Notes under the pieces: model-generated
What the model was told of the DNA's origin: nothing
The model's input: the letters and a program-made list of their open reading frames with translations, nothing else
Databases searched by the model: none
Program-made: the position numbers and the translations under genes
From: Rhodanobacteraceae bacterium
GTDB lineage: Bacteria; Pseudomonadota; Gammaproteobacteria; Xanthomonadales; Rhodanobacteraceae
Direction of reading: 5' to 3'
Assembly (NCBI GenBank): GCA_027019085.1
Contig: JALUXG010000011.1
Span: forward strand, 1,944 to 65,943
Length of the DNA stretch: 64,000 bases
Shown: piece after piece, positions 1 to 64,000 of the stretch
How positions within the stretch are numbered: position 1 is the first letter of the stretch
Layout of the letters: every line of letters begins with the position of its first letter

Positions 1-444
1 GACCAGGCCCTGCAGTCCACCGTGTTCACGCTCTGGCCCTCCAACGAATCGCCGCAAGCCCTAAAGACAATCATGTACGTGACGGTCTCCAGTCTGGGAC
101 ACGACGGCCTCGATGACTTCGTCAAGGGCGACATCGAAACTGCCGTGAATCGTGATGCAAAGTCCCGCAAGGCAAATGTGCGGCAGCCTCCGATGCATGT
201 CGGCAAAGTCAGGACCGTGTCCGCGACACGCCGTCTGGTCCATTTTGAGCATGACTCCGGCGATCGCGACGAACTGGTGGAATACATCAAGGGCCCGACG
301 GCCTATTTCATCGTCGCGCTGAGCACCCTCTCCCCTGCCCAGACAGCCCGGTATCGCGGCGCCTTCCAGGCTTTCCTGAAAAGTTTTTCCCCGATGACCG
401 TGCAGTTCGAGAAAGGCGCCAAGCCCCCTTCCTCCAAACACTGA
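1..444 (+). CDS. hypothetical protein, 5'-truncated at window edge
   Basis: The frame is open from base 1 (DQALQST precedes the GTG at 22) to the TGA at 442-444. Third codon positions are GC-rich. No family recognised by eye. Confidence 0.45.
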   Translation, partial: DQALQSTVFTLWPSNESPQALKTIMYVTVSSLGHDGLDDFVKGDIETAVNRDAKSRKANVRQPPMHVGKVRTVSATRRLVHFEHDSGDRDELVEYIKGPTAYFIVALSTLSPAQTARYRGAFQAFLKSFSPMTVQFEKGAKPPSSKH

Positions 445-514
445 CCCCTGCCATGTGCTCTGGACGGTTCGCTGACGAGGTGCGTCACCTGCGGACTGCC
501 TCTACACTCGCGTC

Positions 515-1546
515 ATGCTGAAGATCGACACCCACAGCCACATCCTGCCGCGGGACTGGCCCAACCTGTCAGAAAAATACGCCGAACCGCGTTTTCCGGT
601 GATGACGCACTCGGGCGGATACCACCGCATCTACCGTGGCGGCAAGTTCTTTCGCCAGGTGTGGCCCTCGGCCTTCGACATGGAAACGCGCATCGCCGAC
701 TACGCCAGACACGGCGTGGACGTTCAGGTGATTTCCACCGTACCGGTGCTGTTCTCCTACTGGGCGCGCGGCAGCCAGGCGCTGGAACTGCACGCCTTTC
801 TCAATGACCACTGCGCCGCATTGTGTCGCGACCACCCACGCCATGTGATCGGCATCGGCACGGTGCCGCTGCAGTCTCCCAACCTCGCCGTCCGCGAGCT
901 GGAGCGATGCATGGACCAGCTCAATCTGGCCGGCGTGCAGATCGGTTCGCATTGCAATGACTGGAATCTCGACGCGCCGGAGCTGTTTCCCTTCTTCGAG
1001 GCTGCCTCCGACCTGGGCGCCGCGATCATGGTGCATCCGTGGGACATGATGGGTCGCGACACCATGCCCGATTACTGGCTTCCGTGGCTGGTGGGCATGC
1101 CCGCCGAACAGTCGCGCGCGGCCTGCAGCCTGATCTTCGGCGGGGTACTGGAGCGCCTGCCGAAGCTTCGCGTGATGTTCGCGCATGGCGGCGGCAGCTT
1201 TCCGTTCACCATCGGACGCATCGAGCACGGCTTCAACGTGCGTCCGGACCTGGTCGCCAAACGCAATGCGCGCAATCCGCGCGAGTACTTCCCCCGCCTG
1301 TATTTCGATTCCTGCGTGCATGACCCGCAGGCGCTGGATTACCTGCTGCAGGTGGTCGGGCACGACCGCGTCATGCTGGGCACCGACTACCCCTTCCCGC
1401 TGGGCGAACAGTCACCCGGCTCGGGCATCGAGGCGCTGGATCTGCATGCCGAATCGCGCGCACGCCTGATGCACGGCACCGCGCTGGAATGGTTGGGCCT
1501 GTCATTGAACCGGTTCAAGACCGAAACGCCAGAGGCGCAGGCATGA
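515..1546 (+). CDS. amidohydrolase-2 family decarboxylase, 2-amino-3-carboxymuconate-6-semialdehyde decarboxylase (ACMSD)-like
   Basis: 343 aa. N-terminal IDTHSHILP metal motif and a VHPWD...HGGG...DYPFPLGE pattern typical of ACMSD-type amidohydrolases. Lies next to kynureninase. Confidence 0.8.
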   Translation: MLKIDTHSHILPRDWPNLSEKYAEPRFPVMTHSGGYHRIYRGGKFFRQVWPSAFDMETRIADYARHGVDVQVISTVPVLFSYWARGSQALELHAFLNDHCAALCRDHPRHVIGIGTVPLQSPNLAVRELERCMDQLNLAGVQIGSHCNDWNLDAPELFPFFEAASDLGAAIMVHPWDMMGRDTMPDYWLPWLVGMPAEQSRAACSLIFGGVLERLPKLRVMFAHGGGSFPFTIGRIEHGFNVRPDLVAKRNARNPREYFPRLYFDSCVHDPQALDYLLQVVGHDRVMLGTDYPFPLGEQSPGSGIEALDLHAESRARLMHGTALEWLGLSLNRFKTETPEAQA

Positions 1547-1583
1547 CACGCAAATCCGGGCACCCTTTCTTCGGACCCCTCCC

Positions 1584-2867
1584 ATGAACAATCCATACGA
1601 CGCCTCCCCCGCATGGGCCGAACAGGCCGATCGCGATGACCCGCTGCGCGCCTATCGCGAGCAATTCCTGATTCCGCCGCATGGCGATGGCCTGACGCTC
1701 TATTTCTGCGGCAATTCGCTGGGCCTGCAGGCGCGCGGCGTGCGCGAGGCGATCAACGATGAGCTGGATTACTGGGGCGAACTGGGCGTGGAGGGTCACT
1801 TCAAGGGCCGACTGCCGTGGATGGACTACCACGAATACGTCCGCGAGCACCTGTCCGAACTGGTGGGCGCCTCGATGAGCGAAGTGGTGGCCATGAACAC
1901 GCTCAGCGTGAACCTGCACCTGATGATGGTCAGCTTCTACCGGCCCACCCGCGAACGCCACAAGATCCTGATCGAAGCCGGCGCCTTCCCGAGCGACCGC
2001 TATGCCGTGGCATCGCAGATCCGCTTTCATGGCCACGATCCGGACCAGGCGCTGATCGAACTGGAAGCCGACGAGCCCGACGGTACCGTATCCATGCAGG
2101 CGATCGAGCACGTCCTGCACGAACACGGCGATGATATCGCTCTGGTGATGTGGCCCGGCGTTCAGTACCGCACCGGACAGGCCTTCGACCTGGCGGCCAT
2201 CACGCGCATCGCACATGCGCGCGGATGCATGGTCGGATTCGACCTGGCACATGCCGTCGGCAACATTTCGCTTTCATTGCATGACAGCGGCGCAGATTTC
2301 GCGGTGTGGTGCCACTACAAATACCTCAACGGCGGCCCCGGCGCCGTGGGCGGTGCATTCGTGCATGAGCGTCACGCGCGCACCAATCGCCCGCGTCTTG
2401 CCGGATGGTGGGGACACGACAAGGCCACCCGCTTCCGGATGGATCCGCATTTCGACCCGACGCCGGGCGCGGAAGGCTGGCAATTGTCCAATCCGCCGAT
2501 ACTGGCACTGGTGCCCCTGCGTATTTCCCTGCAACTGTTTCATCAGGCAGGCATGCAGGCCCTGCGCGCCAAGTCCGAGCGCCTCACCGGCTACCTGGAA
2601 TGGCTGGTCGAACACGAACTTGCCGATACGCTCGAGGTACTCACACCACGCGAGAGCGCGCGCAGAGGCGCCCAGCTTTCCCTGCGGGTACACGGCGGGC
2701 GCGATCGCGGGCGTGCCCTGTTCGAGCATCTGACCGCGCATGGCGTGATCGGCGACTGGCGTGAACCGGACGTGATCCGTGTCGCCCCGGTGCCCATGTA
2801 CAACTGCTACCGCGACTGCCTGGGTTTCGTGCATGCCGTGCAGGCCTGGAAAGGCTCCGGCAACTGA
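1584..2867 (+). CDS. kynU: kynureninase
   Basis: 427 aa. Shows the LYFCGNSLGLQ, HYKYLNGGPGA and PDVIRVAPVPMYN motifs of PLP-dependent kynureninases. Confidence 0.9.
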   Translation: MNNPYDASPAWAEQADRDDPLRAYREQFLIPPHGDGLTLYFCGNSLGLQARGVREAINDELDYWGELGVEGHFKGRLPWMDYHEYVREHLSELVGASMSEVVAMNTLSVNLHLMMVSFYRPTRERHKILIEAGAFPSDRYAVASQIRFHGHDPDQALIELEADEPDGTVSMQAIEHVLHEHGDDIALVMWPGVQYRTGQAFDLAAITRIAHARGCMVGFDLAHAVGNISLSLHDSGADFAVWCHYKYLNGGPGAVGGAFVHERHARTNRPRLAGWWGHDKATRFRMDPHFDPTPGAEGWQLSNPPILALVPLRISLQLFHQAGMQALRAKSERLTGYLEWLVEHELADTLEVLTPRESARRGAQLSLRVHGGRDRGRALFEHLTAHGVIGDWREPDVIRVAPVPMYNCYRDCLGFVHAVQAWKGSGN

Positions 2868-3332
2868 TCAGATAGTCCGGTTGAGCATCCACAAGGCGGC
2901 ATTGAGCACACCGGCGAATGCCACCCATGCCGCGTAGGGCACCATCAGCACGCCGGCCAGACGATCGATCCGCCAGAACGAAACGGCGGTGGCCACGATC
3001 AACGACAGCAGCACGACGATCTCCAGCAGCGCCAGATCCGGCCTGCGCAGCCCGAAGAACAGCCACGACCATCCCGCATTGAACACCAGCTGGACCAGCC
3101 ACAAGCCTATGGGCCGGTTCCTGCCGCCACGCAGCCAGGCCCGCCCCGCCGCCACACCCATCATTGCGAACAGCATCGACCACACCGGAGCAAACACCCA
3201 GTCGGGAGGATTGAATGGCGGTTTGGCCAGCTGCGCATACCAGAGGCCGGGAGCAAACCGGCTGCCGATGAAGCCGGCCATGAAGGCGAGCAGAAGAAAT
3301 CCGACGAAGGTCCCCGAGCGGCGTATGCTCAT
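2868..3332 (-). CDS. tspO: tryptophan-rich sensory protein TspO/MBR family
   Basis: Track ORF 2868..3875 trimmed to the internal ATG at 3332 (MSIRRSG...), giving 154 aa. Five hydrophobic helices and the Trp-rich PPDWVFAPVWS and NAGWSWLFF motifs. Confidence 0.85.
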   Translation of the reverse strand: MSIRRSGTFVGFLLLAFMAGFIGSRFAPGLWYAQLAKPPFNPPDWVFAPVWSMLFAMMGVAAGRAWLRGGRNRPIGLWLVQLVFNAGWSWLFFGLRRPDLALLEIVVLLSLIVATAVSFWRIDRLAGVLMVPYAAWVAFAGVLNAALWMLNRTI

Positions 3333-3630
3333 TTTTCTCAACCCATACACGAACGTTGAGGATGTTCTGATTCCGTCTACGCATTGTGTCTGCACGCAGA
3401 TGCATCGGCGCAGGCCATCTGGCTGCCTTTCCAAACGGTGTACCAGGTAGCCACCTGCAGGTTCAACGGCATCCATCCTGTGGATCCGGATGTCAGGGGG
3501 ATGTCGGGAAAGCCCACACGCAAGCCACCCCGCCAGGCATCTTCTGCATGGGGACACATGCTCGCGAACGATGCTATGGTGATCCGGCAACAACGTCCCC
3601 TCCCCCACACCCGCACAACGAGATCCAGCC

Positions 3631-5406
3631 ATGCGCAAAGCTTTCCTCGCATTCGCCGTGTTCGTGTCGTGCGCGGCGATGTCGGTCGCGTTCGCCTCCA
3701 GCACACCACAGAACAGGCATTCGATTCCCCAGCAGGCACTGGATGCCACCGCCCCACCCACCACCCGCGCCCAGCTCGCCGCGGCAAGGCCGGTACTGGC
3801 CCGACATGCCATGGTCGTCACAGCGCAGCATCTGGCCACCCGCGTTGGCGTGGATATCCTCAAGCAGGGCGGCAACGCCGTGGACGCGGCGGTAGCCGTC
3901 GGCTACGCGCTGGCCGTGGTGCATCCGTGCTGCGGCAATATCGGCGGCGGCGGATTCATGGTGCTGCACCTGGCCAAGGGCAAGACCGTGTTCCTGGACT
4001 TTCGCGAAAAGGCCCCGCTGAAGGCCACGCCGACCATTTTCCAGGACGCCCAGGGCAATGTGGTCAAGGGCCGCAGCACGCACACCTACCTTGGCGTGGG
4101 CGTCCCGGGCACGGTGATGGGCCTGAACGCGGCGCTGAAGAAGTACGGCACGATGAGTCTGAAACAGGTCATGGCCCCGGCCATCAAGCTGGCGCGTGAC
4201 GGCTTCATACTGCGGCAGGGCGATGTCAACATTTTGCACACGCGCAGCAAGGATTTCGCGCAGTACCCGAATGTCGCGAAGATCTTCCTCAACCATGGCA
4301 AGCCCTATCAGGCCGGCGACCGTCTGGTGCAACCGCAACTGGCACACACCCTGGAGCTGATTGCCAAGGGCGGCACGCGCGCCTTCTACCGGGGCTCGAT
4401 CGCCCGGGCGGTGGTCAAGGCCAGCGAGAATAACGGCGGCCTGCTGAGCATGAAGGATTTCGCCGACTACACGGTGCAATGGAGCAAGCCGGTCCAGTGC
4501 GAATACCGCGGTTTCACCATCATGTCCTCGCCGCCGCCCAGCTCCGGCGGCACGACCATCTGCGAGATCCTGCAGATCATCAAGCCCTACCCGATGTCGC
4601 GCTGGGGATACGGTTCGGTCAAGGCCATTCACTACCTGGTGGAAGCCGAGCGCCGCGCCTTCGCTGACCGCAATACCTATCTCGGCGACCCGGCGTTCGT
4701 GCACAACCCGATCGCGAAGCTGCTCTCGCCGGCACATGCTGCAAAACTTCGCACCACCATCGATCCGGACAAGGCCACGCCATCCAGTCAGATCAAGGGC
4801 AGCCTGGGACCGGTCGAGGGCATGCACACCACGCAGTTCTCCATCGTCGACCCCAAGGGCAACGCGGTCAGCATCACCTACACCATCAATTACCTTTACG
4901 GCCTTGGGCAGATCGCCGGCAATACCGGATTCTTCCTCAACAACGAGATGGACGACTTCACCTCCAAGCCGGGCGTGCCCAACTCCTTCGGCCTGGTGCA
5001 GGGCAAGGTCAACCAGGTCGAGCCGGGCAAGCGGCCGCTGAGCTCCATGTCGCCCAGCATCGTGCTGCACCAGGGCAAGCTGTTCATGGTGACCGGCAGC
5101 CCAGGTGGCTCGACCATCATCTCGACCACGCTGGAGAGCATGCTCAACGTGATCGACTTCGGCATGAACATGCAGCAGTCGGTCGATGCGCCGCGGGTGC
5201 ACAACCAGTGGTATCCGGATCTCGTGTTTGTCGAGCCGGGGCTGCTGACCGACACGACCCGCGAGGCGCTGGAAAAGATGGGCTACCGTTTCAAGGTGGT
5301 GCGTTCATGGGGCGCGGACGAGGCCATCCTGGTCAACCCGCACACCGGTTTGCTGGAAGGTGCCAACGACCGGCGCCGCCCCGCCGGCATGGCCGCCGGA
5401 TTCTGA
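3631..5406 (+). CDS. ggt: gamma-glutamyltranspeptidase
   Basis: 591 aa with a signal peptide. GGGGFMV motif, the autoprocessing-site region GMHTTQFSIVD, and GSPGGSTIISTTL. Confidence 0.92.
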   Translation: MRKAFLAFAVFVSCAAMSVAFASSTPQNRHSIPQQALDATAPPTTRAQLAAARPVLARHAMVVTAQHLATRVGVDILKQGGNAVDAAVAVGYALAVVHPCCGNIGGGGFMVLHLAKGKTVFLDFREKAPLKATPTIFQDAQGNVVKGRSTHTYLGVGVPGTVMGLNAALKKYGTMSLKQVMAPAIKLARDGFILRQGDVNILHTRSKDFAQYPNVAKIFLNHGKPYQAGDRLVQPQLAHTLELIAKGGTRAFYRGSIARAVVKASENNGGLLSMKDFADYTVQWSKPVQCEYRGFTIMSSPPPSSGGTTICEILQIIKPYPMSRWGYGSVKAIHYLVEAERRAFADRNTYLGDPAFVHNPIAKLLSPAHAAKLRTTIDPDKATPSSQIKGSLGPVEGMHTTQFSIVDPKGNAVSITYTINYLYGLGQIAGNTGFFLNNEMDDFTSKPGVPNSFGLVQGKVNQVEPGKRPLSSMSPSIVLHQGKLFMVTGSPGGSTIISTTLESMLNVIDFGMNMQQSVDAPRVHNQWYPDLVFVEPGLLTDTTREALEKMGYRFKVVRSWGADEAILVNPHTGLLEGANDRRRPAGMAAGF

Positions 5407-5435
5407 AAGACCCGGCTGTTTCTGGATACGCCATG

Positions 5436-5467
5436 CATCGGCCCCGCAGGCAACTGCGGGGCCGATG
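5436..5467. terminator. 14-bp perfect hairpin between convergent ggt and lipoprotein gene
   Basis: CATCGGCCCCGCAG-GCAA-CTGCGGGGCCGATG. The U-tract is weak on both sides. Confidence 0.45.
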
Positions 5468-5522
5468 TCATTTCAACCGCCAGTGACACGCCGCAGCCGG
5501 GGCGAGCCGGCCCGGGATGGGC

Positions 5523-5753
5523 TCATGGAGGACCCGATTGCGTGCGTTCGCTGTCTGCCTTGCGCTCGCTTTCGTACTGGTCGAATGGCACCCGGGTACG
5601 CTGCAGGCACTGCTCGCGCTGGCGTGGATCGACCTGCCGGAAGCATTCGTTGCGCTGCCACGCCTGCCCGCCTGCATAAAGCTGCCGGGCCGTGCAGCCG
5701 ATCGTGGCTGCCATCAAGGCGGCGGCCAACACCAGCAAGCCGATTGCTTTCAT
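5523..5753 (-). CDS. small putative lipoprotein
   Basis: Track ORF trimmed to the ATG at 5753. MKAIGLLVLAAALMAATIGC signal with lipobox. 76 aa. Confidence 0.6.
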   Translation of the reverse strand: MKAIGLLVLAAALMAATIGCTARQLYAGGQAWQRNECFRQVDPRQREQCLQRTRVPFDQYESERKADSERTQSGPP

Positions 5754-5911
5754 GGCGGCCCCTCGCAATGTGCCCATGCACCATTCTGGCACATGCCCAC
5801 CGCCCGTACGGGCTGGCGGCGCATACGGACAAGCTTCCCGCATCACCGGCGTGACAGTGGACACCGTAGCCGTGTCGGCGCGGTATCAGTGCATTCGCAA
5901 TCCTTTGTTTT

Positions 5912-5937
5912 AATATTTCATTTACTATTGTAATATT
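5912..5937 (+). promoter_or_regulatory. candidate ArsR-family operator / promoter, AT-rich imperfect inverted repeat
   Basis: AATATTTCA-N8-TGTAATATT lies 6 nt upstream of the arsR-like ATG. It sits in the only strongly AT-rich patch of this intergenic region. Confidence 0.3.
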
Positions 5938-5942
5938 GAATC

Positions 5943-6329
5943 ATGCATGACGATCTCGACATGACCCGCAAGCTGTCAGCCCTGGCGCACCCGGCCCGCC
6001 TGGCCATCGTTCGCGCGCTGGTAAAAACCGGCCCGGAAGGGTTGCCCGCCGGTCGGCTGGGTGAACCATTGGACATCACATCCAGCGCACTCACGTTCCA
6101 TCTGCAAAAACTGGCGCATGCCGGACTGCTTCATTCGTGGCGCAATGGCCAGTTCATCTTCTATGCGGCCATGTTCGATGCCTTGCGGGATATCACTGAC
6201 TACCTGGTGGGTGCCTGCTGCACGGATGCTGAACAGAACTGCGGCCCACGATGTTCAGGCACAGGCAATCGGAAAGCGGACTTCCCCCTTTCGCTGGAAA
6301 CACTTCCACCCCGGAGACTCTCACGATGA
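5943..6329 (+). CDS. ArsR/SmtB family transcriptional regulator
   Basis: 128 aa. Winged-helix core LSALAHPARLAIVRAL...SSALTFHLQKLAHAGLL. C-terminal cysteine cluster CC-X6-C-X3-C. Confidence 0.85.
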   Translation: MHDDLDMTRKLSALAHPARLAIVRALVKTGPEGLPAGRLGEPLDITSSALTFHLQKLAHAGLLHSWRNGQFIFYAAMFDALRDITDYLVGACCTDAEQNCGPRCSGTGNRKADFPLSLETLPPRRLSR

Positions 6330-6568
6330 CATCCACACACGCAAAGCAGGACCCAGGACGTTCATGGGCAGGTGCCATCGGAATTGGACTGGGCGTTTCC
6401 ATTCTGACCGCCGTCATCATGGTCGTGCTGTTGAAGACCGGCGTGTCACCCTTCCCGGAACCTCCGTCACTGGCCTTCGCGCAAACGCTTTTGGCACGAC
6501 CGCTTCTGTTCGGCCTGTTCCTGTGGCTACTCGAAACATTCATCCCCCATCGGGCAGCATCCGTCTGA
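6326..6568 (+). CDS. small membrane protein (80 aa, two predicted TM helices)
   Basis: Internal ATG at 6326 overlaps the arsR-like stop (ATGA), with GGAGA upstream. Hydrophobic segments GAIGIGLGVSILTAVIMVVLL and LLFGLFLWLL. Confidence 0.55.
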   Translation: MTSTHAKQDPGRSWAGAIGIGLGVSILTAVIMVVLLKTGVSPFPEPPSLAFAQTLLARPLLFGLFLWLLETFIPHRAASV

Positions 6569-6581
6569 CCGGAGGTCATCC

Positions 6582-6917
6582 ATGAGTCATCCCCTGGATA
6601 CAGACACCTTGAAGCGATGGATTCGGCAATCCCGTGACTTCGTACTGATCGACACCCTGCCTGGGTCGATCTTTGCCAAAGGCCACCTGCCCGGAGCCGT
6701 CAATCTGCCCTCGGACAACATCCTGGACCTGGCTCCCGGCCGTTTCCCCGACAAGGACGTCACACTCGTGGTCTACTGCGCCAGTGAAACTTGCAAACGC
6801 GCAGGCCTGTCTGCCGAACGACTCAAGCGTCTCGGTTATCGCCACATCTATCATTACGAAGGCGGCAAGAAGGCCTGGCTGGCCGAGGGGCTGTCGCTGC
6901 AAACGGATCATTCATGA
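6582..6917 (+). CDS. rhodanese-like domain protein (sulfurtransferase fold)
   Basis: 111 aa. IDTLP...[10 protein letters not shown] and active-site loop [18 protein letters not shown] Shine-Dalgarno upstream. Confidence 0.85.
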
Positions 6918-7270
6918 CCGTATCCGGAGAAACAGCGCGGATGCTGCTGGTCTACGCAGCAGCAGCGGGATTCGAGATTGCCGGATGTTTCGCCTTCTGG
7001 GCCGTGATCCGCATGCATCGAACCCTATGGTGGATCGTGCCCGGCCTGGTATCGCTGGTGCTGTTTGCCGTCCTTTTGACACGTATCGATGTGAACCTTG
7101 CAGGTCGCGCGTACGCCGCCTATGGCGGCATCTACATCGTGTCATCCCTGATCTGGCTGTGGATTGTCGAGGGGCAGGCACCGCACCGGTGGGACCTGAT
7201 CGGAGCGGGACTATGCCTGGTTGGCACCATGATCATCCTGCTCGGCCGTCCGGGTGTGATGTTCAAATGA
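6914..7270 (+). CDS. ynfA: YnfA/UPF0060 family inner-membrane protein
   Basis: Trimmed to the ATG at 6914, which overlaps the rhodanese stop (ATGA). 118 aa. [10 protein letters not shown]...[11 protein letters not shown] motifs and four TM helices. Confidence 0.8.
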
Positions 7271-7340
7271 AGCCATCGACCACGGGCCACCGCACGACTG
7301 CATGACACGCCCCCAGCGGTCTCGATTGTCACTGCACCTG

Positions 7341-8501
7341 TCAGGAATGCGCGACGCCGCCGATCCAGGTCTCGCGCACCTCAAGCTCGGTATCGAGTAC
7401 CACCAGGTCGGCGCGACCACCGGCACTGATGTGTCCACGGTCCGCGGATAGACCGAGGAACGCGGCCGGATAGGTGGACGCCATGCGCGCCGCTTCATCG
7501 ACCGGCATGTCCAGCATGCTGGCGCAATTGCGCACCGCGCTGGCCATGTCCAGGGCCGATCCGGCCAGTACCCCGTCGGCGGTGCGGCAGATACCGTCAC
7601 GAACGGTGATCGTCTCGCCGTTGAGTGTGAAAGAAGCATTGGCGCTCCCTACTGGCGGCATGGCGTCGGTCACCAGCATCATCCTGCCCTTTGCCTTGGC
7701 CGCGATAGCCACGCGCAAACTGGCCGGGTGCACATGATGGCCGTCCACGATCAGCCCGCACCAGCTGTCGGGATCCTCCAGCGCCGCGCCCGTCACGCCT
7801 GGCTCGCGGCTGGTGAACGGGGACATGGCATTGAACAGGTGGGTAAAACCGCGCACGCCGGCATCCAGCGCCGTGCGCATGGTGGCGTAGTCTGCTGCGG
7901 TGTGTCCGGCGGCGACGATGACGCCCGCCTCGCGCAGGCGACGGATCGTTTCCGGCCGCACCCGTTCGGGCGCCAGTGTCAGCAGCACGATGCCGTTGCT
8001 CAGCGAGGCGAACAGGTCCAGTTCCTCCCCGGTGGGTTCGCGGAACTTGCGTGCATCGTGCACACCCTTGCGATCCGGGGCCAGGTACGGGCCTTCGATG
8101 TGGATGCCGAGCACCCCCGGCACCTTCAGTGCGATGGCCTCCTCGACTGCGGCAATCGCGGCACGCATGGTTTCCAGATCGTCGCTGATCAGGGTCGGCA
8201 GGAAACCGGTCGTGCCGTACCGGCGATGCGCCGCGGCCATGGTGCGGATGCCTTCCAGCGTCGGTACGTCATTGAACAGCACGCCGCCGCCGCCGTTGAC
8301 CTGGCAGTCGATGAATCCAGGCAGCAGGTAACCGCCGTCCAGATCATGCCGCTGGGCGGCACGCACGCGCGGATCGGAAGGCAGCGCAAGGCCGGTGATG
8401 CGGTCACCATCCACCAGTACCGCGCAGCCGCGCTGCAGGCCGTGGTTGGTAAGGATGCGTCCGTTGATGAAGGCGGTGGTCATGGATTGAATGTCCAGCA
8501 T
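7341..8501 (-). CDS. nagA: N-acetylglucosamine-6-phosphate deacetylase
   Basis: Trimmed to the ATG at 8501 (alternative at 8483). FIDCQVNGGGG, HIEGPY, AGHTAA and THLFNAMS motifs. Confidence 0.88.
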   Translation of the reverse strand: MLDIQSMTTAFINGRILTNHGLQRGCAVLVDGDRITGLALPSDPRVRAAQRHDLDGGYLLPGFIDCQVNGGGGVLFNDVPTLEGIRTMAAAHRRYGTTGFLPTLISDDLETMRAAIAAVEEAIALKVPGVLGIHIEGPYLAPDRKGVHDARKFREPTGEELDLFASLSNGIVLLTLAPERVRPETIRRLREAGVIVAAGHTAADYATMRTALDAGVRGFTHLFNAMSPFTSREPGVTGAALEDPDSWCGLIVDGHHVHPASLRVAIAAKAKGRMMLVTDAMPPVGSANASFTLNGETITVRDGICRTADGVLAGSALDMASAVRNCASMLDMPVDEAARMASTYPAAFLGLSADRGHISAGGRADLVVLDTELEVRETWIGGVAHS

Positions 8502-8533
8502 GTACGAATGGGGAAGGGGGAGAGGGGCATGAT

Positions 8534-9280
8534 TCAGGGTTCGTCCTGCAATTCGGCGACAAAGTCGTAGGCATCGCCGCGGTACCACGAGCGCGTGAAC
8601 TCGGCCAGACGCCCGTCGGCGATGAAGGTGCGTCGTTCCAGTGCCAGTCCGGCACTGCCCACGGGGACTTCGAGCAGTCGCGCCTGCTCGGCATTCAGAT
8701 TGACCGCACGCAGACGCTGCAAGGCACGCACGGGGCGGCAGCCCAGAGCCTCCAGCACCTCGTAGAGCGAGTCGACGATGCGTTCCGGATCGGGAACGAT
8801 GTCCTGCGGTATGGCGCTGCGCTCCAGCGCCAACGGCTCGTCGGAGCCGTATCGGAGCCGGTACAGACGCACTACCAGGGCACCGGGCGAAAGATTGAGC
8901 GCCATGGCTTCCTCCGGTGTCACCTCGCCGATCTCGCGTTCCATGAATACCGAACGCGGGTTGAGGCCGCGCGCGCGCAGGTCACCGGTGAAACTGGTCA
9001 GCTTCGACAGCGGGCGAATGATGCGCTCGGCGACGAACGTGCCGGCACCGTGCCGCTGGGTCAGCACCCCGTCCTCGACCAGCCCGGCCAGCGCCTTGCG
9101 TATCGTTACCCGCGACACCTCGAGCCGGCGTGCAAGTTCGCGTTCGCTGGGCAGGGCCTGGCCGGGACCGAGCCGGCCCTCCTCGATGCTGCCGCGTATC
9201 GCGCGCCGCAAGCGCAGGTAGGCTGGGGCATGGCTGTCTCCGGCCTGACGCTGGTAGGCATGAAGCAGGGCGTTGTCCAT
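8534..9280 (-). CDS. GntR/HutC family transcriptional regulator (NagQ-like position upstream of nagA)
   Basis: Trimmed to the ATG at 9280. GntR winged helix LPSERELARRLEVSRVTIRKAL followed by a UTRA-type effector domain. Confidence 0.85.
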   Translation of the reverse strand: MDNALLHAYQRQAGDSHAPAYLRLRRAIRGSIEEGRLGPGQALPSERELARRLEVSRVTIRKALAGLVEDGVLTQRHGAGTFVAERIIRPLSKLTSFTGDLRARGLNPRSVFMEREIGEVTPEEAMALNLSPGALVVRLYRLRYGSDEPLALERSAIPQDIVPDPERIVDSLYEVLEALGCRPVRALQRLRAVNLNAEQARLLEVPVGSAGLALERRTFIADGRLAEFTRSWYRGDAYDFVAELQDEP

Positions 9281-9288
9281 GCGCTGAA

Positions 9289-9306
9289 AATACCAGTCTA
9301 ATACCA
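9289..9306 (-). promoter_or_regulatory. candidate GntR(NagQ-type) operator, TGGTATT-AGAC-TGGTATT
   Basis: On the minus strand there are two perfect TGGTATT heptamers spaced by 4 bp, 9 nt upstream of the regulator ATG. From memory, tandem TGGTATT repeats were predicted as the NagQ motif in Xanthomonadales. Confidence 0.5.
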
Positions 9307-9359
9307 CTTGGGCAAGAGGTTTCGCAGATATCCGCCTTTGTCCGGGTATTGCCAGACAC

Positions 9360-9377
9360 TGGTCCTATAGTGGTATC
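9360..9377 (+). promoter_or_regulatory. second, degenerate operator candidate TGGTCCT-ATAG-TGGTATC facing zwf
   Basis: Same heptamer-N4-heptamer architecture on the plus strand, about 30 nt upstream of the zwf start. Confidence 0.35.
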
Positions 9378-9408
9378 CTAATGCCCTGCTCTCTTGCAAG
9401 GAACTCCC

Positions 9409-10884
9409 GTGATCACGCATGCCAAGCCTGTCGTGGCCTTCGACCTGGTGATTTTCGGCGGTACCGGGGACTTGGCCATGCGAAAGCTGTTGCCGGCCAT
9501 GTTCCGGCGCTTTCTCGATGGCCAGTTGCCTGCACCATGCCGTTTGATCGGTGTGGCGCGCGAGCAGCAAAGCACCGACACCTACCGCCAGAGGGTGAGC
9601 GAAGCGTTGCGCAAGGCCGTGAAGGAGGACGATGCCATCGCACGCATCGACGCCTTTCTCGGCATGGTCAGCTACCACCCGCTCGATGCCACCAGCGACA
9701 CCGGCTGGGAGGACTTCGCCCAGGACCTCAAGTCGATCGAAGACCATGTGCGGGTGTTCTACCTGTCAACCAGCCCCGGCATCTTCGTCGACATCTGCGA
9801 ACGCCTGCGTCAGCACGGCCTGAATGGCGAAGGCTCCCGCGTGGTCATCGAGAAACCGATCGGTCACGATCTGGCCAGTGCATGCGAGATCAACGACGCG
9901 GTCGGAGCGGTGTTTGCGGAAAACCAGATCTTCCGCATCGACCATTACCTGGGCAAGGAAACGGTGCAGAACCTGCTGGCCCTGCGCTTTGCCAATGTCC
10001 TGTTCGAACCGCTGTGGAATGCCGCACACATCGACCATGTGCAGATCACCGTGGCCGAAACAGTCGGTGTGGAACAGCGCGGACCGTACTACGACCATGC
10101 TGGCGCCCTGCGCGACATGGTGCAGAACCACCTGCTGCAATTGCTGTGCATGGTGGCCATGGAGCCGCCGGCCTCATTGAATGCGGACACCGTGCGCGAC
10201 GAAAAGCTCAAGGTGCTGCACGCGCTCAAGACCATCGATGCCGGCAATGCCGGGCAAGTGACGGTGCGTGGCCAGTATCGCGCCGGCTCGGCCAACGGCC
10301 AGTCGGTGCCTGGCTATCTGGAAGACCTGGGCAGCCCCGCTTCGGACACCGAAACCTTCGTCGCCCTGAAGGCCCAGGTGTGCAACTGGCGGTGGGCCGG
10401 CGTGCCGTTCTATCTGCGCACCGGCAAACGCATGCCCCATCGGGTCTCGGAGATCATCATCCACTTCCGTGACATCCCCTACTCCATCTTCGCCGAAAGC
10501 AGCGGACGGATCAGCGCCAACAAGCTGGTCCTGCGCCTGCAGCCCGATGAGGGCGTGAAACTGTGGATGATGGCCAAATATCCCGGCCCCGGTGGCCTGC
10601 GCCTGCAATCGGTGCCGCTGGACATGAGCTTTGCCGAAGCCTTCGGGGTGCAGCAACCCGATGCCTACGAGCGTCTGCTGCTGGACGTGGTGCGCGGCAA
10701 CCTGACCCTGTTCATGCGCCGCGATGAAGTCGAAGCCGCCTGGAAATGGATCGACCCGATCCTCGCCGCGTGGGCGGAGAGTCCCGACAGCCCGCGCTCC
10801 TACACCGCAGGCACGTGGGGGCCGAGCGCCTCGGTCGCACTGATCGAACGCGATGGTCGTACCTGGCATGACGACGACCATTGA
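9409..10884 (+). CDS. zwf: glucose-6-phosphate 1-dehydrogenase
   Basis: GTG at 9409 is preceded by AAGGA; the track ORF starts at TTG 9394. IFGGTGDLA, RIDHYLGKE and DHVQITVAE motifs. Confidence 0.9.
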   Translation: MITHAKPVVAFDLVIFGGTGDLAMRKLLPAMFRRFLDGQLPAPCRLIGVAREQQSTDTYRQRVSEALRKAVKEDDAIARIDAFLGMVSYHPLDATSDTGWEDFAQDLKSIEDHVRVFYLSTSPGIFVDICERLRQHGLNGEGSRVVIEKPIGHDLASACEINDAVGAVFAENQIFRIDHYLGKETVQNLLALRFANVLFEPLWNAAHIDHVQITVAETVGVEQRGPYYDHAGALRDMVQNHLLQLLCMVAMEPPASLNADTVRDEKLKVLHALKTIDAGNAGQVTVRGQYRAGSANGQSVPGYLEDLGSPASDTETFVALKAQVCNWRWAGVPFYLRTGKRMPHRVSEIIIHFRDIPYSIFAESSGRISANKLVLRLQPDEGVKLWMMAKYPGPGGLRLQSVPLDMSFAEAFGVQQPDAYERLLLDVVRGNLTLFMRRDEVEAAWKWIDPILAAWAESPDSPRSYTAGTWGPSASVALIERDGRTWHDDDH

Positions 10885-10972
10885 ACGGCGCAGCGCTTCG
10901 CCATCCCATGCCGCCCCGGCCGGGCGGAATACGATCCCGACCGCCCAGGGCACAACGGACCGGAGACTAGCC

Positions 10973-11653
10973 ATGCACTGGAATTCCTGCGAAGACGACA
11001 GCCATCTGGCCAGCACCCTGGCCGACGCCGTGGCGCACGACCTGCAGACAGCCATCGCACAACGCCAGCATGCGCTGATCGCACTGTCCGGTGGGCGCAC
11101 GCCCGAACGCTTCCTGAAGCAACTGGGGCAGCGCGAACTGGACTGGTCCCGCGTAACGGTGACCCTGGTCGATGAACGCTGGGTGCCGGCCGATCATCCA
11201 CGCGCCAATGCCGGACTGGTGCGGCGCAACCTGCTGCTCGGCAAGGCCGCGCAAGCGTGCTTCGTACCCCTGTATGCCGATTTTCCCACTCCGGAAGACG
11301 GTCTTGCCACGGTAAGCCGGACCCTGGCATCGCTGGACTGGCCGCTGGACGTCGCCGTGCTGGGCATGGGCGAGGATGGCCATACCGCATCGTTCTTCCC
11401 CGGTGGCGATCATCTCGATGCGGCACTGGACCCCAGGGGCGGCGAACTGGTGCTGCCGATGCGCGCACCCGAAGCCGGTGAACCGCGCATCACCCTGACA
11501 CTGCCCGTGCTGGTCCAGGCCCGGGCGCTGTACCTGCAGATCGAAGGCGATACCAAACGTCGTGTCCTGATCGATGCCGTGCACGGCTCGGGTGTCCCGA
11601 TCGGTAGCGTGCTGGATGCCGCACCCGGGCTCCAGGCCTACTGGTGCCCGTGA
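10973..11653 (+). CDS. pgl: 6-phosphogluconolactonase
   Basis: Trimmed to the ATG at 10973 with GGAGA upstream. LSGGRTP, DERWVP and [15 protein letters not shown] motifs. Confidence 0.87.
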
Positions 11654-11714
11654 AGGGCCGGGGCATCGCCACGCGACACCCTCCGGATCGCCACACGCAC
11701 AAGCGAGAACGAAC

Positions 11715-13559
11715 ATGAGCATGCATCCTGTCCTGATTGAAGTCACCGAACGCATCGTCGAGCGCAGCCGGTCAACACGCACCGCCTACCTGCAACGCAT
11801 CGATGCAGCGCGAGGTGACGGCCCGAAAAGGCGCCACCTCTCCTGCGGCAACCTGGCCCATGGTTTCGCCGCCTGCGGATCGCAGGACAAGGCAGCCCTG
11901 CGCGGTGACGTGACCGCGAATATCGGCATCGTCACCGCCTACAACGACATGCTCTCGGCGCACCAGCCCTACGAGCACTACCCGGAACGGATCCGCCGCC
12001 TGGCACGCGAAGCCGGAGGCACGGCGCAAGTCGCTGGCGGTGTCCCGGCGATGTGCGACGGCATCACCCAGGGACAGGCCGGCATGGAGCTGAGCCTGTT
12101 TTCGCGTGACGTGATCGCAATGTCGGCCGCGGTGGCGCTTTCGCACGACATGTTCGATGCCGCGCTGTACCTGGGCATCTGCGACAAGATCGTGCCGGGA
12201 CTGATGATTGCCGCACTGCACTTTGGTCATCTGCCGGCAGTCTTCGTGCCCTCCGGTCCGATGCCGAGCGGCCTGCCCAACGAGGAAAAGGCCAAGGTCC
12301 GTCAGCAGTACGCGGAGGGCAAGGTCACGCGCGAAGACCTGCTGGAAGCCGAGGCCCGCTCCTACCACGCCCCCGGCACCTGCACCTTCTACGGCACCGC
12401 CAATTCGAACCAGATGCTGATGGAAATCATGGGCATGCACTTGCCCGGCTCGAGCTTCGTCAATCCCGGCACCCCGCTACGCGATGCGCTGACGCGTGCC
12501 GCAGTCGAACGCGCGCTTGCGATCACCGCCCTGGGTGACGACTACACACCGGCCGGCCACGTGATCGACGAACGCAGCATCGTCAACGGTGTGGTCGGTC
12601 TTCATGCCACAGGCGGATCGACCAACCACCTGCTGCATCTGGTCGCCATCGCTGCTGCCGCGGGCATCCGGCTGGAGCTGGAGGATTTCGACGCGCTTTC
12701 ACGCATTACACCGTTGCTGGCGCGCGTCTATCCGAACGGCTACGCCGACGTGAACCATTTCCACCAGGCCGGCGGCATGCCCTTCCTGATCGGCAGCCTG
12801 CTCGACGCCGGCCTGCTGCACGCCGATGTCTCCACCGTGCACGGCAAGGGGCTGGACGCCTACCGCAGAACACCCGTGCTGGACGCCGACGGTTCACTGG
12901 CCTGGGCCGAAACGGGCCCGAGTGGCAATACCCACATCCTGCGCCCGGCCGATGACCCGTTCCAGCCCGAAGGCGGCCTGCGCGTGCTCACCGGCAACCT
13001 GGGCCGCGCCGTGATCAAGGTGTCCTCGGTCCCCGAGGATCGTCACGTCATCGAAGCCCCCGCGGTGGTTTTCCACGACCAGGACGAGATCCGGGCCGCC
13101 TTCGAGCGCGGCGAACTGGACCGCGACTTCGTCGCCGTCGTCCGCTTCCAGGGCCCACGCGCGATCGGCATGCCGGAACTGCACAAGCTCACGCCCACCC
13201 TCGGCGTGCTGCAGGGGCGCGGCCATCGCGTCGCGCTGGTCACGGACGGCCGGATGTCGGGTGCATCCGGGAAGATACCCGCTGCCATCCATGTCAGCCC
13301 GGAAGCCGTCGACGCCGGTCCTATCGGCAAGGTGCGCGACGGTGACATCATCCGTCTCGATGCCGATGCCGGGGTGCTGGAAGCGAAGGTCGACCCGGCG
13401 CAATGGGATGCACGCAAACCCATCCATGCCGACCTTTCGGCCCATCATGTGGGCCTGGGCCGAGACCTCTTCGCCCTGATGCGCAACGCCGTCGGTACCG
13501 CCGACGCCGGAGCCAGCGTGTTTGACGCCGTCGACCGGCACCATGCCGGCGACGCCTGA
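11715..13559 (+). CDS. edd: phosphogluconate dehydratase
   Basis: Trimmed to the ATG at 11715 (MSMHPVL). IlvD/Edd family motifs CDGITQG, CDKIVPG and [10 protein letters not shown]. Confidence 0.92.
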
Positions 13560-13586
13560 TCCGTCCTTCCCGGGGAACCACCTGCC

Positions 13587-14225
13587 ATGAACGAACGTAC
13601 TGCCCGCCTCCAATCCACCCTCGCCCTGGCGCCGGTGGTCCCGGTGGTCGTGATCGAGGACCTCTCGCACGCGGTGCCACTGGCGCGCGCCCTGGTGGCC
13701 GGGGGCACGCCGGCGATCGAAGTCACCCTGCGCACGCCAGTCGCCCTGGATGCCATCGCGGCCATAGCCGCCGAAGTCGAGGGCGCACAGGTCGGCGCCG
13801 GCACGGTGCTGGACGGCACGCAACTGGGTGCCGCCGTGAAAGCCGGAGCCACCTTCATCGTGTCGCCAGGCAGCACGCCGGCATTGCTCGATGCTGCCGG
13901 GACACATTCCGTTCCCCTTCTGCCGGGTGCCGCCAGCGCCAGCGAAGCCATGTTCCTGCTCGAACACGGCTACACCATGCAGAAATTCTTCCCCGCCGAG
14001 GCGGCAGGCGGCATCGCCATGCTGCGTGCGCTGTCCGGCCCGTTGCCTGGCATCCGCTTCTGCCCCACCGGCGGTGTGAAACCCGGTAATGCACGCGACT
14101 ACCTCGCCTTGCCCAACGTGGTCTGCGTGGGTGGCTCCTGGCTGACGCCACGCGATCGCGTGCAGGCGGGAGACTGGCACGCCATCGAGACACTGGCACG
14201 CCAGGCAACCGGCCTGGGCGCCTGA
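13587..14225 (+). CDS. eda: KDPG/KHG aldolase
   Basis: 212 aa. [21 protein letters not shown] and CPTGG motifs. Last gene of the zwf-pgl-edd-eda cluster. Confidence 0.9.
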
Positions 14226-14284
14226 CCCGGTTTCCGTTTCGCTGCCGCTCGCGGCTAGAATGCCGGTTTGCCGCCACTCCCTAC

Positions 14285-14361
14285 GGCCCCGTAGTTCAGC
14301 TGGATAGAACAGCCGCCTCCTAAGCGGCAGGTCGCAGGTTCGAATCCTGCCGGGGTCACCA
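14285..14361 (+). tRNA. tRNA-Arg(CCT)
   Basis: Cloverleaf folded by hand. Acceptor GGCCCCG/CGGGGTC, anticodon arm GCCGC-CTCCTAA-GCGGC, T-loop TTCGAAT, encoded CCA. Confidence 0.93.
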
Positions 14362-14448
14362 TCCGCTTGCGGAGCGGGTCACCAGGGGGCTTCTGCTAGA
14401 ATGCCCGTTTTGCGCGGGGCAGCTCGCCCCCTCAATGCAGGAGCACGC

Positions 14449-15981
14449 ATGTCGCACGAGATCCTCAAGGCCCTGGGCCTTTCCGACGTCAATTCCGGCA
14501 CCTTCCTCGGCCATGGCACCTGGTCGAAGGACACCAGCGCCGACATGATCGAGGTCAGCAACCCGTCCACCGGCGAGGTCATCGCCAAGGTGCGCGGTAC
14601 CAGCGCCACCGATTACGAGATCATCGTCGAACGCGCCCGTGCGGCCTTCCAGACCTGGCGCACCACCCCGGCACCGCAGCGTGGCGAAGCCGTGCGCCTG
14701 TGTGGCGAGGCCCTGCGCCGGCACAAGGATGCACTCGGCTCACTGGTCAGCCTGGAAAACGGCAAGATCAAGCCCGAGGGTGACGGTGAGGTGCAGGAGA
14801 TGATCGACATCGCCGACTTCGCGGTCGGCCAGAGCCGCATGCTGTACGGCCTGACCATGCATTCCGAACGTCCCGGTCACCGCATGTACGAACAGTGGCA
14901 TCCCCTGGGCGTGGTCGGCATCATCTCGGCCTTCAATTTCCCGGTCGCGGTGTGGGCCTGGAACGCCATGCTGGCGGCGGTATGCGGCGACGTGTGCATC
15001 TGGAAGCCCTCGCCCAAAACTCCCTTGACCGCCATCGCCACCATGAAGATCTGCAACGAGGCGCTCAAGGCCGGCGGTTTCCCGGAGATCTTCTTCCTGT
15101 TCAACGACGCCAGCAACGTACTGGCGCAGACCTTTGTCGACGACCGGCGAGTCGACCTGATCAGCTTCACCGGGTCGTGCGCGGTCGGCCGCAAGGTCGG
15201 CGTGCGCGTGGCCGAGCGCATGGGGCGCTCGCTGCTGGAACTGGGCGGCAACAACGCCATGATCGTGGACGAGACCGCAGACCTGAAACTGGCCATTCCG
15301 GCGATCGCCTTCGGCGCCGTCGGCACCGCCGGCCAGCGCTGCACCTCCACCCGACGCCTGATCGTGCACGCGTCGATCGCCGCCGAAGTCACCGAAAAGC
15401 TGGTTGCGGCCTACCAGCAGATCGAGTCGAAGATCGGCGACCCGACCGACCCGGCCACCCTGATGGGCCCGCTGATCGACCAGGCTTCGGTGGAGCGTTT
15501 CAGCAAGGCCCTGGAAACGGCGAAAGCCGCCGGCGGCACCGTCGCCACCGGCGGCAAGGTGCTCGACCGTCCCGGCCATTTCGTCACCCCGGCCATCGTC
15601 ACCGGCCTGCCGGGCGACGCGGAGATCGTGCGCACCGAGACCTTTGCGCCGATCCTCTACGTGATCCCGTACACCGACCTGGACGAAGCCATCGCCCTGC
15701 AGAACAGCGTACCGCAAGGCCTGTCCAGCGCCTTCTTCACGCTGAACATGCGCCACGCCGAGAAATTCCTTTCCGCCACCGGTTCCGATTGCGGCATCGC
15801 CAACGTCAACATCGGCACCTCGGGGGCCGAGATCGGCGGCGCATTCGGCGGCGAGAAGGAAACCGGCGGCGGGCGGGAATCGGGCTCCGATGCCTGGCGC
15901 GCCTATATGCGCCGGCAGACCAATACCATCAACTGGTCTTCCGAGCTGCCGCTTGCCCAGGGCATCAAGTTCGAGATCTGA
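14449..15981 (+). CDS. aldehyde dehydrogenase, ALDH7/AmaB-like (piperideine-6-carboxylate / aminoadipate-semialdehyde dehydrogenase type)
   Basis: Trimmed to the ATG at 14449 with CAGGAG upstream. The N-terminus ILKALGL...NSGTF...NPSTGEVIA is typical of the ALDH7 clade. ELGGNN and GTAGQRCT catalytic motifs. Confidence 0.82.
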
Positions 15982-16109
15982 GGATCGGCGGATACGGAGT
16001 AATCGCCAATGAGCCGGGTTCCAGCCCGGCTCATTCGCATGCGCTGACCGCGCGCGCGTATCCGGGCACAAGGTGTTTACAATGAACGCCTGACTACAGG
16101 ATTCCCGTC

Positions 16110-16874
16110 ATGCATGTTCCATTCGATTTTTCCGGCTACCGAGTCCTGATTGCCGGGGGCAGCAAGGGCATCGGTCGCAGCATCGCCATGGAATTCGCCG
16201 AGGCCGGCGCCGCCGTATCGGTATGCGCACGCAATCCCGACACATTGCAAACCCTGGACGGCGACCTGTCGGGATTCGGGGGCACCGTGCATACGCATGC
16301 CTGCGACCTGGCCGAGCCCGATGCCATCGCCGCATGGATCGAAGCTGCTGCACAGACCCTGGGTGGCATCGATGTGCTGGTCAACAACGCATCCGGCTAC
16401 GGTTTCGATGCCGACGACGATGCCAGCTGGCTCGCCGATTTCAACGTCGACCTGATGGCCGCAGTGCGCGCTTCGCGCAGGGCTATGCCGTATCTGGAAC
16501 GTTCTTCGCACGCCAGCATCCTGCACACCAGTTCGATCGCCGCCTTGCACCCGCGCGTGCAGGGGCCGCCCTATGCGGCAATGAAGGCGGCACTGAGCCA
16601 CTACACAGGCTCCCAGGCGCTCAGGCTTGCCCCGAAAGGCATCCGCGTCAATGCCATCGCGCCCGGATCGGTCGAATTCCCCGACGGCATCTGGGATCGC
16701 GTGCACAAGCAGGATCCTTCCCGATACCAGGCGACACGGGACGCGATCCCCTTCGGCAGGATGGGCACACCCGAAGACATTGCGCACGTGGCCCTGTTCC
16801 TCGCTTCGCCGCTGGCCGGGTGGATCACCGGGCAGACCCTGTGCGTGGATGGCGGGCAATCGCTGAACGGCTGA
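16110..16874 (+). CDS. SDR family oxidoreductase
   Basis: 254 aa. Rossmann motif IAGGSKGIGRS, NNASG, and YAAMKAAL (catalytic YxxxK). Confidence 0.85.
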   Translation: MHVPFDFSGYRVLIAGGSKGIGRSIAMEFAEAGAAVSVCARNPDTLQTLDGDLSGFGGTVHTHACDLAEPDAIAAWIEAAAQTLGGIDVLVNNASGYGFDADDDASWLADFNVDLMAAVRASRRAMPYLERSSHASILHTSSIAALHPRVQGPPYAAMKAALSHYTGSQALRLAPKGIRVNAIAPGSVEFPDGIWDRVHKQDPSRYQATRDAIPFGRMGTPEDIAHVALFLASPLAGWITGQTLCVDGGQSLNG

Positions 16875-16887
16875 GGGAGTGATCGCC

Positions 16888-17922
16888 ATGTATCACCTGA
16901 TCCGTCCGTTGCTTTTCGCCCTGGACCCGGAGACCGCACACGGCCTGAGCCTGTATGGCCTGGGCGTGGCACAGCGCAGCGGATTCGCCCATCGCATCGC
17001 CACAACGCCTGAACCGCTGCCGGCACAGGTGCTGGGCATCGATTTTCCCAATCCGGTCGGACTGGCCGCGGGTCTGGACAAGAATGCCCGGTATCTCGAT
17101 GCGCTGGCCGCACTCGGTTTCGGTTTCATCGAGGTCGGCACCGTGACACCGCGTCCGCAGGCCGGCAATCCTGCACCGCGCATGTTCCGGCTGCCCTCCT
17201 ACGAAGCCGTGATCAATCGCCTCGGTTTCAACAACGCAGGCATCGACGCGCTGGTCCGCAATGTGGAGCATTCCAGTTACCGGGGCGTGCTCGGCATCAA
17301 TCTCGGCAAGAACCGCGACACTCCCAATGACAAGGCCTTCGAGGACTACCAGGTTTGCATGCGCCGCGCCTATGCGCTGGCCTCGTACCTGACCATCAAC
17401 ATTTCCTCTCCCAACACCACGGGCTTGCGCGAGCTGCAGAACAAGGAGAATCTGCACGGCTTCGTCAGTCGCCTGCGCGAGGAGCAGGAAGCCCTGGCCG
17501 GCCGCCACGGACGTCGGGTGCCCATGCTGCTGAAGATCGCACCCGACCTGGACCAGTCGCAGATGGACACCATCGCCGGCGTCGTTACCCAAACCGGCAT
17601 CGACGGCCTGGTCTGCACCAACACCACACTGGACCGCAGCGGGGTGCAGGGCGCGCCCAATGCGCAGCAGGAAGGCGGGCTTTCCGGACGTCCGCTGCGC
17701 CAGGCCGCGCTGCAGGTACTTGCCGGCATGCGCGAACGCGTCGGCCCCTCGATGGCCATCATCGGCGTGGGAGGCATCCTCGACGGCGAGGATGCCGCCC
17801 GGCGCATGGCGGCCGGCGCCGACCTGGTGCAGTTGTATACCGGCATGATCTACCGCGGCCCGCGCCTGATCGGCGACTGCGTGGATGCGATTCGCCGCGC
17901 TCCCGGATCGACCGCCGCCTGA
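16888..17922 (+). CDS. pyrD: dihydroorotate dehydrogenase (quinone)
   Basis: ATG at 16888 (MYHLIRPLLF...DPETAH) with GGGAG upstream; the track ORF starts at GTG 16879. GFIEVGTVT, GINLGKN and ISSPNT motifs. Confidence 0.9.
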   Translation: MYHLIRPLLFALDPETAHGLSLYGLGVAQRSGFAHRIATTPEPLPAQVLGIDFPNPVGLAAGLDKNARYLDALAALGFGFIEVGTVTPRPQAGNPAPRMFRLPSYEAVINRLGFNNAGIDALVRNVEHSSYRGVLGINLGKNRDTPNDKAFEDYQVCMRRAYALASYLTINISSPNTTGLRELQNKENLHGFVSRLREEQEALAGRHGRRVPMLLKIAPDLDQSQMDTIAGVVTQTGIDGLVCTNTTLDRSGVQGAPNAQQEGGLSGRPLRQAALQVLAGMRERVGPSMAIIGVGGILDGEDAARRMAAGADLVQLYTGMIYRGPRLIGDCVDAIRRAPGSTAA

Positions 17923-17932
17923 AGGATTGCCG

Positions 17933-18991
17933 ATGCAGCCCGACCAATCGAGCGTGGACATGGGCGGCTATCGCGTGAGCGAAAACGCCTCGCTGCGTGC
18001 CCGCAACACCCTGCGCGTGGATGCCAGTGCGCGCTGGCTGGTCGAACTGGATGACGCTTCGCGCCTACCGGACGCCCTGGCCCACCCCGCCTTCGGGGAC
18101 CTGCCATTGCAGGTACTGGGCGAAGGAAGCAATGTGCTGTTCACGCGCGATTTCGACGGCGTGGTGCTGGTCATGGCCACGCGCGGCGTGAAGGTCGAGG
18201 AGGACGGGGATGCCACGCGCATTGCCGTGGCGGCCGGCGAGCGCTGGGATGACTTTGTGCGCTGGTCGCTGGCGCAGGGATACGCAGGCCTGGAGAACCT
18301 GATCCTGATCCCCGGCACGGTCGGCGCTGCACCGATCCAGAACATCGGCGCCTACGGGGTCGAAGTGGCCGAATTCATCGAGTCGGTGGAAGCCTGGGAC
18401 CGCCAGCAACGGCGTGCGTTGTCGCTGCCGCGATCGGAATGTGCCTTCGGCTACCGTGACTCGCGCTTCAAGCACGAGCCGGACCGCTACATCGTCACGG
18501 CCGTGCGTTTCACCCTCCCCCGCCAGCGCGCCCTGCGCCTGGAATATGCCGGCATTGGCGAGCAGTTGCAGCGCATGGGCGTGCAAGAACCGAGCGCCTA
18601 CCACGTGGCCGAGGCCGTGGTGCACCTGCGCACCCGCAAGCTGCCGGATCCTGCAGTCATCGGCAATGCCGGCAGTTTCTTCAAGAATCCGCACGTGGAT
18701 GCACAAGCGGCAGCACGGCTGCTGCGCGAACATCCCGCCCTGCCGCATTGGGAAAACCCCGACCGCAGCGTGAAACTCTCGGCGGCATGGCTGATCGAAT
18801 CCTGTGGATTCAAGGGTTTACGTGAGGGTGATGCAGGCATTTCGAACCGCCACGCATTGGTTCTCGTCAATCATGGCCAGGCCAGTGGCGCGGCGCTGTG
18901 GTCGCTTGCACAACGTGTTCGCCAGGGCGTCCAGGCACGTTTCGGGGTCATGCTCGACACCGAACCGCAGGTGATCGGTGCGTCCGGTTGA
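17933..18991 (+). CDS. murB: UDP-N-acetylenolpyruvoylglucosamine reductase
   Basis: Trimmed to the ATG at 17933. FAD-binding LGEGSNVLF, IPGTVGAAPIQNIGAYG and GSFFKNP motifs. Confidence 0.9.
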   Translation: MQPDQSSVDMGGYRVSENASLRARNTLRVDASARWLVELDDASRLPDALAHPAFGDLPLQVLGEGSNVLFTRDFDGVVLVMATRGVKVEEDGDATRIAVAAGERWDDFVRWSLAQGYAGLENLILIPGTVGAAPIQNIGAYGVEVAEFIESVEAWDRQQRRALSLPRSECAFGYRDSRFKHEPDRYIVTAVRFTLPRQRALRLEYAGIGEQLQRMGVQEPSAYHVAEAVVHLRTRKLPDPAVIGNAGSFFKNPHVDAQAAARLLREHPALPHWENPDRSVKLSAAWLIESCGFKGLREGDAGISNRHALVLVNHGQASGAALWSLAQRVRQGVQARFGVMLDTEPQVIGASG

Positions 18992-19121
18992 ACGGGCAAG
19001 TAGCGCGCTGGCGCAAGGCGGGGCAGTCCGGCACAATGCAGGTGTGCCTCGACCACAGGGGGTGTACCGCGCGGATACCGGACACAATACCTGTTTCCGG
19101 ACCCGTCGCCGGAACGTCAGC

Positions 19122-20894
19122 ATGACCTGGTACCGGAAAGCATGCAGGCTCGCCTTGCGCGGAATCCTGATTCTGGCAGCGGCGGGTGGAACGCTTCTGT
19201 TCATCGTCCCCGGTGCCGTTGCCAACCCGTCCGGCCTGACGCAGGGCGCCTGGCGTGCGGTGCAGCCGGGCGAAACGCCAGCCCAGGCCCTCCAGGCGGC
19301 CTCGTTGGGGGAGTTCCATCGTTTCGATCCCTCGCACCTGACGCGTATCCCCCGCGATGGACTGGGCACCTGGGTTGTCCTGCAGCCACCGGTGTCCGAA
19401 GCGCCCGGACAGCGGATACTGAGCATTCCATCGCCGCCATTTGGCACCGTGGCGCTGTATGACGCCGACGGTCTACTCAACCGCAACGCCATCACGGAAA
19501 CCGATCCGGCCCTGCCGGCCCACGGCCGGATCGCCTTTATGCTGCCGCAGGACATGTCTGTCCACGCGCCAATCCTGCTGAAGTTCGAGCCGTCCACGGC
19601 ACTGAATGCACCGGTAAACTTTCATTTGCAGTCGCCGCAGGCATTCCGGCAAGTGGACACGAAGTGGCTGGTGATGGCCAGTGCCAGCCTCGCCGTGATG
19701 CTGGCCATGGGACTGATGGCACTGTGCTTTGCCGCCATGCTGCGGGATGCAACCTTCGCCTGGTATGCCCTGTACGTCTGGAGTTATGCCGGACTGCAGT
19801 CGGTGCAGACCGGCTTCCTTTTCCAGCCCCTGCACCTGACCTCGCTGGCACCGGTTGCGCTGCCGGTCGGCGTCACCCTGACGGCCATATCCGTGGCCAG
19901 CGCGGTACTGTTCATGGTGCGTTTTTGCGACTTGCGTCGCTATGCCCCCTGGCTGCGCCGCCTGATGCTGGCCATGGCGCTGATGGTGGCCCTGGTTGCG
20001 GGGCTGGACCTGACGCCCTATCCCGCCGTACGCGATCTGGTGCATGTGCTGTTCAACCCGTTGCTGGCACTCAGCGCGGGACTGATGGTGGTCACCAGTT
20101 CCATCGCCCTGCTACGCGGCTCGCGTGCGGCCATGTTTTTCCTGTTCGGCTGGCTGCCCTTGCTGGTGCTCACTGCACTGACCAGTGCCCAGGTCGGCGG
20201 CGCGCTTCCCGATGTCGACTGGCTCAACCAGGCCAGCCTGGCGGCCGGTGCGATCGAGGCGCTGGTGCTGGCCGTGGGTCTGGCCGACCGCACGCTTAAC
20301 CTGCGTCGCGACCACAATCTTGCGCGCGAGCTGGCTGACAAGGATCCGCTGACCGGCATCTTCAACCGCCGCGGCTGGATCGATGCAGCGGAGAAATCCC
20401 TGGCGGACGGGCGCACACACACCCTGCTGTTCATGGACCTTGACCACTTCAAGACCCTCAATGACCAGCTCGGTCACGTGGCCGGCGACTACGCGCTGGC
20501 CAGCGTGGCGCAGAACCTGAAGACCGAGTTGCGCCCGCAGGACCTGATCGGACGCTTTGGCGGCGAGGAATTCGTGGCGTTGCTGCATGCCACCGACCGT
20601 GACAAGGCCCGCCTGGTCGCCGAGCGTCTGTGCCGGCGATTGCACCGCATGGAAATTCCTCTCGATCGCGAGGACCATTTCCTCACCATCAGCATCGGCA
20701 TGGCCACGCGCCGCCCGCATGACAGCCTGTCCAGTCTGGTCGAACGTGCCGATACGGCGATGTACATGGCCAAGTCGCAGGGCCGCAATCGGGTGGTGGA
20801 CGACAGCCGGGTCGAGCATCCCCGGCAAACGCTGCTGCGACCGGCAGGACCGGCCGGCAGCTCAGACGCCACCGAGCCGGTCGAACCCGTCTGA
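19122..20894 (+). CDS. membrane diguanylate cyclase with periplasmic sensor and 7-TM module (7TMR-DISM-like) and GGDEF domain
   Basis: Trimmed to the ATG at 19122 (signal/TM MTWYRKACRLALRGILILAAAG). About seven hydrophobic helices followed by DPLTGIFNRRG...RFGGEEF. Confidence 0.85.
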   Translation: MTWYRKACRLALRGILILAAAGGTLLFIVPGAVANPSGLTQGAWRAVQPGETPAQALQAASLGEFHRFDPSHLTRIPRDGLGTWVVLQPPVSEAPGQRILSIPSPPFGTVALYDADGLLNRNAITETDPALPAHGRIAFMLPQDMSVHAPILLKFEPSTALNAPVNFHLQSPQAFRQVDTKWLVMASASLAVMLAMGLMALCFAAMLRDATFAWYALYVWSYAGLQSVQTGFLFQPLHLTSLAPVALPVGVTLTAISVASAVLFMVRFCDLRRYAPWLRRLMLAMALMVALVAGLDLTPYPAVRDLVHVLFNPLLALSAGLMVVTSSIALLRGSRAAMFFLFGWLPLLVLTALTSAQVGGALPDVDWLNQASLAAGAIEALVLAVGLADRTLNLRRDHNLARELADKDPLTGIFNRRGWIDAAEKSLADGRTHTLLFMDLDHFKTLNDQLGHVAGDYALASVAQNLKTELRPQDLIGRFGGEEFVALLHATDRDKARLVAERLCRRLHRMEIPLDREDHFLTISIGMATRRPHDSLSSLVERADTAMYMAKSQGRNRVVDDSRVEHPRQTLLRPAGPAGSSDATEPVEPV

Positions 20895-20973
20895 ACCTTC
20901 AGGTCTGCAGGATTCATCGTGCCGGTGGCGTGCCGGCATGCCCATGTCATGGTCCGGTGCGGATGACCTTGGC

Positions 20974-21732
20974 CTAGCGCCGCGCCTTCGACAGCAGGCG
21001 CAGGATCTCCAGATACAGCCATACCAGCGTGACCATCAGTGCGAAGGCGCCGTACCACTCCATGTATTTGGGCGCGCCCTGCGAACTGGCCTGGTCGATC
21101 ATGTCGAAGTCCAGCACCAGGTTGAGCGCGGCCAGCCCCACCACCAGCAGGCTGAATCCGATCCCCAGCGCACCCGAGGAGTGGATGAATCCGATCCCGG
21201 GGATGGAGGTGAAGGCATTCAGGCCGATGTCCACCAGGTACAGCAGCACCACCGCACCGGTGGCACCGACCACCCCCATGCGGAACTTGTCAGTCACGCG
21301 GATCCAGCCGGCACGATAAGCGACCAGCATGACCGCCAGCACGCCGATGGTCAGTCCCACGGCCTGCAGGACGATGCCCTGGAATCGCAGCTCGAAGTAG
21401 GCCGATATGCCGCCCAGCGCCAGGCCCTCGGCCAAGGCATAAAGCGGTGCGGTGATGCCCGACCAGACCGGCTTGAACACGGTCACCAGTGCCAGCACGA
21501 GACCGGCGATCAGGCCGCCCCACAGGAACGGCGACACGCTGGCCATGGCCGCCTGCATGTTGCCGCTCGCCATCGCCGTGTCGAACCGGCTCCAGGTCCA
21601 GGTTGCCGTGACCAGGCAAAGCAGCAGCAGGATGCCGGTCTTGGTGACCGTGCCATTCATGGTCATGCGCTCGCCTTCCAGGCGCATATCCTGGAACGCC
21701 TTGTTCCGTAAAACGGGGTTGTTCGATCGCAT
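20974..21732 (-). CDS. Bax inhibitor-1/YccA-like membrane protein
   Basis: Trimmed to the ATG at 21732 (MRSNNPVL). 252 aa, multi-pass, with the C-terminal motif MVTLVWLYLEILRLL. Confidence 0.78.
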   Translation of the reverse strand: MRSNNPVLRNKAFQDMRLEGERMTMNGTVTKTGILLLLCLVTATWTWSRFDTAMASGNMQAAMASVSPFLWGGLIAGLVLALVTVFKPVWSGITAPLYALAEGLALGGISAYFELRFQGIVLQAVGLTIGVLAVMLVAYRAGWIRVTDKFRMGVVGATGAVVLLYLVDIGLNAFTSIPGIGFIHSSGALGIGFSLLVVGLAALNLVLDFDMIDQASSQGAPKYMEWYGAFALMVTLVWLYLEILRLLSKARR

Positions 21733-21868
21733 CGGTGTACTCCATGGGAAGGTCGATTGGTGCCGATCGGCACTCGACGCGCAAGCGTAACGCGATTCGA
21801 CGCGCTGCGTGCGAGTCTGGCCTGCGCGGTGTAGGCTTGGACATCCCGAACCGCAGGAAGTGCCCGTA

Positions 21869-22951
21869 ATGCGCATACGCGACTTCGGCTATCTGGCGGT
21901 CTTCATTACCGCCTCGCTGCCCATGCAGGCGGCAGGCCTGATCGCCCTGGGCGTACCGCCCGGCCTGGCGGCCTGGATGCCGTTGGCGGTGATCTTCGGC
22001 CTGGTGCCGATGCTGGACCTGCTGCTCGGCCGCGATACCCGCAACCCGCGCAATGCCGTCTCCATGCAGCGTCTCGAATCGCGCCTCTTTTTCCGCATTC
22101 TGACCTGGCTGTGCGTGCCGGCATGGCTGGGCGTGCTGGCCTACGCCATGTTCCAGTGGCAGGAGCAAGCCTGGGGATGGAGCGGACGCGTGGGCTGGCT
22201 GATGTCGACCGGCGTGATCGGCGGCGTGCTGGCCATCAACGTGGCGCACGAACTGATCCACAAGACCGGTCGCATTGAACCGCTACTGGGGGGTGTCGCA
22301 CTGACCAGCGTGGGCTATTTCGGCTTCAAGATCGAACACCTCCGCGGCCACCATGTGCGTGTGGCCACTCCTGCCGACCCCTCCAGCGCTGCGCTTGGCC
22401 GGTCCGTCTATCCCTTCGTCCTGCGCGCCCTGCTGCGCAACCCGGTCGAAGCCTGGCGGCTGGAACGCGAGCGTCTGCAAAATCGTGGGCAGGCCCTCCT
22501 GTCCTGGCACAACGAAATGTTGCGCTGGTCGCTCCTGTGGCTGCTCATGCTGGCCACGGCAAGCGCCTGGCAAGGCCCGATGGGAGCGCTGTTCTTCCTG
22601 CTGCAGGGCCTGCTCGCGGCAGCATCGCTGGAAGTAATCAACTACATCGAGCACTACGGGCTGCGCCGCCATCGCGATGCCCATGGACACTACGAGCGCG
22701 TAACCCACCTGCACTCGTGGAACGCCAGCCAGCGCCTGACCAACTGGCTGCTGTTCCAGCTGCAACGCCACTCCGACCATCATGCGCATGCACGACGCCG
22801 CTATCAGGCACTGTTGCACCACGATGACAGCCCGCAGCTGCCGGCCGGCTATGCCGCCATGTTCGTGCTGGCCCTGGTCCCGCCGCTATGGCGTCGCGTC
22901 ATGGACCCGCGGGTGCGGCGCTTCCGCGAAAGCACCGCAGCACATCCCTGA
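21869..22951 (+). CDS. alkB: alkane 1-monooxygenase / membrane fatty-acid-desaturase family (AlkB-like)
   Basis: Trimmed to the ATG at 21869. Three His boxes HELIHK, EHLRGHH and LQRHSDHHA. Confidence 0.8.
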   Translation: MRIRDFGYLAVFITASLPMQAAGLIALGVPPGLAAWMPLAVIFGLVPMLDLLLGRDTRNPRNAVSMQRLESRLFFRILTWLCVPAWLGVLAYAMFQWQEQAWGWSGRVGWLMSTGVIGGVLAINVAHELIHKTGRIEPLLGGVALTSVGYFGFKIEHLRGHHVRVATPADPSSAALGRSVYPFVLRALLRNPVEAWRLERERLQNRGQALLSWHNEMLRWSLLWLLMLATASAWQGPMGALFFLLQGLLAAASLEVINYIEHYGLRRHRDAHGHYERVTHLHSWNASQRLTNWLLFQLQRHSDHHAHARRRYQALLHHDDSPQLPAGYAAMFVLALVPPLWRRVMDPRVRRFRESTAAHP

Positions 22952-22963
22952 GCCAGGCCCGAT

Positions 22964-23308
22964 TCAGCCCGGCGGCCACTGCATGCGGCGACCGGCCAGA
23001 AGGTGCACATGCAGGTGGTACACGGTCTGCCCGCCGTCCTCGTTGCAGTTGATCACCGCGCGATAGCCGCGTTCGGCCAGGCCCTGTTCGCGCGCATACG
23101 CAGCCGCGGCCAGCAGCAGCTTGCCCAGCAGTTCGGCCTGCCCCGCGTCGGCGGCATCCAGGCTGGCGATCGGCTGTTTGGGGATGAACAGCACGTGCAC
23201 CGGGGCCTGCGGATTGAGATCGCGAAAACCGAGCACATCATCGTCCTCGTAGACGATGTCGGCAGGGATTTCGCGGCGGATGATCTTGGCAAAGATGGTG
23301 TCGCTCAT
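22964..23308 (-). CDS. HIT family (histidine triad) nucleotide-binding protein
   Basis: Trimmed to the ATG at 23308 (MSDTIFAKII). 114 aa with the HLHVHLL triad. Confidence 0.88.
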   Translation of the reverse strand: MSDTIFAKIIRREIPADIVYEDDDVLGFRDLNPQAPVHVLFIPKQPIASLDAADAGQAELLGKLLLAAAAYAREQGLAERGYRAVINCNEDGGQTVYHLHVHLLAGRRMQWPPG

Positions 23309-23523
23309 GGATGCTCTCCGGGAACCTGGGCAAAACGCCGGAACATGCCAACCGAGGCCGGCGTGATGACTTGAAAGCTGCGGGACTCGTGCATGCGCAC
23401 GCCTTGCGGGCCGGCCAGCAGCGACACGAAACTGCCGCTTGCTGTCCGTGCTGCAACTGCCCCGGACAGGCACTGCGTGGATGCGTGTCCGAATCCGCGG
23501 CGCTGATAGGCCTGTCCGGACAT
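23305..23523 (-). CDS. possible 72-aa ORF translationally coupled to the HIT gene (very uncertain)
   Basis: ATG at 23523. Its TGA overlaps the HIT ATG (ATGA). It fills an otherwise empty 225-bp gap. GC3 is lower than in neighbouring genes and there is no recognisable family. Confidence 0.2.
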   Translation of the reverse strand: MSGQAYQRRGFGHASTQCLSGAVAARTASGSFVSLLAGPQGVRMHESRSFQVITPASVGMFRRFAQVPGEHP

Positions 23524-23533
23524 GTGCACTGCC

Positions 23534-24136
23534 CTACTCGACCGCCTGCCGCCCGCCGAAGGCATGCGCCAGGGTACTGCGGTCGACGTATTCGAGTTCA
23601 CCACCCAGCGGCACGCCATGTGCCAGCCGCGTGGCGCGGATACCGGCAGCAGTGGCCAGCCGCCCCAGGTAATGCGCAGTCGCCTCGCCCTCGACGGTGG
23701 GATTGGTGGCAATGATCATCTCGCTGACGATGCCTTCGGCCAGCCGATCGGCCAGTTGCGGCAAGCCCAGTTCGTCCGGCCCTGACCCGTCCAGCGGCGA
23801 GAGTCGGCCCATCAGCACGTAGTATTGCCCGCGAAAATCCGTGGCCTGCTCAATGGCCGCCAGGTCCGCGGGGGACTCGACCACGCACAGCACGCCCTTG
23901 TCGCGGTTGTCGCTGGCACACAGGCCGCAAATCGCGTCCTCACTGAAATTGCGGCAGCGTGAGCAATTGCCGATGCGCTGCATCGCCTGCTCCAGAGCTG
24001 CTGCCAGACGCCGGCCGCCCTCGCGGTCGCGTTCGAGCAGATGCATCGCCATGCGCTGCGCACTGCGGCTGCCCACGCCAGGCAGGCAACGCAGCGATTC
24101 GATCAATGCCTTGAGCAGCGGAGAACTGGCACTCAC
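23534..24136 (-). CDS. recR: recombination protein RecR
   Basis: 200 aa with a GTG start. LPGVGSRSAQRMA helix-hairpin-helix, CSRCRNFSEDAICGLC zinc finger, and a Toprim domain. Confidence 0.92.
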   Translation of the reverse strand: MSASSPLLKALIESLRCLPGVGSRSAQRMAMHLLERDREGGRRLAAALEQAMQRIGNCSRCRNFSEDAICGLCASDNRDKGVLCVVESPADLAAIEQATDFRGQYYVLMGRLSPLDGSGPDELGLPQLADRLAEGIVSEMIIATNPTVEGEATAHYLGRLATAAGIRATRLAHGVPLGGELEYVDRSTLAHAFGGRQAVE

Positions 24137-24220
24137 TTCACATCACGCTCTGTGTCCATCGCGAGGACCCACGACATGGCCGCAACCAGCGACCACGCGT
24201 CCGATTCCCCGCTTGCGAAT

Positions 24221-24544
24221 TCAAAACGGCAGCTTCATGCCCGGTGGAAGATCGAGACCTGCAGTCATGCCGCCCATCTTCTCACGGCTGGCCTCAGCGA
24301 CCTTGTTCACCGCGTCATTGACGGCTGCGGCCACCAGGTCCTCGGCCATTTCCGGATCCTCGGCGAGCAATTTGCGATCAATATTGACCCGGCGCACTTC
24401 ATGCGCACCGCTCATCAGCACGCTGACCATGCCGCCACCGGCACTGCCGGTCACCTCAAGCTGCGCGATTTCCTCCTGCGCACGCTTCATCTTTTCCTGC
24501 ATCTGCTGGGCCTGCTGCATCAACTGCCCGATCTGTCCACGCAT
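24221..24544 (-). CDS. ybaB: YbaB/EbfC nucleoid-associated protein
   Basis: 107 aa. [15 protein letters not shown]...GGGMVSV pattern. Conserved dnaX-ybaB-recR order. Confidence 0.9.
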
Positions 24545-24598
24545 GTCGTCTTCACCTCATGTCATGCCGCGTATACGGTCGTTCGCCGTTGGCGCGAT

Positions 24599-26209
24599 TC
24601 AGGAATCCAGGGGACGCACCGACTTCGGCACTACCCGTGCATCGAAATCACGCTTGATCTTCTGTACCAGGGGGTCGTCCTCGATCGCCTGCTCGGCCGC
24701 CTGCTGAATGTGCCTGCGCTGCTGTTCGGCACGCGCGGCGGGGGTGTCGTCAACGCCATCTTCACTGCCGATGAAACGCAAGCGCACCTTGCGCCCCAGA
24801 GCCTTGCTGATGTGTTCGGCCATCTGGCTGGTCATCGGTTCGACAGCCAGCTCGGCATGACTGCGATCGAGCAGCAGTTCCAGTGTGTCATGCTGCAAAG
24901 AATGTAGCCGTGCATTGATGGCCAATGCACGCATCGGGCCGCGCAGTTGCGCACGCTCAATGAGAGTTTCCCAGTCGGGCAAGCCGTCATTGTCGCCTGC
25001 GTTGCCTGCCTGCGGAGGTGGAGATGGCGGCATGGGCGCAGGATTGCTGTCCCCGGACTTCGCGGGCGCAGGCGCCGGGACAGGGCGCGTCTCCGGCGAC
25101 TGCCCGGCAGTTCCGTCATCGGATGACTGCGGCGCAAAGGCCAGCATGCGCAACAGCACCATCTCGAAACCGGTACGCGCATCGGGCGCCAGGTTGATAT
25201 CGGCCCGTCCGTGCGTCGCGAACTGGTAGTACAGCTGCACGTCCTGCGGGTCCAGGCGTTTTGCGAGCTGATCGAGCGCCGGCGCATCATCGCCCTCGTC
25301 CGCCGGCAACTGCGGCACCAGCTGGCGCAGCTGGATGCGGTGCAGCAGATCCGCGGTTTCGTTGAGCACACCGCCGAAATCAGGCGAGAAGGCGGCAATT
25401 TCGCCACTGCGCTCCATCAGCGCCCTGCCGTCGCCGTCGGCAAGCGCCTGGACCAGGCCCAGCACCCGGCTGCGTTCGACGCTGCCGAGCATCGCGCGCA
25501 CGTCCGCGGCCTTGAGCACACCGCTGCCATAGGCCAGTGCCTGATCGAGCAACGAGAGGCCATCACGCATCGAGCCATCCGCAGCGCGTGCCAGCTCGCC
25601 CAGGCCCGGGGCCTCGAAAGCAACGCCCTCGGCCTCCAGAATGCGCTGCATCTGCGCGCGTATCTGCTCGGGCAGCAGTCGTTTCAGGTTGAACTTCAGG
25701 CAGCGAGAAAGCACCGTCACCGGAAGTTTCTGCGGATCGGTGGTCGCAAGCAGGAACTTCACGTGCGGCGGTGGCTCCTCCAGGGTCTTCAACAGCGCGT
25801 TGAAGGCGCTCCTGGAGAGCATGTGCACCTCGTCGACCAGGTACACCTTGTAGCGACCGCGGGTGGGCGCGTACTGCGCATTCTCGATCACCTCGCGCAC
25901 GTCATCGACACCGGTATTGCTGGCTGCGTCGATTTCCAGCAGATCCACGAACCGCCCTTCGTCCACCGCGGTGCACACGGCGCATTCGCCGCACGGGTCG
26001 GCCGAAGTGCCCTGCTCGCAGTTCAGGGACTTGGCGAAAATGCGCGCAATGGTGGTCTTGCCGACCCCGCGGGTGCCGGTGAACAGGTAGGCATGATGGG
26101 TGCGTCCGGTGTCGAGTGCGTTGGACAGTGCACGGACCACGTGCTCCTGCCCCACCAGCTCGTAGAAGCGCCGCGGCCGCCACTTGCGTGCCAGTACCTG
26201 ATACGTCAT
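24599..26209 (-). CDS. dnaX: DNA polymerase III subunit gamma/tau
   Basis: Trimmed to the ATG at 26209 (MTYQVLARKWRP). Walker A GTRGVGKTT, zinc module CGECAVC, and DEVHML. Confidence 0.92.
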   Translation of the reverse strand: MTYQVLARKWRPRRFYELVGQEHVVRALSNALDTGRTHHAYLFTGTRGVGKTTIARIFAKSLNCEQGTSADPCGECAVCTAVDEGRFVDLLEIDAASNTGVDDVREVIENAQYAPTRGRYKVYLVDEVHMLSRSAFNALLKTLEEPPPHVKFLLATTDPQKLPVTVLSRCLKFNLKRLLPEQIRAQMQRILEAEGVAFEAPGLGELARAADGSMRDGLSLLDQALAYGSGVLKAADVRAMLGSVERSRVLGLVQALADGDGRALMERSGEIAAFSPDFGGVLNETADLLHRIQLRQLVPQLPADEGDDAPALDQLAKRLDPQDVQLYYQFATHGRADINLAPDARTGFEMVLLRMLAFAPQSSDDGTAGQSPETRPVPAPAPAKSGDSNPAPMPPSPPPQAGNAGDNDGLPDWETLIERAQLRGPMRALAINARLHSLQHDTLELLLDRSHAELAVEPMTSQMAEHISKALGRKVRLRFIGSEDGVDDTPAARAEQQRRHIQQAAEQAIEDDPLVQKIKRDFDARVVPKSVRPLDS

Positions 26210-26318
26210 GCCCGGAACCTGCTCGGATAGGGGGACGATTGTGCCAAGTCGCGGCGTCCAAGTCAGCAGCGCAGCGCAAAAGACCTGCACGGATACCGCA
26301 AAAAGACGCCCCGGAAAT

Positions 26319-26432
26319 GGTGGCGGCCCTGCCAGCCACACCCCGGCACCCGAATCCTCCGCTACCGTTGCTTCCTTCCGGACCTGGCGGGGTTTGCGAA
26401 GTATCGTCGCGGGGGGACCGACAGGGCCACCA
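26319..26432 (-). ncRNA. ffs: signal recognition particle RNA (4.5S, small bacterial type)
   Basis: The minus strand reads GGTGGCCCTGTCGG...CCAGGTCCGGAAGGAAGCAAC...GGCTGGCAGGGCCGCCACC. The GGTCCGGAAGGAAGCA core matches the E. coli 4.5S domain IV and the termini pair. The ends are approximate. Confidence 0.8.
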
Positions 26433-26538
26433 TGGACGGCATCACGTTTTCCTGCGCGTGCTGCTCCATGAGGAGCACGTCACGCTGCAAGCCGACCGGT
26501 AGCCGAGGATCAAACGCAACCGGTCATGTCAGATCTCG

Positions 26539-26918
26539 TGGCGGAGAGGGAGGGATGACTCCGCGCTGCGCGCTGCGCCCCTTCGGGGCCGTCGCTGCGC
26601 GACGTTCCGATGCACAAAGCGCATCGGTCGAACCCGTCCATCTGATCCCGAGGGTTCGACTCCCTCCCTTCGATTCCGATCCAGACTCCCGGGTTTTCAC
26701 ATCCCTCGAAAACCACGGCTTGCTTGTATGGCGGAGAGGGAGGGATGACTCCGCGCTGCGCGCTGCGCCCCTTCGGGGCCGTCGCTGCGCGACGTTCCGA
26801 TGCACAAAGCGCATCGGTCGAACCCGTCCATCTGATCCCGAGGGTTCGACTCCCTCCCTTCGATTCCGATCCAGACTCCCGGGTTTTCACATCCCTCGAA
26901 AACCACGGCTTGCTTGTA
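26539..26918 (-). repeat. two identical 190-bp tandem units abutting tRNA-Ser(CGA), each carrying an 18-nt copy of the tRNA 3' end
   Basis: Units 26539-26728 and 26729-26918 are identical by eye. Each starts on the plus strand with TGGCGGAGAGGGAGGGAT, which is the reverse complement of the tRNA end ATCCCTCCCTCTCCGCCA. Confidence 0.9.
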
Positions 26919-27009
26919 TGGCGGAGAGGGAGGGATTCGAACCCTCGATACGGGAGACCCGTATACCGGATTTCGAATCCGGCGCATTCGACCACTCTGC
27001 CACCTCTCC
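26919..27009 (-). tRNA. tRNA-Ser(CGA)
   Basis: Class II tRNA. GGAGAGG acceptor, anticodon arm CCGGA-TTCGAAA-TCCGG, long variable arm, T-arm GAGGG-TTCGAAT-CCCTC, encoded CCA. Confidence 0.93.
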
Positions 27010-27067
27010 ACGGTCGCACGCGCTGTTTCCAGCCAAACTGTTCCCAGTCAAACCGCGCGAGCCGGCA

Positions 27068-27097
27068 ATGATACGTCGCAGCGTGCCGCGCGGGCAA
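27068..27097 (-). promoter_or_regulatory. candidate sigma70 promoter for tRNA-Ser(CGA)
   Basis: Minus strand TTGCCC-N18-TATCAT, about 60 nt upstream of the tRNA 5' end. Confidence 0.4.
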
Positions 27098-27155
27098 GCG
27101 TGCAGGTGGTCGCGACTGGTATCCTTGCGGGACATTCCACAGCGGAAACTTCCCC

Positions 27156-27560
27156 ATGAGCCTGATCCATGTGCCGGTCTCCCACGGCGAGCTGATCGAC
27201 AAGATCACCATTCTCGAGATCAAGTCCGAACGCATCGGCGATGCCGCCAAACTGGCTAACGTGCGCAGGGAGCTGGAACTCCTGGAATCGACCTGGAACG
27301 GTGATCCTGCCGCAACCACCGATATTCGCGACGAGCGCCAGCGCCTGAAGGCCGTCAACGAGGCACTGTGGGACATCGAGGACGCCATCCGCCTGAAGGA
27401 AAAGGCGCAGGCCTTCGATGCCGAATTCATCGAGCTGGCGCGCTCGGTGTACTTCCGCAACGACGAACGCGCTGCGGTCAAGCGCGAGATCAACCTGAAA
27501 CTGGGCTCGCAACTGGTCGAGGAAAAGTCCTACCAGGACTACCGCGCCGCGAAGGATTGA
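27156..27560 (+). CDS. conserved hypothetical protein (helical, 134 aa; possibly DUF6165-type, from memory)
   Basis: Clean ORF with high GC3. Convergent with the heptosyltransferase gene, 15 bp between the two gene ends. No catalytic motif recognised. Confidence 0.65.
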   Translation: MSLIHVPVSHGELIDKITILEIKSERIGDAAKLANVRRELELLESTWNGDPAATTDIRDERQRLKAVNEALWDIEDAIRLKEKAQAFDAEFIELARSVYFRNDERAAVKREINLKLGSQLVEEKSYQDYRAAKD

Positions 27561-27575
27561 ACCCGCCGGCTGCGC

Positions 27576-28649
27576 TCAACGGCCGATGCGCAGGTGTTTC
27601 ATCAGCGCTTCCATGCATTTGATGACATCGTCCACGCCGATCAGGTCCATCACGCCGGGGCGCTCGATCTTGGTGCCCCAGCGCAATTCCCGTGCACTCT
27701 TGTGCAGAAAGTGCTGTGCGGCATCGTCGTAACGGTCCACGCACCAGCGCCGGTCCGAATACGGGCCCGAGCGCGCCGGGTTGCTGGCCGCATGCAGGCC
27801 GATCACCGGCGTACCCACGGCGTTGGCCATGTGCATCGGTCCCGAATCGGGGCTGAGCACCATGTCGGCGCGGGCGAACAGCGCCAACGCCTGTTTCAGG
27901 GTGTCGCGCCCGGTCAGGTCGAGCAGGCGGGTGCGCGTGGCGGCGAGGATGGCATCGGCCATGGCCCGTTCGCCGTTGGTCGGTCCGCCGGACAGGATCA
28001 CCCTCAGGCCCCTTGCTGCGGCATGGTCTATCACCGTCGCGTAGCGTTCGGGACGCCAATTGCGCAAGGCATGACTGGAGCTGGGGCTGACCACCAGTGT
28101 CGGTGCGGAAATCGGAATCTGTTCGCGCGCCCAGGCCCGGGCGTCCTCGGGAATCGGTATGTCCCAGCGTACCTTTCCACGCGGTACGCCCAGCGGCTCC
28201 CCGAAGCTGCCGATGGCGTCGAGCACATGTTCGCCGCGCCGCGCCGGGATGCGCTCCTGGATGAACAGTCGATGCAGGTCACGCGAACGCGCCGCATCGT
28301 AGCCGATACGACGATCGGCCCGCACCGCCAGGCTCAGCAGGTTGGCACGCAATGCCACCTGCATGTGCAGTAGAACATCGTAGCGCTGTCCCCGCAGCGC
28401 CCTGTGTACGGCGCGCATGCCCGCCAGTCCGCGCCCCTTGTCGAACGGCACGAACCTCACGCCCGGCAGGTCACCGACCAGGCGATGCTCCAGGCGGCCG
28501 ATGATCCAGGTCAGCGAGGTATCGGGAAAGTGTTCGCGCAAGCGATGCACCAGCGGCACCACGTGGGTCACATCGCCCAGGGCGGAAGTACGCAGCAGGC
28601 AGATATGGCGCGGATCGGATGGCATGGGCATCGGTTTGCTAGCCTGCAT
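27576..28649 (-). CDS. glycosyltransferase family 9 (ADP-heptose:LPS heptosyltransferase-like)
   Basis: ICLLRTSALGDVTHVVP N-terminus and GPTNGE...SPDSGPMHMANAVGTPVIGLH C-terminal motif. The start could be ATG 28631 or 28625 instead of 28649. Confidence 0.85.
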   Translation of the reverse strand: MQASKPMPMPSDPRHICLLRTSALGDVTHVVPLVHRLREHFPDTSLTWIIGRLEHRLVGDLPGVRFVPFDKGRGLAGMRAVHRALRGQRYDVLLHMQVALRANLLSLAVRADRRIGYDAARSRDLHRLFIQERIPARRGEHVLDAIGSFGEPLGVPRGKVRWDIPIPEDARAWAREQIPISAPTLVVSPSSSHALRNWRPERYATVIDHAAARGLRVILSGGPTNGERAMADAILAATRTRLLDLTGRDTLKQALALFARADMVLSPDSGPMHMANAVGTPVIGLHAASNPARSGPYSDRRWCVDRYDDAAQHFLHKSARELRWGTKIERPGVMDLIGVDDVIKCMEALMKHLRIGR

Positions 28650-28820
28650 TATTCATCAGCGTTGCAGCGGGCAGGTTCATGGGCATGCCATGCGCGGTTT
28701 TCGCGACCGGGAGGTACCCAGGCGTAGTTACACTACGTCGGGTGCCCCGACCGAGTGAAAGTCGCGCAAGGCGTGACATGGGTCCGGAACAGTAGAACGA
28801 TGGTGAATAATGCAGGCTAG
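28639..28820. repeat. 17-bp perfect inverted repeat flanking ~148 bp in the heptosyltransferase/kdkA divergent region
   Basis: CTAGCCTGCATTATTCA at 28639-28655 and its reverse complement at 28804-28820. Confidence 0.6.
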
Positions 28821-28871
28821 ACTGGTTCATGACAAAGGGGCGGCACTTCAGGTGCCGGACGAAGGCCGATC

Positions 28872-29618
28872 ATGAGCGATGTTCGTATCCAAGCCGACGC
28901 CGGCATGTTGATTGTGTTCGACGCGGACCTTGCTCCACAAGTCGGGCCGTCATGGTTCGACCCCGCGCACTGGCACCGGAACGGCCAGCCTTCGAACCGG
29001 CCCACCGGTGGCCGCGTGACGGCGCACTTCATCGAAACACCCGCCGGCGCTGGTGTCCTGCGCCATTACCATCGCGGCGGCATGGTCGCACCCGTGCTCG
29101 GCGACCGCTATCTGTGGACCGGTTTCGAGCGCACGCGCGCTGCTGCCGAATTCCGTCTGCTGGACCGCCTGTACAGCATGGGCCTGCCGGTGCCACGCCC
29201 CGTGGCGGCATGCTGTGTGCGCCATGGCCTGGGCTACACCGCCGACCTGATCACACTGCGCATCGCCCCCGCACAGACCCTGGCCGAACGCACCACCTCC
29301 GGCACGCTCGATGCCGGGCTTGCCGGGCGCGTCGGCGCGCTGGTCGCACGCTTTCACAATCACGGCGTCTGGCATGCCGACCTCAATGCACACAACATCC
29401 TGATCGGCCCGCAGTCGCTGTACCTGATCGATTTCGACCGCGGCCGGCTGCGCAGCCCTGCGCATGCATGGCAGCAGGCGAACCTGGCGCGCCTTGAGCG
29501 TTCACTGGTCAAGCTCGGCGCGGCACGCGACGGCAAGGCTGCATTCGAGTACGCTGTGTGGACCCCCCTGATGCGCGCATACGCATCGGCTCTGGAAAGG
29601 CAAACAGGCAGCCCATGA
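28872..29618 (+). CDS. kdkA: 3-deoxy-D-manno-octulosonic acid (Kdo) kinase
   Basis: 248 aa. LRHYHRGG, EFRLL and HADLNAHNILI...LIDFDRG kinase motifs. Confidence 0.85.
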   Translation: MSDVRIQADAGMLIVFDADLAPQVGPSWFDPAHWHRNGQPSNRPTGGRVTAHFIETPAGAGVLRHYHRGGMVAPVLGDRYLWTGFERTRAAAEFRLLDRLYSMGLPVPRPVAACCVRHGLGYTADLITLRIAPAQTLAERTTSGTLDAGLAGRVGALVARFHNHGVWHADLNAHNILIGPQSLYLIDFDRGRLRSPAHAWQQANLARLERSLVKLGAARDGKAAFEYAVWTPLMRAYASALERQTGSP

Positions 29619-30370
29619 ACTGGTCCCTGCGCTTTCTCGGCACCGGCTCTGCAGAGCACTCCGGACTTGGCCATTCCGCGGCCGTGCTTGAACACGACGG
29701 CCAGCCCGTGCTCCTGATCGACTGCGGGTTCGACGTCATCCCGCGCTTCGTGCAGCGGTACGACGGCCTGCCTCCGGCCATCTTCCTCACCCACCTGCAC
29801 CTGGACCACGTCGGCGGTCTCGAGGCGCTGTTCTCGCGCATCATGTTCGGCGCCGAACGCTTGCCGCCTCCCGCCCTGTTCGTGCCCGCCGCACTGGTGC
29901 CGCTGATGCAGTCACGACTGGCCGACTATCCCAACGTGGCGGCCGAGGGCGGATTCAACTTCTGGGATGCCTTCCGGCTGGTACCTTGCTCGCGCGGCTT
30001 CTGGTGGCAGCAGCACTGGTTCGACGTGTTCGGCACCCGCCATCACCGCCCCGGCACGTCGTTCGGCCTGGTCCTGCGCGGCTGCTTCACCTACACGGGG
30101 GACACCCGCCCGATTGCCGACATCCTGGACGATGTTGCCGAGGCGGGTGGCCCGATCGCCCACGACTGCGCCCTGCACGGCAACCCCTCGCACACCGGCG
30201 TCGACGACCTCGACACCTATCCCGGCGACCTGCGCACGCGCCTGCTTCTGTACCACTACGCCAGCGAAGACGACGCCCAGGCGCTGCAAGAGCGCGGGTA
30301 TCGCGTTGCCCGTCCCGGTCAGGCCGTGGAGCTGCCGCCACCGGCCCCGGACGCCAGCCGCAGCGGCTGA
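29615..30370 (+). CDS. MBL-fold metallo-hydrolase
   Basis: Trimmed to the ATG at 29615, which overlaps the kdkA stop (ATGA). THLHLDHVGG motif. Confidence 0.8.
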   Translation: MNWSLRFLGTGSAEHSGLGHSAAVLEHDGQPVLLIDCGFDVIPRFVQRYDGLPPAIFLTHLHLDHVGGLEALFSRIMFGAERLPPPALFVPAALVPLMQSRLADYPNVAAEGGFNFWDAFRLVPCSRGFWWQQHWFDVFGTRHHRPGTSFGLVLRGCFTYTGDTRPIADILDDVAEAGGPIAHDCALHGNPSHTGVDDLDTYPGDLRTRLLLYHYASEDDAQALQERGYRVARPGQAVELPPPAPDASRSG

Positions 30371-30557
30371 ACACGCGCCCCGTCATTCGACCGTTCAGCC
30401 GCGCGCACGACACCCATGCACCGGGTTCCGTATGATGAGCCCGGTAAGCGATCCGCGATTCCCGCCAAGGAGCCTGTCGTTGCGCCGCGTTCGTCTGCCC
30501 GTACCGCCACGAGTCCGCCTCCAGACGGCATGGGCACGCCTCGAACGCTCGCTGCAC

Positions 30558-31709
30558 ATGAAGCGCTGGTTCCCGCACTTTCCACTGGCGCTGGCCGTGG
30601 GATTGTCAGGCGTGGCACAGATCCTTCCCTCGCTCAAGGCCCTTCGCCGCCTGGACTTCTTCATCCATGTGTCAGCGCAGGACCTGGGCAGCCTGTCGCA
30701 AGGTTTCAGTTCGCTGGCCATTCACGGCGTATCGCAAGGCATCGTAGGCGGCCTGCTGGTGCTGCTTGGCCTGGGCCTGCTGTGGCGCTCGCGGCTGGCG
30801 TGGGTGCTCACCTTCCTGCTGACCGCGATCACGGTGGCACTGCAGATCATGGCACCCGATGGCGTCCACGGCGTCATGCTGACCTACAGCAGTGCGCTAC
30901 TGCTCACCCTGTACCTTGCTCGCCGTCATTTCCAGCGCGCCAGCCTGGCGACCGGCACCCTGTTCGCCCTGGTCGGTATCCTGCTTACCCTGGGCTACGG
31001 CGTATTCGGCAGTTATGCCATGGGTGGACAGTTCAGTCCGCCGATCCATGATTTCGGCACGGCGCTTTATTACACGGTCGAGACCATGTCCACGGTCGGT
31101 TACGGCGACATCACGCCGCACACCAGCCACGCGCGCATGTTCACGATTTCGCTGATTGCCCTTGGCCTGATGGTGTTCGCCTCGTCGCTGACCGTGATCG
31201 CCGGGCCGCTTTTCAACCAGCGCATGATGCGTCTGCTGCAACCGGGGAAGACCCGCATGAACCGCAAGAATCACATCATCGTGGTGGGCGACAACCCGCT
31301 GGCCCGCAACGCCCTTCACGCCCTTGCCGAACGCGGACTGGCCGTGACCGCGGTCTGGAAGATGCGCCCACCGGAAGGTACCGATACGCCGGAGGATCTG
31401 GTCATCGGCGACGGCGGCGACGTCGACGTGCTGCGCAGCGCCGGCGTGAACGACGCCCGCGCGGTGCTGGCGTTGGGGAAAGACGACTCCGACAATGCCT
31501 TCGTGGTGCTCGCCGCCCGTGACGCCAACCCCGAGGTGCGCACCGTGCTCGCGGTCAGCGACGCGCACAACGTGGCACGCATGCGCCACGTGCGCCCCGA
31601 CGTGGTGCTGGCCCTTCCGGTGCTCGGCGGCCAGTTGCTGGCCATGGCGCTGAGCGGCGAGGAAATCAAGGCCGATGCCTTGCTCGAACAGCTCCTGAAG
31701 CTGGGCTGA
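30558..31709 (+). CDS. potassium channel with C-terminal RCK/TrkA-N domain
   Basis: Track ORF 29967..31709 trimmed to the ATG at 30558. TM helices, selectivity filter TVGYGD, then the Rossmann-like segment HIIVVGDNPLA. Confidence 0.85.
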   Translation: MKRWFPHFPLALAVGLSGVAQILPSLKALRRLDFFIHVSAQDLGSLSQGFSSLAIHGVSQGIVGGLLVLLGLGLLWRSRLAWVLTFLLTAITVALQIMAPDGVHGVMLTYSSALLLTLYLARRHFQRASLATGTLFALVGILLTLGYGVFGSYAMGGQFSPPIHDFGTALYYTVETMSTVGYGDITPHTSHARMFTISLIALGLMVFASSLTVIAGPLFNQRMMRLLQPGKTRMNRKNHIIVVGDNPLARNALHALAERGLAVTAVWKMRPPEGTDTPEDLVIGDGGDVDVLRSAGVNDARAVLALGKDDSDNAFVVLAARDANPEVRTVLAVSDAHNVARMRHVRPDVVLALPVLGGQLLAMALSGEEIKADALLEQLLKLG

Positions 31710-31777
31710 GCCGGCCGCCGGACCGACACCCGCAACCCAGGCGCCCGTGCCGCCATGGGCCTGCCAGGGAGGATACG

Positions 31778-33121
31778 ATGCAAACCGAAAGTCACACCCC
31801 ATCCACAACTACCTGTCGAGCGACCCACGACCCCCTGCGCATCCTGCGCGCGGTGTTGGCCGGGCCGGGGCGCTTCGTCCGCCCGTGGTACCTGGCCTAC
31901 CTGCTGCTGGGCGTGGTCACCGCCGGCCTGGTGCCGGTGCTGTTCCCGCTGATCGTGTCCGACCGCGCGCACAGCGTGGCCGCCGTGGCCTACGTCATGG
32001 GCGTGTACAACCTCGGTCTGCTGACTTCGCCGCTGTGGGGGCTGCTGGCCGAGCGCTGGCGTCTTTACCGCAGCCTGTTCTTCCTGGCTTTCGTGCTGGG
32101 TGCCGCGGCACTGGCAATCTTTCCCCTGATGCAGCACATGCCTGGCTGGCTGGCCGCTGCCTTCGTGCTCGGCGCGGGCTCGGCCGGCGCCGGCACCCTG
32201 GCCTCGCTGTTCGTCGTCGATTTCGCTCCACAGGAGGAATGGGAACCTCGCATCGGCATGCTGCAGGGCTTCAATGGCACCGGCCAGGTCGTAGGCCTGC
32301 TGCTGGCCGGCCTGTTCGCACACGGGCAGTTCGATGCAGGACTGTGGATATGCGCGATCCTGCTGGCCGTGGCCGTCGGCGTGGGCGGCATCGGCCTGCC
32401 CGGCACGCACGCCGGCACTTCCGTTGCCGATCGCGTACACCGTTTGCTGGACGTGCGCGCATTGGCCGCGTTCCCACGCATCAACCTGCTTTCGGGCCCG
32501 GCATGGCATTTCAGCCATTTCAATCTGCACGGCCTGCGCCATGCCGGTGGGATGTTCGGCACGCCGTTCGGACGTTTCCTGCTGTCCTGGTTCATGCTGG
32601 CGCTGGGCGTGGCCGGGTTCTTCACCTACTTCCCGATCCTGCTGGCCCGGGGCTACGACCTGAACACGCACGCCTCCTCGCTGCTGTACGCCGCCGGCGC
32701 CGGCGTCGGCATCGCGCTGTTCGTGCTGGCCAGCCGCGCCTGCGCACGCTACGGTTCGGCGCGGGTGTACCAGTGGGGCCTTGCCGTGCGCATCGTCGGC
32801 TTCGTGCTGCTGCTGGCCTCTACCGCACTCCCGGCGCACCTGCGGTTGAGCGCATCGGCCGTCGGGTTCCTGCTCATCGTCATGGCCTGGCCGGTGCTCA
32901 GCGTCGCCGGAACCGGCCTGGCCGCGCACCTTGCGACCTTCAGCGAAGGGGCTGCCATGGGCCTGTTCAACGCCAGCCTGGCCCTGGCCACCGTGATCGG
33001 CGCCTTCGCCAGCGGCCCCCTGATCGGCGCCTTCGGCTACCCCGCCATCCTGTGGATGGGGGTGGCAGGGATCGGACTGGCCAGCGTGCTGGGGGCGGGA
33101 CTGGGCAAGAAGCGCGATTGA
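31778..33121 (+). CDS. MFS transporter
   Basis: 447 aa with about 12 hydrophobic helices. GGGAGGA Shine-Dalgarno upstream. Confidence 0.85.
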   Translation: MQTESHTPSTTTCRATHDPLRILRAVLAGPGRFVRPWYLAYLLLGVVTAGLVPVLFPLIVSDRAHSVAAVAYVMGVYNLGLLTSPLWGLLAERWRLYRSLFFLAFVLGAAALAIFPLMQHMPGWLAAAFVLGAGSAGAGTLASLFVVDFAPQEEWEPRIGMLQGFNGTGQVVGLLLAGLFAHGQFDAGLWICAILLAVAVGVGGIGLPGTHAGTSVADRVHRLLDVRALAAFPRINLLSGPAWHFSHFNLHGLRHAGGMFGTPFGRFLLSWFMLALGVAGFFTYFPILLARGYDLNTHASSLLYAAGAGVGIALFVLASRACARYGSARVYQWGLAVRIVGFVLLLASTALPAHLRLSASAVGFLLIVMAWPVLSVAGTGLAAHLATFSEGAAMGLFNASLALATVIGAFASGPLIGAFGYPAILWMGVAGIGLASVLGAGLGKKRD

Positions 33122-33393
33122 TTTCGAGGGTTCGCATCCCTCCCCCCCCCCGAAACGAAAACGCCACAGCAAGCTGCAGCGTTCGGATGCCTGGGCATCA
33201 GGGTATGGCGGAGAGGGAGGGATGATTCGGCGCCATGCGCCTCACCCCTGCGGGGCCGTCGCTGCGCGACGTTCCGATGCGCAGGGCGCATCGGTCGAAC
33301 CTCATGTCTTGATTTCGAGGGTTCGCACCCCTCCCCCCGAAAACGAAAACGCCACAGCAAGCTGCAGCGTTCGGATGCCTGGGCATCAGGGTA
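33118..33393 (-). repeat. tRNA-Ser(GGA)-linked copy of the same repeat family: spacer / 18-nt tRNA-end copy / 85-nt core / spacer
   Basis: 33118-33205 and 33309-33393 are duplicates that differ by C10 vs C6 and A3 vs A4 runs. 33206-33223 is TGGCGGAGAGGGAGGGAT. The core 33224-33308 is homologous to 26557-26640. Confidence 0.9.
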
Positions 33394-33486
33394 TGGCGGA
33401 GAGGGAGGGATTCGAACCCTCGATACGGGTATAAGCCGTATACACACTTTCCAGGCGTGCTCCTTAAGCCACTCGGACACCTCTCC
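33394..33486 (-). tRNA. tRNA-Ser(GGA)
   Basis: GGAGAGG acceptor, anticodon arm CACGC-CTGGAAA-GTGTG, long variable arm. The 3' half is identical to that of tRNA-Ser(CGA), with encoded CCA. Confidence 0.93.
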
Positions 33487-33530
33487 GGAATCCCGGACGC
33501 AACGCGCTGGCGCGGCGTTCGGAACGCGCT

Positions 33531-33559
33531 AGGATAGCGGCAGCGTGCGGGGCAGACAA
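33531..33559 (-). promoter_or_regulatory. candidate sigma70 promoter for tRNA-Ser(GGA)
   Basis: Minus strand TTGTCT-N17-TATCCT, about 45 nt upstream of the tRNA. Confidence 0.45.
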
Positions 33560-33665
33560 GCACGCGGACGTACCGGCCCCGACGCGGTGGCGACCGCCAT
33601 GCGCAACGGCATGACTTGAACGGGCCAATGCGCCATGCTGTGGCAAGACAAGGATTTTCGCGCCC

Positions 33666-34376
33666 ATGATCGAGTTCGGACATGCCACCCACCGGGGGCT
33701 GCAGCGACCACGCAACGAAGACACCTACTACGCCGACCCTGCATCGGGGGTGTTTCTGGTGGCCGACGGGCTGGGCAGTCATCATCACGGAGCACTGGCC
33801 GCGGCCCTGGCACGCGACAGCATCGTTGCCTCGATGGAAGCGGGCATGGCGCCGGAAGATGCCGTGCGCGAGGCCGACCGGGTGCTGATCGGTCACCCCG
33901 AGCACAGCGCGCACGGGCACCCGATGGGCACCACCGTGGCGCTGCTGCATCTGACAACACAGGGATTCGAGGCCGCCTGGGTCGGCGACAGTCGGATCTA
34001 CCGTCTGGACACGAGTGGCATGAAACAACTGAGCCACGACCATTCACGGGTGCAGGAACAGGTGGACCGCGGTGAACTGGACGCCGCGCAGGCACGTCGC
34101 GACCCGCGTCGGCATGTGGTCACCCAGGCCCTCGGCGTGACTGCACCGGCGGACCTTCGCATCGGCATTCACAAGGGCCCGCTGCAAGCAAGCACCAGCT
34201 TCCTGCTGTGCAGCGATGGGCTGACCGAGGAAATCGAGGACGCGCGCATCGCCGCGCACCTGCAGCGCCACGACATTGCGGCGCAGGAATGCGTCGACCA
34301 TCTGTTGCTCGAAGCACTGGATGCGGGTGGTCGCGACAACATCACCGCCGTGCTGGTACGCATCCTGCGCGCCTGA
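33666..34376 (+). CDS. PP2C-family Ser/Thr protein phosphatase
   Basis: 236 aa. RPRNEDT, LVADGLGSH, GDSRIY and CSDGL...GGRDNITAVLV motifs. Confidence 0.87.
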   Translation: MIEFGHATHRGLQRPRNEDTYYADPASGVFLVADGLGSHHHGALAAALARDSIVASMEAGMAPEDAVREADRVLIGHPEHSAHGHPMGTTVALLHLTTQGFEAAWVGDSRIYRLDTSGMKQLSHDHSRVQEQVDRGELDAAQARRDPRRHVVTQALGVTAPADLRIGIHKGPLQASTSFLLCSDGLTEEIEDARIAAHLQRHDIAAQECVDHLLLEALDAGGRDNITAVLVRILRA

Positions 34377-34380
34377 AGGT

Positions 34381-35100
34381 TCAATCGGCGCTTTCGGGGC
34401 TTTCGATACGCCTCCACACGCAGTAGCCGGCGCTTTTTTCCAGTGCATCGAGCCGGGCTTCGTGGGCGCGCAGTTCGTCATCGCCAGCGCGCAACACGCG
34501 CGGACGGCGCGTGAGAACCGGCACCGGGATGATACCGCTGCTACCGTGGCTATCGTCCTGAAATCCCAGGTCCAGGGCCACCTGACCTGATGTCATCGCC
34601 AGATAGACCTCGGCCAGAAGCTGCGCGTCGAGCAGGCCGCCGTGCAGCTCGCGGTGAGCGTTGTCGACCCCCAGCCTGCGACACAGCGCATCGAGGTTGT
34701 TGCGCTGGCCGGGGAAGCGTTCGCGCGCCATCTTCAGCGTGTCGAGCACCTGCGCGTGATCATGGATGCAGCCGTAGCGATGACCGGCCCGCGCGAGCTC
34801 GGCATCGAGAAAACCGACGTCGAAGTCGGCGTTGTGGATGATCAGCTCGGCACCCTCGATGAAGTCCAGGAAGGACTCGGCGACATCCTCGAAGCGCGGC
34901 TTGTCGAGGAGGAAAGCGTCGGAAATGCCGGTCACATCCCGCGCGCCCTCGTCGATGGCGCGGTCGGGGTTGAGGTAAGTGTGGAAACTGCGTTGCGTGA
35001 CGCGTCGTTCGTGCAGTTCGACAGCGCCGATCTCGATGATGCGATGGCCCTGCTGGACGTCCAGGCCTGTGGTTTCGGTATCGAGTGCGATCTGCCTCAT
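34381..35100 (-). CDS. dnaQ: DNA polymerase III epsilon subunit (3'-5' exonuclease)
   Basis: Trimmed to the ATG at 35100 ([12 protein letters not shown]). ExoI, ExoII (HNADFD) and ExoIII ([14 protein letters not shown]) motifs. Confidence 0.92.
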
Positions 35101-35570
35101 GCGCCGGCCCCCTGCTTGCGGTCGCGCAGCGCCTCGGCCTGTGCCCGTGCAGCCAGGTCGACACGTTCGTTTTCCACATGCCCTGTATGGCCGCGTACCC
35201 AGGCCCAGCGGATGCGGTGCGGTGCACTTGCGTCCACCAGCCGCTGCCACAGGTCCTGGTTCTTGACCGGCTTGCGATCGGCCGTGCGCCAGCCGTTGGC
35301 CCGCCAGCGTGGCACCCATTGCTCGATACCCTGCATGACGTAGCGCGAATCGGTGGTCAAACGGACGATACAGGGCCGTTTGAGGGCTTCCAGGGCGGCG
35401 ATGGCGGCCATCAGTTCCATGCGGTTGTTGGTGGTATCCGGCTCACCGCCGGCCAGCAGTCGCTCGGTCGTGCCACTGCGCAGCAGAGCCGCCCATCCGC
35501 CGGGCCCCGGGTTCCCCAGGCAGGCGCCGTCGGTGAATATGTCCACGGCCGATTCGCCCGGCGCATTCAT
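35097..35570 (-). CDS. rnhA: ribonuclease HI
   Basis: Trimmed to the ATG at 35570. [22 protein letters not shown] and [12 protein letters not shown] motifs. The stop overlaps the dnaQ start (ATGA). Confidence 0.92.
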
Positions 35571-36256
35571 GCACAGTCCCGGTGCGCATGCGGGGCAAAC
35601 CCCGCGTGAAGGGGCGGTGCGGCACGCATGCGCATGGGGCGCAGTGGAATGACCGCGTCGGCATGCTTGCGTGCCACCAGAAGATAACCACCGCCAAGGA
35701 ACGCATTCGGCGCATCGCCCTGGGTGCAACGCGGCAGGAAACTGCCGTAGCGAAGCAGTTTTTCCATGCGCAGTCCCATGCCGCCCAGGGTGCGGACAAG
35801 CTCCGCGGGCAGATGCAGGTGCTCGCGATGCGTGGCGGCACGCTGGTGCCAGGCCAGCCACGGGCTCCAGATGCTGAGCGGATGCACACCGCCGAGCACC
35901 AGAAGCCCGCCCGGTTCGGTGACCCGCGCCGCTTCGCGCAACAGGGCCCTTACCTGGACGCGTGCCTGCAGGGCATGATGCACCCAGACGATGGCGAAGG
36001 CATCGTCGGCAAAGGGCAGCGCTTCGTGGCCGTTAGCCAGCAGATCTCCACACCAGTGGTCATTGGCCAGGTGCAGACGCACCCATTGCGCCACGGCGTC
36101 GGGACAGGCTGGCGGATCAGCGTCGGCATGCCGATCCAGCCGCAACCCGAAGCGCCCGGCACGCGGAGGCAGGCTGGCGCACAAGGCTGCAGCCTCGGCA
36201 CGCATCAGCGCGCGGAGGGCAGGCAGTGTGGGCGGATCCTGCTCGGGTACGGACAT
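35567..36256 (-). CDS. class I SAM-dependent methyltransferase-like protein
   Basis: Trimmed to the ATG at 36256. 229 aa. The conserved position between gloB and rnhA and the [17 protein letters not shown]...[10 protein letters not shown] segment fit methyltransferase post-I/II motifs. The stop overlaps the rnhA start. Confidence 0.65.
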
Positions 36257-36367
36257 GGTCTGCCGCGTGAATGGGGTTCTTCCTAGTGTACTCAATCCGG
36301 GCGCCACGGCACGGTGCGCTGCGGCGAGCGACTGGTATAGTCCGGCCAGCCGCAACCGAGGTCCACC

Positions 36368-37129
36368 ATGCAGCCTGTCCCTCTGCCCGCCTTCAGTGAC
36401 AACTATATCTGGCTGCTGGCCGACGATGCCGGCCATGCGCTGGTGGTCGATCCAGGCGAGGCGGCGCCGGTGGAACAGGCACTGGCTGCACGCAAGCTGC
36501 AATTGCAGGCCATCTTGCTGACCCACCATCATGCCGACCATATCGGCGGCGTACCGGCCCTGCTGCAGCGTCACGATGCCGTGGTGTATGCGCCACACGA
36601 TGAACGCATCGCGACGGCACATCATCGCCTCGCCGAGGGCGACCGGGTGCAACTGAACGCACCGTCACTGCAGTTTCGCGTACTCGAGGTACCGGGACAT
36701 ACCCGCAGCCACATTGCCTATGTCGGCCACGGCATGCTGTTTTGCGGCGACACGCTCTTCAGCCTGGGCTGCGGCCGCCTGTTCGAGGGCTCTCCGGCAC
36801 AGATGCTTGCCTCTCTGGACAAACTGGCGGCCCTGCCCGGCGAAACACGCGTCTACTGTGCCCACGAATACACGCTGGCCAATGCCGCCTTTGCACTGAC
36901 AGTGGATGGCGACAACCCGGCACTGCACGAACGCCACGCACAGGTGCGCACACAGCGCGAGGCGGGGCAGCCGACACTGCCCTCGACCCTCGGCCAGGAA
37001 TGCGCCAGCAATCCATTCCTGCGCGTGGACTCGCCGGCCATCGCCGACTGGGCGCGTGGACACGGGGCACGGATGCGGGTGGACCGCTTTGCCGTGCTGC
37101 GCGCCGTCAAGGATGCATTTCGCGCATGA
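36368..37129 (+). CDS. gloB: hydroxyacylglutathione hydrolase (glyoxalase II)
   Basis: 253 aa. THHHADHIGG, PGHTRSH and CAHEYT motifs. Confidence 0.9.
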   Translation: MQPVPLPAFSDNYIWLLADDAGHALVVDPGEAAPVEQALAARKLQLQAILLTHHHADHIGGVPALLQRHDAVVYAPHDERIATAHHRLAEGDRVQLNAPSLQFRVLEVPGHTRSHIAYVGHGMLFCGDTLFSLGCGRLFEGSPAQMLASLDKLAALPGETRVYCAHEYTLANAAFALTVDGDNPALHERHAQVRTQREAGQPTLPSTLGQECASNPFLRVDSPAIADWARGHGARMRVDRFAVLRAVKDAFRA

Positions 37130-38265
37130 GGTCGCGCATCCGAGGGTCGTCCACTGCCGTCGTGCTGCTGATGCTGGCTGCCTGCAGCACGCCCGGGCAA
37201 CGCCCGAACCCAGCCGTGCCCCCGGCACCGGTGGCAACGTCACCCGCTTCCAAACCCTCAGCGCCGGCAAGCGCAGCCGAAAAACCGTCGCCGGCGCCCG
37301 TTCCCGCGAATTTGTGGTCGCGCATGCGAGCGCGTTTTGCCCTGCCCGGTTGCGATGCCGACCCGCGCATTGTGTTCTGGGCCAGGCGCTATACCCGCAA
37401 CAGCGCCGGTTTCGAACGCTATCTGCAGGAGGTGACCCCAACCATTGCCTATGTCGAAGGGGCCGCCGAACACGCGCATATACCGGCCGAATTCAGCCTG
37501 CTGCCCTGGGTCGAAAGCCGTTACCGTGCATCGCCGGCAAAGGGCCGCCGTTCGGCCGGCATGTGGCAGATCGTGCCCATTACCGCCCGTCACCTGCACC
37601 TGCCGATGGAACGTGACTACGATGCGCGCCTGGACCGCATCGTCAGCACGCGTGCAGTGATGCACATGCTGTCCGGGTACGCACGGCGCTGGCACGACTG
37701 GCGACTGGTGGACATGGCCTACAACGCCGGACCGAACCGCATCGGCCGCCTGCACCCGTCCGGTCCGGCCCCTGCCCAGCCGCTGGTGCCGGACCTGGCG
37801 GTAAGCCACATCACCCGGGACCACCTGCTCAAGCTGCTGGCCATCGCCTGCGTGATCCGCGAACCGCAACGCTTCGGCGTACAGCTTCCCGCACCCGACA
37901 AGGAACGTCGCCTGGTCGAAATCGATCTGCCGTTTCCGGCAACGCTCGATGCCGTGGCCCGTGCCGCCCACGTGCCGCTGCGTCGGATTCGACGACTCAA
38001 TGCCGCCTATCTGCATGGACGCATGCCAGGGGCCGGCCCCTGGCACGTGCTGTTGCCCGCCTACGGCGCCGCGCGCCTTGATGAAGCCCTGGCGCAACAC
38101 CAGTTGCCGCGTCAGCCCGCTGTGCACACCGTAAGGCCGGGCGAATCACTGTGGAGCATTGCGCGGCACTATGGCCTCGACGTGCGCCAGCTCAGGCGGA
38201 TGAACCATCTGCACGGCAATCTGCTGCACCCGGGCCAGGTGCTGCGCGTACAGGCGTCGCGATAA
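37126..38265 (+). CDS. lipoprotein lytic transglycosylase with C-terminal LysM domain (MltD-like)
   Basis: Track ORF trimmed to the ATG at 37126, which overlaps the gloB stop. Lipobox LLMLAAC, SLT core LLPWVESRY...GMWQI, and LysM segment HTVRPGESLWSIARHYG. Confidence 0.8.
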   Translation: MRSRIRGSSTAVVLLMLAACSTPGQRPNPAVPPAPVATSPASKPSAPASAAEKPSPAPVPANLWSRMRARFALPGCDADPRIVFWARRYTRNSAGFERYLQEVTPTIAYVEGAAEHAHIPAEFSLLPWVESRYRASPAKGRRSAGMWQIVPITARHLHLPMERDYDARLDRIVSTRAVMHMLSGYARRWHDWRLVDMAYNAGPNRIGRLHPSGPAPAQPLVPDLAVSHITRDHLLKLLAIACVIREPQRFGVQLPAPDKERRLVEIDLPFPATLDAVARAAHVPLRRIRRLNAAYLHGRMPGAGPWHVLLPAYGAARLDEALAQHQLPRQPAVHTVRPGESLWSIARHYGLDVRQLRRMNHLHGNLLHPGQVLRVQASR

Positions 38266-38351
38266 GGCACACCGGCAGGCGCATCCTCGGTTAAACTTGG
38301 TATTCCGTCCGTGCCTGCACGGACCTGGCCAAGCAAACAATCGGAGGAGCC

Positions 38352-39134
38352 ATGGGATTCCTGCACGGCAAGCGCGCACTGGTGGTCGGCATTGCCAGCC
38401 AGCGATCGATCGCCTGGGGCATTGCCAACGCCATGCATCGCGAAGGCGCGCAACTGGCGTTCACTTACCAGAACGACCGGCTGAAAAGCCGCGTGGAAGA
38501 AGCAGCCGCTTCCTTCGGCTCCAACATCGTGCTGCCCTGTGACGTGGCCGATGATGCGCAGATCGAAAACCTGTTCGCGCAACTGGGCAAGCACTGGGAT
38601 GGGCTGGACGTACTGGTCCATTCGGTCGGCTACGCTCCCCGCGAGGCACTGCAGGGCGGCTTCCTGGACAACCTTACGCGCGAGAGCTTCAACATCGCGC
38701 ACGACATTTCCAGCTACAGCCTAGCCGCACTGGCCAAGGCGGCCCGCCCGATGATGCAGGGCCGTGGCAGCGCCATCCTGACACTGACCTACCTGGGTTC
38801 GGTGCGGGCCCTGTCCAGCTACAACGTCATGGGCCTGGCCAAGGCCAGCCTCGAGGCCAATGTGCGTTACCTGGCGTACAACCTGGGGCCGGAAGGCACC
38901 CGTGTGAATGCCATCTCTGCCGGTCCGATCAAGACCCTGGCCGCATCGGGCGTGGGCAACCTGCGGAAGATGCTCGACCACGTCGAGGAAACGGCGCCGC
39001 TGCGCCGCAACGTCACCATCGACGATGTCGGCAATGCAGCCGCCTTCCTGTGCTCGGACCTGGCCTCGGGCATCACCGGTGAAGTCACCTATGTGGACGC
39101 CGGCTACAGCACGCTGGGCATGACCGGGATCTGA
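38352..39134 (+). CDS. fabI: enoyl-[acyl-carrier-protein] reductase (NADH)
   Basis: 260 aa. [27 protein letters not shown] and [11 protein letters not shown] motifs. Confidence 0.93.
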
Positions 39135-39187
39135 TGGCTTGCCTGATCGGTTGACGGACCTGGCCATGGAGCCATGGGCTGCATACG

Positions 39188-39214
39188 AAAAGGGCCGCAA
39201 ACTGCGGCCCTTTT
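39188..39214. terminator. bidirectional rho-independent terminator (fabI / ppiD convergent)
   Basis: AAAA-GGGCCGC-AAACT-GCGGCCC-TTTT. Confidence 0.7.
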
Positions 39215-39253
39215 CCATGTGTGAATCACGTCCTATGGCGGCTGTCTCGCAGC

Positions 39254-41164
39254 TTACATGCGGTCGCGTGCGATCTCGATCTTGGTGTGCTTGCGCAGGA
39301 TGGCGATGAATTCGTCCACCGCGACCAGCGCATTGGCCTGGCGCAACCGCTGGCGGAAGAAGTCACGCTCAGGCTTGCTTACTTTGGACAAGTCGCCAGG
39401 ATGCACCGCACCCAGGGCGATCAACGCATAGCCGTCCTTGCCGAGATCGACGCTGGCATAACTCTTCTTGCCCTTGGCCGGAGGCGGCATGCGGAAGGCC
39501 GTTTGCAGCAGGGCAGGAGGCACGCCCTTCTGACTGCGCTGCGCATGATCGACGGTCTGCACCGACACGCCCAGCTTGCCCACGGTCGCCGCCAGATGCC
39601 CGTCCTTGCGTACCTGGGCCAGCAAGGCTTCGGCCTGGTCCCGCGCAGCCTTGGCCGCGCGCTGCTGGAGAATGCTCGCGCGGATGCGCGCACGCACCTG
39701 GGCGAGTGGTTCGAGCTTGGACGGCAGGTGCTTGAGCAGATGGATCACCACCATGCGGTTGGGGCCGAGCTTGATCGCGCTGGAATTGTTTCCCTGCACC
39801 AGCACGTCGTCGGAAAACGCTGCCTTGACCACCTGTGGATTGGCGGCGATGCCCTGCTTGGCCCCGTCCTTGCCGAACAGACCGGTCGTCTGTACGGACA
39901 GACCCAGCGCCTTGGCAGCCGGTTCCAGCGAGCCGGGTTCGGCATAGGTCTTGTCGGTCAGCTTGTTGGCCAGCTCGCTGAACTTGCGCTCGCGCGCGCC
40001 TTCTTCCATCTCCTTGGCCAATTCGCCGCGAACCTCGCTGAAAGTCTTGATCTTGCCGGCCCGGATACCACGCAGATCGATGATGTGGTAACCCTCGGGC
40101 GAAAGCACGGGCTTGGAAATCTGGCCTTTCTTCAGTGCGAACAGCGCATCCTCGAATGCCTTGTTGGTCACGCCGCGCTGGATCCAGCCCAGGTTGCCGC
40201 CCTGGCTCTTCGAACCCAGGTCATCGGAATACTTGCGTGCCAGTGCGGCGAAATCCGCGCCGGCCTCGGCCTGCCTGTAGATCGATTCGGCCTTGGCCAG
40301 TGCCGCTTTCTGCTGGGCGGGCGTCGCATTCTTCGGCACGCTGATCAGGATATGCGAAGCAAGGCGCTGCGCCGGTTCCTGGAAGCGCGCCTTTTCCTTT
40401 TCGTAACGCTGCCGGAGATCGGCCTCACTGGGGGTGGTGTCAATCTTCAGCTTCGAGGCGTCCAGCTCGATGTAGCTGAGCGAGACCTGATCCCGGGTCA
40501 TGTATTCGGGCTTGTGCTGCTCGTACCAGTCCGAGACCTGCTTGTCGGTCACCGTGCTGTCGGTCAGGGGAGGCCTGGGAAGCAGGGCATAACGCAGGTC
40601 GCGCGTCTGGTAGATCAGTGACAGCAGGGCATCCAGATCCCGCTCGGTGACCACCGCCGAAGCCTGGATGGCGTCAGGCAGGAGCGTCGTTTCCAGCGAG
40701 GCGCGGACACGGTCCTGGTACATCTCGGGCGTCATGCCCGCATTGGCCAGAATCGCACTGTAGGTGTCGGCATTGAACTTGCCGTTCACCTGGAAATCGG
40801 TTGTATTGGCGATCGCCTGCTGCAACTGCGCGACGGTCACGGCGAGACCGAGCTGCTTGTTGGCCTGCAACAGCAACTGCTGCTTGATGAGGCCATCAAG
40901 CACCTGCTGCTTGACCTCGGGCTTGTCGAAATAGCCGGGATCGAACTTGTTGTTCGGATCCTGCGCAGCCTGACGACGCAGTTCGTTCATGCGGTCCTGG
41001 AACGCGCGCTGGGAGATCTCGACCTTGCCGACCTTGGCCACAAAGGTGTTGGTGTCCTGACTGACATAGCTGATCAGTCCGAAACTGGCCAACAGCAGAG
41101 CCATGGCGCCGAACAGGATGATGGCCGGCCAGCCTTGGAGTTTGTCGCGTAGGTTCTGGAGCAT
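39254..41164 (-). CDS. ppiD: periplasmic chaperone / peptidyl-prolyl isomerase PpiD
   Basis: 636 aa. N-terminal TM anchor, SurA-N-like domain, and parvulin segment ASHILISV...GGNLGWI. Confidence 0.88.
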   Translation of the reverse strand: MLQNLRDKLQGWPAIILFGAMALLLASFGLISYVSQDTNTFVAKVGKVEISQRAFQDRMNELRRQAAQDPNNKFDPGYFDKPEVKQQVLDGLIKQQLLLQANKQLGLAVTVAQLQQAIANTTDFQVNGKFNADTYSAILANAGMTPEMYQDRVRASLETTLLPDAIQASAVVTERDLDALLSLIYQTRDLRYALLPRPPLTDSTVTDKQVSDWYEQHKPEYMTRDQVSLSYIELDASKLKIDTTPSEADLRQRYEKEKARFQEPAQRLASHILISVPKNATPAQQKAALAKAESIYRQAEAGADFAALARKYSDDLGSKSQGGNLGWIQRGVTNKAFEDALFALKKGQISKPVLSPEGYHIIDLRGIRAGKIKTFSEVRGELAKEMEEGARERKFSELANKLTDKTYAEPGSLEPAAKALGLSVQTTGLFGKDGAKQGIAANPQVVKAAFSDDVLVQGNNSSAIKLGPNRMVVIHLLKHLPSKLEPLAQVRARIRASILQQRAAKAARDQAEALLAQVRKDGHLAATVGKLGVSVQTVDHAQRSQKGVPPALLQTAFRMPPPAKGKKSYASVDLGKDGYALIALGAVHPGDLSKVSKPERDFFRQRLRQANALVAVDEFIAILRKHTKIEIARDRM

Positions 41165-41201
41165 GAAAGTTACCGCTGATGAGGGCTTCTGGCATCGGAC
41201 G

Positions 41202-41236
41202 CAAAGATCAAGGGCGCCTGTCAGGCGCCCTTGATC
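41202..41236 (-). terminator. rho-independent terminator after tRNA-Asp
   Basis: Minus strand GATCAAGGGCGCC-TGACA-GGCGCCCTTGATC followed by TTTG. Confidence 0.7.
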
Positions 41237-41242
41237 GGCTCG

Positions 41243-41319
41243 TGGCGGAGTGGACGGGACTCGAACCCGCGACCTCCGGCGTGACAGGCCAGCATTCTAA
41301 CCAACTGAACTACCACTCC
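41243..41319 (-). tRNA. tRNA-Asp(GTC)
   Basis: GGAGTGG acceptor, anticodon arm CTGGC-CTGTCAC-GCCGG, T-loop TTCGAGT, CCA. Close to the E. coli tRNA-Asp sequence. Confidence 0.93.
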
Positions 41320-41378
41320 GCGAACCGGGAACAGCACGGACTGTGCAAACTCGGACACGGGTCCGGTGCTCAGCATGC

Positions 41379-41453
41379 TGGTGGGTGCTGAGGGGATCGA
41401 ACCCCCGACCCTCGCCTTGTAAGGGCGACGCTCTACCGCTGAGCTAAGCACCC
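41379..41453 (-). tRNA. tRNA-Val(TAC)
   Basis: GGGTGCT acceptor, anticodon loop CTTACAA, T-loop TTCGATC, CCA. Confidence 0.93.
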
Positions 41454-41462
41454 GGAAGCGCG

Positions 41463-41735
41463 TTAGTTTAGGGCGTCCTTGAGGCCCTTGCCAGCCTTGA
41501 AACCGGGAACGTTGGAAGCCTTGATCTTGATCACTTCATTGGTGCGGGGATTGCGGCCGGTACGAGCGGCACGACGACGAACGGAGAAGGTGCCGAAACC
41601 GACCAGGGAGACGGCATCGCCCTTCTTGAGACTCTTCTTCACGACTTCGGTGAAGGCATCAACGGCACGCGTGGCGTCGGCCTTGCTGATGTCGGCTTTT
41701 TCGGCCACGGCATTGATGAGATCGGCTTTGTTCAT
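41463..41735 (-). CDS. hupB: HU family DNA-binding protein
   Basis: 90 aa. MNKADLI...[20 protein letters not shown] signature. Confidence 0.93.
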
Positions 41736-42041
41736 GGATGTACTCCTTAGGTCAAGGGATTGGCAGATTCGTCACCAGGACGGTGACCTGCCAACGTTGA
41801 AATGGAAGCTGGCATCCCCGGTGCCAGCTGACAGACCTTGATGCTTTTGTTTGCCACGATGCATGCAGTACGCACATCACGGTAGAGCCTTTATACCAGT
41901 GCCCCCAGGGGTCCGCAATACAAGGCCCAGCAAGGGTTTGAGCAATGTGGCAAGGTCGGGCGCAGGCTTCCGGGGTCAACTGCCCGTTCGCATCCGCCAT
42001 GTGGCGGTCACGATGTGCAGCATGCCGGCCGGCCGAGGACT

Positions 42042-44570
42042 TCAATGCGTACGCGAAGGGGCCGGCTGGCCAGAGGGTTTCTTCGCCGGACTGACCTGTG
42101 ACGGTTTCCCCTTGTTCTTGCCCGACGGTTTTTCCGGCGCCGCGCCCACGGGGCGTTCCAGGGCCAGGTCGAGCACTTCATCGATCCAGCGAACCGGATG
42201 GATGTCCAGCGAGTTGGTGATGTTGTCAGGTATCTCGGCAAGATCCTTGCGGTTTTCTTCCGGAATGATGACGGTGGTGATGCCACCGCGATGCGCGGCC
42301 AGGAGTTTTTCCTTCAGCCCACCAATCGGCAATACGCGACCACGCAGGGTGATCTCACCGGTCATGGCCACCTCGGCACGCACCGGAATACGGGTCAATA
42401 CCGACACCAGCGCTGTACACATGGCGATGCCCGCACTGGGACCGTCCTTGGGGGTGGCGCCTTCCGGCACGTGCACGTGGATGTCGTTTTCGCTGTGGAA
42501 GTCCGGGTCGATGCCAAACATCTCCGAACGCGCACGGACCACCGACAGGGCTGCCTGGATGGACTCCTTCATCACATCACCAAGCTGGCCGGTAAGCACC
42601 AGCTTGCCCTTGCCGGGCACAACCGAAGCCTCGATGCTGAGCAGGTCGCCGCCGACCTGGGTCCAGGCCAGGCCGGTGACCAGGCCGATCTCGTTCTGCT
42701 GTTCCTTGCGACCAAAGTCGAAACGGCGCACGCCCAGGTATTTGTGCAGGTTGCGCGAATCGACCTTGACCGAGCCGCGCTTGCCGGCACTCTTCCTGCG
42801 TGCACCGGCACGCTTGCTGCCGTCACCCGTGGCGCTGGCTTTTTTCGCGCCCTTGCCGCGCGCGGCTTCCAGCGACAGTGTCTTGACGACCTTGCGGCAG
42901 ATGCGTGCCATCTCGCGCTCGAGATTGCGCACACCGGACTCGCGCGTGTAGTAACGCACGATATCGCGGATGGCGCCTTCGGAGACCGCCAGTTCACCGT
43001 CCTTGAGGCCGTTTGCCTTCAACTGCTTGGGCAACAGGTAGCGCAACGCTATGGCAATCTTCTCGTCCTCGGTGTAACCGGGGATGCGGATGACTTCCAT
43101 GCGGTCCAGCAGTGGGCCGGGAATGTTCAGCGAATTGGCGGTGGCGATCCACATCACTTCGGACAGGTCGACGTCGACCTCCAGGTAATGGTCGTTGAAT
43201 GCGTGATTCTGTTCCGGATCGAGCACTTCAAGCAGTGCGGAAGACGGATCGCCGCGAAAATCCATCGACATCTTGTCGATCTCGTCCAGCACGTAAAGCG
43301 GATTGCGTGTGCCGACCTTGGACAGGTTCTGCACGATGCGCCCCGGCATGGAGCCGATGTAGGTCCGACGATGGCCGCGGATCTCGGCCTCATCGCGTAC
43401 CCCGCCCAGGCTGTTGCGCACGAACTTGCGGTTGGTGGCGCGGGCGATGGACTTGCCCAGCGACGTCTTGCCCACGCCCGGCGGTCCCACCAGACACAGG
43501 ATGGGACCCTTCATGTTGTTGACCCGCTGCTGCACGGCCAGGTACTCGAGGATGCGTTCCTTGACCTCCTCCAGACCGTAATGATCGGCATCGAGCACTT
43601 CCTTGGCCAGTTGCAGGTCCTTGCGCACCTTCGAGCGCTTTTTCCACGGCGTGGCGAGCAGCCAGTCCAGGTAGTTGCGCACCACCGTGGCCTCGGCCGA
43701 CATCGGCGACATCTGCTTGAGCTTGCCCAGTTCCTGGCGTGCCTTGGCCAGTACTTCCCCGGGCATGCCGGCCGCATCGATCTTCTTCTGCAACGTTTCG
43801 ATCTCGTTGCCGCCGTCTTCGCCCTCGCCCAGTTCCTTCTGGATCGCCTTCATCTGTTCGTTGAGGTAGTACTCGCGCTGACTCTTTTCCATCTGTGACT
43901 TGATGCGGCCGCGGATCCGCTTTTCGACTTGTTGCAGATCCATTTCGCCGTCGACCAGGCCCACCAGCAACTCCAGTCGCGCGCCGACTTCGACGGTTTC
44001 CAGAACCTTCTGCTTGTCTGGAATGCGCACCGAAAGGTGCGCGGCAATGGTGTCTGCCAGGCGGGAAGGGTCTTCGATGCCCGACAGCGTGGACAGCACC
44101 TCGGGCGGCAACTTGCGGCTTTGCCGCACAAGCTGCTCGAACAGCGAGACCAGGGTGCGCGAGACCACTTCCAGCTCGCGCTCGCCTTCCTCGTAGACCG
44201 ACTCGATGACGTGGGTGCGCGCACGCAGCAGGTCATCACTTTCCTCGTAGGCGTCCACACCGACTCGCGCCTGCCCTTCCACAAGCACCTTCACGGTACC
44301 GTCGGGCAGGCGGAGCAATTGCAGGACATTGGCCAGGGTCCCGACTTCAAACAGGTCGGAAGGCGCGGGATCGTCGATGTCCGGACCGGTCTGCGCCACC
44401 AGCAGGATGCGCCGCTCGCCGTCCATCGCCGCCTCCAGCGCGCGCATGGACTTCTCGCGTCCGACGAACAGCGGAATGACCATGTGCGGGTAGACCACGA
44501 CATCGCGCAAGGGCAACACCGGGATGGCGTCAGTCGGGGATTCGGCGGTGCTAGTGGTTTCTTGCGTCAT
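42042..44570 (-). CDS. lon: ATP-dependent Lon protease
   Basis: 842 aa. LON N-domain, Walker [10 protein letters not shown], and protease motif DGPSAGIAM. Confidence 0.95.
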
Positions 44571-44682
44571 GAAAAGGTATCCGGGGCATGGAAGCGCATC
44601 ACCCGAGCCTGCGCCCGGGTCCCATGCAGGTCAAGTGGAGTCGCCAGCGGTCCATCTCAAGGCCACCAGGCGAAGACAGGGA

Positions 44683-45975
44683 TCAAGCCGCGCCGCTGGC
44701 GCCTTCGGCCGACTGTTGCTGCAGGTTGCCGCGATAGATCAGGTACGGCTCGGCCTGGCCATCGATGACGGCATCGTCGATCACGACCTTGCTGACGTGT
44801 TCGAGCGAGGGAAGCTCGAACATCGTGTCCAGCAGCACCTGCTCGATGATGGTGCGCAGGCCACGGGCGCCGGTCTTGCGCTTGAGGGCCCTGCGGGCAA
44901 TGGCCTTGAGCGCCTCGGGACGGAACTCCAGCTCCACGTCCTCCATGTCGAACAGCTTCCGGAACTGCTTGGTGACCGCGTTCTTCGGTTCGACCAGGAT
45001 CTGCACCAGGGCGTCCTCATCCAGCTCGTCGAGCGTCGCGACCACCGGCAGGCGGCCGACGAATTCCGGGATCAGGCCGAAACGGACCAGATCCTCGGGC
45101 TCCACCCCGGCCAGCAGCTTGCCGATGTCCTGTCCGCGGTCCTTGCTGCGTACCTCGGCGGAAAAGCCGATGCCGGTGGTTTCCGAGCGCTGCTGGATGA
45201 TCTTTTCCAGGCCGGCGAAAGCCCCGCCACAGATGAACAGGATGTTGCGCGTGTCGACCTGCAGGAATTCCTGTTGCGGATGCTTGCGCCCACCCTGTGG
45301 CGGCACCGAGGCCAGAGTGCCCTCGACCAGTTTGAGCAACGCCTGCTGCACGCCCTCGCCCGACACGTCGCGGGTAATGGACGGGTTGTCGCTCTTGCGC
45401 GAGATCTTGTCGATCTCGTCGATGTAGACGATGCCCGACTGGGCCTTGTCGACATCGTAGTCGCATTTTTGCAACAGCTTCTGGATGATGTTCTCGACAT
45501 CCTCGCCGACATAGCCGGCTTCGGTCAGCGTCGTTGCATCGGCAATGGTGAACGGCACGTTGAGCAGGCGCGCCAGCGTTTCGGCCAGCAGTGTCTTGCC
45601 CGACCCGGTCGGGCCGATCAGCAGGATGTTGGACTTGGACAGCTCGACATCGTCGTTCTTCTGGCGCGATTCGAGCCGCTTGTAATGGTTGTAGACAGCC
45701 ACCGACAGGGCGCGCTTGGCGCGGTCCTGGCCGATCACGTACTGGTTGAGGGTGTCCATGATTTCGCGCGGCTTGGGCAACTGCGTGCGCCCGCTGGAGG
45801 CCTTTTCCTCCAGCTCCTCGCGGATGATGTCGTTGCACAGCTCCACGCACTCGTCGCAGATGTACACCGACGGGCCCGCGATCAGTTTGCGGACCTCATG
45901 CTGGCTCTTGCCGCAGAACGAACAGTAGAGGATTTTTCCACTGTCGCCGGAACGGCCCTGCCGATCGTCACTCAT
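44683..45975 (-). CDS. clpX: ATP-dependent Clp protease ATP-binding subunit ClpX
   Basis: Trimmed to the ATG at 45975. Zinc finger CSFCGKSQ...CDEC, Walker A GPTGSGKT, and IGF loop region. Confidence 0.95.
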
Positions 45976-46071
45976 GCTCTTGATTCCCGAAATGTTTCCG
46001 GCCGCGAGGCGAGCATAGCATAGCGCCACGCCCTGACAACGCAGGGGCGGCGCCTGCTGCCTGGACCGGGG

Positions 46072-46698
46072 TCAGGCCGGCTTGGATGCGTCCACCTGGC
46101 GCTTGTCGATGACCGAGTCGATCAGGCCGTATTCGCTGGCTTCGGCGCCGCTCATGAAGCGGTCGCGTTCGGTGTCGCGGGCGATGTCATCCACCGGCTT
46201 GCCGGTGTGGTGCGAAAGGATCTCGTTGAGACGCTCGCGCATGGTCAGGATCTCGCGCGCGTGAATTTCGATGTCCGTGGCCTGACCGGAAATGCCGCCG
46301 GCCCAGGGCTGGTGGATCATGATGCGCGAATGGGGCAGCGAATAACGCTTGCCTGCCGTGCCGGCCGTCAGCAGCAGTGCCCCCATGCTGGCCGCCTGCC
46401 CCACGCACATGGTGCTGACATCGGGCTTGATGAACTGCATGGTGTCGTAGATGGCCAGGCCCGCCGTGACCGAACCGCCGGGGCTGTTGATGTACAGGCT
46501 GATGTCCTTGTCCGGGTTTTCCGACTCCAGGAACAGCAGCTGCGCCACGATCAGGTTGGCGACGTTGTCGTCGACCGGACCGACCAGGAACACCACGCGC
46601 TCTTTCAGCAGACGCGAGTAAATGTCGTAGGCACGTTCGCCGCGGGAGGTCTGTTCGACCACCATCGGCACGAGATTGAGGTTCTGGATGGGGTCCAC
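46072..46698 (-). CDS. clpP: ATP-dependent Clp protease proteolytic subunit
   Basis: GTG at 46698 is preceded by GGAGAG and gives a 208-aa protein. The longer ATG 46797 start would overlap tig by 76 nt. GQAASMG and HQP catalytic motifs. Confidence 0.9.
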
Positions 46699-46721
46699 GG
46701 CGCTCTCCGGTACGGTCGGGG

Positions 46722-48014
46722 TCAGCCCTTGGCGGGCTTCATCACCTCGTCGAAGCTCAGCTTCTTCTCGGTGGTCTTGGCGTGTTCGGCCACCCACTCG
46801 GCCACCTGATCCTCGAGGACACGGCTCTGCAGGCCCTGCATGAGCTGGGGATCGCCGCTGTAAAGTTCAATGACCCGCTCGGGTTCCTCGTACGTCGAGG
46901 CGATGGCGTGCAGGGTCTCGGTCAGGCGCTTGCGATCGACCTTGATCTCCTGGCGACGAGCAATCTCGCCCAGCATGAGCGCGGCAATCACGCGCTTGCG
47001 CGCCGCCGGGGTCACGGCCTCGATCATTTCCGGGGTCGGCTGCCTGCCTTCGGGCAACTGGCTGGAAATCATCCCGCGTGCCTCGCTCTCGATCATCACC
47101 CTGGGCACCTCGAGATCGTCGTGCATCTCGGCCAGCTTTTCGGCCACCTGGTTTTTCAGGCGCCCGACCAGCTGCCCATCCAGCTCGCGCTCGAGGTTGG
47201 CACGCACTTCCTTGCGCAGGGTCTCGAGCGTGCCGTCGGCAATGCCGAAAGCATGCGCAAAATCATCATTGACCTCGGGCAGGTGCGGCTCCTGCACCTT
47301 GGCAATGGAAAAATTGACCATGGCGGTCTTGCCGGCCAGATGCGCATTGCCGAAATCCTCGGGAAATGCAATTTCGGTGCTGTAGCGGTCGCCAGCCTTG
47401 CGCCCGGTCAGCGCCGCTTCCAGCGCCTCGAACAGATTGCCCGAACCGATCACGCTGCCGGCACGCTCCTGGCCCTTTTCGGGGAACCGGTAGTCGCCGG
47501 CCTGCGCGTCATAGTCGAACATGACGAAATCGCCTTCCTGCGAGGCACGGTCGACCGGCCCGAAGCTGCGGCGCTGCAGGCGCAGGGTCTCGATCATCGC
47601 ATCGATGTCGGCATCGGTCACTTCGGCCTTGATACGCTCGATGGCGATGTCGGCGACGTCCACGTCAGGCAGCTCGGGCATGACCTCGAAGGTGGCAGTG
47701 CATGCGATCTGACCGTCTTCCGCCTCGCCGGTGGTATCGACCGTCGGCTGGGCCACGGGGCGCAGCTTTTCCTGCTCGAAGGCTTCGCCCAGGCTGGTGC
47801 CGATCAGGTCGGACAGCACTTCGCCCCGTACCTGGCTGCCGAAACGCTGCTGGATCACCTTCACCGGCACCTTGCCCGGGCGAAAGCCCTTGAGGCGCAC
47901 GGTACGGCCCATCTCGGCGATGCGTTCGCTCACCTTGCTTTCCAGCCGCTCTGCCGGAATCTTCAGCGTCAGCTTGCGCTCGAGCTTGCTGACGTTTTCC
48001 ACCGAAACTTGCAT
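46722..48014 (-). CDS. tig: trigger factor
   Basis: Trimmed to the ATG at 48014 ([15 protein letters not shown]). GFRPGKVP ribosome-binding motif. Confidence 0.93.
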
Positions 48015-48087
48015 GTCTGCTCCTGAAACCCGGGTCACGCGCCAGCCCACAGGCTACCGCGCACCCGCACAAATGGATGGTCGGGAA

Positions 48088-48174
<87 letters not shown>

Positions 48175-48252
48175 TGTCGCTCGGCCCCGACTGCCACGCG
48201 GTTCCGCTCTGCAACCGGGGTCAAGTTGACGATTCCCGTACACGAACCGGTG

Positions 48253-48282
48253 ATTCTACGGCGTCACGAACCCCGGACACAA
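48253..48282 (-). promoter_or_regulatory. candidate sigma70 promoter for tRNA-Leu
   Basis: Minus strand TTGTGT-N18-TAGAAT, downstream of the tRNA-Lys terminator. Confidence 0.4.
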
Positions 48283-48325
48283 GACAGGACCCTGTCCGGA
48301 ACGCATGAATGCGTCTTGGGCATTG

Positions 48326-48359
48326 AAAAAACGACGGCCCGCATCGCTGCGGGCCGTCG
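48326..48359 (-). terminator. rho-independent terminator after tRNA-Lys
   Basis: Minus strand CGACGGCCCGC-AGCGAT-GCGGGCCGTCG followed by TTTTTT. Confidence 0.78.
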
Positions 48360-48366
48360 CACTGAA

Positions 48367-48442
<76 letters not shown>

Positions 48443-48449
48443 ATGAAAA

Positions 48450-48527
48450 TGGGGTGGACGATGGGACTCGAACCCACGACATCCGGAATCACAATCCGGG
48501 ACTCTAACCAGCTGAGCTACGCCCACC
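48450..48527 (-). tRNA. tRNA-His(GTG)
   Basis: Extra G(-1), anticodon arm CCGGA-TTGTGAT-TCCGG, discriminator C, CCA. Confidence 0.92.
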
Positions 48528-48682
48528 ATTGCGGAATGCGGACGGGCACGTCCGGATTCCTGGCTTGCCGGGGACGACTCTCGAAACCCCGGACGAGAGT
48601 CGCGATGCTGCCGACGGCTCCCTATCCTGCATTTTCCACGTTTGTATCGTTTTTGTCTCTCTCTGCTTCTTGTCCACGACAC

Positions 48683-48759
48683 TGGCGCGCCCGGCAGGAC
48701 TCGAACCTGCAACCACCGGCTTAGAAGGCCGGTGCTCTATCCGGTTGAGCTACAGGCGC
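48683..48759 (-). tRNA. tRNA-Arg(TCT)
   Basis: GCGCCTG acceptor, anticodon arm CCGGC-CTTCTAA-GCCGG, CCA. Confidence 0.92.
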
Positions 48760-48831
48760 GTCGATCCCCTTCCGGGGTTCGGGCACCCATGCTACCGGAT
48801 GACCAGGCTCGGTGTCCGCCACCGACCGCAA

Positions 48832-48908
<77 letters not shown>

Positions 48909-49131
48909 AAACGTCGCCGGGCAACCATCCGGAGTGCGGAGCCCCGGAATGTTACGGATGCGCACCGGTCGCGTCAATCATTGTGTGCAACATACGCTGC
49001 AACGCCTGGCCCGATGGTGCGCACCGCCCATCGTGCATCAGCCACGGGCATCGTGTCCGGGCGTATTTCGCAGCTTCGGAACTCGCGCGAACTTTGTCCA
49101 TAATGGGGCGCACTCGCCCCGGAGGACTCCC

Positions 49132-49854
49132 ATGACCGTCACCGTCCTGCTTGCACTGATTGTGTCGGGCCTCGCGTTCGCGCGTATGCGGCGCAAACGC
49201 ATGGCAGGCGCACTTCTGGTGACGGCGCTGCTGCTGGTGTTTATGACCGGAAGCGGGCTGATTCCGCGCTTGCTGCTCGCCCCGCTGCAGAACGGGTGGC
49301 AAGTCCAATTCAGCGACTGGGGTCAGCGCAACGTGATCGTGCTGCTGGGCAGCGGAGCCTCCGTGACCGACAAGGGCCATATCGAGCCGGGCAGCTTCGC
49401 CTACGGCCGCATCGTCCGCACGGTAGAACTGTATCGCGCCTGCAAGGCCGGCGGCGCCGTCTGCCGCATCGAGATCAGTGGCGGCGACGCAGCGCACCTG
49501 GGAACCCCGCTGGCCCGGGTCTACGCGCATGAATTGCAGCGACTTGGCATTCCATCCGGGGACATGCTGCTGGAAACGCGCAGCATGAACACCCGCCAGA
49601 ACGCGCAATTCAGCGTCCCCCTGCTGCATGCCTTCGATCCGGACCGGATCGTCCTGGTCACCTCGGCGATGCACATGCCTCGTGCCCGGCGCAGTTTCGA
49701 GCACTACGGCCTGAAGGTACATCCGGTACGCGCCGGTTACCTGCGCGTCCCGCGCGTTTACCTGCCCAAGGCGTGGAACCTGGCACTGACCGACCTGGCC
49801 CTGCACGAATATCTTGGCATGGCCTACTACCGCCTGCGGTGGGCGTTGCAGTAG
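49132..49854 (+). CDS. YdcF/ElyC (DUF218) family protein
   Basis: Trimmed to the ATG at 49132 with GGAGGA upstream. N-terminal TM helices and the VLLGSG...TRQNA...LVTSAMHMPR pattern. Confidence 0.78.
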   Translation: MTVTVLLALIVSGLAFARMRRKRMAGALLVTALLLVFMTGSGLIPRLLLAPLQNGWQVQFSDWGQRNVIVLLGSGASVTDKGHIEPGSFAYGRIVRTVELYRACKAGGAVCRIEISGGDAAHLGTPLARVYAHELQRLGIPSGDMLLETRSMNTRQNAQFSVPLLHAFDPDRIVLVTSAMHMPRARRSFEHYGLKVHPVRAGYLRVPRVYLPKAWNLALTDLALHEYLGMAYYRLRWALQ

Positions 49855-49872
49855 CCCTTGCGCGGCCTCGCT

Positions 49873-50253
49873 TCAGGCGGCCTGCTTGGGAATGGATGTA
49901 TTGGTGTGGGTGATGCGGTTGTCGGCATCGACATAGACCAGGCGCGGTGCATACTCGGCCAGCGCTGCTTCGTCCAGGACCACGAAGGCGGCAATGATGA
50001 CCAGATCGCCGGTCTGGGCGCTGCGCGCCGCGCTGCCATTCACGGAGATGATGCCCGAGCCCTCTTCGGCACGCAGTGCATAGGTGACGAACCGCTGGCC
50101 GCTGTTGACGTTCCAGGCGTGGATCTGTTCGTACTCGCGAATACCGGAAGCGTCCAGCAGACTGCCATCGATGGCAATCGAGCCTTCATAGTGCAGCTCC
50201 GCGTGCGTCACGGTGGCACGGTGGATCTTGGCCTTGAGCATGTTCAGTTGCAT
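49873..50253 (-). CDS. panD: aspartate 1-decarboxylase
   Basis: Trimmed to the ATG at 50253 ([16 protein letters not shown]). Self-processing site YEGSIAID. Confidence 0.92.
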
Positions 50254-50327
50254 CACGTCGTCCGCAGGTTGGGCAATATCAGCCCCGATTATAGCGTCGC
50301 GGGGCATTCGGTTCAGGGCGCGGTTTC

Positions 50328-51173
50328 CTAGTCCAGAACGAGGTTGTCGATGAGGCGGGTCGCGCCAAGACGGGCAGCGATCAGCGCGACCCGGGGCTCA
50401 TCGTCATCTTCGGCGGGCTCGGCAAGGTCGATGCTGCGACGGATGGCGGCATAATCGGGATCCAGTCCGGCGGCCCGCAAGCGCTCCATGGCCTCGTGCT
50501 CGATCTCTTCGCGCGCCCTGCCTTCGTGCTGAGCATCGCGCATCCACAACAGGGTCCGGTGAATGGCCGTGGCCTGCTGCCGCTCGTCCGGTGACAGGTA
50601 CTGGTTGCGCGAACTCATCGCCAGGCCGTCAGCCTCGCGCACGATCGGGGCCGCCAGCACCGCCACCGGGATACCCAGGTCACGGACAAAGCGTTCGATC
50701 ACCCGCCATTGCTGGAAATCCTTCTGGCCGAACACCGCCACATCCGGCTGCACCATGTTGAACAACTTGCATACCACCGTGGCCATGCCGTCGAAATGGC
50801 CGGGGCGATGCGCGCCCTCCAGGGTGTCGGTCAGGCGCGGCACCTGCACGCGTACCGCATCGTCCGTGCCGAAGGGGTACATGACCTCGACACCGGGTGC
50901 GAACAGCAGATCGCACGCATGGTCGGCCAGGCCGGACTGATCGCGAACGAGAGTGCGCGGGTAGCGTTCGTAATCCTCTCCCGGACCGAACTGCGTGGGA
51001 TTGACGAACACGCTGGCCACCACCCGGTCGCACCGGGCCCGCGCCAGCTTCAGCAGCGCAAAGTGCCCCTCATGCAGGTTGCCCATGGTGGGCACCAGCC
51101 CCACGGTCTGTCCTGCGGCCCGCCAGCCGCGCACGGCTGCGCGCAGCGCCTGGGTTTCCGTCACTGTCTGCAT
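50328..51173 (-). CDS. panC: pantoate--beta-alanine ligase
   Basis: 281 aa. [17 protein letters not shown] and FGQKDFQQ motifs. Confidence 0.92.
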
Positions 51174-51194
51174 GATGGCAAGACGTCCCTGTCC

Positions 51195-52016
51195 TCAATA
51201 TTGATGCTTCGGGCCGGGAAAGCGCCCGGCTCGCACGTCATCGGCGTAGGCGGCCATGGCCGCGACCACGGAACCGTGCTCACGCAGGAAATCCTTGCTG
51301 AACTTCGGCCGCTTGCCCGGGGTGATGCCGAGCATGTCATAGACCACCAGCACCTGTCCGTCGGTATCCGCCCCGGCGCCAATGCCGATGACGGGAATCG
51401 CCAGTTCGCCCGTGATGCGCCGCGCCAGTTCGGCCGGCACCGCCTCGAGCACCAGCATCTGCGCCCCGGCCGCGGCCACCGCACGGGCGTCGTCGAAAAT
51501 GCGTTCGGCCACATCCGCTTCGCGGCCCTGCACCCGGTAACCGCCCAGACGGTGCACCGCCTGCGGGGTCAGGCCCAGATGCGCGCATACCGGCACGTTG
51601 CGCTCCGTCAGTGCCTCGATCACCACACAGATGTGACCTGCGCCTTCAAGCTTGACCATCGCCGCGCCGCCTTCGGCCATCAATCGGTGCGCAGCCTCCA
51701 GGGCGTGTGCGGGGTCGCGGTCGGTCATGAAGGGAAGATCGGCCACCAGCAGGCTAGACGACAGGCCGCGGGCCACGGCCGCCGTGTGGTACACGGCCTG
51801 GTCCAGGGTCACCGGCAGGGTGCTTGCATGACCCTGCACCACCATGCCCAGCGAATCGCCGACCAGCGCCACGTCCACCCCGGCCAGATCCAGGCAGGAA
51901 GCAAAACTGGCGTCATAGGCCGTCAGCATGACGATCTTGCGCCCTTCAGCCTTCATGGCACGCAGGCCCGGCACGGTGACCGGCTTGCGCTCTGGATCGC
52001 GGGTTTGGCTGTTCAT
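51195..52016 (-). CDS. panB: 3-methyl-2-oxobutanoate hydroxymethyltransferase
   Basis: Trimmed to the ATG at 52016. MLTAYD, VGDSLGMV and VKLEG motifs. Confidence 0.92.
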   Translation of the reverse strand: MNSQTRDPERKPVTVPGLRAMKAEGRKIVMLTAYDASFASCLDLAGVDVALVGDSLGMVVQGHASTLPVTLDQAVYHTAAVARGLSSSLLVADLPFMTDRDPAHALEAAHRLMAEGGAAMVKLEGAGHICVVIEALTERNVPVCAHLGLTPQAVHRLGGYRVQGREADVAERIFDDARAVAAAGAQMLVLEAVPAELARRITGELAIPVIGIGAGADTDGQVLVVYDMLGITPGKRPKFSKDFLREHGSVVAAMAAYADDVRAGRFPGPKHQY

Positions 52017-52107
52017 CTGCGCGTTTAGTCCCTCGGGTCGCTGGCGGACCGCTGTGTAGACGGTAAGACGGATTCGCTGCCATGCTGCCGGCGAACCCGG
52101 GTGACAG

Positions 52108-52596
52108 TTATGCGGTCGGCGACAGGCGCTTGCAAGTGCTGGCGTCGATCTTTTGCAGCAAGGCTTCGACAGCCCCGTACCGCGGGATGTCCAGGCCAGG
52201 GGCAATTTCCGCCAGCGGCATCAGCACGAAGGCGCGCTCGGCCAGCCGCGGATGCGGCAGCGTCAGACCCGGCCAGTCCAGGACGCAGTCACCGTACACC
52301 AGAAGGTCCAGGTCCAGTGCGCGCGGCCCCCAGCGCGGCCCGGTGCGCACGCGCCCGGCACGTGTCTCTATCGTCAGCAGGGCATGCATCAACTCATGCG
52401 GCTGCAGCGCGGTTTCGATGGCCGCGACGGCATTGATGAAATCAGGCTGCTCGCGCAATCCCCAGGGCGGGCTGCGATACAGGGACGATCGCGCCTCGAT
52501 CCGGGTGCCAGGCAGCACGGCAAGGGCCTCGAAGGCCTCCCTCACCTTGCGTTCCGGCTGGTCCTGGTTGCTGCCCAGCGCCACATAGGCACGCAT
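52108..52596 (-). CDS. folK: 2-amino-4-hydroxy-6-hydroxymethyldihydropteridine diphosphokinase
   Basis: 162 aa. YVALGSN, WGPRALDLDLL and ERAFVL motifs. Confidence 0.9.
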   Translation of the reverse strand: MRAYVALGSNQDQPERKVREAFEALAVLPGTRIEARSSLYRSPPWGLREQPDFINAVAAIETALQPHELMHALLTIETRAGRVRTGPRWGPRALDLDLLVYGDCVLDWPGLTLPHPRLAERAFVLMPLAEIAPGLDIPRYGAVEALLQKIDASTCKRLSPTA

Positions 52597-52599
52597 GGC

Positions 52600-53979
52600 T
52601 CACTCAGCCTTCTTGCGGCGTGAGCGACCCCGTCCTCCGCGACGACGACGGCGCGTTGCGGGCGCATCGCCCTGTGGCCGCGCCACGGTCTCGAGGGACT
52701 GTGACAGGTCGGACTCGGAGTGTTCCTGTGCCGATGTCCACCAGGCCGCAAGTTCACGCACATCCTCGCCTTCACCCTGGCGCAACAGCAGGAAGTCGTA
52801 GGCCGCGCGAAAACGCGGGTGGGTCAGCAGGCGAAACACGCGTTTTCGGGTGCGATGCGCGAATCGCGATTGCAGTATCCAGATTTCTTCCATCATCTGG
52901 CTGAAACGGCGAGGAATGGCCACATGACGCGCCTGCTCGGTCACCGTGCGATGGGATGCGCGCTGCCACGCCAGCGACGGGGGCAGCCCATCGGCGATCA
53001 GTGCCTTGGCGAGCTCGCGCACATCCCCCCAGAGCAGGACGGCAAGCAGGAACGCCGGAGTCACCGGCTTGTCCTCGGCAATGCGCGCATCGGTGTTGGC
53101 CATGCCCTGCTCGATCATGTCCAGCAGCACAGCATCCCCCGCCTCCAGCGCCCGTGCCGTGGCCGGGAACAGCGGGGCAAGCAATCCGTGCTGGCGCAGG
53201 CTGCGGAAACTCTCGAGGGCATGCCCGGCCATGAAAAGCTTGAGGCTCTCGTCGAACAGGCGGGCCGGCGCGGCATCGGCCAGCAGCGGCGCCAGTTCGG
53301 CAAACGGCGCCGAAGCCTGCGGATCGATGGCGAAACCCAGCTTGGCCGACAGGCGTGCCGCACGCAACATGCGGACGGGGTCCTCGCGATAACGCGTCTC
53401 CGGATCACCGATCAGGCGCAGCACCCGGTCGTGCAGGTCCTGCATGCCGCCGACATCATCACGCACGCTGAAATCGGCGATGTCGTAGTACAGCGCGTTG
53501 ACGCGAAAATCCCGTCGCCGCGCATCTTCCTCGATCGTGCCCCAGATGTTGTCGCGCACGATGCGGCCGTCCACGAGATGACGATCGCCGTCACCCGCCT
53601 CGCCGGTGCCACGAAAAGTCGCGACTTCGATGATCTCGCGCCCGAACATCACGTGGGCAAGCCGGAAGCGCCGTCCGATCAGCCGGCAGTTGCGGAACAG
53701 CTTGCGCACCTGTTCGGGCGTGGCATCGGTGGCGACGTCGAAATCCTTGGGCTGACGGCCCAGCAGCAGGTCACGCACCGCGCCACCCACCAGCAGGCTG
53801 CGAAAGCCGGCTTCATGCAGCCCGTAAAGCACACGCAATGCAGGCTTGCTGATGTTGCGACGGGAAATGCCGTGTTCGGCACGGGGAATGATGTGCGGAT
53901 CGTGGACGGGGGCGATCGGTATTTCCTTGTTCAAGCGAAAGGCTTCCTCGAAGCTCCATCGGGCGTTGCCCGCAGGCAT
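52600..53979 (-). CDS. pcnB: poly(A) polymerase I
   Basis: 459 aa. LVGGAVRDLLLG, DFDVAT and ATFR motifs, with a basic C-terminal tail. Confidence 0.9.
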   Translation of the reverse strand: MPAGNARWSFEEAFRLNKEIPIAPVHDPHIIPRAEHGISRRNISKPALRVLYGLHEAGFRSLLVGGAVRDLLLGRQPKDFDVATDATPEQVRKLFRNCRLIGRRFRLAHVMFGREIIEVATFRGTGEAGDGDRHLVDGRIVRDNIWGTIEEDARRRDFRVNALYYDIADFSVRDDVGGMQDLHDRVLRLIGDPETRYREDPVRMLRAARLSAKLGFAIDPQASAPFAELAPLLADAAPARLFDESLKLFMAGHALESFRSLRQHGLLAPLFPATARALEAGDAVLLDMIEQGMANTDARIAEDKPVTPAFLLAVLLWGDVRELAKALIADGLPPSLAWQRASHRTVTEQARHVAIPRRFSQMMEEIWILQSRFAHRTRKRVFRLLTHPRFRAAYDFLLLRQGEGEDVRELAAWWTSAQEHSESDLSQSLETVARPQGDAPATRRRRRGGRGRSRRKKAE

Positions 53980-54013
53980 AATTGGGCTATACTACCGCGC
54001 CTCGCGTGTCCGC

Positions 54014-54089
54014 GCTCCCTTCGTCTAGCGGTCCAGGACGCCGCCCTCTCAAGGCGGAAACACGAGTTCGATTCTCGTAGGGAGCGCCA
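54014..54089 (+). tRNA. tRNA-Glu(CTC)
   Basis: GCTCCCT acceptor, anticodon arm CCGCC-CTCTCAA-GGCGG, CCA. Alignable to E. coli tRNA-Glu. Confidence 0.9.
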
Positions 54090-54235
54090 GTCCTGGCAGC
54101 GGTCATCCCTGATCGCCGTAATGGACGGCTCGCGGCCAGTCACGGGAGCATTGCTCTCGACTGGAATCAGCAGCGGCCAAGCCTGGTCGCACTGATCGGA
54201 ATGTATCGCCTGGATCAGCTTCACGGATTACGTTG

Positions 54236-54559
54236 ATGACCTTCGTCGTCGTCGAAAACTGCATCAAGTGCAAGTACACCGACTGTGTCGAGGTGTGCCC
54301 TGTGGACGCTTTCCACGAAGGGCCCAATTTCCTGGTCATCAACCCGGACGAGTGCATCGACTGCACCCTGTGCGAGCCGGAATGCCCGATCAATGCCATC
54401 TACCCCGAGGACGACGTCCCCGCGGGCCAGGAAAAGTTCACCGCACTGAACGCCGAGCTGAGCCAGGTGTGGCCGGTCATCACCGAACGCAAGGAAGCGC
54501 CGGACGACGCCGCGCAGTGGGAAAACAAGCCCGACAAGTTGCGCCTGCTCGAACGCTGA
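54236..54559 (+). CDS. fdxA: 7Fe ferredoxin (Azotobacter FdxA type)
   Basis: [26 protein letters not shown]...[12 protein letters not shown]. The track start TTG 54233 is replaced by ATG 54236. Confidence 0.92.
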
Positions 54560-54583
54560 GCGCCCGCTCGAACGCTGACTGAC

Positions 54584-54799
54584 TCAACCCGCCGGGGCGG
54601 AAGCTGCCGATGCCGGCGCCTGCTGGGCATTGACCGACGGGATGGTCAGCGCATTGCTGACGTTGGGGCGGTCCATGCCGGGCGGGATCTCGAGCGGGTT
54701 CTCCTGCTTGGCATCCTTCCAGGGTTTGCTCGAATGAAACAGGCTGCAACCGGAAAGCACGCCGGCGCTCAGCAACAGGACAGCAAGGGTCTTCTTCAT
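54584..54799 (-). CDS. small lipoprotein at the BamC/NlpB position downstream of dapA
   Basis: Trimmed to the ATG at 54799. MKKTLAVLLLSAGVLSGC lipobox. 71 aa, much shorter than enterobacterial BamC. Confidence 0.6.
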   Translation of the reverse strand: MKKTLAVLLLSAGVLSGCSLFHSSKPWKDAKQENPLEIPPGMDRPNVSNALTIPSVNAQQAPASAASAPAG

Positions 54800-54824
54800 G
54801 TAGGGGTATCCGTGCAAATGCATT

Positions 54825-55715
54825 TCACGCGCCCCTGACGGGCGCCAGACGGGTGAGTGTATCGCGTATGGCCTGCCGCGCCGAATCCTCCTGCAAGGCC
54901 TCCAGCGGAAGACGCAGGCTGCCGTCGCCGATACCGAGCATGGCCAGCGCGGCCTTGACCGGAATCGGGTTCGGTGCGCATGCCAGCGCCCGACGCAACG
55001 GTTCGAGCGCCGCGTCACGCACCCGGGTCTCGTCCCGGTCGCCGTGCACCGCCACCTCGCACATGGCGCGAAATGCGCCGGGCACCGCGTTGGCCATGAC
55101 CGAGATGGTGCCTGACGCACCGGCCAGCATGGCATCGGCCGCACTTTCATCGTCACCGGACAGATAGACGAAATCCTCTCGCGCAAGTTCCGCAACAGCC
55201 TTGATGCGCTCGGAGCCGGCCACGGCCTCCTTGATGCCGACGATCCGCGGGTGATCGCGCAGGGCCTCCACCGAGGCCGGCAACAAGTCGCAGGCGGTAC
55301 GCGAGGGCACGTTGTAGACGATCACCGGCAAACCACCCTGCTCGGCCACTTCGAGAAAATGACGGATCATGCCATGCTGGGTCGGTCGCACGTAGTACGG
55401 CGCCACCACCAGTGCGGCATCGGCGCCCAGCGAAGCCGCATGGCGGGTCAGGCGCACCGTTTTCGCCGTGCCCGCCTCGCCGGTACCGGCAATGACCGGC
55501 ACCCGTCCGGCCACGCGCTCGACCGCGAACCCCAGCAGGCGACTGTACTCGTCGTGTTCCAGGAAGTGGGCCTCACCGGTCGATCCGGCGACCACCAGGG
55601 CCTGGGTGCCACCCTCGAGTTGCCAGTCGATCAAGCGACCGAAGGCGTCGAGATCCAGCGCGCCGGCCTTCTCGAACGGCGTCGCGAGGGCACAGATGCT
55701 GCCTTGAAGTTTCAA
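54825..55715 (-). CDS. dapA: 4-hydroxy-tetrahydrodipicolinate synthase
   Basis: 296 aa with a TTG start. GSICALATPF, GTTGE, YYNRP-like VAPYYVRP and VGIKEA motifs. Confidence 0.92.
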   Translation of the reverse strand: MKLQGSICALATPFEKAGALDLDAFGRLIDWQLEGGTQALVVAGSTGEAHFLEHDEYSRLLGFAVERVAGRVPVIAGTGEAGTAKTVRLTRHAASLGADAALVVAPYYVRPTQHGMIRHFLEVAEQGGLPVIVYNVPSRTACDLLPASVEALRDHPRIVGIKEAVAGSERIKAVAELAREDFVYLSGDDESAADAMLAGASGTISVMANAVPGAFRAMCEVAVHGDRDETRVRDAALEPLRRALACAPNPIPVKAALAMLGIGDGSLRLPLEALQEDSARQAIRDTLTRLAPVRGA

Positions 55716-55882
55716 TACGGGAACCTGAATGACGGAACGCCGGCGATGGTACTCGGGATCTTCCGCACAAGTCCACGCAGGCCCGGCCAGACCATCCCTT
55801 GCGGCGCTCGCTGGCAGGCAAGTAAGCTCGACGCGTACGCGATCGCCCGTGATCGCGTCCAGGCATCCAGGTAGCCAAGGTC

Positions 55883-56446
55883 TTGATCCGAAGCATCACG
55901 CAGCGCCCCGGTGGCGATAACCAGCTACTCGTGCAAACCCTTTCCCCGGCCACGCACTCGCCACTGATGCCGCTTGTCCGGCGCATTGCCGATGCCGGAT
56001 GCAACCTGGCCGACACCCGCGTATCGACCCTCGGCAACGACAGCAGCGTAACCCTGCTTGCCCAGGGCAGCTGGGACGCCATCGCCAAGCTGGAAACCGC
56101 GCTGGACAAGTTCGCCCGCGAACATCCCGACCTGCACCTGGTGCACTACCGCACCCAGGTCCGCAGCGCGCCCACGCACATGCTGCCGTACCTGATCGAG
56201 ATCGTCGCCGCGGACCGCAGCGGCGTGCTGGCCGAAGTCATCGATTTCTTCGTCCGCAACAACATCAGCATCGAACAGCTCAGCTCGATGCGCTACAAGG
56301 CCATGCAAACCGGTGCGGGCATGTTTCAGGCGCAGATTACCGTCGGCATTCCGGCCGACAGCCACATCGCCAGCCTGCGCGACGACTTCCTGGAACTGTG
56401 CGACCGCCTCAATCTCGACGCCATCATGGATCCGGTGAAATTCTAG
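55883..56446 (+). CDS. gcvR: glycine cleavage system transcriptional repressor-like ACT-domain protein
   Basis: 187 aa with a TTG start. Two ACT-like repeats. The dapA<>gcvR-bcp order matches E. coli. Confidence 0.75.
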   Translation: MIRSITQRPGGDNQLLVQTLSPATHSPLMPLVRRIADAGCNLADTRVSTLGNDSSVTLLAQGSWDAIAKLETALDKFAREHPDLHLVHYRTQVRSAPTHMLPYLIEIVAADRSGVLAEVIDFFVRNNISIEQLSSMRYKAMQTGAGMFQAQITVGIPADSHIASLRDDFLELCDRLNLDAIMDPVKF

Positions 56447-56470
56447 CCACGACATCACGAGGAGCAGGCA

Positions 56471-56932
56471 ATGATCGAAACCGGCAAGACCGTACCCGCA
56501 CTCGAGGGCGCGACTGGCGACGGCAAGACGCTATCGCTCGGCGACCTTCGAGGTTCGTGGGTCGTGGTGTATTTCTACCCCAGGGACAATACGCCCGGAT
56601 GCACCACCGAAGCGGGGGACTTCCGCGACCTGTACAAGAGCTTCCGGCGCCGCGGTGCCGAGGTGATCGGCGTCTCGCGCGATTCGGTCCGTTCGCATGC
56701 CAACTTTGCCACCAAGCACAAACTGCCTTTTCCGCTGGTTTCCGACCCGGATGAGGCCTGGTGCAAGGCCTTCGACGTCATCCACGAGAAAAAGCTCTAC
56801 GGCAAGACCCACATGGGCGTGGTGCGCAGCACCTTCCTGATCGACCCGAAGGGCAAACTGCAACATGAATGGCGCAAGGTGAAAGTGCCCGGCCACGCCC
56901 AGGCCGTACTGGACGCCATTCCCGCCAAGTGA
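56471..56932 (+). CDS. bcp: thioredoxin-dependent thiol peroxidase (Bcp)
   Basis: 153 aa. YFYPRDNTPGCTTE peroxidatic-Cys motif. Confidence 0.92.
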   Translation: MIETGKTVPALEGATGDGKTLSLGDLRGSWVVVYFYPRDNTPGCTTEAGDFRDLYKSFRRRGAEVIGVSRDSVRSHANFATKHKLPFPLVSDPDEAWCKAFDVIHEKKLYGKTHMGVVRSTFLIDPKGKLQHEWRKVKVPGHAQAVLDAIPAK

Positions 56933-56955
56933 CCGGACAAGCCCCACAGCAACAC

Positions 56956-56994
56956 GCCACCCGCGCCCCGCTAGGTGCGCGGGTGGCTTCGTTG
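56956..56994 (+). terminator. hairpin terminator after bcp
   Basis: GCCACCCGCGC-N10-GCGCGGGTGGC followed by TTCGTTG. Confidence 0.55.
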
Positions 56995-57026
56995 CGCCCA
57001 TCCACTGCCACACGCGAGGTTCGCGC

Positions 57027-58406
57027 ATGACCCGAGGCAAGCGCATCTACGCCCTGGACACCAACGTGCTGCTGCATGACCCGACCGCCCTGTTCCGCTT
57101 CGAGGAACACGACGTGTTCATCCCCATGACCGTGCTCGAAGAGCTGGATGAAAAGAAGAAGGGCGGCTCCGAAGTGGCCCGCAATGCCCGTCAGGCAAGC
57201 CGCTTTTTCAACGAGCTTATCGAACGCGGCAATGGTCGCGGCATCGCCGACGGGCTGGAGCTGACCAATCCGCAAGGGCTGAATCTGCGTCGAAGCGAAA
57301 AGGTCGGTCGCCTGTACTTCCAGCAGCAGAGCGAGAATGGGCACAGCAAGGCCGACAACCGCATTCTCGCTGCTGTCGAGGCCCTTTGCGGCCAGCATCC
57401 GGACACTGCTGTCGCGCTGGTCACCAAGGACATCAACCTGCGCATCAAGGCCACCATCGCGGGCATCCCGGCCGAGGACTACGAAAACGACCGGGCACTG
57501 GATGATTTCGCCTTGCTTTACACCGGCTCCACCGAACTGCCGGAGGATTTCTGGGATCGCCACGCCGAAGTACGCTCATGGACGGAGAAAGGCCGCACCT
57601 GGTACGAGCTGACCCCGTCCAAGGACGAGGCTTGGCATCCCAACCAGTGCCTGTACCTGCCGGGCGACAACAGCGTGGAACTGCGGGTGATCGAGATCGG
57701 GGAGGAAAAGGCCAAACTGGTGCTGATGGACGATCACGCCCACGCCAACCACAACGTGTGGGGCATCGCCGCGCGCAACCGCGAGCAGAACTTCGCCCTC
57801 AACGTGCTGATGGATCCGGAGGTCGACTTCGTCACCCTGCTCGGCAATGCCGGCACCGGCAAGACCCTGATGACCCTGGCGGCCGGACTGGCCCAGGTCA
57901 TGGACCAGCAGCGTTATCGCGAGATCATCATGACCCGCGTCACGGTCTCCGTCGGCGAGGACATCGGTTTCCTGCCCGGCACCGAGGAAGAGAAGATGAC
58001 CCCGTGGATGGGTGCCTTGACCGACAACCTGGAAGTGCTCACCGACGCCGAGGAAGGCGGCAGCTGGGGCCGCGCGGCGACCAACGACCTGCTGGCCTCG
58101 CGCATCAAGATCCGCTCACTGAACTTCATGCGCGGGCGCACCTTCCTCAACCGCTACCTGATCATCGATGAGGCGCAGAACCTGACCTCCAAGCAGATGA
58201 AGACCCTGATCACGCGCGCCGGCCCCGGCACCAAGATCGTGTGCCTGGGCAACGTCGAGCAGATCGACACGCCGTACCTGACCGAAACCACCTCCGGCCT
58301 GACCTACGCCGTGGACCGCTTCAAGGACTGGCCGCATTCGGCGCACGTCACCCTGCGCCGCGGCGAGCGCTCCAGACTGGCCGATTTCGCCGCCGAGGCG
58401 CTTTGA
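57027..58406 (+). CDS. PhoH-family ATPase with N-terminal PIN domain (YlaK-like)
   Basis: 459 aa. PIN-like segment YALDTNVLLHDP...DNRIL, then Walker A GNAGTGKT and IIDEAQN. Confidence 0.88.
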   Translation: MTRGKRIYALDTNVLLHDPTALFRFEEHDVFIPMTVLEELDEKKKGGSEVARNARQASRFFNELIERGNGRGIADGLELTNPQGLNLRRSEKVGRLYFQQQSENGHSKADNRILAAVEALCGQHPDTAVALVTKDINLRIKATIAGIPAEDYENDRALDDFALLYTGSTELPEDFWDRHAEVRSWTEKGRTWYELTPSKDEAWHPNQCLYLPGDNSVELRVIEIGEEKAKLVLMDDHAHANHNVWGIAARNREQNFALNVLMDPEVDFVTLLGNAGTGKTLMTLAAGLAQVMDQQRYREIIMTRVTVSVGEDIGFLPGTEEEKMTPWMGALTDNLEVLTDAEEGGSWGRAATNDLLASRIKIRSLNFMRGRTFLNRYLIIDEAQNLTSKQMKTLITRAGPGTKIVCLGNVEQIDTPYLTETTSGLTYAVDRFKDWPHSAHVTLRRGERSRLADFAAEAL

Positions 58407-58453
58407 ACGCGCACCATGCAAACACCGCCGCCCGGGGCAAGGTCGCGTTGCCT

Positions 58454-58965
58454 CCCACCAGGCACGGTTACTCATGCCCTTGTGGGAGCGCCGGAAGGCG
58501 CGATTGTCGGCAACGCGGCAAAACCCCGATGTTCGCGGCACAGGCCCGACACATGTACTCCGGCATCCCCAGCCACCGGCATCGGCGCAGGAACCCCGAA
58601 AGCGTGCCCGAAGCCAATATCCGCGATGTATACAGGCCATGCGGTGAATCCGAATATCGCGATCGCACCACGGGCATTCCCTTCGGTCACGGCTGCCACC
58701 GCTCCCACCAGGCGCGGCTACGCTAGAAACACCCCTGTGGGAGCGCCGGAAGGCGCGATTGTCGGCAACGCGACAAAACCCCGATGTTCGCGGCACAGGC
58801 CCGACACATGTACTCCGGCATCCCCAGCCACCGGCATCGGCGCAGGAACCCCGAAAGCGTGCCCGAAGCCAATATCCGCGATGCATACAGGCCATGCGGT
58901 GAATCCGAATATCGCGATCGCACCACGGGCATTCCCTTCGGTCACGGCTGCCACCGCACCACAGG
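58454..58965. repeat. two tandem copies of a ~250-bp unit, each containing a REP-like GTGG+palindrome
   Basis: Copies at 58454-58703 and 58704-58958. From TGTGGGAGCG (58481 / 58736) onward, about 220 nt differ at 2 positions. REP-like TGTGGGAGCGCCGGAAGGCGCGATTG at 58481-58506 and 58736-58761. Confidence 0.9.
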
Positions 58966-59061
58966 TAAAGGCCGGGCGTGGTCGAGCATTCCACGCTACC
59001 AGGCAATCCTTCGCCGCGACTGGGATAGAATGACCCGAACGCACTTCCCCGCTGCCCTTCC

Positions 59062-60000
59062 ATGCCCGTGACCCCGCGCCTGATCCTGTTCCTCGTCTTC
59101 GCCTTCTTCGTGCTGTGCGTGCTGGCCGTGCATCTGCGCGGACGGGCCAGGCTGCGCTTCGATCGCCAACTGGTCGACCACTCGGCCATCTTCGCACCCT
59201 ACAACCTGCTGATGTACGCGTTCTCCGCCGTGCCCGCGCGACCGATCCTGGACCGCGCCGGCTTCCCGCAGCTGGACCTGCTCCGCGACCACTGGCAGGA
59301 CATCCGCGAGGAAGCCGCGCACCTGTTCGACCAGGGTTTCATCCGTGCCGCGGAGAAGAAGAACGACGCCAGCTTCAACTCCTTCTTCAAGCAGGGCTGG
59401 AAGCGCTTTTATCTCAAATGGTACGGCGAACCGCTGCCCTCGGCCGAGACGCTGTGCCCGCAGACCGTGGCCTTGCTGAACCGACTGCCCGATGTGAAGG
59501 CGGCGATGTTCGCCCTGCTGCCGCCGGGCGGCAAGCTGAACCCGCATCGCGACCCGTTCGCCGGCTCGCTGCGCTACCACCTGGGACTGATCACGCCCAA
59601 TTCGGAGGACTGCCGCATCTTCGTCGACGGTGAAATGCACGCCTGGCACGACGGCGAGGACGTGGTGTTCGATGAAACCTACGTGCACTGGGCCGAGAAC
59701 CGGACCGACCAGACCCGCGTGATCCTGTTCTGCGACGTGGTGCGCCCGCTGCGCACGCGCATCATGCAGGGCTTCAACAGGCGCGTGAGCGCCTTCATGG
59801 GCCGCATCACCGCCTCGCCCAACGAGGAAACCGACAGCACCGGCGTCCTCAATCGCCTGTACGCGCTCAACCACAGCTTCGGCCAGCGCAACAAGGCCTT
59901 CAAGCGACGCTGGCCGCGCGCCTTCCGCACCCTCAAGTATGCGCTGATCGCGCTCGTGCTGTGGGCGATCTTCCTTGCCCCCTGGCCGTTCACAGGCTGA
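59062..60000 (+). CDS. lpxO: aspartyl/asparaginyl beta-hydroxylase family protein (lipid A hydroxylase LpxO-like)
   Basis: 312 aa. N-terminal TM helix and the LNPHRDP...YHLGL...HWAEN Fe/2OG-type motif. TAGAAT at 59016-59021 is a possible -10 element. Confidence 0.8.
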
Positions 60001-60007
60001 CCCGCGC

Positions 60008-60427
60008 ATGTCCGGCCTGCCGCCATTCCACCTTGCCTTCGCGGTCGATTCGCTGGCCAAGGCACGCGCCTTCTACGGCGAACTGCTGGGCTGCCGCGAA
60101 GGCCGCAGTTCGGATCACTGGGTCGACTTCGACTTCTTCGGCCACCAGATCGTGGCCCACCTTGCGCCGCATGCCGCTACCGTGCATCACAACCCGGTCG
60201 ATGGCGACGACGTGCCGGTACCCCACTTCGGCGTGGTGCTGGACATGCCCGCCTGGGAAACGCTGGCCGAACGCCTGCGCGCCGCCGGCACACGCTTCGT
60301 GATCGAACCGCACGTGCGCTTCCGCGACCAGCCCGGCGAGCAGGCCACCATGTTCCTGCTCGATCCTTGCGGGAATGCGCTGGAATTCAAGGCCTTCGCC
60401 GACCGCGGCCGAATGTTCGCGCGCTGA
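60008..60427 (+). CDS. VOC (glyoxalase/bleomycin-resistance/dioxygenase) family protein
   Basis: Trimmed to the ATG at 60008. FHLAFAV...[10 protein letters not shown]...HFGVVL...DPCGNALEF. Confidence 0.82.
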
Positions 60428-60486
60428 CAACACCCCGTCACGCGATACCCACCGACCCGCAGGACAAACGCTGCCCACAACAACAC

Positions 60487-60507
60487 GTAGGGCGGACACC
60501 GTCCGCC
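60487..60507 (+). repeat. REP-like element (GTAG + 7-bp palindrome)
   Basis: GTAG-GGCGGAC-ACC-GTCCGCC between the convergent VOC and peroxiredoxin genes. Confidence 0.5.
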
Positions 60508-60617
60508 GCTGCGCGCGCTACCCGGGTCAAACCCGTGCACGCGCCAAGAACGGTGACAGGTATACTCTTCAGCGAACAATTCAAACAGGTTGTAAGTGCA
60601 CCTGCCACCGTTTCTCG

Positions 60618-61271
60618 TCACAGGTCCTTCTTGCAGAAGTACCAGTCGGTGCACTCGTAACCGTCATGGATACGCTTCTCGGCGGCCTCGGCCGTGCCCG
60701 GTGGAGGCACGATGACCTTTTCGCCCGGCTGCCATCCTTCCGGTGTGGCCACGGCGTTCTTGTCCGAAGTCTGAAGTGCCGTCACCAGGCGCACGAACTC
60801 CGGAATCGAACGACCATTGGTCATCGGGTAGTAGACCATGGCGCGAAGGATGCCCTTGTCGTCAATGACGAAAGTGGCACGCACGGCCGAGGTATCGGCG
60901 GCGCCCGGATGGATCATGCCGTAGGACCGGGCCACGTTCATGCTCAAATCCTCGATGATCGGAAACGGGATCTCGACGCCGAACTTCTCCTTGATATTGC
61001 GCACCCAGGCGACGTGCGAGTAGTAGCTGTCGATGGACAGTCCCAGCAGCTCGCAGTTCAGCTTCTGGAACGCCGGATAGGCCTTGGCGAAGGCCATGAA
61101 CTCGGTGGTGCATACCGGTGTGAAGTCAGCCGGGTGGGAAAACAGCACCAGCCATTTTCCCTTGTAGTCGGACAGCTTGCGGACGCCGTGAGTGGTTCTG
61201 GCCTCGAAATCCGGTGCCGACGCATTGAGCTGCGGCATGCCCGGGTTCAGGTTCTGGCTTTCCTGGTTCAT
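60618..61271 (-). CDS. 1-Cys/Prx6-type peroxiredoxin
   Basis: 217 aa. FSHPADFTPVCTTE motif and a C-terminal Prx6-like extension. Confidence 0.9.
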   Translation of the reverse strand: MNQESQNLNPGMPQLNASAPDFEARTTHGVRKLSDYKGKWLVLFSHPADFTPVCTTEFMAFAKAYPAFQKLNCELLGLSIDSYYSHVAWVRNIKEKFGVEIPFPIIEDLSMNVARSYGMIHPGAADTSAVRATFVIDDKGILRAMVYYPMTNGRSIPEFVRLVTALQTSDKNAVATPEGWQPGEKVIVPPPGTAEAAEKRIHDGYECTDWYFCKKDL

Positions 61272-61358
61272 GGGGTTGCTCCTGGACGGTGAGTTGCAGG
61301 GATGCGCTACACGGAACCTATATTAGGTTAATCTTATATTTTGTCCAGGTGATTTTTC

Positions 61359-61391
61359 CTATGCTTTCGATAGGAAATGTCTATAGAATAG
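61359..61391. promoter_or_regulatory. candidate LysR/OxyR-type operator upstream of the peroxiredoxin gene
   Basis: CTAT-N7-ATAG-N7-CTATAG-N1-ATAG in an AT-rich patch, 90-120 nt upstream of the prx ATG. Confidence 0.4.
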
Positions 61392-61569
61392 ACAATTCGC
61401 CTGCGCGGCGATGACCTGCTGTGCGCAGCACCTGTGCAAAGTCCCACGCCGCTCCAGGAGGCCGGGCGGTCGACAAGTGCGGAAACTCCAGAACGGCGTG
61501 TTGACCGGCGTTGCGGCCGCAACCGCCGCCAACGCGCGCAACAGCATGGCCTGGCGATCACCGGATACG

Positions 61570-61596
61570 AAAAAGGCCGCGGTACACACCGCGGCC
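61570..61596 (-). terminator. rho-independent terminator after icd
   Basis: Minus strand GGCCGCGG-TGTGTA-CCGCGGCC followed by TTTTT. Confidence 0.72.
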
Positions 61597-61620
61597 TATC
61601 TGGCGGAAGGGGTGGAAAGC

Positions 61621-62631
61621 TCAGCCCTTCACGCGCTCGACCAGTGCATCGGCGAAGGTTTCCGTGCTGCCGGTACCACCGAGGTCCGGCGTGGTGCGGT
61701 CGCCGGCGGCAAGGGTCTCGCGAATGGCGGTGCGGATCTTCGTGCCCTTCTCGACCATACCCAGGTGGTCGAGCATGTCGGCCGCGGCCAGCAACAGCGC
61801 GCAGGGGTTGGCCAGGCCCTTGCCGGCGATGTCCGGGGCGGAGCCGTGCACGGCCTCGAAAATGGCTGCCTCGGCGCCGATGTTGGATCCCGGGGCCAGT
61901 CCCAGGCCGCCGACCAGGCCGGCGCACAGGTCGGAGAGGATGTCGCCGAACAGGTTGGTGGTGACGATCACATCGAACTGCTCCGGGCGCATCACCAGCT
62001 GCATGCAGGTGTTGTCGACGATCAGTTCGTTGAATTCGATCTCCGGAAACTCCCTGGCGATCTCGCGGGCCACGTTCAGGAACAGGCCCGACGTGGTCTT
62101 CATGATATTGGCCTTGTGCACCGCGGTGACCTTCCTGCGGCCCTTGCTCCGGGCCATCTCGAAGGCGTAGCGCACGATGCGGGTGGAACCACGGCGGGTA
62201 TTGCGCACGATCGAGGTCGCGGTTTCGCCGTCCTCGGACAGCGTCTGGCCCTCGGCCATGTAGGCACCCTCGGTGTTCTCGCGCACGGTGATGATGTCGA
62301 TACCCGAGAACCGCGCCTTGGTGCCGGGAAAACTGATCGCCGGACGCACGTTGGCATACAGGTCGAAGTGACGACGCAATTGCACGTTGATCGAGGAGAA
62401 ACCGCCGCCGACCGGCGTGGTCAAGGGGCCTTTCAGGGCGATGCTGTGGCGGGCGATGGCATCGAGCGTGGCCGCCGGCAGCAACTCGCCGTGCTTGTCC
62501 AGGGCCACCATGCCGGCATCGACGAAGTCGTAGGAAAGGCCGCAATCCATCGCGTCGAGCACGCGCAGGGTGGCGGTCATGATCTCGGGGCCGATGCCGT
62601 CTCCGCGGATCACGGCGATGGTCTTGCTCAT
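61621..62631 (-). CDS. icd: isocitrate dehydrogenase (small, IPMDH-like 335-aa type)
   Basis: 336 aa. IRGDGIGPEI, VRENTEG, KANIMK and TNLFGDILSD motifs. Confidence 0.85.
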   Translation of the reverse strand: MSKTIAVIRGDGIGPEIMTATLRVLDAMDCGLSYDFVDAGMVALDKHGELLPAATLDAIARHSIALKGPLTTPVGGGFSSINVQLRRHFDLYANVRPAISFPGTKARFSGIDIITVRENTEGAYMAEGQTLSEDGETATSIVRNTRRGSTRIVRYAFEMARSKGRRKVTAVHKANIMKTTSGLFLNVAREIAREFPEIEFNELIVDNTCMQLVMRPEQFDVIVTTNLFGDILSDLCAGLVGGLGLAPGSNIGAEAAIFEAVHGSAPDIAGKGLANPCALLLAAADMLDHLGMVEKGTKIRTAIRETLAAGDRTTPDLGGTGSTETFADALVERVKG

Positions 62632-62749
62632 GGGGTCACTCCTTGGGCAGCGCGCCCGGTGGCACGCGGGGGAATAAGGCGCCGCATCCGGTGAGGCGGC
62701 ATCAGCCGCCCATTATAGCGCGATGCCGGACACGCCCATGACCACGCCC

Positions 62750-63103
62750 TCAATCCCCGCCGGATGCGCCGTCCAGCTCGTCCAGCACATCGACCGCACG
62801 GCGAAGGTGCGGGATCACGATCGAACCGCCCACCACCAGCCCTACCTGGAACACCTCGAAGAAGGCCTCGCGGTCCACGCCCGCGGCATGCGCCTGCTCG
62901 ATGTGGTACCGGATGCAGTCGTCGCAACGCAGCACCAGCGAGGCGACAAGCCCCAGCATCTCCTTGGTTTTCCCGTCCAGGACGCCTGGCCGGTAGGTTT
63001 GCGAATCAAGCGAGAAAAAACGCCGCACGACCTGATTGTCCTGCTCCAGGATGCGCCGGTTCATGCGTTCGCGGAACTCGGCAAACGAAGGCTGCCCACT
63101 CAT
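62750..63103 (-). CDS. carboxymuconolactone decarboxylase/AhpD-like family protein
   Basis: Trimmed to the ATG at 63103, which overlaps the grxC stop (ATGA). CDDC redox motif in LVLRCDDCIRYH. Confidence 0.8.
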   Translation of the reverse strand: MSGQPSFAEFRERMNRRILEQDNQVVRRFFSLDSQTYRPGVLDGKTKEMLGLVASLVLRCDDCIRYHIEQAHAAGVDREAFFEVFQVGLVVGGSIVIPHLRRAVDVLDELDGASGGD

Positions 63104-63363
63104 GCCTTCTCTCCAATCCACTTCGCCAGCTGGCCGCTGTGCTCGGCGGCAGCCAGATCATCGAAACCGCCCACATGGTGGCCGTTGATGAAGATCTGCG
63201 GCACCGTGCGGCGTCCGTGGCTGCGCTCGAGCATCTCGTGCAGCCGCTGCGGGTCGGTGTCCACGCGGATCTCCTCCCACTCCAGGCCCTTGGACTGGAA
63301 CAGGTTCTTGGCGGCGATGCAGTAGGGACACACGGCCGTGGTGTACATCTGGATGTCGGGCAT
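63100..63363 (-). CDS. grxC: glutaredoxin 3
   Basis: Trimmed to the ATG at 63363. 87 aa. CPYC active site and TVPQIFING motif. Confidence 0.92.
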   Translation of the reverse strand: MPDIQMYTTAVCPYCIAAKNLFQSKGLEWEEIRVDTDPQRLHEMLERSHGRRTVPQIFINGHHVGGFDDLAAAEHSGQLAKWIGEKA

Positions 63364-63528
63364 GAAGCCAAGCCTCGCCATATCGGGAACAAGGCACCAA
63401 GATGGGGCGTGCTGTGACGAATCGCAAGGGGCGCGTGCGCGGCCATGCGCTGGCTGGCGAACCATCGCTGGAGTATCGTGGTCCCATGCATGCACGGGGC
63501 CCGCTCCGCCCCGCGCATCTTGCTGCAT

Positions 63529-64000
63529 ATGCCATTCAACACTGCCGTCCTCGCCATGTCGTCACGCTCCCTGCTGATCACCTTGCTGGCCTGTGCCGTC
63601 ACGTTCACCGCCGGCGCCCAGGACCGGGTGCGCCTGCCTGACCTGGGCAGTTCCGCCGATGCACTGATATCTCCCCAGGAAGCCTCGCAATACGGTGCAT
63701 CGATGCTGCGCCAGATGCGCTCGATGCACCTGGTCATGGACGACCCGCAGGTCCGGCAATACATCAACGACGTGGGTTACCGCCTGGTAGCCGCCAGCAG
63801 CGATCCCAAACAGCATTTCACGTTTTTCGTGGTGCGCGACCAGGACATCAATGCCTTTGCGGCCCCGGGCGGGTACATCGGCATCAACGCGGGCCTGATC
63901 GCGCTGACACAGGACGAGAGCGAACTGGCCGCGGTGATGGCGCACGAAATCGGCCATATCGCCCAGCACCACCTGGAACGCGCCTTCGAGGCCTCCAAGA
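63529..64000 (+). CDS. M48 family metalloprotease (BepA/YfgC-like), 3'-truncated at window edge
   Basis: Not in the track because it has no stop in the window. ATG 63529 (alternative 63556), signal peptide LLITLLACAVTFTAGA, NAFAAPGGYI, and HEIGH zinc motif near the end. Confidence 0.85.
   Translation, partial: MPFNTAVLAMSSRSLLITLLACAVTFTAGAQDRVRLPDLGSSADALISPQEASQYGASMLRQMRSMHLVMDDPQVRQYINDVGYRLVAASSDPKQHFTFFVVRDQDINAFAAPGGYIGINAGLIALTQDESELAAVMAHEIGHIAQHHLERAFEASK

Follow-up and report, generated by a model that had tools for sequence, protein, structure and literature searches.

Repeats distal to tyrT in Escherichia coli were reportedly described by Egan and Landy in 1978, and Bosl and Kersten are said to have found a 171-nt rtT RNA in E. 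coli; to our knowledge, RtT has been without an established function since the 1970s. Another RNA from a tRNA transcript, the 3′ external transcribed spacer of glyW-cysT-leuZ, is reportedly an sRNA sponge. At the tyrT locus of E. coli strain GF66.2, tRNA-Tyr is followed by one RtT unit, a further tRNA-Tyr and six more RtT units, which makes seven in all, and these units are 178–179 bp long and each have the last 19 nt of tRNA-Tyr at their end. The E. coli RtT RNA (gene rttR) is described as 178-bp repeats distal to tyrT-tyrV (Bosl and Kersten, 1991, as cited in PMC7542023 and PMC3318445), and the passages on RtT in the cited literature link it only loosely to the amino acid starvation response.

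A similar arrangement is found behind tRNA-Ser(CGA) in the 64-kb stretch of bacterial DNA analysed here (the window). As in E. coli, units of approximately 180–190 bp lie on the same strand as the tRNA and directly after it, in tandem and in a number that varies between strains; each unit is closed by 18–19 nt of tRNA end including CCA and carries an antisense T-arm segment near its 5′ side, and the hairpin series GGTTCGAC ... CCCGAAGGG ... GAGTNATCC is recognizably homologous and scores above the gathering score of the covariance model. The window units thus have the same-strand position after a tRNA, the CCA tail copy and the variable tandem of about 180 bp that characterize RtT, but not the association with tRNA-Tyr and the tyrT operon, since the host tRNAs are Ser(CGA) and Ser(GGA), with tail and arm re-specified accordingly. 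The window also differs in its high-GC Rhodanobacteraceae host and in the placement of the array between a tRNA gene and ffs; no Tpr-like open reading frame is apparent, and the RNA product is here a predicted one. The array is an ordinary member of the RtT family and not the scar of an integrated mobile element. Very probably, it consists of two tandem RtT-type tRNA-trailer RNA modules that are co-transcribed and processed with the tRNA and that recombine as whole units through their direct repeats.

Layout of the array and RtT family membership

Analysis with Tandem Repeats Finder returned a tandem array at 26539–26936 with a period of 190, 2.1 copies, 100% matches and no indels (Table 1). 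A preceding reading of the DNA made from sequence alone (the sequence-only reading) had described two identical 190-bp units fused to the 3′ end of tRNA-Ser(CGA), and both its coordinates and its description proved exact when checked with ARAGORN and Tandem Repeats Finder. The first base of unit 1 is the base directly after the CCA of the tRNA, on the same strand. The 18-mer ATCCCTCCCTCTCCGCCA, which corresponds to tRNA positions 59–76 from the T loop to CCA and lies at 26919–26936 in tRNA-Ser(CGA), is present three times, at the tRNA end and in the tails of both units, which bears out the claim that each unit recreates the last 18 nt of the tRNA including CCA. Read in tRNA sense, the order is tRNA-Ser(CGA), 172 nt, ATCCCTCCCTCTCCGCCA, the identical 190 nt again and an unrelated flank, followed by the SRP RNA gene that the same reading had placed there and that Rfam now locates. 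A perfect duplication of 380 bp is beyond chance origin. A consensus scan for promoters gave one candidate site, compared with 0.1 expected in shuffled sequences, and a terminator scan found no terminator-like site between tRNA-Ser(CGA) and ffs.

Table 1. Features of the tRNA-Ser(CGA) array and of the paralogous tRNA-Ser(GGA) locus in the window.
Feature	Position	Strand	Evidence
tRNA-Ser(CGA)	26919..27009	(-)	ARAGORN; Rfam tRNA model, 63.5 bits
RtT-type unit 1, tRNA-proximal, 190 nt	26729..26918	(-)	Tandem Repeats Finder; RF00391 match at 26729–26872
RtT-type unit 2, distal, 190 nt, identical to unit 1	26539..26728	(-)	Tandem Repeats Finder; RF00391 match at 26539–26682
18-nt tRNA-tail copies	26729..26746 (end of unit 1), 26539..26556 (end of unit 2)	(-)	sequence
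5′ antisense arm, GGGAGGGAGTCGAACCCTC	26840..26858 (unit 1), 26650..26668 (unit 2)	(-)	sequence
Sense T-arm half, GGGTTCGAC	26817..26825 (unit 1), 26627..26635 (unit 2)	(-)	sequence; MFE pairing with GTCGAACCC of the arm
Internal hairpins CGATGCGC/GCATCG, CGTCGC/GCGACG, GCCCC/GGGGC and GCGC/GCGC	26752..26816 (unit 1), 26562..26626 (unit 2)	(-)	RNAalifold, pair counts
Candidate sigma-70-like promoter, TTGCCC, 18-nt spacer, TATCAT	27068..27097	(-)	consensus scan; about 60 nt upstream of tRNA-Ser(CGA)
SRP (4.5S) RNA gene (ffs), downstream of the array	26327..26423	(-)	Rfam RF00169, 73.7 bits
tRNA-Ser(GGA), sharing its 18-nt 3′ end with tRNA-Ser(CGA)	33394..33486	(-)	ARAGORN
Paralogous RtT locus, one full 188-nt unit and a partial second unit (33118–33205)	33118..33393	(-)	Rfam, blastn

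Both units behind tRNA-Ser(CGA) match the RtT RNA family RF00391 across model positions 1–130 of 130 with 46.9 bits each, which exceeds the gathering score of 45 bits by only 1.9 bits, and homologous units at three related loci (L002, L004 and L006) score below this threshold. A scan of the whole window with Rfam revealed a third RF00391 match (33206–33349, 60.8 bits) after tRNA-Ser(GGA), 6.5 kb away. When the unit was compared by blastn with 5,426 complete E. coli genomes, features annotated as 'RtT sRNA' were matched in 3,628 of them; these matches are weak but collinear, covering only the 3′ 49–69 nt at 79–86% identity with E-values of 3e-4 to 1e-3. The E. coli and window units share one order of elements: an antisense T-arm segment, GGTTCGAC, three to four GC-rich hairpins, GAGTNATCC and the tRNA tail. 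Matches to RF00391 above threshold also occur behind tRNA-Pro in Citrobacter (100.7 bits), tRNA-Tyr in Luteimonas and tRNA-Val in a Gammaproteobacteria MAG, and a tRNA gene cluster of Serratia, with tRNA-Lys among its genes, has nine. Given the threshold matches behind Pro, Val and Lys tRNAs, the curated family is not specific to tRNA-Tyr, and the Tyr linkage is historical.

Protein coding by the unit is unlikely, as 190 is not a multiple of three, a 7-nt indel polymorphism exists and loop lengths vary between relatives. The earlier remark that a unit of this size leaves no room for coding is thus right for protein but not for RNA, since a structured RNA is encoded.

Unit anatomy and occurrence behind other tRNAs

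The unit has a fast-evolving 60-nt leader with a local hairpin (26882–26904 in unit 1). The arm GGGAGGGAGTCGAACCCTC is, with one mismatch, the reverse complement of tRNA positions ~49–68, which comprise the T arm and the start of the acceptor 3′ strand, and GGGTTCGAC is a sense copy of the 5′ strand of the T stem plus the T loop. A conserved core of four hairpins opens with GGTTCGAC. The unit folds with an MFE z-score of −3.98, and in the MFE structure the arm pairs with GGGTTCGAC on one side and with the tail on the other, the junction bears the core hairpins and CCA alone is unpaired. Because of this pairing among arm, GGGTTCGAC and tail, the unit looks like the 3′ third of a tRNA that has been split in the T loop at 58/59 by an insert of ~85 nt and is clamped by its own complement. 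In this folding model, pairs with GGGTTCGAC and the tail enable the antisense arm to close the unit, which would leave a tRNA-like CCA 3′ end. When the tRNA and one unit were co-folded in silico, the arm was instead predicted to pair with the 3′ third of the tRNA itself.

Motifs common to E. coli and window units were combined into the pattern GGTTCGAC N30–50 CCCGNAGGG N12–25 GARTNATCC, which demands GGTTCGAC, so that the constancy of GGTTCGAC in this survey is by design. The pattern was applied to a collection with one genome per species (at least 120 stretches). The matches listed are nearly all from Gammaproteobacteria, with one from Rhodocyclaceae, and include Enterobacteriaceae, Marinobacter, Alteromonadaceae, Ectothiorhodospiraceae, Steroidobacteraceae, Lysobacteraceae and Rhodanobacteraceae. 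Together with the syntenic loci, the matches in viral contigs and the window, they form a set of at least 141 elements from more than 120 genomes. A tRNA gene lies on the same strand within 700 nt upstream in 118 of the 141 listed elements, and it is most often a tRNA for Ser (36), Tyr (24), Gln (24) or Arg (17), followed by Thr (5), Lys (4), Glu, Val and Asn (2 each), Pro (1) and Met (1). The core is therefore found behind at least ten tRNA types among the matches listed.

The ends of the elements match the tRNA that they follow. In 76% of the 118 elements, the tail (18 nt from ATCC) is identical to its own tRNA over at least 14 nt, with a median run of 18, compared with 0% and a median run of 4 for tRNAs of other types; the single Met-linked element falls below 14 nt. 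The arm, of up to 25 nt, is antisense to the T loop, T stem and acceptor strand of the cognate tRNA and co-varies with the host tRNA. An arm–tail helix of at least 9 bp is present in 43% of elements versus 4.5% of controls with mismatched tails, by a contiguous-helix measure that is crude in that any mismatch terminates the helix.

To assess covariation, 31 elements that together represent 10 tRNA types were aligned. In the four core hairpins, 89.1% of cells are paired, as opposed to 64.5% in column shuffles (none of 500 as high) and 31–41% with slid partners; the RNAalifold covariation score is 0.591 versus 0.161 in shuffles, and 112 cells are changed on both sides versus 32. The two closing helices together have 81.5% of cells paired compared with 73.1% in shuffles (again none of 500 as high), and 8 of 12 arm–tail pairs show changes on both sides. 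RNAalifold did not recover the closing helix from the MAFFT alignment, owing to the variable placement of the 5′ arms, and the helix was then tested explicitly. Since tail and arm agree with the host tRNA and covariation marks the core hairpins, either the function or the spread of RtT appears to be tied to the 3′ third of the tRNA.

Copy number, relatives and proposed mechanism

The window probably derives from a short-read metagenome assembly, its 87-kb contig being matched in metagenome runs only, and a perfect 190-bp repeat exceeds typical short-read length; the second unit could thus be an artefact of assembly, or the true number of units in the source genome could be other than two. We examined the depth of Logan contigs from two metagenome runs, X1 and X2, which is indicative only, as the contigs break at the repeat. 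Run X2, an independent metagenome, contains a 220-nt contig that is identical to 26717–26936 and spans the junction from unit to unit; its depth of 30.5 is approximately twice that of the exactly matching flank contigs (14.3–14.8). This contig indicates at least two units in tandem, and the tandem form therefore exists in nature. Run X1 also contains a junction contig (42 nt, depth 32.5), but its unit-body contig has a depth of 64 with flanks at 54–67, or about onefold, and it lacks one copy of a 7-nt GCGCAGC duplication, a deletion absent from the window. Copy number may therefore vary within or between populations, and with short-read contigs alone the exact number in the source genome is uncertain. 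Junction contigs in both runs argue against the collapse of the array to a single unit that the sequence-only reading had allowed for, and a related locus (L003) has three units at the equivalent site, with up to seven in E. coli strains. An assembly artefact is an unlikely source of the second unit, and we regard either form of miscount as quite improbable.

The DnaX protein is 73–84% identical to Oleiagrimonas DnaX, which places the window organism within Rhodanobacteraceae. Eight syntenic loci (L002–L009) were compared, and the order DUF6165–tRNA-Ser(CGA)–ffs–dnaX is retained in the closest four. L002 and L005 lack units behind tRNA-Ser(CGA), L004 (O. soli) has one, the window two and L003 three; behind tRNA-Ser(GGA), there are ~1.45 in the window, ~3.5 in L003 and one degenerate unit in L002, and Frateuria soli has one divergent unit with compensatory changes. 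Adjacent units in L003 are identical or a few bases apart. Variation in unit number between relatives, which had been proposed as a check, is thus evident (0, 1 and 3 versus 2 in the window). Comparison of the filled Oleiagrimonas locus L004 with the empty locus L005 showed that the flank after the L004 tail aligns with the flank after the L005 tRNA from the first base, so a single 192-bp unit, with the 18-nt repeat at its boundaries, is the entire difference between the two.

In comparisons across genera, identity of the RtT part is 85–88% at the orthologous locus and 78–83% between the two Ser loci, with values of 81–83% for dnaX DNA and 97% for the SRP RNA; the ~45 nt between the tRNA and the Rfam match are 51% identical, which is the random level. 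As identity within a locus exceeds that between loci, the elements appear to be old at each locus, with the RtT part conserved and the units lost or expanded whole. In light of this gain and loss of whole units in relatives, the two identical units of the window point to recent unequal recombination or slippage, or to ongoing homogenization. Of the explanations first offered for the array, unequal recombination of the tRNA end with the copy downstream of it gains support from the range of zero to three units in relatives and from the Oleiagrimonas pair that is one unit apart, and selection for a repeated RNA product from the RF00391 match, the covarying hairpins and the conservation of the RtT part but not of the leader.

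A mechanism is proposed where the units would be transcribed together with tRNA-Ser(CGA) from the tRNA promoter, for which the candidate sigma-70-like site is suggestive, and enzymes of tRNA 3′ maturation would cut at each tRNA-like tail to release unit-length RNAs, by analogy with the E. coli rtT RNA. As comparison with relatives shows, the 18-nt tails and 190-bp repeats serve for the gain and loss of whole units. Contigs from a saline-spring metatranscriptome contain the 3′ 98 nt of the RtT of a close relative at a depth of 32–40, which could in part reflect contaminating DNA. From this dataset and from what is known in E. coli, we infer that the window units are probably transcribed, processed and stable. 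A terminator-like hairpin precedes the RtT core in the leader at many related loci, including the GGA locus of the window, and co-transcription at such loci would need read-through.

Origin, spread and significance of the modules

Integrative elements that enter a tRNA gene classically leave the tRNA 3′ end, T loop through CCA, as direct repeats, and the sequence-only reading had proposed a tyrosine-integrase att core as the origin of the 18-mers, or a non-autonomous integrative mini-element as that of the units. The window resembles P4- and lambda-type att duplications in that such repeats flank a segment downstream of an intact tRNA, and a viral contig (L133) does carry RtT-like units between phage structural genes and a P4-type integrase gene. 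However, the segment here is 172 nt rather than kilobases, stands in tandem, has no integrase and has as its interior a conserved RNA whose pairs covary and which is a homologue of E. coli RtT that occurs behind many tRNAs. A tblastn search with the L133 integrase found nothing significant in the window (best E-value 0.07) and no hits either in the eight syntenic loci or in 120 genome loci that bear elements, and no integrase is listed in the Pfam gene tables of the window and L002–L009, in agreement with the earlier observation that the 64 kb hold none. Among 50,697 phage records none matches the unit, and among 72,556 plasmid records there is one match, which is probably chromosomal tyrT DNA, and the survey pattern matched only four viral contigs. 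These results, together with the presence of the module behind at least ten tRNA types among the matches listed, leave the att and mini-element proposals unsupported, and a remnant or satellite of an integrative element is a highly improbable source of the 172 nt. Decay of partial tRNA-Ser duplicates into functionless, private pseudogene debris would explain why the units hold sense copies of tRNA positions ~50–58 and 59–76 plus an antisense copy of the T arm, yet neither ARAGORN nor Rfam finds a tRNA model match inside the units, and the RtT part is 85–88% identical across genera next to a leader at 51%. Homologues of the core stand behind Tyr, Gln, Arg, Lys and other tRNAs across many families, and with this homology, the conservation and the strong covariation in the helices of the units, debris is excluded for practical purposes and we attach almost no weight to it.

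RtT shares with REP/BIME sequences and MITEs its small size, non-coding structured nature, inverted-repeat character (arm versus tail) and variable copy number, but it is tied to the tRNA 3′ end, and its arms follow the host tRNA rather than being conserved transposase-binding ends. Classification as a MITE or REP repeat was rejected because the arms change with the host tRNA and all three RF00391 matches in the window sit behind tRNA-Ser genes; no dispersed RtT copies away from tRNAs were seen in the window. Trailer RNAs of the glyW-cysT-leuZ type are similarly stable RNAs from a tRNA 3′ trailer and by-products of tRNA processing, but they have no sequence or structure similarity to RtT, are single-copy and are without a copy of the tRNA end or an antisense arm.

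Whether the RtT module is itself, now or recently, a small non-autonomous mobile element that targets the T loop and 3′ end of tRNAs is a more serious question. Under such a model, tail and arm would be re-templated from each new tRNA and the array would be a product of propagation; the model shares ground with the preferred explanation and is compatible with it. One core does stand behind at least ten tRNA types among the matches listed, each time with a matching tail and arm. With arm and tail removed, cores that follow one tRNA type have a mean identity of 0.709 and cores behind different types one of 0.692, and the closest cross-type pair, L035 (tRNA-Thr) and L064 (tRNA-Arg), has cores that are 94% identical and tails that are wholly different. 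Judged from such sequence comparisons, these values show that tail and arm are apparently re-specified quickly compared with the divergence of the cores. A tree of 85 cores requires at least 37 changes of tRNA type, compared with 46–59 in 200 label shuffles, a result that is indicative only because the cores, at ~85 nt, provide few alignment columns and the tree is poorly resolved. The filled and empty Oleiagrimonas loci, which differ by one unit flanked by an 18-nt direct repeat, also resemble a target duplication.

Other points weigh against mobility. The empty site is equally well explained by precise loss through recombination between the direct repeats, and the 37 changes lie below all 200 shuffles, which indicates that tRNA type is weakly clustered on the core tree. 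In the clade of the window, units group by locus across genera (85–88% within and 78–83% between loci), which points to old vertical descent with losses, and divergence of the leaders is as fast as that of neutral intergenic DNA. Neither an enzyme nor any circular or junction form was seen. The tails may follow the tRNA by concerted evolution and the arm by selection for pairing; re-specification could thus have arisen through concerted evolution together with pairing selection, or through templated copying. We therefore consider a mobile module possible but doubtful, and the broader claim that canonical RtT, including the E. coli tyrT repeats, consists of tRNA-tail-templated modules that spread without an enzyme of their own is equally speculative. 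For the window, two tandem RtT-type trailer modules that are gained and lost as whole units remain the preferred explanation.

The locus is thus best labelled an RtT-type RNA array, neither an integration scar nor junk, and the wording of the NCBI pipeline, 'RtT sRNA, processed from tyrT transcript', as applied in E. coli, would be misleading behind tRNA-Ser. A literature search found no paper describing a tRNA-independent RtT pattern, in results where papers on Rett syndrome and round-trip time dominate the term. Of more interest than the locus itself is that canonical RtT matches its tail to the tRNA and is independent of tRNA type. A core of ~85 nt may move repeatedly between tRNAs and gain a sense 18-nt tail and an antisense arm each time; if so, the tRNA-Ser arrays of the window would descend from such moves, and the antisense arm would be predicted to let the RNA act on the cognate tRNA or its precursor.

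A second locus and the leader terminators

The window holds a second RtT locus, behind tRNA-Ser(GGA), which comprises one full unit of 188 nt and a partial second unit that ends at the stop codon of a convergent plus-strand gene. In the leader of this locus a T run follows a terminator-like hairpin, so that the RtT core sits downstream of an apparent tRNA terminator. Clear intrinsic terminators (a GC hairpin plus a T run) are likewise found between tRNA and core in many related loci, including L123, L103 and L052, which questions simple co-transcription of tRNA and core or else implies regulated read-through.

On the strand opposite to the tRNA-Ser(GGA) RtT array of L003, a syntenic Rhodanobacteraceae relative, gene prediction gave three ORFs (70, 63 and 63 amino acids) arranged head to tail. 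None of the three has a Pfam hit, and they are almost certainly spurious gene calls.

Coordinates of the features discussed
Feature	Location	Position
Second RtT locus, behind tRNA-Ser(GGA)	window	33118-33486
7-nt tandem duplication, main-array units	window	26752-26768 and 26562-26578
tRNA plus one unit, as folded	window	26729-27009
Called ORFs opposite RtT array	L003	5240-5828
tRNA-Ser 3' portion and RtT-like units	L133 (IMGVR_UViG_2521172693_000001)	9940-12453
RF00391 matches and tRNA genes	L036 (Serratia sp. NPDC078593)	5450-7332

Fold and variation of the main-array unit

Thermodynamic folding of tRNA-Ser(CGA) together with one unit replaced the cloverleaf with a helix of approximately 24 bp, in which the antisense arm is predicted to pair with the T arm and the acceptor 3' strand of the tRNA. 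In silico, the unit may therefore have anti-tRNA potential within the precursor. The last hairpin region of each unit carries a 7-nt tandem duplication (GCGCAGC twice), whereas the unit contig from the metagenome run X1 has a single copy, so the unit contains a small indel polymorphism.

Other tRNAs and a viral contig

RtT units can also separate tRNA genes, since a single cluster in L036 has nine RF00391 matches (51.6-89.1 bits) interspersed among five tRNA genes; the tyrT-tyrV spacer of E. coli plays a comparable separating part. The cores behind tRNA-Thr(TGT) in L035 and tRNA-Arg(CCG) in L064, from a Steroidobacteraceae MAG, are 94% identical, whereas their tails are wholly unlike, each matching its own tRNA.

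In the viral contig L133, a tRNA-Ser 3' portion precedes approximately 4.5 RtT-like units, and every unit has its own terminator-like hairpin. The stretch is bordered on one side by phage genes for terminase, capsid and portal proteins and on the other by a P4-type integrase gene (Arm-DNA-bind_3 and Phage_integrase domains). This looks like a prophage or island integration adjoining an RtT array, and the arrangement suggests that RtT tails could serve as additional att-like sites.

Follow-up and report, generated by a model that had tools for sequence, protein, structure and literature searches.

The closest described relatives of the elements analyzed here are the tRNA-linked repeats (TLRs) of enterobacteria (Egan & Landy 1978 and Rudd 1999, both as summarized in PMC8144298). 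These repeats are defined by a 3′ end of 18–19 bp that is identical to the 3′ end of the upstream stable-RNA gene (PMC8144298). In the E. coli annotation, the member rttR is an ncRNA of 171 nt whose start lies 7 nt past tyrV and whose end coincides with the repeat's CCA. According to PMC8144298, the only function ever claimed for RtT, a role in the stringent response, has been withdrawn by its authors. The same paper describes RrA, RrB and RrF, 5S-linked TLRs that lie between the terminators T1 and T2 of rrnA, rrnB and rrnD and are made by terminator read-through and subsequent processing (PMC8144298). For RtT itself, covariation and an extra helix framed by tandem GA have been described using R-scape/CaCoFold (PMC8250186; bioRxiv 10.1101/2020.02.04.933952).

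The window analyzed here, a stretch of 64,000 nucleotides from a Rhodanobacteraceae bacterium, contains three full copies of a related element and a fourth, truncated one (33118-33147). All lie on the minus strand, in two arrays behind tRNA-Ser genes (Table 1). The coordinates and shared blocks of the three full copies, as given in a preliminary description made from the sequence, proved correct on re-reading. However, the repeated unit is not the 130 nt given there but the tRNA trailer plus the element, with a length of 190 bp in array 1 and 188 bp in array 2. Array 1 (26539-26936) holds 2.1 copies with 100% identity (TRF) and array 2 about 1.4 units, although these tandem copy numbers may be wrong because the contig is a short-read metagenome contig and an independent assembly breaks inside the array. 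The truncated unit of array 2 consists of a second spacer copy (33148-33205) followed by ∼30 nt from the start of an element and abuts the stop codon of a convergent MFS gene. Each array lies on the same strand as its host tRNA, with the element 59 nt (CGA) or 58 nt (GGA) downstream, and operon membership was judged from this position alone. Between the two loci, the elements are 80% identical (105/131) and the spacers 43%. The neighborhood of the loci comprises dnaX, ffs and genes for a DUF6165 protein, a heptosyltransferase, an MFS transporter and a PP2C phosphatase.

Table 1. Positions of the tRNA-linked arrays, their parts and nearby features in the window.
Feature	Position	Strand	Evidence
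Promoter-like site upstream of tRNA-Ser(CGA), the only one near array 1	27068-27097	−	consensus scan alone
tRNA-Ser(CGA), host gene of array 1	26919-27009	−	ARAGORN; Rfam tRNA 63.5 bits
Unit 1 trailer/spacer (59 nt), immediately 3′ of the tRNA CCA	26860-26918	−	sequence; part of 190-bp tandem unit
TLR/RtT element, proximal, array 1	26729-26859	−	RF00391 46.9 bits, model 1-130
Trailer/spacer, second copy, array 1	26670-26728	−	100% identical tandem unit
TLR/RtT element, distal, array 1 (reported finding)	26539-26669	−	RF00391 46.9 bits; fold −72.7 kcal/mol, z −3.95
Antisense copy of tRNA T-arm, 20/21 nt complementary to the gene	26649-26669	−	inverted repeats, 95%; helix coordinates
71-nt core (H2, H3, H4, H5)	26557-26627	−	direct reading; same split in Rfam consensus and E. 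coli
H2: CCGAUGCGC-UUU-GUGCAUCGG, one G-U pair	26607-26627	−	fold; outer pairs covary in family
H3: CGUCGC-GCA-GCGACG, most conserved hairpin of the family	26590-26604	−	core pattern; fold; family alignment
H4: CCCC-GAA-GGGG	26578-26588	−	fold; CCC-GMA-GGG in all relatives
H5: GCGC-GCA-GCGC (26570-26573 / 26563-26566)	26563-26573	−	MFE fold, family alignment; 4/5 pairs covary
Exact copy of the last 18 nt of tRNA-Ser, AUCCCUCCCUCUCCGCCA	26539-26556	−	5 exact sites vs 0 expected; suffix analysis
SRP (4.5S) RNA gene, 115 nt downstream of array 1, same strand	26327-26423	−	RF00169 73.7 bits
tRNA-Ser(GGA), host gene of array 2	33394-33486	−	ARAGORN; Rfam tRNA 53.3 bits
Trailer/spacer of array 2, containing a terminator-like hairpin (33347-33372)	33336-33393	−	sequence, terminator scan
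TLR/RtT element, array 2	33206-33335	−	RF00391 60.8 bits; fold −69.4 kcal/mol, z −4.53
Truncated second unit, array 2	33118-33205	−	direct repeats; sequence; ORF, Pfam

A covariance-model search with Rfam RF00391 (RtT RNA) matched 33206-33349 (E 2.1e-09) as well as 26539-26682 and 26729-26872, all on the minus strand. With a gathering score of 45 bits, all three full copies reach the cut-off, those of locus 1 by a margin of only 1.9 bits, and in each of them the model is covered from position 1 to 130 of 130 without truncation. The four tyrT copies of E. coli score 133-138 bits with the same layout as in the window, and the model also finds relatives behind Pro, Lys, Arg and Ser tRNAs. Based on this full-length match and the copy of the 18-nt tRNA 3′ end in tandem trailer-plus-element units, we assign the window elements with high confidence to the TLR/RtT type, the same kind as the 178-bp repeats found in the tyrT operon of E. 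coli. The preliminary description had recognized no known RNA family; this was wrong, given the RF00391 match at the gathering score and the presence of the TLR hallmark. Only the T-arm and the acceptor 3′ strand of the element are tRNA-like, and neither ARAGORN nor the Rfam tRNA model called it as a functional tRNA or tmRNA in the window scan. A full-text literature search with the core sequence found no paper.

Read in the tRNA sense, the element consists of three parts: an antisense copy of the T-arm, a sense copy of the tRNA 3′ end split by the ∼70-nt core, and the intact last 18 nt of the tRNA. The closing helix and H1 both represent pairing of the antisense with the sense T-arm copies, with their 5′ strands (26661-26668 and 26652-26659, respectively) coming from the antisense copy. 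The split occurs between GGGUUCGA (26628-26635) and AUCC. In all three full copies, identity to the tRNA-Ser 3′ end extends over exactly 18 nt (ATCCCTCCCTCTCCGCCA), including the CCA, and AUCCCUCCCUCUCCGCCA, which begins at T-loop position 59, recurs at 26729-26746 and 33206-33223. The reverse complement of this end, TGGCGGAGAGGGAGGGAT, is found at five sites in the window compared with 0.00 expected, namely the two tRNA genes and positions 26539, 26729 and 33206. That the final 18 nt of each copy are the tRNA's own 3′ end had been omitted from the preliminary description. The same anatomy holds for the family: exactly 18 or 19 nt are shared with the tRNA 3′ end in 71 of 89 tRNA-adjacent relatives and more in none, and at the compared loci the core boundary falls at T-loop position 58|59 in every case.

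The TLR core motif, AA-CGYYGC..GCRRCG-G-CCCGMAGGG followed by a variable hairpin, is present in the window copies, and the core pattern occurs three times compared with 0.00 expected. In the tRNA sense, none of 200 shuffles equaled the RNAfold energies of the distal array-1 element and the array-2 element (Table 1), while the opposite strand folds more poorly (z −2.97 and −1.75). RNAfold reproduced the closing helix and H1 to H4 as drawn in the preliminary description, although H1 and H2 overlap there by one C, and it left the proposed single-stranded tail ...UCUCCGCCA unpaired. A hairpin is also formed at H5, but in locus 1 the register with an AGC loop did not hold up; the MFE fold and the family alignment back GCGC-GCA-GCGC instead. 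We then relied on a comparison set of 120 genome and 18 metagenome loci. Across 48 relatives, the six-helix model paired 81.8% of all cells, compared with about 40% when the partners were slid. Changes on both sides occur at 16 pairs, a count that is informative only outside H3 and H4, which were fixed by the search pattern; covariation is strong in H2 and H5, neither of which is tRNA-derived. The outermost closing pair follows the sequence variants of the tRNA (GC 15, AU 5, UA 2, mismatch 0). Because both strands are copied from the tRNA T-arm, part of the covariation seen in the closing helix and H1 is trivial. An RNA made on the tRNA strand had previously been favored because a change in H2 reads as G-U in this sense and as A-C in the other, an argument that family-wide is reduced to a weak bias (40-46 G-U vs. 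25 A-C cells). The long-range pairs of the Rfam model (UUCG:CGAA and neighbors) are 58-87% paired with zero changes on both sides. We set this helix aside in favor of the local H4, since the strictly conserved CCCGMAGGG is also kept in relatives that lack the UUCG partner.

By analogy to E. coli, we propose that RNA polymerase would continue past tRNA-Ser from the tRNA promoter and that the tRNA 3′-processing machinery would take the element's copy of the tRNA 3′ end for the end of a tRNA. Endonucleolytic cleavage just past the element, followed by exonucleolytic trimming, would release an RNA of about 185 nt that comprises trailer and element, is compact and resistant to nucleases, and has a CCA terminus. 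The arrays could expand and contract by unequal recombination among the units and the tRNA 3′ end, which would explain why units are 100% identical, why the last copy is truncated and why relatives have from one to five or more units (five in Pantoea sp. C3). In array 1, a consensus scan indicated a single promoter-like site, located upstream of the tRNA, and no terminator-like site before the end of ffs. A terminator-like hairpin separates the tRNA from the element in array 2, where the element would accordingly be made only by read-through; this order of terminator and element is also that of E. coli RrB. A stable processed RNA on the tRNA strand is partly supported, as it would be consistent with the E. 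coli type member, the orientation, the CCA end and the better fold in the tRNA sense. We lean towards the view that this organism produces such a discrete RNA from tRNA-Ser read-through and processes it to the CCA end. Taken together, a read-through spacer RNA that is trimmed to CCA like a tRNA and amplified by unequal recombination appears the most likely explanation, and we regard the combination of TLR/RtT identity, which is the chief component, with this read-through, processing and recombination account as probable.

The distribution of the core in other genomes bears on an alternative: the element could chiefly be a repeat at the DNA level, its H2-H5 core being a present or former non-autonomous mobile or duplicative cassette of the REP/MITE type and any RNA incidental. 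Its targets would be the 3′ ends of stable-RNA genes, in or beside them, and A-rich terminator regions. This explanation is compatible with the preferred one. At the compared loci, the core is found behind tRNA-Tyr, Arg, Pro, Lys and Ser. Overall, at least eight different tRNA species precede it, and in each case its flanks match the local tRNA; such flanks could equally result from gene conversion with the adjacent tRNA. One tRNA-Tyr gene (L111) is interrupted by the core exactly at position 58|59, and one locus (L126) is a hybrid of T-arm flanks and an RrB-like hairpin. About 80 further copies lie away from any tRNA in Pseudomonas, Stenotrophomonas, Alcanivorax, Pectobacterium and other genera, with several copies per genome, sometimes in tandem and flanked by an A-rich direct repeat. 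Moreover, the element in its entirety duplicates the T-arm in inverted form, which also gives a hairpin in single-stranded DNA. In the preliminary description, scattering at non-tRNA sites had been named as a point against an RNA; it is borne out in part in other genomes, where the core hairpins recur in dispersed RrB-like repeats, but not in this window, where copies sit only at the two tRNA-Ser genes. Also against a mobile repeat, core variants group by tRNA type across genera, a pattern that looks like vertical descent over long periods at fixed loci, the elements always point in the same direction as the upstream tRNA, and the window annotation contains no transposase, RAYT, integrase or island genes beside either locus. 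We regard a repeat chiefly at the DNA level as unlikely.

A wider reading, which we put forward as doubtful, sees in the H2-H3-H4-H5 core a single modular cassette of ancient origin. Instead of being inherited passively as a spacer, it would have spread both within gammaproteobacterial genomes and from one to another. The core is found in several settings: within a copy of the tRNA 3′ end split at 58|59 (the window and E. coli RtT), inside an otherwise complete tRNA-Tyr (L111), after 5S rRNA (RrB), and as independent units present in multiple copies between genes of Pseudomonas, Stenotrophomonas and Pectobacterium that carry consensus CsrA/RsmA GGA hairpins. RrB-like dispersed repeats of Pseudomonas with GGA-loop hairpins have this core in common. 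When the dispersed RrB-like elements and the RrB region of E. coli were compared with Rfam, no family was hit at the gathering score or at E ≤ 1. If the cassette reading were true, the TLRs would form the branch anchored at tRNAs within a far larger family, for the most part undescribed, either of mobile or duplicative elements or of protein-binding RNAs, and the fixed 18-nt boundary would mark a mechanism of insertion or copying.

It has been proposed for the 5S-linked RrA, RrB and RrF that they act as sponges, and the window element could by the same token titrate CsrA/RsmA or Hfq. RrB binds CsrA and Hfq in vitro (PMC8144298) and shares the H3-H4 core and the overall layout with the window element; its dispersed relatives carry GGA in two hairpin loops (40/43 and 33/43 copies). 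In the window copies, however, the loops read UUU/CCU in H2, GCA in H3, GAA/GCA in H4 and GCA/AUG in H5, and GGA is confined to the linkers. Likewise, 19 of 19 TLRs from E. coli tRNA operons score below 0.01 in a predictor of CsrA binders (PMC8144298). A sponge function of the window element thus appears highly improbable.

Two further candidates can be dismissed. Integrases that target tRNA genes classically leave direct repeats of the tRNA 3′ end around foreign DNA, and the T-loop is a known crossover site. The 18-nt direct repeats resemble this signature and could be attL/attR cores left by integrative elements once present in the tRNA-Ser genes, but such an att scar is effectively refuted by conservation of the core behind many tRNAs from E. 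coli to this organism. Inter-repeat DNA of just 172 nt and the lack of integrase or island genes flanking either locus also speak against it. Equally improbable is a small protein like the protamine-like tpr annotated within E. coli rttR: an ORF in the tpr frame is indeed open through trailer and element at both loci (69 and 62 codons), but about 65 open codons are expected by chance roughly once in five cases at 65% G+C (estimated from base composition), substitutions between the loci compensate hairpins and are not synonymous, and the frame is not conserved in the family since stem and loop lengths differ by non-multiples of three.

For annotation, our preferred assignment means that the three copies should be labeled RtT/TLR elements and not a new RNA. 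It extends the range of the TLR family past the Enterobacterales to a G+C-rich uncultured bacterium and to tRNA-Ser genes, with the defining anatomy retained, that is, the 18-nt copy of the tRNA end, the 58|59 split, the antisense T-arm and the core hairpins. The present locus opens no new question on its own. The family-wide anatomy and the link to RrB-like elements with GGA loops provide a sharper explanandum and a broader comparative set for experiments.

Compared with known systems, the window element resembles REP/BIME sequences as a G+C-rich intergenic hairpin structure whose core relatives are dispersed in multiple copies in Pseudomonas and other genera. Unlike REP/BIME, the window copies are strictly tRNA-linked, in one orientation and about 130 nt long, with a fixed order of several hairpins, a tRNA-derived end and no RAYT. 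The sRNA sponge 3′ETS-leuZ, as PMC8144298 describes it, comes from the 3′ external transcribed spacer of a tRNA and is likewise a by-product of a tRNA operon released by processing. It differs in being unrelated in sequence and structure, unrepeated and without a copy of the tRNA 3′ end, and it pairs with RyhB and RybB. RrA, RrB and RrF share with the window copies the H3-G-H4 core, the order of hairpins, a 3′ tail copied from the upstream stable RNA and, in the case of array 2, the placement after a first terminator, whereas RrB has GGA-loop hairpins, binds CsrA and Hfq and lacks T-arm-derived arms.

The similarity to the tRNA-linked TLRs is closer. Other TLRs of E. coli and enterobacteria (Rudd 1999, as reported in PMC8144298) share the 18-19-nt identity and the core hairpins, with from one to several units at each locus. 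A genome scan placed those of other Enterobacterales behind tRNA-Arg, Lys and Pro; many at Arg and Lys are short forms without H1 and H2, in which the closing strand lies directly against AA-H3, whereas the window copies are long forms. Several features distinguish the window from E. coli RtT/rttR: the host is tRNA-Ser (CGA, GGA) and not tRNA-Tyr, H2 is a 9-bp hairpin and not short and interrupted, the H1 loop measures 13-16 nt where that of E. coli has about 5, H4 is 4 bp long rather than 3, units span 188-190 bp compared with 178 bp, the genome has about 65% G+C, and array 1 is located between the tRNA and ffs. In both organisms, a full-length match to the model is found in tandem trailer-plus-element units that follow directly after the tRNA on the same strand. 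Each element ends with the last 18-19 nt of the tRNA including CCA, starts with an antisense T-arm and carries a core inserted at T-loop position 58|59 with homologous H3, H4 and H5. Even the two H5 subtypes of E. coli are both present here, with locus 1 resembling the distal copies and locus 2 the copy in the tyrT-tyrV spacer.

All three copies of the ~130-nt element matched the RtT RNA family (RF00391) when the whole window was scanned against Rfam at gathering thresholds (cut-off for RF00391, 45 bits). The matches reached 60.8, 46.9, and 46.9 bits and span the full model (positions 1-130; E-values 2.1e-09 and 5.9e-06). The copies also show every sequence-level feature by which both RF00391 and the tRNA-linked repeats (TLRs) are defined, which contradicts the preliminary description, where no known RNA family had been recognized. 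The element is a further member of the RtT/TLR family, in a host setting that is new: tRNA-Ser, a G+C-rich genome, and a lineage beyond the enterics. As cited in PMC8144298, TLRs were first described by Egan and Landy (1978) and catalogued by Rudd (1999); E. coli K-12 carries 22 copies at ten loci (PMC8144298). An early link between RtT and the stringent response was, according to the same source, retracted by its own authors. The four copies of the E. coli K-12 tyrT locus score 133-138 bits, compared with 46.9-60.8 bits for the window copies, and the annotated E. coli ncRNA rttR extends from 7 nt past the tyrV CCA to the CCA closing the first repeat.

Two other families gave matches below their gathering scores. 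Aggregatibacter sRNA 22 (RF02902) weakly matched the core (27.6 bits, E 0.057), a hint that this Pasteurellaceae sRNA may be a TLR relative. The matches to RF04351 (plastid psbI-rps4 3'UTR; 57.9 and 41.8 bits) were rejected as the antisense of the tRNA-Ser genes.

Positions of the features in the window and at loci of relatives
Feature	Position	Strand	Remark
tRNA-Ser(CGA)	26919-27009	minus	
Array 1	26539-26936		3' of tRNA-Ser(CGA)
Array 1 elements	26539-26669, 26729-26859	minus	
tRNA-Ser(GGA)	33394-33486	minus	
Array 2 element	33206-33335	minus	3' of tRNA-Ser(GGA)
Array 2 truncated unit	33118-33205		
Promoter-like site	27097-27068	minus	upstream of tRNA-Ser(CGA)
Terminator-like site	26300-26288	minus	just past ffs
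SRP RNA gene ffs (4.5S)	26327-26423	minus	115 nt past last array 1 unit, ahead of dnaX
dnaX ORF	24599-26341	minus	colinear with tRNA-Ser(CGA), two TLR units, and ffs
ORFs in tpr frame	26539-26918, 33118-33393	minus	
RF02902 matches	33222-33305, 26548-26633	minus	
RF04351 matches	26922-26974, 33397-33442	plus	
Unrelated tandem repeat	58477-58957		
L092, dispersed units	~300-3350	minus	three copies
L023, dispersed unit	4487-4585		
L091, L108, L002, L110, metagenome L125-L142			further dispersed examples
L126, tRNA-Ser(UGA)-linked units	9440-9800		metagenome contig
L111, Kosakonia oryziphila	~50-205		NZ_FMBC01000054.1
L031, Serratia sp. AKBS12	~1240-1400		
L124, E. coli RrB	430-520		between rrnB T1 and T2

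The coordinates of the three copies and their two exactly shared blocks, as given in the preliminary description, were correct on sequence check. Array 1 consists of 2.1 copies of a 190-bp unit without mismatches, each unit comprising a 59-nt trailer (the spacer behind the tRNA CCA) and a 131-nt element. In array 2, a single 188-bp unit (58-nt trailer and 130-nt element) is followed by a second trailer copy and the initial ~30 nt of a further element, and this truncated unit extends as far as the stop codon of an MFS transporter gene in convergent orientation. Between the two loci, the elements are 80% identical but the trailers only 43%, indicating conservation of the element but not of the spacer. 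The core does not occur elsewhere in the 64-kb window. Exact tandem copies, a truncated last unit, and relatives with arrays of up to five units are consistent with a model in which arrays would expand and contract by unequal recombination between units. An unrelated tandem repeat (255 bp, 1.9 copies, 98% matches) is also present in the window.

In tRNA sense, each copy ends with AUCCCUCCCUCUCCGCCA, identical to the 3'-terminal 18 nt of either tRNA-Ser gene. Five sites in the window carry this 18-mer, where none is expected, and the 3' ends of the nine remaining tRNA genes of the window are not duplicated. In its 5' part, the element carries the tRNA T-arm in antisense, GGGAGGGAGUCGAACCCUCG, one base off the reverse complement of the gene and corresponding to inverted repeats I4-I7 (95%). 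After a loop, the 5' half of the T-arm follows in sense orientation (GGGUUCGA), then a 71-nt core, and finally the 18-mer. Taking out the core restores the tRNA's own 3' end, GGGUUCGA joined to AUCCCUCCCUCUCCGCCA, so that the core lies between positions 58 and 59 of the T-loop. In the predicted closing helix and H1, the antisense T-arm pairs with the two parts of the interrupted sense copy. The E. coli tRNA-Tyr repeats show the same split layout (AAGGUUCGA, core, AUCCUUCCCCCACCACCA), as does the Rfam consensus.

The minimum free energy structures of the two versions in tRNA sense (-72.7 and -69.4 kcal/mol) contain the closing helix and H1 to H5, as drawn in the preliminary description, and leave a 9-nt unpaired 3' tail. 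None of 200 shuffled sequences folds as well (z-scores -3.95 and -4.53), and the opposite strand folds more weakly (-2.97 and -1.75). Two small drawing errors need correction: H1 and H2 had been given one C in common, and for H5 of locus 1 both the computed fold and the family alignment favor the register GCGC-GCA-GCGC over GCGC-AGC-GCGC.

Pairs of this model were counted in a MAFFT alignment of 48 long-form relatives. Here, 81.8% of the cells were paired, compared with about 40% when the partners were slid by one to three columns, and 16 pairs showed two-sided changes. For the closing helix and H1, in which the tRNA is the source of either strand, part of this signal is trivial. In 22 short forms, the outermost closing pair tracks the tRNA sequence variants perfectly (GC 15, AU 5, UA 2). 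Strong covariation is seen in H2 and H5, neither of which derives from the tRNA, with GC 20, CG 15, and UA 9 at the outer H2 pair and two-sided changes in four of the five H5 pairs. H3 and H4 are invariant, but both were fixed by the search pattern. For the long-range pairs that the Rfam structure has in addition, the pair count in the alignment gave no two-sided change, and relatives lacking the 5' partner conserve the 3' partner, CCCGMAGGG, just as well. Both observations favor H4 as a local hairpin over the long-range helix. Published R-scape/CaCoFold analyses of RtT found covariation, one extra helix framed by tandem GA, and one unsupported Rfam helix (PMC8250186; bioRxiv 10.1101/2020.02.04.933952); the extra helix fits H5 with its GA...GA flanks in locus 2 and the enteric copies.

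Relatives were collected with the H3-H4 pattern from one representative genome per species (at least 120 loci and at least 174 matches) and with the CCCC/GGGG variant of the window from metagenomes (18 additional loci). They split into a tRNA-linked class and a class away from tRNAs (at least about 80 matches). Among the matches listed, the first class follows tRNA-Tyr(GUA), Arg(ACG), Arg(CCG), Pro(UGG), Pro(CGG), Lys(UUU), and Ser genes of Enterobacterales, Marinobacterium (tRNA-Arg(CCG)), and two metagenome contigs (tRNA-Ser); its copies reach the gathering score of RF00391, the long forms with 55-101 bits. Identity with the tRNA 3' end covers exactly 18 nt in 34 and exactly 19 nt in 37 of the 89 tRNA-adjacent copies listed and exceeds 19 nt in none, so the 58|59 boundary is constant across the family. 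Copies in an Alteromonadaceae MAG (L018) and Marinobacterium profundum (L098) end in a tRNA-type 3' end, with no same-strand tRNA called upstream within the block. Core variants among the listed matches cluster by tRNA type across genera, a pattern suggesting that they have long resided at fixed loci. In Kosakonia oryziphila, tRNA-Tyr positions 1-58 are joined directly to a TLR core followed by ATCCTTCCCCCACCACCA (87.3 bits for RtT in Rfam). This is either a tRNA gene split within the T-loop or the outcome of a deletion between the tRNA and its downstream repeat. One Serratia TLR departs from the rule of copying the adjacent upstream gene: it lies directly 3' of tRNA-Ser(GCU) and carries the tRNA-Arg-type end ATCCTCCTGGATGCACCA in place of the Ser end, probably reflecting the layout of the ser-arg tRNA operon.

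Units of the second class are ~75 nt long, intergenic, multi-copy, sometimes tandem, and flanked by A-rich direct repeats. The matches listed come from Pseudomonas, Ectopseudomonas, Stutzerimonas, Halopseudomonas, Stenotrophomonas, Alcanivorax, Alishewanella, Pectobacterium, and Brenneria, and an Rfam search of these units found no family covering them. In order, they consist of a hairpin whose loop is of the CGGGA type, RA, H3, G, CCCGMAGGG, a GGA-loop hairpin, and an A-rich tail, the same layout as in RrB, the 5S-linked TLR of E. coli rrnB. Convergent genes flank 22 of 38 units, judged by a crude test. GGA occurs in the two hairpin loops of 40 and 33 of the 43 cleanly parsed copies listed, a CsrA/RsmA-type motif. 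In two units linked to tRNA-Ser(UGA) on a metagenome contig of 45% G+C (L126), the arms derive from the T-arm, one hairpin is RrB-like (AAAAAUGCC-GGGA-GCAUUUUU), and H5 has a GGA loop. These units score under the gathering threshold of RF00391, and this hybrid bridges both classes. While the tRNA-Ser element itself belongs to a known family, the wider cassette family is the part deserving follow-up.

A DNA-level cassette that spreads is a less probable reading, and one compatible with a processed RNA. A tpr-like peptide encoded by the unit is unlikely: an ORF in the E. coli tpr frame is open across trailer and element at both loci (69 and 62 codons), but this is probably a by-product of high G+C. 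A role as CsrA or Hfq sponge is also unlikely for the window copies, which lack GGA loops. The repeats are not an integrase att scar, given the conserved core and the housekeeping neighbors.

The preliminary observation is confirmed; its reading as an RNA by-product of tRNA read-through is partly right, and the claim of novelty falls. Our analysis established family membership, anatomy, hairpin conservation, and tandem organization. The original strand argument, G-U wobbles in tRNA sense against A-C mismatches in the other, reflects a weak bias (40-46 G-U versus 25 A-C cells); the CCA end and an orientation that always follows that of the tRNA are the stronger arguments for an RNA from the tRNA strand. 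By analogy to E. coli, read-through from the tRNA promoter would transcribe the element, and the tRNA 3'-end machinery could release it because it ends in the tRNA's own 18 nt; the same argument has been put forward for RrB and RNase E (PMC8144298). Around array 1 (26288-27097), a consensus scan found a sole promoter-like site upstream of the tRNA and a sole terminator-like site past ffs. This suggests that tRNA-Ser(CGA), both repeats, and 4.5S RNA may share a single transcript. At array 2, a terminator-like hairpin lies between tRNA-Ser(GGA) and the element, and E. coli RrB is likewise placed after a terminator, rrnB T1.
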